Notes under the pieces: generated by a model
What the model was told of the DNA's origin: nothing
The model's input: only the letters and a program-made list of their open reading frames with translations
Databases searched by the model: none
Program-made: the position numbers and the translations under genes
Origin: Callorhinchus milii
Lineage: Eukaryota
DNA: 64,000 nucleotides
Reading direction: 5' to 3'
Assembly (NCBI RefSeq): GCF_018977255.1
Contig: NW_024704769.1
Coordinates: forward strand, 2,914,001 to 2,978,000
Part shown: in pieces, positions 1-64,000 of the stretch
Position numbering within the stretch: position 1 is the stretch's first letter
How the letters are laid out: each line of letters begins with the position of its first letter

Positions 1-258
1 AGCGCTTCACAGAACACACTGTAAAGTGAATTGACTGTATATTTGTGGGCGAACGCGGCAGCCAATTGCGCACAGCAATGTCCCACAAACAGTCGTGGAT
101 TGAAAATGACCAATTTATTATTGTTTTGTTTTGGAGGGATTATTATTAGGCTCTGTGTGGAGTAAGGAAACTTGCCCAAGGTTTCGCCCTCTGCCTGGAA
201 TTGAACTCAGGTCTCTCGCTTGCAAAGCGAGTGCTCTAACCACTGAGCTACAGGACAT
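1..258 (-). mobile_element. Young tRNA-derived SINE (same subfamily as 57227-57560), cut by the window edge
   Basis: Reverse complement nearly identical to the 57227 copy. Confidence 0.88.
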
Positions 259-608
259 AACGCCTTATCACCTCTTCGCGATGTCTCAACGTGCTTCACA
301 GAATCTATTGTTAAAGTGAAGTGATTGTGTATTTTGTGGACATAACACAGCAGCCAATTGCGCACAGCAGCGTCCCACAGACAGCCGTGGTTTCAGTAAG
401 AGATTATTACCCCCCCGCCCGGAAAGCGATCCGCCAATCGACTAACAACCGGGTTCCTACTTACTGCTGGGTAAACAGAGGCGGGCGTGTGTGGTGTGAG
501 GAAACTTGCCTAAGGTTTCGCTCTGCCCGCACGGGAATCGAATCTTGCGAGGTGAGCGCCCTAACCACTGTGCTGCGGGATTCACCCGGTAAAACTGGTT
601 ACACTCAC

Positions 609-650
609 CTGGTAAAATTCATTTAGCCAGACAGTCTGCAGCCCGTCCAC
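609..650 (-). CDS. INPP5A-like (type I inositol-1,4,5-trisphosphate 5-phosphatase paralogue), coding exon 2; gene continues beyond the left edge
   Basis: 42-nt exon with tttcag acceptor and CAG|gtgagt donor. Encodes VDGLQTVWLNEFYQ, aligning to PENLQKNWLREFYQ of vertebrate INPP5A (recalled). Confidence 0.85.
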
Positions 651-1002
651 CTGAAAAGAAATAGACACAAAGGGTGGGGAAGGGAAGTTAATTTCCCAAA
701 ACACAACCTCACTAAACACGTTTCCATACTCCAAGCACACGTCACGAGACGCATTGCACCCATCCACCTACTTCCCTCCCATCCCTTAGTGCAGATCAGT
801 CTACCCCTAATCCTGGAAACCTGTGCAGAATCAATGTAATAATAAAATAAGCTCTTGCATTTGATGTGGCGCCTTTCACAATGGTAAGGACATCTCAAAG
901 CGCTTCAAAGGATCCACTGTAAAGTGTAGCGACTTTGTTTTTCACCTTCGCACACCCTCCTACCCCTCCCGATCCACTCCTCCTGACCCCAAACCCCAAC
1001 CC

Positions 1003-1218
1003 TAATAACAATCCCTCCAAAACCCAAAACAATAATAAATTGGTCATTTTCAATCCAGGACTGTTTGTGGGACATTGCTGTGCGCCATTGGCCGCCGCGT
1101 TCGCCCACAAATATACAGTCAATTCACTTTACAGTGTGTTCTGTGAAGCGCTTTGGGACGTCCTCCCGACGTGAAAAGCGCTATATCAAATGCAAGGATT
1201 ATTATTATTATTATTATT
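1003..1218 (+). mobile_element. 5'-truncated young SINE nested in an L2 3' fragment
   Basis: 3' half plus (TTA)n tail; the L2-tail sequence resumes at 1219. Confidence 0.85.
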
Positions 1219-3232
1219 AACCCCAGCTCGGGTCCAAATCTCTGACTGTCCAGCGCCTTGGGACGTCCTCCCGACGTGAAAAGCTCTGCGTAAATGTCAT
1301 TTGCTGGTGTGGTTACGGTTACGTTTCTGGAAGGGAAACAGAAAAATATTGCTTAAGTGGCCTGCAAACCTTTCTCAAATGGGGTATCTGTGTGCTTCTC
1401 AGCACCCAAAAGGTTGGAGCACCCTGGCTTAGACTGTTTGAGTTCAACAGTCCTGTCAGACACCGGGTTTTACAGCTGACTAGAGACAGCAGGCAACTGC
1501 ACAAGGAAATGTAGCCTGTAGGTAAATTCAAACACTCATGCAAATCCTGACATTTATACATGGCATTAATTCTATCTTCAGCTGTTGATCTCTCGCTGGC
1601 TGTCTCTAACCTCTCTGTCAAAGTCCTCTGCTTAGCGGGTTGCGTGTTCAAGGGCTTTGAGCTCACACTATGCTGAGACACCAATGCAATGCCGGATCGA
1701 TCAGACATTAAACTTTGGAATCAGTTCTACTTCAAGGAGATCTCGCTTACATCCACCCTCCCAGTGATGGATAGGTCGATAATCCTGTTAGATACAGCGC
1801 CTTGGGACATCCTTCTGACGTGAAAGGTGCTGCCTAAATGTAATTTGTTGCCGCTGTTGCTGCTGCTGCTGTATAAAATGCAAGGATTACTATTGTAACA
1901 CAGGGCTACGCGTCAAGCTGGATGCAAGGTTTGAGATTACCCAACAGAGCACCACACAAACAGCGTCAAAGAAACTCGCAGAGGTTGATCAGAGCCTCCG
2001 AGAGGCCACTCACTGGCTGTTTAGCTCACAGACTCACAATATGAAGCAGATCAACTGATCCCTCCACCCGCCCCCCCACACACACACACCAGCCAAACTC
2101 GACAGTCGTCCGAAAACGTGCCCATGAACCCGGTTAACCCGACAGATCATTTGAATCGAATGCAAATCAGGATTCAAGTCAGAACGGAGCCTCGTGCGGA
2201 ACTGATGCAAATAAAAGGTTGACTTGCGAAAATGCGAGGAATTGTCCACAACACACGCACTCAACACACACATATCAATAATAATAATAATAATCCTTGC
2301 ATTTGATACAGCACTTTATCACGTCTTCGAGGCACCGAATATACCGTCAAGTGGACTGACTATATTTTGTGGGCGAAACACGGCGCACAGCAGGGTCCCA
2401 CAGACCGTGCATTGAGTCACCGAATTATTATTACTTTAAAGTTTTTGTTAGCACCTACAGAAGTACGTCCATTCATTCGGTCGCTCAGCCATAAAACTTC
2501 TGGCTTCTACCTTCAGATAGTGATGTCCTCACCTCCCACGCAAACAAACACCAAATCTTGAAGCGCCATCTAACAAGCCATGACCCGTGGCTAAGAGTTT
2601 CCATGTATTTGGGTTGCTTTCCTTTCCCTTTTGCTTACCACCGCCGCCCTCCCCCCCCAAAAAAAAACCTCAATATCTAGTCCCAAGTCTTGCACCCGTT
2701 ATCCCATCCTTAAAAATAGTCACTAGCCTTTAACTTTCAAACCACTCTGTGCTCAAAAGAGGCATTATCTCAAGAGAGTGGGAGAGAGAGCCCCCACCCC
2801 TCCACTCCCTTCCTTGCAATGTACTAAACTGACCTAAAAAACTAAAATATTTGACAGCTTCTCTACGCCTGGGGAATAATTCGAACAAAGCTTTGCAATT
2901 TGGCTAATGGATCTAAGGCTCTTGCTATCTTGCATAACAACCCAACCATCCCTCCCCCCACCACCCCTCCCTCCCTCCCTCCCCACCACCAAAAAAAACC
3001 GTTGAGGTTACAAAAAGTTTTTGCAATGTTACTGTATATTTCCCCCCCTCCAAAAAAAATTAGATAGAAAGCTTTTCTTCCCCCCTCCACACACACACAC
3101 ACAATGAGCTTTGCAAACTCCCTGCATACAGGAAAGGCTGGGATGGTGTGTGTGTGTGTGGAGGGTGGGGGGGGGAGGAATTCACATTTTAGACACACCA
3201 TAATTCACGATATCTAATGATTTGTTACTCAC

Positions 3233-3280
3233 GTTGTCGAAGAGAGAGCCAACGTTGCTGGTTACGAGCAACAGATCCAT
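3233..3280 (-). CDS. INPP5A-like, first coding exon (MDLLLVTSNVGSLFDN)
   Basis: ATG at 3280 with an in-frame upstream TGA; donor AAC|gtgagt. Peptide matches the INPP5A N-terminal motif VLLVTANVGSLFDD and joins in phase 0 to 609-650. Confidence 0.85.
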
Positions 3281-4029
3281 TGGAAGAGAAGAGCAGACTC
3301 AGGCAGACAGAGCAGCGACGTTGAGCAATGTTTGTGGGTCTCACAATGCAACCTCTTCACATCTACTGACTCATTCCATCAGCTGGGGTGGGGGGGGGAA
3401 AGAGAAAGAAAATTTGTCTCTTATGTGCTGCCCTGAACCTTTGGGAGTCTGGTCTTGGGTCAGCAACAGGAGCTATTGACCGCTTTCCTCACCCTAACCC
3501 TTGTAAAGTCCCACCTCTGCCTATCTCAAGACTCTTGTTAAACAACTTTGCCACTTCCTGCATTTGACAATGTGGTTACTACAGTCCATTACGTGAGAGA
3601 CTCAGGAAGTGGCTGAGCCAATACCAGACTTGCACCAACCTCCATCGCCTTTTCAAAGCTACATTTCAAGGGAAGAGGGCACAATTCGTTAGCTTGTTCG
3701 GACGCTTCGCTTGTGGCGCGTGGGGCGGGGGAGAAGCCATGTCTGCAGACGTCGGGCTCCTCGAGATTCACGTAACGTTTCACACAATCCACGGCCGTTT
3801 GCGGGGACGCTGCTGGGCCGCATTTGGCTGCCGCGTTTCGCCCGCAAAAAAAGCGCCGTCAATTCACTTTCCAGTGTGTCCTGTGAAGCGCTTTGAGGCG
3901 TTTCAGACGTGATAAGGCGCTGTATCAAATGCAAGGATCATCATTATTATTAGTATTATTATTATTATAGGCCTAATGTTGAAAAGAAGGGTTCTCATCT
4001 CTCAAAAAACACTCGTGGGACACACTTAC

Positions 4030-4152
4030 CTGGAAAGGACATTGATGCAGTTTCTTGCCATGAGGGCGAGGTCCCACAGATATCCCGGCCAGCAATTCAG
4101 GATTAAATGGTCGCTTGCATCAGGACTATTCCTCGGAACTTGCTACATTTGC
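4030..4152 (-). other. Candidate 5'UTR exon of the INPP5A-like gene
   Basis: ttgtag acceptor and strong CAG|gtaagt donor; stops in all frames; lies upstream of the ATG exon, whose acceptor is at 3382. Confidence 0.5.
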
Positions 4153-5499
4153 CTACAAATACAATCAATTACTGCCCCGGAGACTGATTTACCTAAGGCA
4201 CTTCTGGTGGGGTGACACGAAAAATGTGAGGTTAGGAAAACCAAATGCTTTTGTGTTTCTTTTTTGGTTAGACGGATGTCTGACTCGCGCGGAAGCCCGT
4301 CACCGTTCAAGTTTTTCACGCGGCGAGGAATTCTCTGACACCGTGACCAAACGCAACCGCAGGCTAGGCCGAAAGGGAAGGAGATCTTTTGAAAAAGAAA
4401 ACCATCGCCCGCAACATACAGTCACTACACTCTGGTCTGTGAAGCAGATTGTGACGTCTTGAAGAAGTGATAAGGCGCTGTATCAAATGCAAGGATTATT
4501 ATTAACGTTAAAAGGCTACGGAGAACTAAGACGAATCTTTCGTGCAGGGTGGTGTCTCAAAGTACTTGAACGGTGATGGGGTTGGACATCAAGCAAGGCA
4601 GGAGAAGCGGGAACTCAACAACAAACGAATGGAATACAATACAATTTACATTTACACGTCGCCTTTCGTGTCGGGGCACCGCACAGCAGTTGACAATGCT
4701 GGCTGGTCACCCGAGGCCGGGCGGGGGAGCCGTAGGGAGTAAAGGAGGATCGATTGCCGTCCGGGCAAGCTTTCCTGCTGCTTGTGCAGCTAGGACCACC
4801 TTTACCCATTAGGGCTTTGGCTTGTAGGGTTAACAGGAGTTGGGGGATTGACGTCCTGCCCCGAGTGACTGGTAGGCCCTTCCAGGTCCTGTCGATAAGC
4901 TATACCGGGCTGCGCTGTCATCAGCGGTGAGTGCTCTGGAATACTGCGGACCCACCTGGCTCAGGAACCAGACTAGAAACCGTCACGGAGGGCGGCTCAA
5001 ATCCAACACTCCCTTGCCAGGTAGATCACCTCGGACCAGTTCAGCTACTCAGGAGACTCAGCTCAGCTTCTTGAAAACGTGGTCAAAGAGGTAAGTTTTG
5101 AGATGAGCCTTGATCAAGGGGAAGGAGGGTTGGGAATCCGACAGACACCAGGGATGGAGTTCCAGAGAGCATAGCGTGGGCTGAGAGGGCCCGAGGAAAT
5201 GAAGCAGTCTTGTGTTTGATCGACCCAAGCACAAAATCTCTACGGATGCAACAGAAAGACTCCACACAGCTCTCTCTCTCGCGCGAGTGAGTGAGTGCCT
5301 CATTCTCACCTTTATTAGCCGCTTACATGAATGTGTAACAGAAGTTCCCAAATGAAGCATGTGAAGATGTTTTAAAACTCCCAAAAGGTACATTTTTTTA
5401 CCCCCACATGTATTATATATTAAAAAAAATACACACACACTCACATACATACACACACAGAGAGAGAGAGAGGTATCCAGGTGCTTCGCGATTGGGTTC

Positions 5500-6130
5500 A
5501 AAATACTTCGGCCAACGGAAACCGACAAGCTACGAAACGTCAGGGTCAGCAAGCAACTCTCCCGAACACTTGAAGCTTAGTTCTTTATTTCCCCCCCCCC
5601 GCCAAAAAGTTGCAAATCCTTTTCCGAAGCACTCGATATTCTCAGGAGTCAGCAAAGGGGAACAACGAGCTCCTGTTTCCTTCTCTTTGCTCAGCGGCGT
5701 AGAGATTGTGTGCCCGTTATGTTGACATTTCAAGAGGGGCAGCAGGCCAGCCAGCTTCCGGTCCAAAACGCTTTCCCAATAATTGGCCGGGGGCCCACCT
5801 CGAGATGTTTCCTGTCGTGGTTTCTTAATCAAGCAACTGACAATTCGGGTCGTTCGTTTAAAGAGAGAGGATCTTAAGGCTATTTATTCTGCGCCCATTT
5901 CCTGACCGGATTTCCTCGATTGTGAAATGAAATCGCGGAGTCGGGCGAAGCTCTCTCGGATGCCAATCGGGACCGGGGGACGCCTGACAAACTCTTCCCC
6001 GCCTCTCCCCAGGACGCTACGTCAAACTAGCATCCCGCTTCCCCCGACAAGTGGGGCGGAAAAATTTCTATCAGCACCCTGCATCGCGCAGAGCGACGTA
6101 CAATCACAATCGCTGGACAAGTTGACTTGA
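5500..6130. promoter_or_regulatory. CpG-rich candidate promoter of the INPP5A-like gene
   Basis: Repeat-free, CpG-enriched stretch with CCAAT and GGGGCGG boxes, between the GPAT4 3' region and the INPP5A-like exons; possible donor AAG|gtgaga at ~5309. Confidence 0.4.
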
Positions 6131-7895
6131 CAGGCTGAGCACTATTCTCTTGTGCCACAGCTGTGAGTGACTGGCGCGCTCGGGAGGCCAGAGCTCTCAT
6201 TCTCTTCCCCACCCCCCACCACCACCCCCAACCTTGCGCGCATGGCCAGGATACCCACAAAAATCAGAGACCTTTCCATTGGAAGAATGAAGAGCCAGTT
6301 AACCTCAGTAGCACAGCATTTTTATACCCGCCACGAAAGCTCGCTTGCTTCTCTTCTTCCGAGCCACCAACTGGTGTGGAAACTCTGGAAACTGGACTGA
6401 TAATTCAGCCACAGAATACGTAACCAATCTTCCCACACACACACCGAGCCTAGAGACGAGGGCTGGTTTCCTCAGCTCAGTCCCCCATTACAAAGCTCAG
6501 TGGGTCAGCATGGCCAAGGTACCATCAGTCAAGCGACAGTGGCTTGGGGGAGCCTTCATCAACAGCGTGGATTAACCCTTGCCACACTCGACAGGGTCCT
6601 ATTCCAGGGGTGGAGGAGAGACGGGATGGCATGTCAAACACTAAGCTGCCCCTTTCCTTCGCCATCGCTTGCCAAGCAAAGCAACAAGAGGTTGCTTTGC
6701 CAACTAAGGTGTTAGGCGATGGGAAGCAGACCGGCTATGTTGAACGTCACAAACAAGAGGCTATGAGTCTCAAACTCTGCTGCCAACTCTCTTGTCTCTC
6801 TCTCTCTCTCAAAAGCATCTTAATTCCTTCTCCTGCTCTGGCCAATATCAGTCGCCTCAAGGTGTTAGTGTTAAGATTCCCTCCCCACTGTTCTCTCTCT
6901 CTCTCTCTCTCTCTCTTCTCTTCTCTCCCCCCCAATTCCGGGAAAGGGAAAGTTTGTGGCTGCAATTCCGAGTATTTCGAACCCCCCAGCCCCCCCCTCT
7001 CTTTTTTTCATCGCCTCACGAGCTCGATAGACTATCTGAGGCCGACCGAAGCTTAAGGCAAAAAAAAAAAAAGGGGTTGACGGACAGTTCTGTTTGGCAT
7101 CCTCTCCCATCGCAGAAAAAACACTCGTTTTTGTCATTTTTTAAAAAAAAATGACACGTAAAGTGGGAAAAAAAAATTACACAAAAATAACATGCAAGTT
7201 ACTTTCTCCTCTTCCCTCTCCTCCCCACCCAACACATCCGCAGACTGGTCTAGAAATAAAGAAAAACATACTAGACACATATTAACATCATGCATCGCGA
7301 GTCTCGTCAGGGCTGACAATGCTGCTTTCAATGAAGTGCTGATGAAAGATTCTGCCGTATTTTTCTCTTTAAACTCGTCTGTTCTACTTGGTTTCCTCCT
7401 GACCAAAGAAAACGCCCGGCCGACGCCACACCCCTTGCGCCTGCCTGTTCCGCTGCCTACTACCCCCCTTCACCCACCGCCATCTGAGCCAAAGCTTCCA
7501 AACTCCAGGTGTTCCGATGTTTCGACGAAGAACAGACAGCTTTGTCATCCGTATGATAACACCACGTGATGTCCATTTCACACCCCACACCCCCCACCGC
7601 CAAACAACCAGCTCCGCTCTGCCCTTTTGTAAAGAGAGAGGGTTTGATTGTACGCTCACGGGGGTGGGTGGGGGGGGGGACGCCCCAGGGTAACGTGTCT
7701 CTCAACCCCTCTAGACGCCGTCCTCAAATGACAGAGAGAGGGGGGGTTGGGGGGGGAGGAGCAGAGTAGCTTGTGTCTTGCATCAGTTTTGTTATGGGTC
7801 CGTACACAACCCCAGCAATGCCATGTCTCTTGCCGTGTGCCCACCCCCCCCACCCCACCCCCACACCCCAGGCCGGCAATCCGACAGGATGGCTC

Positions 7896-8004
7896 TCAGG
7901 ATCGGCTTCTGTCTTTGTGGTCCCCGACGATCATCTTACTGTAGAGTTTCTGCTGCTCCTCCTTAAAGGTGTCCTTTACCTTTTCTCTCTTCAGCCCGCC
8001 GTCC
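7896..8004 (-). CDS. GPAT4: Glycerol-3-phosphate acyltransferase 4, exon 12 (last, with stop)
   Basis: tttcag acceptor; DGGLKREKVKDTFKEEQQKLYSKMIVGDHKDRSRS*, near-identical to the GPAT4 C-terminus. Confidence 0.96.
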
Positions 8005-8271
8005 CTGAAAGACACATGCACACACGCATTGGGTTAGACTCGACTCGTTGGCTCATTTGACGATATTCACTGCGAAGCGCTTTGAGACGTCCCAAAGACA
8101 TGATAAGGCGCTGTATCAAACGCAAGTATTATTATTATTATTATATTCGGTTCAGAGGCTCATGGGTTCGTGCCGCAGGTCGGAAGCCAATTTATGCCAC
8201 AGCTGCTATCTCTCCTTCCCCCATCCTCTGCCCACCCCCAGAGATAAGCAGAATGAGAGGCTTTCACTCAC

Positions 8272-8351
8272 CACAGCAGATCTACGAGGCCACCTTGCCG
8301 GGCGATCGCAGCTTTCACCCGATTCGCAAACTGCACAGCATCTTCGCCTTC
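8272..8351 (-). CDS. GPAT4: GPAT4 exon 11
   Basis: 80 nt, AG/GT; EGEDAVQFANRVKAAIARQGGLVDLLW. Confidence 0.96.
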
Positions 8352-8377
8352 CTGTGCAACACAGAAGAGGCGTCAGG

Positions 8378-8690
8378 GTCAGTGTGTGTGTCTGTGTGTG
8401 TCAGCCCGGCTCAGTGCGTGCGTGCGCACGTCACCCTCACTCAGTGTGTGTCTGCGTGTCAGCCTGGCTCAGTGTGTGTGTATGTCAGCCCGGCTCAGTG
8501 TGTGTGCGCGCGCGCGCGCGCGTCAGCCCGGCTCAGTTTGTGCGTGTCAGCCCGGCTTGGTTTGTGCGTGTCAGCCCGGCTCGGTTTGTGCGCGTCAGCC
8601 CGGCTCTGTGCGCGTCAGCCCGGCTCAGCGCGCGTCAGCCCGGCTCAGCGCGCGTCAGCCCGGCTCAGTGCGCGTAGGCCGGCTCAGTGC
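8378..8690. repeat. GC-rich minisatellite (GTCAGCCCGGCTCAG core + TG/CG spacers) in GPAT4 intron 10
   Basis: About a dozen tandem units visible. Confidence 0.9.
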
Positions 8691-9570
8691 ATGACAAATA
8701 AAGGATTATTATTATATATGCAGATTATATTACTACTGTTTAGCAATCTCAGCTGTTCGAATCTCATTTACGTGACTTGATTCCAGCGTCAGTTTTAATT
8801 TTAATACCAGGAAGAGAAGATACCGCAACGTATAAACACAGCTGAATGCAAAGACTGAATGCAAAACACACAAGAGACAGCCAAACTCAGGTGGATGGAT
8901 TTGCATTCCCTCATTGTCGCTAACTTAAGTAGTGCATTGAGATATTGGAGATAATAATAATCCTTGTGTTTGATACAGCGTCTTATCACGTCTTCGAGAC
9001 GTCTGAAAGCGCTTCACAGAATAGACTGTAAAGTGAATTGACCGTATTTTGTGGGCAAAACGCGGCAGCCAATTGCTGACAGCAGTGTCCCACAAACAGT
9101 CGTGGCTTGAGCAACCAAATTATTATTATTATTATGCAGGTTCCATGAGGTTCTTCCTTTCGCAACGTTCCAATGCCAGGAGAACGTTGCCACATCCCAG
9201 CCCATCCCCGACACCAACAACAACTTGTATTTACGCAGCAGAGCGCTTGACAGTGGCAGAGCCTGACACCGCGCCGAGAGAGATGGGAGGTGACTGGTCG
9301 AAGAGGAAGATGGGGAAGGATGGGGCAAGGCGGAGGGATAGAGGGAGAGTTTTCCAGAGTTTTGGGGCGTAATGGCTGAAAGCGCAGCCATGGAACGGAC
9401 GGCACGAGGGGCAAGTGGGGCCTGAGCCAGTCGAGTGGAGGCAGCGGGTAGGGGAGTATGCAAGCAGGTCGGAGCGGTAAGAGGTAGGTAGGTGCCAGCC
9501 AGAGCGTGAAGGGATTTGAAGATGGAGCGTGAGGATCTGGGAATGGAGGTAACAGAAGGCAGCGGCTTAC

Positions 9571-9699
9571 CTCACGAGTCATGGGAGGCAGGTACCAGAC
9601 ACTACAGACGATCGCCCAGCTGGTCATCATTCTCAGTAGGTAGTTCACCATCCCGTACTTGCTGCTGTTCCAGAAAGCCTCTCCAAAACGAGGGTCGTA
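9571..9699 (-). CDS. GPAT4: GPAT4 exon 10
   Basis: 129 nt, AG/GT; YDPRFGEAFWNSSKYGMVNYLLRMMTSWAIVCSVWYLPPMTRE. Confidence 0.96.
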
Positions 9700-10244
9700 C
9701 TGATGAGAAAAGCAGCAGAGAGTCAGGGAGGCAATAATGACAATCCTTGCATTTGATATGATGCCTTATCACGTCTTCGAGACATCTCAATGCTCTTCAC
9801 ACAACATACTATAGAGTGAATTGACTGTATATTTTGAGGGCGAAACGTGGCAGCCAATGGCACACAGCAGCGTCCCCACAAATAGTCCAAATTATTATTA
9901 TCTTGAAGGGATTATTACCCCAGGAAAAGCGGTCCCCCAATCAACTAACAACCAGGTTCCTCATTACTGCTAGGTAAACAGCCATGTGGAGTAAAGGAAC
10001 TTCCAGCGCCTTGGGACGTCCTCCCGACATGAAAGGCGCTCTATCAATGGAATCTTGTTGTTGTTGTCCAACATTTCGCCCTGCCCCGGGAATCAAACTC
10101 AGGTCCTCTGGCTTTCCAGGTGGGTGCACTAACCCCTGAGCTACAGGACTCCACTAACAGGAGAACAGGCCAGAACAGTCACTAGACTGTCAAGATGTTG
10201 GCGTGTCTGAGTCCAGTCATCACGGAAATTCAATGACTTATTAC

Positions 10245-10330
10245 CTTGATGGCAACTGGGTAAACGGTGGCTCCAATTTCAAAGCTGCCTTTCTTGAACA
10301 TCATAACCGAGGTGTTGTTGATGCAGGTTC
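10245..10330 (-). CDS. GPAT4: GPAT4 exon 9
   Basis: 86 nt, AG/GT; (G)TCINNTSVMMFKKGSFEIGATVYPVAIK. Confidence 0.96.
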
Positions 10331-10529
10331 CTGCAGACACGGGGAGAGATATAAGTCTATTTACATTGGATTCTATCCAAGCAGGAATTAAAAACGCGTG
10401 TTCCAGGCTGATTCAGTGTTCAGCCTTCTGACACATGACTGGCAAAGTAAGTGTACAACAGAGAGCAAACAGGAGTCATATGTACACTTTATCCACAGCT
10501 GCTAACTGCCTGACAACTTTAGGATAGGA

Positions 10530-11140
10530 TAGGGTTTGTATTTACAGGGCGTCTTTCATGTCGGGAGGACTTCCCAAGGCACTGGACAGTCAGGGATTTG
10601 GACCCGAGCTGGGGGTTGGGATCAGGACGGTGGAGGGCGGGGAGGGTGGAGATAGAAGGGTGGCCCAAGGTATGGTCGAAGAGGAGGATCTTGAAACGTG
10701 CCTTGAAACACTGATTATCCAGCACCTTGGGACATCCTCCCGATGTGAAAGGTGCTATACAAATGTAATTTTGTTGGTGGTGTTGGAGGAGGCAAGGGAG
10801 CCTGCTGAGCCGAGGGAGTGGACAGGTTGACATGGAGTCAGCAGGTCAGCGAGGTAGGAAGGAGCAAAGCCATGGAGGGCTTTGAAAGCGAGGATGAGGT
10901 TTAACACGATCTTCTGGGGGATGGGAAGCCAGTGGAGCAGGGAGAGGGTGGGGGTGATAAGAGTCACAGCGCCTGATGCGAGAGAGGACACGGGCTGCAG
11001 AGTTCTGGATGATCTGCAGCTTGTGGAGGGAAGAGTTGGGGAGGCCGAGAAGCAGGGAGTTAGCATAATCGAGGTCTGGATATGATGACTGCATGGATGA
11101 GGGTCTTGTCGGCATGAGAGGAGAGGCAATGGTGGATTGG
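10530..11140 (-). mobile_element. L2 LINE 3' fragment (degenerate ORF2 C-terminus + tail)
   Basis: Frameshifted DYANSLLLGLP...LQIIQNSAARVL...ITPTLSLLHWLPI...FKALHGFAPSYL, typical of the L2 ORF2 end. Confidence 0.85.
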
Positions 11141-11222
11141 CTTTGTTAAGGAGAGGGTGAGGGTAAAGGCAACCACAGGGATTGGAGCCATCCCCAACGC
11201 CCTCCCCTTATCAGTCACTTAC

Positions 11223-11278
11223 CTTCCGGGAAAATCAGGATGGGAAGCATAGCCTGGTCCCTTATGTGATCGGTCAAC
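11223..11278 (-). CDS. GPAT4: GPAT4 exon 8
   Basis: 56 nt, AG/GT; LTDHIRDQAMLPILIFPEG (acyltransferase motif III FPEGT). Confidence 0.95.
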
Positions 11279-11969
11279 CTAACGTGGAGGAAAAGCAGAA
11301 AGTGCCATGGAGCAGTCAGGAAGATAAGGAGCATGCGGAGGCCATTCAGCCCATCGAGCCCGTTCCTCCAGTTTACCAGATCAAAGCAAATCTTTCAAGA
11401 ACTACTGCCCACTTCCCCCATTCTTCTCAATATAGCCAGAACATATTGATAGAGTGCGCTTTATGCAGGATAATTTCTCTAAGTGTGCTTAAACACACGT
11501 AGACCACCCCCACACCCTAAGCAGGTAATCCTTCTATCTCTCAAGCATCTAAATAATTTCTGCCTGTGCAGCAATCCTCTGATGGAAAGAATACTTTTAA
11601 TTTTTTTAAAAAAAAAGGTTCAGCTGCAATTGTAATATTTTAACACCATTTCCAATTTGACACCCGGCTTAACACGGACCAAAATACAATTCTCTGCAAG
11701 AAAAAATGCTGCCCCTTATAACGATAAACAATAAATAATAATAATAATCCTTGCATTTTGACACAGCGCCTTATCACGTCTTCAAGACGTCGCAAAGCGC
11801 TTTGCAGAATGTGCTGGAAAGTGAACTGACTGTATATTTTGCGGGCGAAACGCGGCAGCCAACTGCGCGCGGCAGCGTCCCCAGAAACAGTGGTGGATTG
11901 AGCGACCAATTTATTATTATTTGAAGCAGGGAAGCGAAACTCAGGCCCTTTAGCTGGCTCAAATCTTAC

Positions 11970-12085
11970 CTCATTGCCACCAGATTGCGATCTCGAACCT
12001 CAGATCTCTCAAACCAAACATGGGGGCAGGCCTTTACCATGGCTTTCTGAATGACTCCCATTAACCCTCCGTGAATCTGTCCCAC
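11970..12085 (-). CDS. GPAT4: GPAT4 exon 7
   Basis: 116 nt, AG/GT; VGQIHGGLMGVIQKAMVKACPHVWFERSEVRDRNLVAMR. Confidence 0.96.
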
Positions 12086-38562: not shown

Positions 38563-41500
38563 ACACCTGCCTGCGGGTAGAGAACGTCTGGCAGGGCGTG
38601 AGTTACGCCTGAGTGTATGCGACGCTCTTTCTCGGCGATGTCGTGCTGAACGGCAAGTGGATTTGAGTGCGAATGGCTTTGCAGTCTGTCTGTCAATATC
38701 ACCTTGTGATGCTTCCCCTCAGGACATTGATGTACATCACTGCGCTGCAAACCAATAGATCATCCAACAGTAACAAATCCAACGCAACCGCTATAAAGAT
38801 GGCAATCCTTTCTTTCACATACGATACAAATACAAAATGACATTTACGCAGTGCCTTTCACGTCAGAAGGACGTTCCAAGGTGCTGGACGGTTAGGGATT
38901 TGGAGCTGGGGGTTGGGATCGGGAGGGGTTTTGGGCAGGGAGGCTGGGGGTAGGGGTGTGGACGAAGGCATGGTTGAAGAGGAGGGTCTTAAGACATGCC
39001 TTGAAGGAGGCAAGGGAGGGTGCGAGGCGGAAGGTCTATGGGTTGGAGTTCGAAAGGGTTGGGGGCAGTGAGGCTGAAGGCCTGACCGCCGATGGTGGAG
39101 GGGGTGTGGGGGCACATGGAGCAACAATAACAACAACAACTTGCATTTATGTACAGTCCTTCACGTGGGGTAGGACACCAGAGCACCCGAGCAGGCCGCA
39201 GCTCCTCAAGACGTGTGTGGAGGCATCCCTAAGGTACCTTTCAGACAGGCTTGGTGTATTCTGAGGTGCGTTGAGTTCAGACTAAGCCAAGGACTCTGTT
39301 GCCGCCTCGTAAACCCACTGCACTGTGAGTCTGTATTTATTAACCCTCGGCCCAGCTCTACCAGATTTTACAGCTTGAAGCCAGCAGCAAAGCCGAGGTC
39401 AACGAGTTCAAGAATTCAGCTCAATCATTGTTGTCTCTGTGAGGCCCTGCGTTCGTCTGAGGGCTCTTATCCGAATCATCTTCTCTACCCACATTAGAGG
39501 GTGTTTTCGTTTGCTCCAATACTGGAATTTCTTAGGAAAAAATAATGACCGTTAACATGTTCAGGATTGCTTTGAACATAGTTGCTTTGCAATCTGCTTT
39601 TCCTCAGTTTCCTTCCTTTTAATTTCATTTCGCACCCCTCCTCCCCACCCCCCGCCCAACGCCCCCTCCCCACTATCCACCCTCTCGCTCACACCCCACA
39701 CCCCCCAGACTTTTCCGGAGGGAAATGGAGTCAAGCTCACAGTCTCTGCCTGAAGACTGACAGTTCGGAAGGGATTGATCGCTTTCCCGGGGATGGTAAT
39801 CCCTTCAAACAAATAAATGGATAAAATCATAATAATTTGGTCAATCAATCCATGATCCACATGGACGTTGGGGACGTTGCTGTGCGCATTTCGCTGTATC
39901 AAATGCAAGGATTATTGTAAGCTCTGCGTGCACCCACTGGCAACACATGGATTGCAACGTAAACACTAGCCCAGGGGCAACGAAACAAGGCCAATTGTAG
40001 CTTGCCCATCACCACACCAGCTGAGATCCATCAAGCGAGGGATTAAATCTGGGACCTCACTCGGACCTCAAAGTGACTTTTATCATGGGAAAGACCGAAA
40101 ATTATTTCTGTAACAGCTGCTGATGTGTTACATTCCAAACCCAACCCTGAACGCAAAGAATTTGTAGTCTGCCAGATTTCATTCACCCCTTCCTCCCCCA
40201 CCCCCCTCCCCTCCCCTCCCCTCCACAGCTCAGTGGGAAATTGGGGGTGTGAGATGAGTGCAAAACTAGACAGACCTGCTGCTGTCTCTACCACTCACCA
40301 AATATCAGGCCAGGCTAGCTGCCAAGAGGCTAATGATAATTAATAATAATGATAATTCTTCCCTGTAACACAGCAGCTTATCACATTGGCTGCTGCATTT
40401 CACGCACAAAATACACAGTCAATTCACCTTACAGTGTCTCCTGTGAAGCGCTTTGAGACGTCTCGAGCTGCTATAACAACTGCAAGGATTATTATTATTA
40501 TAACCTTTTCCACTGAATGCCGCAAACGCCTCTGAATACACTTTGCCAGTAGAAATCACACAATGCAGATAATAATTGTAATAATAATCCTTAATAACAA
40601 TCCTTACATTCGATGCGGCACCTTTCACGTCAGGAGGGCGTCTCAAACCACTTCACTGTAAAGTGTAGTGACTGTGTTTTGTAGGCGAAAGATTATCGCT
40701 TTCACAGGTGCGGACTTCAAACTGAGGACATCAAAGAGGAGAGAGATTTACGCCCACTCACCTTTGAAAGTCATCAAAGGAGCAAAAAGTACAGGCTGGA
40801 CAAAATAGCACATGTGGACCCAAGAATCAAAGATGTGTCCTGAGGTCCACTAGCCAAAGGCCTAATGGTTCAGGTGGCCCGAGGTTGGGCAGGTATGAAA
40901 TGACCAGTGCTTTGTACACACTGAAGAGCATCAGCGTGCAATTCTACGCGGAGGTTGAATCTCGTTGTACCCCTTCTTTCAGCGACAGATGAATTATTTC
41001 ACAAAGGGTATAAGGCAGCGTTTTGAAACCACCGGTTTCCTAACAGGAATTATTGTGTAATCATTGAAGCTTTTAGTGCAATTCCCGATTTGCTGAGTTG
41101 ATCACTAACCAATGGCACCCGATGAACAATGTCGAGTGGTCAGATAAGGGTTGGATTGAATCCCATTATTATTGAGTCACTTGCTGTCTCACTATTTACA
41201 CTCAGGCACAAAGTATAGCCACAAAAGTGACTGAATAGGATATTAATAACAATCCTTGCATTCGATATAGCATCTTTTGCCCACAAAATACATAGTCAAT
41301 TCACTTTACAGTATATTCTGTGAAGCTCTCATCGAGACATCTCGAAGACGTGATAAAACGCTGAATCAAATGCAAAGGTTATTATTATCACGTCGTTGAG
41401 ACGTCTCAAAGCGCTTCAAAGATATACCGTAGCCTGAATTGACTGTACAATTTGTGGGCGAAACGCGGCAGCCAATTGCGCACGGCAGTCGCGGATTGAG

Positions 41501-43304
41501 TGGCCAAATTGTTTTCTTTTGGACAGGTTTATTACCAACCCTTGTAAAAGCAATCCGCCAATCGGCTCACAACCATGTTCCTGCTAACTGCTAGGCAAAC
41601 AGAGGAAACTTGCCCAAGGGATCAAACCCAGGTCCTCTCGCTTACACCGGTGCTCTAAACACTACGCTACAGGACTCCACGTAGAAGAAGCGTCAACAAA
41701 ACCCAGCGACTTCAGGAGATCAGGGAAGAAAGTTGGACGGTACTTTGTCTGAAATTAAAATCTTCTGAGCTCCTGGAGGTGGCTCAGTTGGTAGCACTCT
41801 CGCCTCTGTTTCAGAGGGCTGTGGGTTGGACCCCCACTTTGGGGAGTCTGAGCTCACGGTCTACGCTGTCCTTCGGTCGAGACCTTCTACCCATATTGCC
41901 TGTTCAAGTGGGCGTTAGAGATCCTGCGATGTCCCTCTCATTTTTTTTCTGCTGAAGGTGACGGGGTTCCTCATTTTCCTTCCTATTACCCGCGCCCATT
42001 GTTTGGGGATGTGGGAGCCCTGTGCAATACAAGTGCCCAATGATATAATCACGGTTTCCCCATGAAGAATCCCAGCACAATAGCGAGGAAATGCTGCAAG
42101 GAAGCAAGGGGACTCGGAATAATATTTTGCTTTCAGTCATAAAGAACCGGAAGATCTTTACTGCAGACCTAGTCTGTGTTGACTTAGCTGATCTTTGGCA
42201 GGCAGCGGAGCAGAGACTAAGTTAGCCTCTTAAACCCGACATTATGTCGATTGTATCTGCAGCTCACCCACTGGTGTGGGGAGGAGGGGGGTGGGGGGGA
42301 GGTGGGCCGGAGGGGGGCCGCGGGGGCCCTATCTGTCACAAAATTCACAGTGTGTGTGTGTTAAACGAGCGANNNNNNNNNNNNNNNNNNNNNNNNNNNN
42401 NNNNNNNNNNNNNNNNNNNNNNNNNNNNNNNNNNNNNNNNNNNNNNNNNNNNNNNNNNNNNNNNNNNNNNNNNNNNNNNNNNNNNNNNNNNNNNNNNNNN
42501 NNNNNNNNNNNNNNNNNNNNNNNNNNNNNNNNNNNNNNNNNNNNNNNNNNNNNNNNNNNNNNNNNNNNNNNNNNNNNNNNNNNNNNNNNNNNNNNNNNNN
42601 NNNNNNNNNNNNNNNNNNNNNNNNNNNNNNNNNNNNNNNNNNNNNNNNTTGTTGCAATTTTGGCTTTTCTGCTGATTCAACGAGTTGCCTCAACCTATCG
42701 AATGGAAACTTCAGGGTCAATGCAGCTCACTTGTCTGCCTGTGCTTTGTGTGGTCTTTTTTAGTGTGCGTATGTGCAACTTGTATTGTAAATGGGGTCAC
42801 AGAGTCCGTCTGTCAGATCTGAGTCGTGTCGTTTCCAATGTGGGATAAACTCAAACACCCGTTGAGTTTCCATCGAGATCCCAAGGCTCCACAATGCATT
42901 CCACCCCCGAAGCACGTTCTGTCAGCGCCAATACTTTCCCCGTCTCCAGAATTGATTGAACTTGCAAATAGAGCTGTGTTGTACCGAGGATCAGACATTG
43001 TGTTCCGCTCAAATGGACCTTTGCACAACTCTGTCCGCTGGGAGCCTCCAGGGCTTGAACTATCAAGGGCAGAACTCAATGCCTCCCATTGTCATCTGAG
43101 CTTGTAGGGACGAACCCTTGGGCAAGTTTCCTCTGTTTACCGAGCCTGGCGCTCGAGTGTAGCGCTGGGAGGAAGCAGTGCATTAAATAACAATAATAAT
43201 AATCCTTGCATTTGATATAGCGCCTTATCACGTCTTCGAGATGTCTCAAAGCGCTTCTGAGAATATATTGTAAAGTGAATTGACTGTAGATTTTGTGGGC
43301 CAAG

Positions 43305-44584
43305 TGTTAAAGGAGCTGTACCAAATCCAAAGATTGTTATAAGACCTTCCCAGTCTCACACAAATCAGCGACAGCTAGCTGTTGGGAAAAATGAATCCCG
43401 GGTTTGATCAAAAAAAACTCGACAAATACCAAACATGGGGGTGACACACCTTTTAATGCTTTACTTCGATACCCAACAGGTCATATCAATCATAGAATAC
43501 AAAGAAAAGTAAATGATCCAATAAGCAATACTAGAATCCAATGATTATATCAAAGTAGAATGATTATAATTGACCATATTATATTAAAAACACATTGGTT
43601 ACATGCAGTTAAGAAATACTCCTATCACCAGTTTAAAGGAGTCAGCAGCAGCCGTTCTTGGTCTGCCCTCTCTTGAGTCCGAGCAGCTTAGTGATGTACT
43701 CACAAACTTATGGTGTCCCTCTGATCTCTGCTCCCGGACTGACTGTCTCCCTTTAACAAAACCCTTTTTATCCAGGTTTTGGGGTGTTTTTTTCCCAATT
43801 TCTGTTTATGCAGGAGGTCCATAAGGTCGGCTTCAACCTTGATGGATCAAGGATACATCTGTCTCCTAACCGCTACTCTTCCAGCTTGCTACTTCCTTTC
43901 TTACTCATGAATTCATACTAATTGGTCTAGTTATGATGAGCAATCTCCCGACTATGACATGTATCCTGGACCAAAGTTACCTGGTTTTCTTCCGTTTTCC
44001 CTCCTTGTGCCAACGTACGTACGTTTTGAGCACACGTCTGTGTATATTACCCCGGCGAGTGTTCCTCTACTCTTCTAATTGCTTCTTTTGAGATTCTGTC
44101 TGACTGTTATCCTGATTCATTGCTGACAACCCCCAACATGCCCCATCTGAGAGCACTAAATTGGTACTTCCTTCAACATCCTGCTGATTCTCCACGATCA
44201 TCAATTAAACATATGGATTAACACAGAAAAGAAAAATCCGTTTTATCGTAACCCTAACATACATTTTATATTGATACCGTTTTCATACATCCTCTTCTCC
44301 CAACAAACTGTAGCTAACCATTTGTTTACAGTCGATCCCAGCTGCCCACTTGCATAACAACACTAATAGCATGCTGTAAAAAGCTCCCAGTAACATCTAC
44401 GTTGTACAGAGTTCCGTGCGAAGCTATGGGTTATAAATCTAGAGGTAACACAGCACTTCTGGGACACACAGGGCATTGGAAATTACTGACCCTGTGTTAT
44501 TTTAAGTCACTATTCCTCAGCTTCAATCTTTCCCAGGAACAGGAATGAACAGGATTGGAGTTGGCGTCAGCCTATACCCTTTCA
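43305..44584 (-). mobile_element. Solo LTR (probable class I/ERV1-type)
   Basis: Minus strand starts TGAAAGGG and ends CCTTTAACA (TG...CA, imperfect inverted termini). Flanked by the 4-bp direct repeat CAAG (43301-43304 and 44585-44588). TATA-like GATAAAAA (~43770) precedes ATTAAA (43452-43457). Confidence 0.7.
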
Positions 44585-47500
44585 CAAGACGCTCTCTGCG
44601 CTTATTCCTGTGCGGAGTCCTGTAGCGTATTGGTTAGAGCACTCGCCTCGCAATCCACGATTGTTTTTTATGGGACACTCCTGGGCGCAATTGGTTGCTG
44701 CGTTTCGCGCACAAAATACAGTCAATCCACTTTGCGGTGTATCCCGTGAAGTGCTTTGAGACGTCTCAATGACGTGATAAGGCGCTGCATCAAATGCAAG
44801 GATTGTTATTGTGCAGGACTGAGCAGTGGAACCCACACAGCGCAAGGAGTCCAAGGGAGTATGGACAATAGTGCATCCTGTCAACATCGATCATACACTC
44901 GTTGAACTCACTCATGATGCTACGTGCATTATTTACAGTACTCCTTGCTATCAGGGGACCCGATTGTCATACCATCGTTGAGCTCAGTCATGGCTGGCTG
45001 GGTCCAGCTGTTAGTAGCTGTCAGCTTCAGTCGCTGTCTGCAACGCTATCACTCCAGCCTGTAAATAAGGCTAGCTGGCCTTTCACAAGGGATAAGTAAA
45101 CCTCGTCTGTAAACATGCTGTAATCGCAAGCGCAGACCTTCATTTCATTTTAAATGCAAATACGCTGCCGAGATTTCTCATTCATCCCGAATTAAAATGC
45201 CACCACAATAATTAAGTGTTTTGGGACTTTTGAGTTGAAAGCGTTAAGGTGACGAGTGATAAACCGAGCCCCGCATAACCTGTCATTGAAATAATATATA
45301 CAGGAATGTTAGACCCAGTAACACCCAGCTTTACACCCAGCAACTCAGTTTGTTATTATTGTACACAATATATACAATCATAGAATCTTACAGCACAGAA
45401 GGAGGCCATTCGGCCCATCATACCTGTGCCAGCTCTTTGAAAGAGCTACCGACTAGTCCCACTCCCCCCCNTCCTCTTACCCCATAGCCCTGCACATTTT
45501 TCCTCTTCACCCAAACAACAACAATTTACATTTACACAGCACCTTTCACGTCGGGAGGACGTCCCAAGGCACTGGACAGTCAAGGATTTGGGCCTGAGCT
45601 GGGGATCAGGAGGGATGGAGGGCAGGGAGGGTGGGGGTAGAAGGGTGACCCAAGGCGCGGTCGAACAGAAGGTCTTGAGACGGGCTTTGAAGGAGGCAAA
45701 GGAGAGGGCGAGGCGAAGGGACTGAAGAAATTTCCAAAGGGTACGGCGGAGGGAACAGACGAGTGTGTATGGAGTTAGCACGTCACAGAGGTAGAGAGGA
45801 GTAAGGCCTCACGTGATCTTGTGGCAAGTGAGCGGAATGCTCTTCACAGCTGAGGAAACTGCACAGTAAACGTGGCCTCGATGCAATAAGAGCAGTGAAT
45901 TGGGCGTAGGGTTTAATTGAGGGGAGCAAGCAACGTTCCCTCGATGACGCCAAGGGGAGTTTTCGAACAATCGATCCTTTGTGAAGGAGAAATGTTCAGC
46001 GAAGCTGGCAATGCAGGGAGACGGAAGCAGGGATGGCCTTGTATAAGTGAACAGGCTTCGATGGAAATTACGTTTTTATACCGGAGAATACTTTGGGTCC
46101 ACCTCTGTCCAGTTTGCATTGCATAAATCAGTCACTTACTTAACAGGAGCACATTGCAGTGCGAAGAGAATTCTGCAGTGTGAGGAGCACCGATGGAGTG
46201 TGTACATTGAAGCGTTTGCTTTTTATATATTCTTTTAGAAGAGAGCTTCTCCCACTTTGTGTCCTGGCCAACAATTCCCCCCCCCGATAAAATTGGTCAT
46301 TGACTTCACGATTGCAGATTGGCTGCACTTACTGTAAATCCTGTGAAACGCATTGAGACACAACTACTACTAACAATAATCCTTGCATTTGATGTAGTAT
46401 CTGATCACGTCCTTGAGACGTCTCAAAACTCTTCACAGAATATAGTGTAAAGTGGATTGACTCTATATTTTGTGGGCAAAATGCAGCAGCCAATTGCGCA
46501 CAGCAGCGCCCCACAAAGAGTCTTGGATTGAGTGACCAATTTATCGGTGGTTGTTTGGAATGATTGTACAAAGGCGTAAAGCGCTTTGAGACGTCCTTCC
46601 AACATGGAAGCCCTACATAAATGTTTGTCGTCTACATCAATAGAACTTGCCTCATTACCGATGGGTAGCACTGAGAATTTACTGTGCGGATGGGAAGTGC
46701 TTTGGCAGAGTTGAGTTGAGGAACGAGAGCTTGGCTTCACTCCGGAGCCTGAATTAATCATTACTCCCCGCGGGGCAACGGTAACTGAGATAAAAGGAGC
46801 GGTTGCAAAACGTTACCCAATACTGTTTCAGGGTTTGAGGCAATCGAGTGGTCAAGGCAGTTTGTTATCATTACACCAGAAGTCAAGTCTGCTTTCGGGT
46901 CAGCCAGAGTGTGTACACATGCACCCAAACTGTTCGATGACTGACTGGAGAATTCTAATTCTCCCTGAGGTCTCTTGGCTCGGGGGGAAGGGGAGGGAAA
47001 CAAAATTCCACCAAGTCCTTGCCCGTCAACCCTTTTTTTTCCATCTTAAAATTTCAGAATTTTGGGCAAGCAACATTCCTGAATTCAAAGCTTTCCTATT
47101 AAGCCTTTGCGGAGTCCTGTAGCGAAGCGTTTAGTGTACTCGCCTTGCAAGCGAGAGGGCCCAGTTTCGATTCGTGGCCAGGACGAAATGTTAGGTAAGT
47201 TTCCTACTGTATACACACGCCTCTGTTTGCCTAGCAGTGAGTATTTGGGGGATTTTATTTGGGGGATCATCAACGGATGGGGAACGACCATTCTACCTTG
47301 ATTTGCAAGCTGATGATCCTGCAGAACTCGAAAGGATTTTCAGAATTGAGGAATTCAGGCAACCGGGGAGAATTGCTTTGCGCACCTGAAATGTGCACAC
47401 ATGCAATCATTGAGCAGGGTCACTGATAGCGATCAGTAGTTAATCATGAGCTTCAGTGAGATGCTTCTCCCGAACCTTGGGCCGTTGACATATCTCGTTT

Positions 47501-47702
47501 CCCCAGGGCCAACCCAGCCCAAATCAACCTGCTCACACCACATTTTCTTTCTGTCGCCCTGGTTAAAGGGATCTTGTTTAAATCTTAAGACAGCGACTGC
47601 TGCTCTAGCCTCTGGTAGTGGAGACGGGGGAGTTGGAGAGCAACTGCTGCACTGTTCGGAGGTGACGTTCTTCAGATGAGACATTAAATCAAGGTCCTAT
47701 TT

Positions 47703-47991
47703 CAAGGGTCGGTAACCAAGGGACAAAGATTCAAGATAATTGGCAAAAGAACCAGAGGGGAGATGAGAATCGTTTTTACAGTGGTTAAGGTCTGGAATGC
47801 ACTAACTGAAAGGCCGGTGGAAACAGATACGCTATCAACTTTCAAAAGGGAATTGAATAGGAAAAACTTGCAAAGGTATAGGGGAAGAGCGGGGGAGTGG
47901 GACTGGATGGGTAGCTCTTCCAGAGAGCCAGCAGCAGGCACGATGGTTTGAACGGCCTTCTTCTGTGCTGTAATATTCTATGATTCTATGA
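47703..47991 (+). mobile_element. CR1 LINE 3' fragment
   Basis: FTVVKVWNAL...VETDTLSTFKREL ORF2 end and (ATTCTATG)n tail; shorter inverse pieces at ~45375-45500 and 56560-56690. Confidence 0.8.
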
Positions 47992-48304
47992 CCGTGCTTC
48001 CATTGTGCAAGTTTCAAAGATCATCCAAGGTCAAACAAATAGGTTGCTTCACTGTTGTAAGTTATTAACTCAGACATGTTATGGTCACGTGGGGAGATCA
48101 GGTGTCAGAGCAGGAGGCAAGGCTGTTCTATTTTTGAATCCAATTGCGCAGACCAAAGCCTCTGATTCTCTCCAAAGCAGACCAAACCAAGTAGGATCCT
48201 CAACTTAGTTTAGGAGTGAGATCTCTCTCTCCCTATTGTATCTATATATATATATAAAATGTATATACATATTAATAAAAACACTTTGCGGCCAGGTATT
48301 AGAA

Positions 48305-48692
48305 TAACAATAATCTTTGCATTTGATACAGCGCCTTATCTTGTCTTTGAAACGTCTCAAAGCGCTTCACAGAATATATTGTAAAGTGAATTGACTGTGT
48401 ATTTCGCGGGGGAAATGCAGCAGCCAATTGCGCACAACAGCGTCCCCACAAACAGTCGTGGATTGAGTGACCAAATTATTATTATTTTTAAATTTATGGA
48501 ATTGCAGGGATTGTTACCCCCGGAAAAGCGATCTGTCAATTGACGAACAACCGAGTTCCTGCTGACAGCTGGTAAACCGAGGCGTGTGTGTGGAGTAAGG
48601 AAACTTGCCTAATGTTGCACCACGTCAGGAAGCGAACTCTGGTCCTCTCGCTTGCGAGGCAAGTGCTCTAACCACTGAGCTACAGGACTCCA
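48305..48692 (-). mobile_element. Full-length tRNA-derived SINE
   Basis: Same consensus, from head GGAGTCCTGTAGCTCAG to tail. Confidence 0.88.
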
Positions 48693-51600
48693 AGGCATGG
48701 GCATAGGCCATTCAGCCCAACTAGTCCGTGCCGGTGGTTATACACGAGCCTCACAACTCCTATTCTCCTCTTGTCCCTCGTGTGTATGTGTGTGTGTGTG
48801 GTGCGTGTGTGCGCGCGTCAAGTTTCCTCTTAAAAATACAGAGGCATATCTATCCAAGCAGAGAATGTTGGAGAGCACAGAACTACAAAACATAACACAC
48901 TTTATTGAAAAGACACTTGAATATATATATCAATATATAAAAGAGAGACTTTGCACGATTAAAGTACTTTGGACCACACGGGACATCTCTGCCGGTTTCA
49001 AACCGCCATCAGCTCCTTGGAAAAAAACACAAGACGTTGATCTTAGGCACTCTGTTTACCTAGCAATACGTAGAAACCCACTTGTTAGTTGATTGGCGGA
49101 TCGCTTTCCGGGGTTAATAATCACTCCGAAAAAAAAAAAATTTGGTCACGGAATCACAACTGTTTGTGGGACGCTGCTGTGCGCAATTGGCTGCTGTGTT
49201 TCTCGCACAAAAATACAGTCACTCCATTTTCTGCGAAGCGATTTTTGAGACGTCTCAATGACGTGATTCGGTGCCGTATCAAATTAAGGATTGTTATTGA
49301 TTGCATTTATATAGCGCCCTTTATGGAGGGAAGCGTCTCAGACCCTTTTGTGGTGCGATACTGAGCCACACTCTGTGGTGCTGGCTGTGCGGAGAAGACT
49401 ATGTTTAAATAAACTGAAAGGTGCTGAGTGGAGAGGAAAAAAAAACTCCTGTCTGGAGCAAGAGAGCCACAACGCGAAAAAAAACAACAGATGTTTTAGC
49501 CCGATTACCACAAAGAAAATGGTTGGATGTTATAAGTAATGTCAATTGCAAACAAAAGAACATGCAACTATCCATGACTGCTCTGCACATCCACACGAGA
49601 TCCAAGCCTTACGACAAACCCTTTCCCTGGGGATCAGTCAATGATCCTTTTCACTTCGATTTAAAACACGAGCCAAGGTAAACATGATCTCTCTCTCTCT
49701 CTCTCTCTCTACTCTGCTATTGTGTTTCAGCTGAATCATCCAATGCTTAAAATCTGCTCAATGCCTCCTGCAGCCTTAAGATTGGTAATACAAATCTCGC
49801 TGCACTCCCCAGCCTTGACATATGTAATGATCAACCGGTACCGTTCCTTGTGAAGGCGAAACACCGCACCAGACTGCATTATGGTTGTTGGACTGAAAAC
49901 TGTCACTGCTTGATAAGTGGGCACTGAGACACAGCACGCCCTGCGCTAGTTTGGCAATGATGGGTTTACTGGGCACTGACAGCGTACCGTCTGGCACAAC
50001 CTGCATTTATAATAGCGCCACTCAGGCAGGATAGCGTCCCAGAGCGCTTGACCGGCAGTGAGACACAGCATGTCCTGTTTCTGACTGGCAATGGTATGTG
50101 AGTGGGCGCTGACACAAAGCAGACCCTGTACTAGACTGGCACTGGCAGATATATAATATAATACGGTGCTAAACGAGGTCTGAGACCACAGCATGCCCTG
50201 TTCCTTGCTGGCAATAGTAGGTTCGCGAGCACTAAGACACAACCTGGACTGTATTCTTCCCAAATTAAAAACCACATAACCCCGCAGGTTCAAAACAGGA
50301 ATGGTTTAGGCACAATCTCAGACACAATCTCCTGACATATTCCAACAATCGGTCATGTGTGACCTTCGGACCTGTTAGCCAAGAGGCACTTATTTTCAGA
50401 ATCGCAGGGACTATGAATAGGTCACAGAGATTCTTTACCCACAACACTGGAATATCCGCCTACACTGTGAACTCAAAGTCCTAACGTGGGGTTTGAACCC
50501 ACAACCTACTGGCTCAGAGGCGAGAGCGCTACCCACTGAGCCAGGCTTTTCTTGCTTTCATTGCGGACCGGACGCACTGGAAATAAATCAATGGCATTTA
50601 CGTGCCAACGACTTCTATATTATAGCGTTCCCTATTCACGTAAAGCTTTCTTGAATCCAGACCCTCAAATAACTCACAGCAATAACGTCGCCTGGTCTCG
50701 TGGAGCTGAAACTATTCTCTACAGACGCAAATGGGAGGGCCGAATCTACGGGTGCACTGCAGGGGGGTGTTATTTACGGCTCAAGTGGACATGTTACAAA
50801 AATATCACTCATCCATCATTCTGCTCACTGAATGCTAACGGCAGCACTCAATATGCTTTCTCAGACTTTACGTCTGACCCTGGCAAAGGGCTCAAACCCA
50901 CACTTGTCGAATTTCATACAACCAACTGGTGACTTTACTTGGGAGGGGTGGTTGGGGTGGGGGGGGGGGAGTGGGATCTCCTCGAAGCTGAACTGGCGCC
51001 AAGGTGACATGTTTGGCAATGGAATGTCGTAATCGAGCCAGCCCTCTGTGGCGGTCTCGGTGGTCTGGTTCCTGAGCCAGGCCGGTCCGCAGTACTCCAG
51101 GGCACTGCTGATGGCAGACTGTCGGAATGTAATGCACACACTCTCTCCCTGGAGCGACATATCATGCTTACGTCTGGCTCGTCGGCAGGACCTGAAGGGA
51201 CAGACCAGTGCCAGACCAGGGAGCAGAGAATCATCCCACTCAGCTCCTGTTAACCCTGCAAGCCAACGCCCTAACGGGTGGAGTGGTCCCAGCTGGACAA
51301 ACAGCGGGAAAGCTTGCCAGACAGCGATAGCAATGGAAAGCTATGCGGTTTTAGCTGATTGGACTCCAGCACAGTGTCACACGTTCTGACAGAAGGTCAT
51401 CGACCCCTGAAACGTTAACTTACTTTCCTCGCTCCACAGATGCTGTGTGACCTGCTCAGCGTTCCCAGCGACTTCTGTTTGTTGGTCTTTTCTAATAGTG
51501 TCGTGAGAGCGTTCACTTCCACTTGAAAGTGGAGCACCTCTCAACAATTCAGCCCTCCCCCCAGCCCTGAGTTGGGGGTTTAAACTCAGGGTGAGTAGGC

Positions 51601-52205
51601 TACCAATCGAGCCAGGCTGACAAGGGTATTTTCAAGGTGCCACATCACAGTTTGCCGATCTGCAAAGGTTACACGATTCTGTAATTTAATCTTTCAGTCA
51701 GGAAGTCATGTGGGTCGATTGAATGACACGTTCTGTCTGTTAACCCAACCTTCTACACTGGAGCAAATCTTCAGCTTTGTTATAATCAGCACCGCTAGAC
51801 ATCTCCGTAAAGTCATACGTGAAGGGATGGGGGGAGAAAGGGAGGGATTGCACGAGTCAGCTCTGCAAAATACTGACTCCATTTTAAGAAAAACAGCATT
51901 GCAGACACCACTTGAACCTAATGATAACACTTGCATTTGAAGGGCAGCTGTTTTATCGCATGGAAACAACGAAAGCCTTAAAGGGTCTCACAAAGGCCTC
52001 ACTTGTAACCCAGTTGGGGTGGTGGGGGGGGGAGAAGCAAGGACAGGGGACATGAAGTGGGACAGGAAATCCCCACCACCACCACCACCAATTCAACTTC
52101 AACCTTGCGTGGAATTGATCTATGTCACGTCGAGCGGTTATCTTTGAGAAGCAAAGTACTTGGCACATCTGGAGCAAAGCTTCCCTTACCCCACCCGCTC
52201 AGCAC

Positions 52206-52302
52206 TCATATCAACTGCACCGCACCGCTTGCTACGAGAGGGGCAATGGTTCTGTATCGCATCAAATGCTGGGACCCTTCATCCAAATCGATAGCGTACT
52301 CT
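52206..52302 (-). CDS. GINS4: GINS complex subunit 4 (SLD5), last coding exon
   Basis: 97 nt; EYAIDLDEGSQHLMRYRTIAPLVASGAVQLI*. Confidence 0.96.
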
Positions 52303-53529
52303 CTGCGGGAGGAAAGATATTCAGATTTACAACAATGACGACGACGTTCGTACATATTGTGCCCTTCATGCGGGGTAGAGTCCCGGAGCGCTTGACAGTG
52401 GCGGAGTCTGACTCCCCGAGCCAGGGGAAGAGTGAGGGAGGGTACCATTACGATTACACTGAGGCCAGAGGTATCTTCCTGCAAATCTGCCTTGTACAGC
52501 TCTGCAAAATCACTGCCCATCCACTCACCCCACCCCCCGCCCCCACCCAGACATCATCCCACACCCGTACGTGTCAGCCCTCCCCCGCACTTTCAAAGAG
52601 CTCTGCCTCTGAGTAATGAGCTGTGTATTGATGAGTAACAAGTTCATACAGGGCAACCCTGTAATAAGGCTTGCTTATCATACGGGCATGGACTGCTTCA
52701 CTCCCTGAACACCGGCCAGCTCTCCCTGCAGCCTGTCAGCCGCAGCCACCATTTGCAAGGCTCTAGACTCGCGACTGAAAGCATTCACAGCTGACCAGGC
52801 TCCACTGAGCTCTTGCCCAGAAAGCTACCATTCCATCCAGGTAGGGGTGTGTTGGGTCGGGTTTTCCGTGGATCTGTTATGAACCGGGCTCTAAATTTAT
52901 GGATCCAAAACACCACAGGGGTCGACCTGTACTAAGTGAACAGCCCTGCCAATCAGACACTTCCCATTATTTTGCAGAATACCACAAACGCAATACATTT
53001 GTGGCGTCTCGAAGACGTGATAAGGCGCTATATCGAATTCAAGGTATATTATTATTATACAGGAAAGATTCAAGCAATTCCGCAACAGACTTGAGTCCTC
53101 ACCTGTCATGGCCAAACTTTAAGATCATTTCCCCTAATTTGAGGTTTTTAAAACTTAGATTTTGACAGCACTGGTCTAAGATGCCTCTGAAACCTTGAGC
53201 ATTAGTTTCACCGAGACCCGCAAGCTCCACCTTCGAGCTGTGACTCTAACCTCAGCTTTTCCCAGTCCAACTTCTCAACCACCTGATCCTTGCATTTGAT
53301 AAGGCAAGGTAAGTAAAGCTCCCTCCACACTGACCCAACCAGCATCGCCTCGTCAGTGACAGAATGGAATGGGTTAGATACAAAGCGCCCTCTACATGGT
53401 GAAACTGAGTATACGCTTCGTTTACAGTGCTGTCAAATCTTCAGTAGAATAATGATAATCCTTGCTTTTGATATAGCCCAAAAATATTTTGACGGTATAT
53501 CTTAGAAGTGTTCATCTCAGGTTGATAAC

Positions 53530-53640
53530 AATAATATTAATAGGTTCAGTATTAATAAAAGGTTCAGTGTTATTAATAGGTTCGGTGTCATTAATATTAA
53601 TAGGTTTTGTATTAATAATAATAGGTTCAGTATTATTATT
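53530..53640. repeat. AT-rich minisatellite (TAATAGGTTCAGTAT-like)
   Basis: About five degenerate units in a GINS4 intron. Confidence 0.8.
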
Positions 53641-53732
53641 AGTTGTACACTGTACTCTCCTTCCTTTTCCTTATATCACAGCAAAGCTAGTGAAAGATAG
53701 CACACACACGCACACACCACACTATTCCCCAC

Positions 53733-53823
53733 CTCTGCTCATCTGTTTCTGGCTCCACCAGGATGTTTTCCTGCCTTTCGTTCACCCGCAGAAAGACAAA
53801 GGAATCCAGGTTGGGTTTGGGAA
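53733..53823 (-). CDS. GINS4: GINS4 coding exon 6
   Basis: 91 nt, AG/GT; VPKPNLDSFVFLRVNERQENILVEPETDEQR. Confidence 0.96.
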
Positions 53824-54652
53824 CTGGAAAGAAAGGGAACCAGCCAGTAATGCAATACATTTAATAGGAAGAAGGGATCTTCCATTTGATACAGCGCTTA
53901 TTATCACAACATTGAAACCTCTCAAAAGTGCCTCACAGCATTTACTGTAAAGTGTAGTGACTGTGTATTGGTAGACAACCCAGCAGGCAATTTGCCCTTA
54001 GAAAACATATAGGTTTAACTTCTCATCTAAAAATACAGTGCTCTGCAGAGTGTCAGACAGGGCTTAGCATTCTTGTACTGCAGAAAACGTTTGCTCACAA
54101 GTCGCCAGGAAACTAATTTGAATGAAGTGGTAATCACAGATTAACTTTTATCTCAGATAATTGGTTTACAGAGCGTCAGAAGACAGAGCTGGAGAAAGTG
54201 CCTTTCATCAACGCTAATGCCAGTTCAGGTCAGACTCACTGACGTCACCTGGACTCGAAACTGGCCCGTGTCCAAGAGCACTCTGGTCAGACGTTGATAC
54301 GAGCTTATCTTATTTCTTTTTTAAATAGAATCCTCTAGTATATTGGTAAGAGCCCTCGTCTCACAAGTGAGAGGACCCGAGTTCGATTCCCACTTCATCC
54401 TGTGAAGTGCTTTGAAACGTCTCAACGATGTGATAGGGCACTATATCAAATACAAGAATTATTATTATTAAATAACTACAATAAAGTTTGCAAACAGGGC
54501 CACAGGAACTGTAAATGAATAAGCCGTTCAGCCTGTCCATACTTGGCTCCCATGGCAAATCTCTAATTCCATTTTCCCACATCGTTGCAAGTTTTTGTTC
54601 ATTATTATTAGATTAATATAAAAACATTTAGGTTTCTGTTCTCTCTTCTTAC

Positions 54653-54741
54653 CGGCTTTTGAGAGGTCCAGAGCTTGCAAATTGGGAGGCATGTGTTTCA
54701 GAGCGATCTTTTTCATGCAAGTCTCACAATTTGCCATGTAC
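54653..54741 (-). CDS. GINS4: GINS4 coding exon 5
   Basis: 89 nt, AG/GT; YMANCETCMKKIALKHMPPNLQALDLSKA. Confidence 0.95.
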
Positions 54742-55076
54742 CTAAAAAGCAAGCACAGACCCATTAGTTCACAGGAGTAGTGGGTAGAACGTCTTCTAGA
54801 AGTCACGACACTTAAGAGTAATAATAGTCCTTGCATTTGATATAGCGCCTTATCACGCCTCCGAGACGTCTCAAAGTGCTTCACAGAATACACTGGAAAG
54901 TGAGTTGACAGAATATTTTGTGAGCAAAACGTCCTGTAAAGGGCTTAAGACGTTTTTGACTTAATGGGGCCATTATAAAAAAGGCAAGTTCTTTTGTCAA
55001 TGTCATCTCTCACGCCTTTCTAGTCTTTCCCTTTTATTGATCTTTCCAAAGGAATTGGCCATCCAATAATACTCAC

Positions 55077-55174
55077 TCCTTAGCAAAAGCAAACTCTTCT
55101 GGAGACAAGTAAGAAGGATCTGCATCTGAGCGAGACTTCTCTTTTTCCAGGATGTGAGGGTAATATTTCTCTAT
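55077..55174 (-). CDS. GINS4: GINS4 coding exon 4
   Basis: 98 nt, AG/GT; IEKYYPHILEKEKSRSDADPSYLSPEEFAFAKE. Confidence 0.95.
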
Positions 55175-55853
55175 CTAGAGCAGGAAAAAAATACATGATT
55201 ATAATTCTCGCATAGGATACAGCGCTTTACCATGCTGTTGAAATGTCTCAAAGCGCTTCAAGGATTTTACTGTGAAATATATTGACCGTGTATTTATAGA
55301 AGTAATCATGCAATTAACAACAACAACTTGCATTTGTATAGTGCCTTTACATAGCATAACACACAACTGCTTTACAGATACAGGGATCAAAGGAGAGAAA
55401 GAAGGTGGAGAAAGAGATGGGGAAGGAAGGTAACCGTGGTTGAAGAGGTAGGTTTTTCAACAAGAACTTGCATTTCACGCAGGGTTGGGTCCCAGAGCGC
55501 TTTCAAGAGAGAGAGAGTCAGACTTTTCAAGTGTTCATTTAATCCAGAAAGTTTAACATTTTTACAACCAAAGAAAATGTGATCCAATTTGTTTTTATAT
55601 AAGAATCCTGGCATTTAATATAGCGCCTTAGAATGTCGTTGAGACGCCTCAAAGTGCTTCACAGAATACACCGTAAAGTGAATTGACTGTGTATTGTGCG
55701 GCTGAAATATGGCAGCCAATTGCACACAGCAGTGTCCCAGAAGCAATCATGGATTAAGGGGGAGTGCTTATACTCGCTGCATGAAACAAAAGTTTCTTCT
55801 GCTGATCATGACTGTAATACTCTTGGGGTATTTAAAACGCCCATAAATCGTAC

Positions 55854-55967
55854 CTTTTGCAACCGTGATCGTAAATAGCTGCTGAGGATGTAGCGTATTC
55901 TCTCAATCTCCATCCTGTGAATGGTGACTTTCAGGTCACCCTTCTTAGCTCGCTGCAGGTTACTCTC
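55854..55967 (-). CDS. GINS4: GINS4 coding exon 3
   Basis: 114 nt, AG/GT; ESNLQRAKKGDLKVTIHRMEIERIRYILSSYLRSRLQK. Confidence 0.96.
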
Positions 55968-56213
55968 CTGCGAGGGACAAAGCAACAAAAATATTCAGAT
56001 CATCACGGCGCACATGCGACACTTACTAGCGACATCTAGAGCCCAGACAGTAACATAGCATCAGCCATACATTCCACAGAAACGACAACATGCATTTATA
56101 CAGCAACTTTCACACAGGTGGCGTCACAGAGCGCTTAAAGACAGACTGTGCAGACGAGACACCCTAAATTCTTTACAGTGTGTCGCAACCATTCACGGAG
56201 CGGGCATTATTAC

Positions 56214-56300
56214 CATGTGATTCAGCTGCTCCATAACGCACTCCACAATTTCAGACTTGTTCTCCAGGAGATCGGGGGAAAACTTCTCATTCAGCCAAGC
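56214..56300 (-). CDS. GINS4: GINS4 coding exon 2
   Basis: 87 nt, AG/GT; AWLNEKFSPDLLENKSEIVECVMEQLNHM. Confidence 0.96.
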
Positions 56301-57128
56301 CTGTGAGGGAACCAAGCATGTCCAGTCCCGATCAGATGGAAGAGGTTTAGGAGCAATAGGGTACAACACTGTTGTTTTGTCCTACCTTGCTAAAATTGCT
56401 CAAATAAGTGAGTCAGAAACGTAGAAATTCACAACGCAGAAGGGAGTGGGATTTCACCAACAAATTGCAGTCACTACACTTTACAGTGAATCCTGTCAAG
56501 CGCTTTGTGATAGGCAAACACTAGTTACTGTGGCGCCTTTCACATCACATTGAGACGTGATCATAGAATTATACAGCACAGAAGGAGGCCATTCGGTCCA
56601 TCGTGTCTGTGACGACTCTTTTAAAAAGAGCTATCCAAATCAACCCCACTCCCCGCTCGTTCCGCATAGCCCTACAAACTTGTCCTCCCCAAATAATTAG
56701 CTACTTCTCTTTTAAAAGCTGCTATCGGAGTGATGCGAGAGGTGCTTCTGTAACCATCAAATGTAAGGGCGATTATTATCTTAAGTACTTAATTTCCCAA
56801 CCGCATGTTATTTGGAGAATAACAGTCTCGTCAGCCAGCGGTCGTGCAGCTGGGGGCTGAGATTCAGGACCTTAGCGTGTCCTCCCGAGGTGAAGGATGC
56901 TCTACAAATGTCATTTGTTGTTGAGGTAAGAGGGATCTCCCCCCCACCCCGGACTGAACTGGTGGGGAGTTTGCAGTCGTCCAAGTCATGAGTGACGCTA
57001 GATTCATCAACGAGACCTAGAGATGTGCTGAAACCTCCCTGTCCGCCTCCCTCCCAAGCTGAGCCTCACAGGTGGAGGGACGGTTTCGACCCTCTTGCGG
57101 GGCGGTGGCAAAGCTCTGACCTCTTTAC

Positions 57129-57224
57129 CTCCTCCAGCTTCTGGATCAGCTCGGCCGGAGTCATGACCTCTTCGTTCTGATCCTCGTGCGTGCGGTCGAA
57201 CAGCTCCGGCTCCTCTTCCGCCAT
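57129..57224 (-). CDS. GINS4: GINS4 first coding exon; the 7 exons total 672 nt = 223 aa + stop
   Basis: MAEEEPELFDRTHEDQNEEVMTPAELIQKLEE|gtaaag; matches the SLD5 N-terminal TPAELI motif. Confidence 0.93.
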
Positions 57225-57226
57225 CG

Positions 57227-57560
57227 TGGAGTCCTGTAGCTCAGTGGTTAGAGCACTCGCTTTGCAAGTGAGAGACCTGAGTTCAATTCCAGGCAGAGGG
57301 CGAAACCTTGGGCAAGTTTCCTTACTCCACACAGAGCCTAATAATAATCCCTCCAAAACCAAACACAATAATAAATTGGTCATTTTCAATCTACGACTGT
57401 TTGTGGGACATTGCTGTGCGCAATTGGCTGCCGCGTTCGCCCACAAATATACAGTCGATTCACTTTACAGTGTATTCTGTGAAGCGCTTTGGGACGTCCT
57501 CCCGACGTGAAAAGCGCTATATCAAATGCAAGGATTATTATTATTATTATTATTATTATT
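57227..57560 (+). mobile_element. Full-length young tRNA-derived SINE abutting the GINS4 start codon
   Basis: tRNA-like head (GGAGTCCTGTAGCTCAGTGGTTAGAGC, B-box GTTCAATTCC), L2-type 3' end, long (TTA)n tail, direct repeat ATCG on both sides. Confidence 0.9.
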
Positions 57561-58723
57561 ATCGGGCTGAGAAGCCAGGGGCGGAAAGTGAACTGGCGTG
57601 GCCCTCACAAGGCCGGCTCTTTGGGGACAGGCTTGAAGGTTAAACCCCCAGTGTGTGGGTGTGTGTGTGGGTGTGCGGGAGTAGGTGTGGGTGTGTGGGG
57701 GAACAGGTGTGTGTGTGTGCGCGCGAGAGAGACGGAATAGATGGTGTGTAACTCCCCGATCCTGACCCCCCGCCCCCTCCCCCCCCCACAGCTCAGGTCC
57801 AAAACAGTGGTTGTCCAGTGCCTCGGGAGGTCCTCCCGACATGAAACGCCCCCATACACANNNNNNNNNNNNNNNNNNNNNNNNNNNNNNNNNNNNNNNN
57901 NNNNNNNNNNNNNNNNNNNNNNNNNNNNNNNNNNNNNNNNNNNNNNNNNNNNNNNNNNNNNNNNNNNNNNNNNNNNNNNNNNNNNNNNNNNNNNNNNNNN
58001 NNNNNNNNNNNNNNNNNNNNNNNNNNNNNNNNNNNNNNNNNNNNNNNNNNNNNNNNNNNNNNNNNNNNNNNNNNNNNNNNNNNNNNNNNNNNNNNNNNNN
58101 NNNNNNNNNNNNNNNNNNNNNNNNNNNNNNNNNNNNNNNNNNNNNNNNNNNNNNNNNNNNNNNNNNNNNNNNNNNNNNNNNNNNNNNNNNNNNNNNNNNN
58201 NNNNNNNNNNNNNNNNNNNNNNNNNNNNNNNNNNNNNNNNNNNNNNNNNNNNNNNNNNNNNNNNNNNNNNNNNNNNNNNNNNNNNNNNNNNNNNNNNNNN
58301 NNNNNNNNNNNNNNNNNNNNNNNNNNNNNNNNNNNNNNNNNNNNNNNNNNNNNNNNNNNNNNNNNNNNNNNNNNNNNNNNNNNNNNNNNNNNNNNNNNNN
58401 NNNNNNNNNNNNNNNNNNNNNNNNNNNNNNNNNNNNNNNNNNNNNNNNNNNNNNNNNNNNNNNNNNNNNNNNNNNNNNNNNNNNNNNNNNNNNNNNNNNN
58501 NNNNNNNNNNNNNNNNNNNACACACAGACACAACACACAGACACACAGACACAGATACACACTCACACAGACACAACACAGAGACACAGCACNNNNNNNN
58601 NNNNNNNNNNNNNNNNNNNNNNNNNNNNNNNNNNNNNNNNNNNNNNNNNNNNNNNNNNNNNNNNNNNNNNNNNNNNNNNNNNNNNNNNNNNNNNNNNNNN
58701 NNNNNNNNNNNNNNNNNNNNNNN

Positions 58724-58880
58724 CGGCCGCTGCTCACTGCGTCTCTCACTCGCTGTCGGATTTTCCCGCCCAACCGCCGCTCTGCTCCGCGCACCGCACT
58801 GCGCACGCGCCCCCAGGCCCCCGGGGGGCGCCATCTTTGATCAAGGCAAACCGCCCCGTGACGTCACTGTGCCAGCAAGA
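58724..58880 (-). promoter_or_regulatory. GINS4 promoter / non-coding first exon
   Basis: CpG-rich; E2F site TTTCCCGC (58762-58769), NRF1-like TGCGCACGCGC (~58800), YY1-like CGCCATCTT (~58830), CRE TGACGTCA (58859-58866); candidate donor CGA|gtgaga at ~58749. Confidence 0.65.
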
Positions 58881-59029
58881 GAGGGCGTGAGGGAGGGAGA
58901 AGGGGAGGGATGGAGAGGGCTGAAAGGAAGAGAGAGAGGGAAAAAGAGGAATGAGTGAGTGAGGGAGAGTAGGAATGAGGAAGAGAGAGAAGAACGAGCG
59001 AGAGATGGGATGAGAGGGAGTGAGAGAGG

Positions 59030-59560
59030 GTATGAGAGAGGGGAAGAGGGTTGGAGGGAGGGGAAGAGGGTTGAGGGAGGGAAGAGGGGAGGGAGGGGAA
59101 GAGGGTTGGAGGGAGGGAGGGAGGGAGGGAGGGGAAGAGGGTTGGAGGGGGAGGGGAAGAGGGTTGAGGGGAGGGGAAGAGGGTTGGAGGGAGGGAGGGA
59201 GGGAGGGGAAGAGGGTTGAGGGGAGGGGAAGAGGGTTGGAGGGAGGGGAGGGGGGAGGGAGGGGAAGAGGGTTGGAGGGAGGGAAGAGGGTTGGAGGGAG
59301 GGGAAGAGGGTTGGAGGGAGGGGAAGAGGGTTGGAGGGAGGGAGGGGGGAGGGAAGAGGGTTGAGGGGAGGGGAAGAGGGTTGGAGGGAGGGAGGGGAAG
59401 AGGGTTGGAGGGAGGGAGGGGAAGAGGGTTGGAGGGAGGGAGGGAGGGAGGGAGGGAAGAGGGTTGAGGGGAGGGGAAGAGGGTTGAGGGGAGGGAGGGG
59501 AAGAGGGTTGGAGGGAGGGAGGGGTTGAGGGGAGGGGAAGAGGGTTGGAGGGAGGGATGG
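59030..59560. repeat. Purine/G-rich minisatellite (GGAAGAGGGTTGGAGGGA-like unit)
   Basis: Many tandem near-copies visible directly. Confidence 0.9.
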
Positions 59561-61767
59561 ATGGTGTGGAGAGGAGGGTGAGACACAAAGTTAGCTGAGT
59601 TGAGGGGCGAGTGGGGTGAGAGAAGGTCACAGAGACAGTGGGCGCGAAGGGATTTATAGGTGACACGGACAGATGACCGACCACTTCGCCCTCCAATGGG
59701 TGGGACAGACGCACTTCACTAACCAGATTGTGTCAATCTTTTAAGACTGTTTTACCTTTCACGGATGAAGTCTGGTCTTAGGTTACTGGGCAGAGATTTA
59801 AAAGTCCAAGGTTATGAATGGTTTTAAGCCTTCCAAGTATGAGAAGTTCAAGCCTATATTTCAGGTAGGTTTGGGCGTGAGATCCGATGAGCGCAGCAGC
59901 TCATCATTAGAACACTTAAGTACCTCACGTAAGAGTTTTCCACTGTTCAATCCTTTTGTGTCTCTTCGGTAGCCCTCTCACCTCTGAATCAGGAGCTTGG
60001 GTGGGGGGGGGGGGGGTTCAAGCCCCCACATCAAAGCTCTGTGGCGTTCTTGGTAACCCGGTTCCTCAGCCAAACCGGTCCGCGGTACTCCAGGGCACTG
60101 CTGATGGCAGACCAGACCAGCCCAGCCTGGCTTCTTGGCAGGACTTGGAGGGGCAGACTGGTCACCGGGACAGGAATTATTCCCAAACTGAGTTCAATTC
60201 AAACTGGCTGTCTACAAAATGCACAGTGACTACACTTTGCAGCAAAATGCTGGGAATCACTTTTGAGACTTCCTCCCAAAAGTAAGGCAATACCCCAAAT
60301 GCAAGGATTAATATTATTATTATTACAAAGTAATAAGTGAATGGATATGAAACTGAGGTCTCGAAAACGTGATACAGGGCAACAAAGGAATAACTCGGAC
60401 AAATTGAAATCCGCATATACTTAGGAGGAACCCAATTTCACCGACTTTCATCTCTTTAAAGAGATTAACACCGCAATTAGGGAGGAAGCATCAAACATTG
60501 ATGGACAGGGAAACGTGGCAACCAATGCAATTTGATTAAGGTATCAATCTAGTGGTAGCCGGAACAGTTAAAAGATTAGAGAAATAGTTAAAGGAGGTTA
60601 GCAGCAAGACACTGATGGTTTGTTACACGTGATGGTGTATTTTTCCAGGCACAAATGAGAGTCTTGACTTTCAGCTCTTCCAAAGAAACCTTCTGGCTTG
60701 CTCAGTCAGTAGCACCCTAACCTCTGAGGCAGAAGATTTTGGGTTCAAGCTTCATGTCAGGTCTTTGAGCTCATCAGTGCTTCAACCTTGTGGCTGCTGA
60801 GGGCTGGATGCCCCTATTTGAGAAACATCCACGAGCTGCATAAATAATATTTTTGTGTTTCGCTTCCAGAAACATAACATTTACGGGTTATGGAGGGAGC
60901 GTGGGCACGATGAATTGGGGGGGGAATGAAATCAGCCCGCGTCCTGGATGGAGCACACTGACCCTCTGGACGTTGTGTTGTTGAAGGTGCCGGCTTTTAG
61001 ATAAAACGTTAAACCGAGGTCTCTTATGAGCTTGTTCAGGTGGACGTTAAAGGTCCTGTTCAAAAGAGTTCAAAAGAAAGAGTTTCTCCGATGGGTTAGG
61101 ATTAAGAGAATTTTTCCCATTTGATTGTCCTGGTCAACAATTCCCCTCCAAGATAAAACTGGCCATTCACTCCATGGCTGTCTGTGCGATGTTGCTGTTT
61201 ACAAATTGACTGCCAAACAGTCTACTTTTCAGTAAAACCTCGTGAAGCGCTTTGAGAAGTCTCCCTAACCTGAAAGGCGCGGGATCAAATGCAAGGATTA
61301 ATTATGATAAGTAATCTGACCCCTGAATTATATTAAGAAGCCGTCAGGTATTGTTACAAGACAATCCCCAGCAGATAACAGCTGCCTGATCCAGATCAGA
61401 ACCAATTTAGTCATTAAGATAATTCAGATGAGAGATTAGAAATTTAGAAATAATACTTAGAATCCCAATTTAGTAGGACCCACTTTATTAATAATAGTAG
61501 TAGTACGAAAGGTATGAAGTGGCTGAGGGTGCGAATGCTGATGGGAGAGCAAAGAGAAAACGTAAAGGGCCGTGGGCGAGAAAAACACTGCAAAGTAGTT
61601 AGCGAGCTGTTAAACAGAGGACTTCCTCTCTCTCACACCCACACTAATCGCTTTGACCTCTTCAGTATGTCACCCAAGACGATTAGTTGCAGTGTATTTT
61701 TGGGGGCAGCTTTGTTGCTTGAGAGACCATGATATTATGAGGTGCGACTGTTAAACAGGCTTAGCAT

Positions 61768-61797
61768 TGACGTCATGTACTGGCTCCCCATATATGG
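61768..61797 (+). promoter_or_regulatory. ES1-like proximal promoter: CRE and CArG/TATA-like box
   Basis: TGACGTCA at 61768-61775 and CCATATATGG at 61788-61797, ~90-120 nt upstream of the ATG. Confidence 0.45.
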
Positions 61798-61888
61798 AGG
61801 CATGGCGGCTCCCCAAATGCCTGACTCCAAACACACCGCTTTCCGCTCCGTCTTGACTGTGCGAGCAGCTTTGCGAAGGCAAGCCGTC

Positions 61889-62008
61889 ATGTTGGCATCC
61901 AGGGCACTGCTGGCCAAGAATGTGGCAGCGGTTCTCACCAGTCAGCCCTCCTGCTCGTTCTTTCAGTCCAGTGATGTGGGGAACTGGGGCAATGCCAACG
62001 TGGCAGTA
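61889..62008 (+). CDS. es1: ES1 protein, mitochondrial (GATD3-like, DJ-1/PfpI family), exon 1
   Basis: MLASRALLAKNVAAVLTSQPSCSFFQSSDVGNWGNANVAV|gtaagt; closely resembles the zebrafish ES1 N-terminus (MLASRALLAKQAAA...GNWGNTNIAV, recalled); presequence-like. Confidence 0.88.
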
Positions 62009-62177
62009 GTAAGTGTGTCCGCACAGTGCCCGCCAGTAACTGAGTTTAAATGCAATCAATGCCATTTTTGTATTGCGTTGTAAAACGTTATGGGGTGGGG
62101 GGGAAGTTGCCAAACTGGATGAGTGATGCTCGTGCTTTTAATTGATAGCTTTGTTATAATTTGATTTGATTCTCCAG

Positions 62178-62230
62178 GTGTTTTCAGGCTCAGGCTGCTG
62201 GGATGGAACCGACACCAATGAGGCTGCCTA
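62178..62230 (+). CDS. es1: ES1-like exon 2
   Basis: 53 nt, AG/GT; VFSGSGCWDGTDTNEAAY. Confidence 0.9.
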
Positions 62231-62970
62231 GTAAGTCGCTGCTGTGTTCAGTGCCCCAAACCCGCCCTGTAGATTTAGCTGGAAGCAAAGGCATCACACA
62301 TAGATATTGGGGTTAAACCCAGTCGCTTTCTATTACCTGTCTATACCTACTTTACATTTGTTTCCACTACCCACTGCCCCCACTTGGCTGACTCTGGCCT
62401 CTTGCATGTCCCTAGTGCCCTAAGCCCTACCATCAGCGGCCGCAGTTTCAGCCACTAAGCTCCAAACCCTCTGCTTTGCCCCCTCTTTTAGATCATGACC
62501 GAAGACCTTCCTCTTCGACCGTGCTTACGGTCACCTCCTCCTTTTCCCTGTCTGTTAAGCGCTCCGAAACCCTGCCCCGGGTAATGGCGCTGTGTAAATA
62601 CAACTTGTTTTAGTGGTTGTTGTTTTGCTCAGTGTTTGATGGGGTGATGAGCGCAAGAGACCGCTAAACTCTCCAAATGAGCTGAAATTCCGGGCGGTAT
62701 TAGGCGGTCTTTGGCAATACGTGGTTATAACGGGGAAATCCCATTGGCAGTCGACAAGGATTGCCCTGCGTAACGCTGATTGTTTATCCTGAACAAGCGC
62801 TCCGGGATGCTACTACATATGAAGGGCGCTATTTGAATGCAAGTTGTTGTTGTTGAACATCTGTGGAAAGTCAGTACGTGTGAGGCTTGATTGATGTACA
62901 TCTATGTGTGTGTCTCTCTCTCTCACTCTCTCTCTGACTCTCGCTCACTCTGTTGCTCACTCTCTCGCAG

Positions 62971-63084
62971 TGTGATGTACCACCTAAGCCGCAATGGAGC
63001 CAAGTTCCAAATGTTTGCCCCAAACATGCAGCAGATGCAAGTGATCGACCATAGCCGTAACCAGCCCAGCTCCGGGGAGAACAG
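62971..63084 (+). CDS. es1: ES1-like exon 3
   Basis: 114 nt, AG/GT; VMYHLSRNGAKFQMFAPNMQQMQVIDHSRNQPSSGENR. Confidence 0.92.
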
Positions 63085-63124
63085 GTAATGCCCGGGAACT
63101 GCCTGCAGTTAATTCTGTAATGCT

Positions 63125-63497
63125 TTAATAATAATAAAAATAATAATCTTTGTATTTGACATAGCGCCTTATCAGGTCTCCGAGATGTCTCAAAGCGCTT
63201 CACAGAATATACTGTAAAGTTAATTGAATTGTGGGCAAAACGCTGCAACCAGTTGCACACAGCGGTGTCCCACAAACATTCATGGATTGAGTGACCACAT
63301 TATTATTATTAATTTTTTTTTGAAGGGATTATTACCCTCAGAAAAGCAATCCGCCAATCGACTAACTACCGGATTCCTACTTAGACATGCGTGTGGAGTA
63401 AGAAAATTTGCCCAACGTTTTGCCCTGCCGGGAATCGAACCCGGGTCCTTTCACTTGCGAGACGTGCGCTCTAACCTCTGAGCTACAAGACTCCACA
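63125..63497 (-). mobile_element. Full-length tRNA-derived SINE in ES1-like intron 3
   Basis: Same consensus. Confidence 0.85.
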
Positions 63498-63534
63498 GAC
63501 CTCTCTGACGATGACTGTTTATCACTTGCTGCAG

Positions 63535-63654
63535 GAATGTGATGATCGAGTCTGCCCGACTCGCCCGCGGGAAGATCCAAGATCTCTCCCGACTGGAAGC
63601 CGGAAACTTTGATGCCATCATCTTCCCGGGCGGTTACGGAATCACCAAAAACTT
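63535..63654 (+). CDS. es1: ES1-like exon 4; gene continues beyond the right edge
   Basis: 120 nt, AG/GT; [40 protein letters not shown] (PGG motif). Confidence 0.92.
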
Positions 63655-64000
63655 GTGAGTTTACCCGACGTTGAGATGTCTCAAAACACTGCGCAGTATA
63701 TACTGTAGAGTGCAGTGACTATTTTGTGGGTGGAACGCGGCAGCCAATTGCGAAGAGCAGTGTCCCACAAACAGTCCGTGGATTGAGTGAGCGGTTATTA
63801 TTACTGCTGGAAAGCGATCCGCCAATCGGAACTTCCCTAAGGTTTCGCCCCACCCGGGAATCGAACCCGGGTCCTCTCGCTCGCAAGGCGAGTGCGCTAG
63901 CCTCTACGCTACAGGATTCCACTGATAATTGCTGTGACCAGTAACTGACTCAGTGTGTGTCTTTCATGTGTCTCTACGCCCACCCCCACCTTAATCAGGT

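What the first reader, a model, noticed from the sequence alone, without database searches (positions are those of the whole stretch)
57129..57600. Young SINE inserted exactly between the splice acceptor and ATG of GINS4, creating an in-frame 53-aa hydrophobic N-terminal extension
Seen: removing the SINE (57227-57560) and one copy of the ATCG duplication restores ...ttcactttccgcccctggcttctcag|CCCG ATG GCG, a good acceptor (exon start 57566) 4 nt before the start codon. The TSD includes the AT of the ATG. If that acceptor is still used, the mRNA of this replication gene carries ~335 nt of antisense SINE. That stretch contains a 6-codon uORF and an ATG at 57383 that is in frame and stop-free with GINS4, giving MTNLLLCLVLEGLLLGSVWSKETCPRFRPLPGIELRSLTCKASALTTELQDST-MAEEE. 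Inference: the start resembles a signal peptide. Alternatively, the SINE supplies a new acceptor (ctacag|GACTCCACG ATG, exon start 57233) that bypasses it.
Basis: partly seen in the sequence, partly recalled or inferred. Interest (0 to 1): 0.75.

Follow-up and report, generated by a model that had tools for sequence, protein, structure and literature searches.

The report
SINE inside GINS4 start-codon exon
In the elephant shark a young jumping element sits backwards directly in front of the start codon of the DNA-replication gene GINS4 and at least its last 24-28 bases are in the spliced messenger RNA; the whole element is likely kept as a longer leader from which the normal protein is likely still the main product, while the 53-residue extension is a reading frame shared by other copies of the element and its translation is untested.

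Summary
GINS4 of Callorhinchus milii lies on the minus strand. A 335-nt tRNA-Ala SINE (CmiSINE type, 97% identical to another copy) lies antisense between a strong acceptor (57566) and the ATG (57224), with a 3-4 nt duplication. It brings a 6-codon uORF and an in-frame ATG (57383, 53 aa).

New evidence: spliced GINS4 contigs from two studies run from the coding exon into the SINE to 57249 and 57253, through the proposed new acceptor at 57233. So SINE sequence is in the mRNA and 57233 is not the main acceptor. The insertion lies on two haplotypes. The old acceptor was masked by the tool, so the real junction is unknown; it remains the best-looking acceptor of 25.

Against an adaptive extension: the same peptide appears in 11 predicted proteins of other elephant-shark genes, and all GINS4 entries found for this species are 223 aa. 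The uORF ends 7 nt before the extension ATG, and the SINE improves the main ATG's context.

Verdict: a real, tolerated SINE insertion into the leader of an essential gene; a known kind of event. The extension is unproven and likely minor.

The parts
57226..57560 (+). Young tRNA-Ala SINE (CmiSINE type), antisense to GINS4; about 60 nt shorter in the body than older copies
   Evidence: family description in PMC5499810 Results
57231..57301 (+). tRNA-Ala-like head of the SINE
   Evidence: ARAGORN; Rfam RF00005 57234-57296, E 6.9e-07
57534..57560 (+). (ATT)9 tail
57223..57226 (+). Left copy of the 3-4 nt target-site duplication, overlapping the AT of the start codon
57561..57564 (+). Right copy of the target-site duplication
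57567..57594 (-). Old splice acceptor (branch-like site at -23, pyrimidine tract, CAG); exon would start at 57566. Present use untested
   Evidence: pyrimidine fraction 0.81, highest of 25 AGs in 57640-57225; six known GINS4 acceptors 0.69-0.88
57391..57411 (-). 6-codon uORF plus stop (context -3 G, +4 T)
57225..57383 (-). 53-codon frame from ATG 57383 (context -3 A, +4 A), in frame with GINS4; translation untested
57226..57253 (-). SINE part shown to be in spliced GINS4 contigs (to 57249 in X7, to 57253 in X9)
   Evidence: table 8, records 15 and 21
57129..57224 (-). First coding exon part of GINS4, 32 codons; ATG context now -3 A, +4 G
52206..56300 (-). Six further GINS4 coding exons (acceptors 56300, 55967, 55174, 54741, 53823, 52302)
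   Evidence: tblastn of P0011; joints
58724..58880 (-). CpG-rich patch with E2F, NRF1-like, YY1, CRE and GC-box motifs and two donor-like sites (58750, 58738): inferred promoter and non-coding first exon
   Evidence: CpG o/e 1.07; motif patterns recalled; in the window E2F 4 hits, YY1 2, NRF1-like 3, one of each here; not covered by the read test

Best explanation
A young SINE sits antisense in the few untranslated bases in front of the GINS4 start codon and its last 24-28 bases are in spliced mRNA; the old acceptor at 57566 is likely still used, so the whole element likely forms a 342-nt leader, and the normal 223-aa protein is likely still the main product. Inferred mechanism: L2 machinery inserted the copy with a short duplication. 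Scanning ribosomes would meet the uORF (57411) first; those that translate it would pass the extension ATG, only 7 nt after the uORF stop, before regaining initiator tRNA, and would restart at the main ATG 166 nt on, whose context the SINE changed from -3 C to -3 A. Ribosomes that skip the uORF would partly start at 57383 and make a minor extended form, a by-product of a frame that many copies of this subfamily carry. The expected net effect is lower or retuned GINS4 output, tolerated rather than selected.
For: Shown: spliced contigs of 2 of 3 RNA-type runs (X7, X9; two studies) run from the coding exon into the SINE from their first letter; the third (X14) stops at 57193; repeat-free intron bins have zero depth in these runs. 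The old acceptor has the best features of 25 AGs and matches the six real acceptors; the 19 AGs inside the SINE reach at most 0.69. Insertion present with both the Q16 allele (window) and the E16 allele (X1, X7, X9). All 3 GINS4 sequences of the cluster are 223 aa; Met1 aligns in 20 of 20 vertebrates, 19 beginning there. Peptide in 11 other predicted proteins, 4 full-length at 49-52 of 53 identical. Distances 7 and 166 nt. Need for a minimum distance after a short uORF: PMC5972666 passages.
Against: The junction at 57566 was not seen: the tool skipped 57527-57640. Both NCBI variants are 223 aa although NCBI does annotate an upstream in-frame start for another shark GINS4 (P0017, 243 aa); this hints that its transcript models lack ATG 57383. 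A 438-nt internal exon is long and may favour a nearer acceptor (general knowledge, recalled). The retained leader folds strongly (-103.7 kcal/mol, z -3.83) and has two upstream ATGs, a cost for an essential gene. The extension ATG has A at -3, so its share could be larger than assumed. The acceptor ranking is a pyrimidine count, not a trained model.
Confidence: 0.42

Rival explanations
1. Splicing uses an acceptor inside the SINE downstream of ATG 57383 but upstream of 57253 (candidates 57350, 57337, 57324, 57320, 57306, 57276, 57259, 57255), or cuts an inner intron 57463-57256 out of the SINE. Both upstream ATGs are then absent and only the 223-aa protein is made.
For: Fully compatible with contigs ending at 57249 and 57253. 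Explains why both NCBI variants and two UniRef entries are 223 aa. Restores a short exon. One contig in X14 skips 57256-57463 with GT..AG ends on the minus strand (table 5). SINEs exonise mainly in antisense (PMC2394776 passages).
Against: These AGs have weak tracts (0.38-0.69 against 0.81), and the ATT tail gives no pyrimidine tract in antisense. The X14 joint has depth 95 against 5 for GINS4 and only 22 letters on its short side, so it likely comes from another copy.
Confidence: 0.3
2. One reading: the whole SINE is kept and the 276-aa form with a hydrophobic N-terminus is a major or functional product, possibly sent to the ER.
For: Frame open and in register; ATG context -3 A; residues 4-10 average hydropathy 3.67, small residues at 18 and 20; SINE reaches the mRNA.
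Against: No such protein among 113 candidates or the best 120 of 316 hits. No basic n-region, Glu11 in the core. No Pfam family. Frame shared by the subfamily and broken in the nearest copy at 1-262, so no sign of selection. ER targeting would remove a nuclear replication subunit from its site (inference).
Confidence: 0.12
3. The region is not spliced at 57566 at all: transcripts start in the GC-rich flank or inside the SINE, and the 'acceptor' is promoter sequence.
For: The coding exon is CpG-rich (o/e 1.03) and a GC box lies at 57579; no exon-1 junction was seen.
Against: A dense promoter-like patch with donor-like sites lies at 58724-58880; flank 57561-57860 has CpG o/e about 0.5; two NCBI variants with one protein suggest spliced leaders (inference).
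Confidence: 0.08
4. One reading: the SINE supplies the working acceptor at 57233, 9 nt before the ATG.
For: CAG with a branch-like site at -15.
Against: Both spliced contigs pass 57233 and 57239 without a break or loose end; words holding 10 or more unique flank letters reach 57243. Contigs drop rare forms and tables were cut, so minor use is not excluded.
Confidence: 0.04
5. The insertion is an assembly error or a rare allele.
For: The right junction and an empty-site joint could not be examined (masked).
Against: The left junction is in 3 of 4 runs from three studies, on a haplotype that differs from the window's at several letters.
Confidence: 0.04

Closest known systems
CmiSINEs (SINE2-1_CM, SINE2B-1_CM) of Callorhinchus milii; PMC5499810, abstract, Methods and Results read
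   Same: tRNA-Ala head, very high copy number (302,861 in the paper; 93 other BLAST pieces in this window), same species.
   Different: This copy belongs to a young subfamily lacking about 60 nt of the body and carrying an ATG where older copies have GTG. The paper's 104 mRNA hits were all in 3' UTRs; this one is at the 5' end. Not compared with the Repbase consensus.
SINE (Alu) exons and insertions in 5' UTRs that add uORFs or change translation; PMC7786948 and PMC2394776, passages seen
   Same: Antisense SINE sequence in the mature leader, with upstream ATGs; lengthening of an existing UTR exon by insertion is described there for first and last exons.
   Different: Here the host is an internal start-codon exon, the insertion point overlaps the ATG and rewrites its context, and the ATT tail supplies no pyrimidine tract.
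Alu-GPHA, an Alu-derived N-terminal addition (passage in PMC7786948)
   Same: SINE-derived frame in front of a host ORF.
   Different: That isoform is reported as expressed and functional; here no extended protein is shown and the host is a nuclear replication factor.
Short-uORF reinitiation as in GCN4 and ATF4; PMC5972666, passages seen
   Same: Short first uORF, a close second start that can be bypassed, a distant main start.
   Different: Here the second start is in frame with the main ORF, the layout arose in one insertion, and no regulation is shown.

Membership tests
CmiSINE (SINE2-1_CM / SINE2B-1_CM) | Alanine-tRNA-derived head | tested here: met
   ARAGORN tRNA-Ala(tgc) 57231-57301; Rfam tRNA above gathering score
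CmiSINE (SINE2-1_CM / SINE2B-1_CM) | High copy number in C. milii | tested here: met
   93 other BLAST pieces in 64 kb; species from named protein hits
CmiSINE (SINE2-1_CM / SINE2B-1_CM) | CORE domain in the body | not testable with these tools
   No consensus available; supplements of PMC5499810 could not be read; the copy lacks about 60 nt of body
CmiSINE (SINE2-1_CM / SINE2B-1_CM) | 3' tail homologous to L2-2_CM | not testable with these tools
   No L2-2_CM sequence at hand; a shared 3' part with ATT tail is seen in many window copies
L2-mobilised insertion | Short target-site duplication (about 4-5 bp) | tested here: met
   3-4 nt; reference values PMC4245944 passages; weak alone
GINS4 / SLD5 | Sld5 and SLD5_C domains, full-length orthology | tested here: met
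   PF05916 and PF16922 on P0011; seven coding exons map to the window; 75-82% identity to 19 vertebrate proteins
SINE exonised in a 5' UTR | SINE sequence present in spliced mRNA | tested here: met
   24 and 28 nt in spliced contigs of X7 and X9; full extent unknown
SINE exonised in a 5' UTR | SINE supplies the splice site | tested here: inconclusive
   57233 and 57239 are read through; sites further upstream and 57566 not resolved
SINE exonised in a 5' UTR | Upstream ATGs change translation | not testable with these tools
   Two upstream ATGs exist in the DNA; no ribosome or reporter data
Sec signal peptide (features recalled) | Basic n-region | tested here: not met
   No Lys or Arg before residue 21
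Sec signal peptide (features recalled) | Uncharged hydrophobic core of 7-15 residues | tested here: inconclusive
   Residues 4-10 hydropathy 3.67; Glu at 11 splits residues 4-18
Sec signal peptide (features recalled) | Small residues at -3 and -1 of a cleavage site | tested here: met
   Val18 and Ser20, by eye; no predictor run

The most novel reading that the evidence does not exclude
A young elephant-shark SINE subfamily carries, on its antisense strand, a portable cassette of uORF, start codon and signal-peptide-like frame. At GINS4 it is kept whole in the mRNA and yields a real N-terminally extended, ER-directed form of a core replication-helicase subunit, so that one insertion sets the dose of an essential protein; the same cassette could do this at other genes where it lies in frame before the start (predicted models P0004, P0009, P0010).
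Probability: 0.1. Interest if true: 0.62.

Novelty: new member of a known kind. Interest (0 to 1): 0.3.

Why it matters
It shows that a core replication gene tolerates a SINE landing on its start codon, with SINE sequence now in the spliced leader. The published survey of this family listed mRNA copies only in 3' UTRs. It is a compact natural test of how a uORF, an in-frame upstream start and a better start context combine after one insertion. It also warns annotators: the antisense frame of this subfamily has entered at least 11 predicted elephant-shark proteins. If the extension were translated and ER-targeted, a SINE would be a ready-made source of signal-like peptides.

Tried and rejected
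No whole genome was held, so no genome-wide count of the subfamily and no orthologous empty site from a relative; the run search listed only one organism. No listed holder is on record as RNA; RNA status is the tool's guess, backed here by exact intron joints. 4 of 24 listed runs were laid. The stretch laid ended at 57640 and did not include the candidate exon 1; 57527-57640 was skipped as repeat, so zero depth there means nothing. Only part of tables 5, 7 and 8 was shown (208, 575 and 60,625 rows hidden), so a minor junction or empty allele could be hidden. X14 did not reach the ATG. ESM Atlas gave three unnamed clusters at 0.82-0.83, recognition below its threshold: no information. The Rfam GEBRO match (18.2 bits against 284.7) was rejected as chance. 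The head region alone does not fold better than shuffles in antisense (z -0.81). The splice points implied by the predicted proteins P0001-P0012 were not used as evidence of real splicing, being automatic models. A shorter-protein search gave one uncharacterised C. milii model, P0134, not examined further. Earlier-findings look-ups near the site, by sequence and by words returned nothing. SignalP and a trained splice model were not available. No fold or complex job was run, as none would decide the question.

Full report
Setting. The gene is GINS4 (SLD5) on the minus strand. A search with the 85 codons from 57383 to 57129 returned 12 proteins among 113 candidates, all labelled Callorhinchus milii. 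One, P0011, is the 223-aa GINS4; its seven coding exons map to 57224-52209 of the window, and it carries both Sld5 Pfam families. Met1 aligns in all 20 vertebrate proteins compared, 19 of which begin there. SLD5 is described as essential for replication (PMC4976388, start of abstract in a search listing).

The observation. The SINE lies on the plus strand from 57226/57227 to 57560, with a tRNA-Ala head and nine ATT units. ATCG flanks both sides. Four of seven other head-bearing copies begin with GTGGA, so the duplication is 3 or 4 nt. That is weak alone but fits L2-type inserts (PMC4245944, passages). The copy is 97.3% identical to one at 1-256 and 95.9% to one at 1001-1219. These young copies lack about 60 nt of body and have an ATG where older copies have GTG. 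Head, abundance and species match the CmiSINEs of PMC5499810 (abstract, Methods, Results read); the CORE domain and L2 tail could not be compared, and the paper's supplements, which list its mRNA hits, could not be read.

Is there an upstream exon? A 157-nt CpG-rich patch at 58724-58880 holds one E2F, one NRF1-like, one YY1 and one CRE motif and two donor-like sites (patterns recalled). I infer that this is the promoter and a non-coding first exon. Among 25 AGs in 57640-57225, the one ending at 57567 has the highest pyrimidine fraction (0.81) and a branch-like site at -23; six real GINS4 acceptors score 0.69-0.88 and the 19 AGs in the SINE at most 0.69. This is a simple count, not a trained model.

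Read evidence. The run search listed 24 runs of one organism, none on record as RNA. I laid four, one from each of four studies, on 55800-57640. X7, X9 and X14 each gave one contig with exact joints over two GINS4 introns and zero depth in repeat-free intron bins, so these are spliced transcripts. In X7 and X9 the contig continues from the coding exon past the ATG into the SINE, to 57249 and 57253, starting at its first letter; in X14 it stops at 57193. An end near 57253 is where 31-letter words lose their unique flank, so it marks the repeat, not the transcript end (inference). Thus 24-28 nt of SINE are in the mRNA, and the acceptors at 57233 and 57239 are read through. The DNA-like run X1 also crosses the left junction. 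All four runs carry the other allele at 57179 (Glu16; the window has Gln16, as P0011 does), so the insertion lies on at least two haplotypes and is probably common or fixed. Limits: the tool skipped 57527-57640, so neither the old acceptor nor an empty-site joint was tested; contigs drop rare forms; the tables were cut.

The extension. The peptide is not particular to GINS4. Eleven other hits, from about eight genes, contain it at the start, middle or end; four match all 53 positions with 49-52 identities. These are automatic models and show only that the frame is a subfamily trait. The nearest copy in the window has it frameshifted. Given an insertion here, being in frame has a one-in-three chance. 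No extended GINS4 was found, and the cluster holds three 223-aa sequences, including two NCBI variants. NCBI does annotate an upstream start in Heterodontus GINS4 (P0017), which hints that its elephant-shark models lack ATG 57383; this counts against my best explanation and for an acceptor inside the SINE. The signal-peptide likeness is partial: a 7-residue hydrophobic run and small residues at 18 and 20, but no basic n-region and Glu11.

Likely working. If 57566 is used, the leader gains a 6-codon uORF, the in-frame ATG 7 nt after its stop, and the main ATG 166 nt after it. Reinitiation after a short uORF needs some distance (PMC5972666, passages), so the uORF would shield the extension start and feed the main one. 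The SINE also changed position -3 of the main ATG from C to A. Ribosomes that skip the uORF could still start at 57383. The retained SINE folds stably (z -3.83), with the tail pairing to an internal inverted copy, which would slow scanning. All translation steps are inferred. I put 0.42 on this, 0.30 on splicing inside the SINE that removes both ATGs, 0.12 on a major or functional extension, 0.08 on an unspliced start, and 0.04 each on 57233 and on an artefact or rare allele.

Comparison and novelty. SINE sequence in leaders, with uORFs or added N-termini, is well described for Alu (PMC7786948 and PMC2394776, passages). The CmiSINE survey found 104 mRNA hits, all in 3' UTRs, so a 5' case is an addition. 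A search for GINS4 with Callorhinchus found 0 papers; C. milii, SINE and exonization found 1, unrelated by title; two searches found 1 each, neither on this locus by title. The library lacks most subscription journals. Earlier notes of this scan showed nothing on this site; the 8 of 140 shown concern other loci. The case is a new member of a known kind: real, unusually placed, with the striking part unproven.

Noticed in passing
window 57256-57463 (as laid in run X14, table 5): One contig skips 208 nt of the SINE with GT..AG ends on the minus strand, at depth 95 against 5 for GINS4 and with 22 letters on the short side: possibly an intron formed inside an antisense copy at another locus, or a deleted copy.
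   Followed up: partly
window 57222-57227: The SINE's first bases replace position -3 of the GINS4 ATG, C becoming A, giving a strong start context.
   Followed up: partly
window 57338-57351 and 57523-57543: The ATT tail is an inverted copy of an internal stretch; in the antisense RNA they form a long helix enclosing both upstream ATGs.
   Followed up: partly
proteins P0001-P0010, P0012, P0134: The antisense SINE frame has entered many predicted C. milii proteins (transporter, NF-kB p105, cadherin, acetylcholine receptor, BRWD, glycosyltransferase), likely as annotation errors; in P0004, P0009 and P0010 it stands at the N-terminus.
   Followed up: partly
window 57364: The GINS4 copy has C where nearly all pooled family contigs have A, turning Phe7 of the family frame into Cys.
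   Followed up: no
window 57179: Two GINS4 alleles, Gln16 in the window and P0011, Glu16 in four runs and in P0013 and P0014.
   Followed up: yes
window 33343-34317 (-): A 325-codon uninterrupted frame with a CBM_21 domain, like a PP1 glycogen-targeting subunit (name recalled), between GINS4 and a GPAT4-like first exon at 26475-26729 (label recalled; no Pfam hit).
   Followed up: partly
window 1001-1219: A 5'-truncated young copy of the same subfamily with a candidate 5-7 nt duplication, followed by a short tail fragment at 1246-1287.
   Followed up: no
window 58834 (-): An ATG in strong context within the YY1 motif of the promoter patch; if inside exon 1 it would add a further upstream frame.
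   Followed up: no
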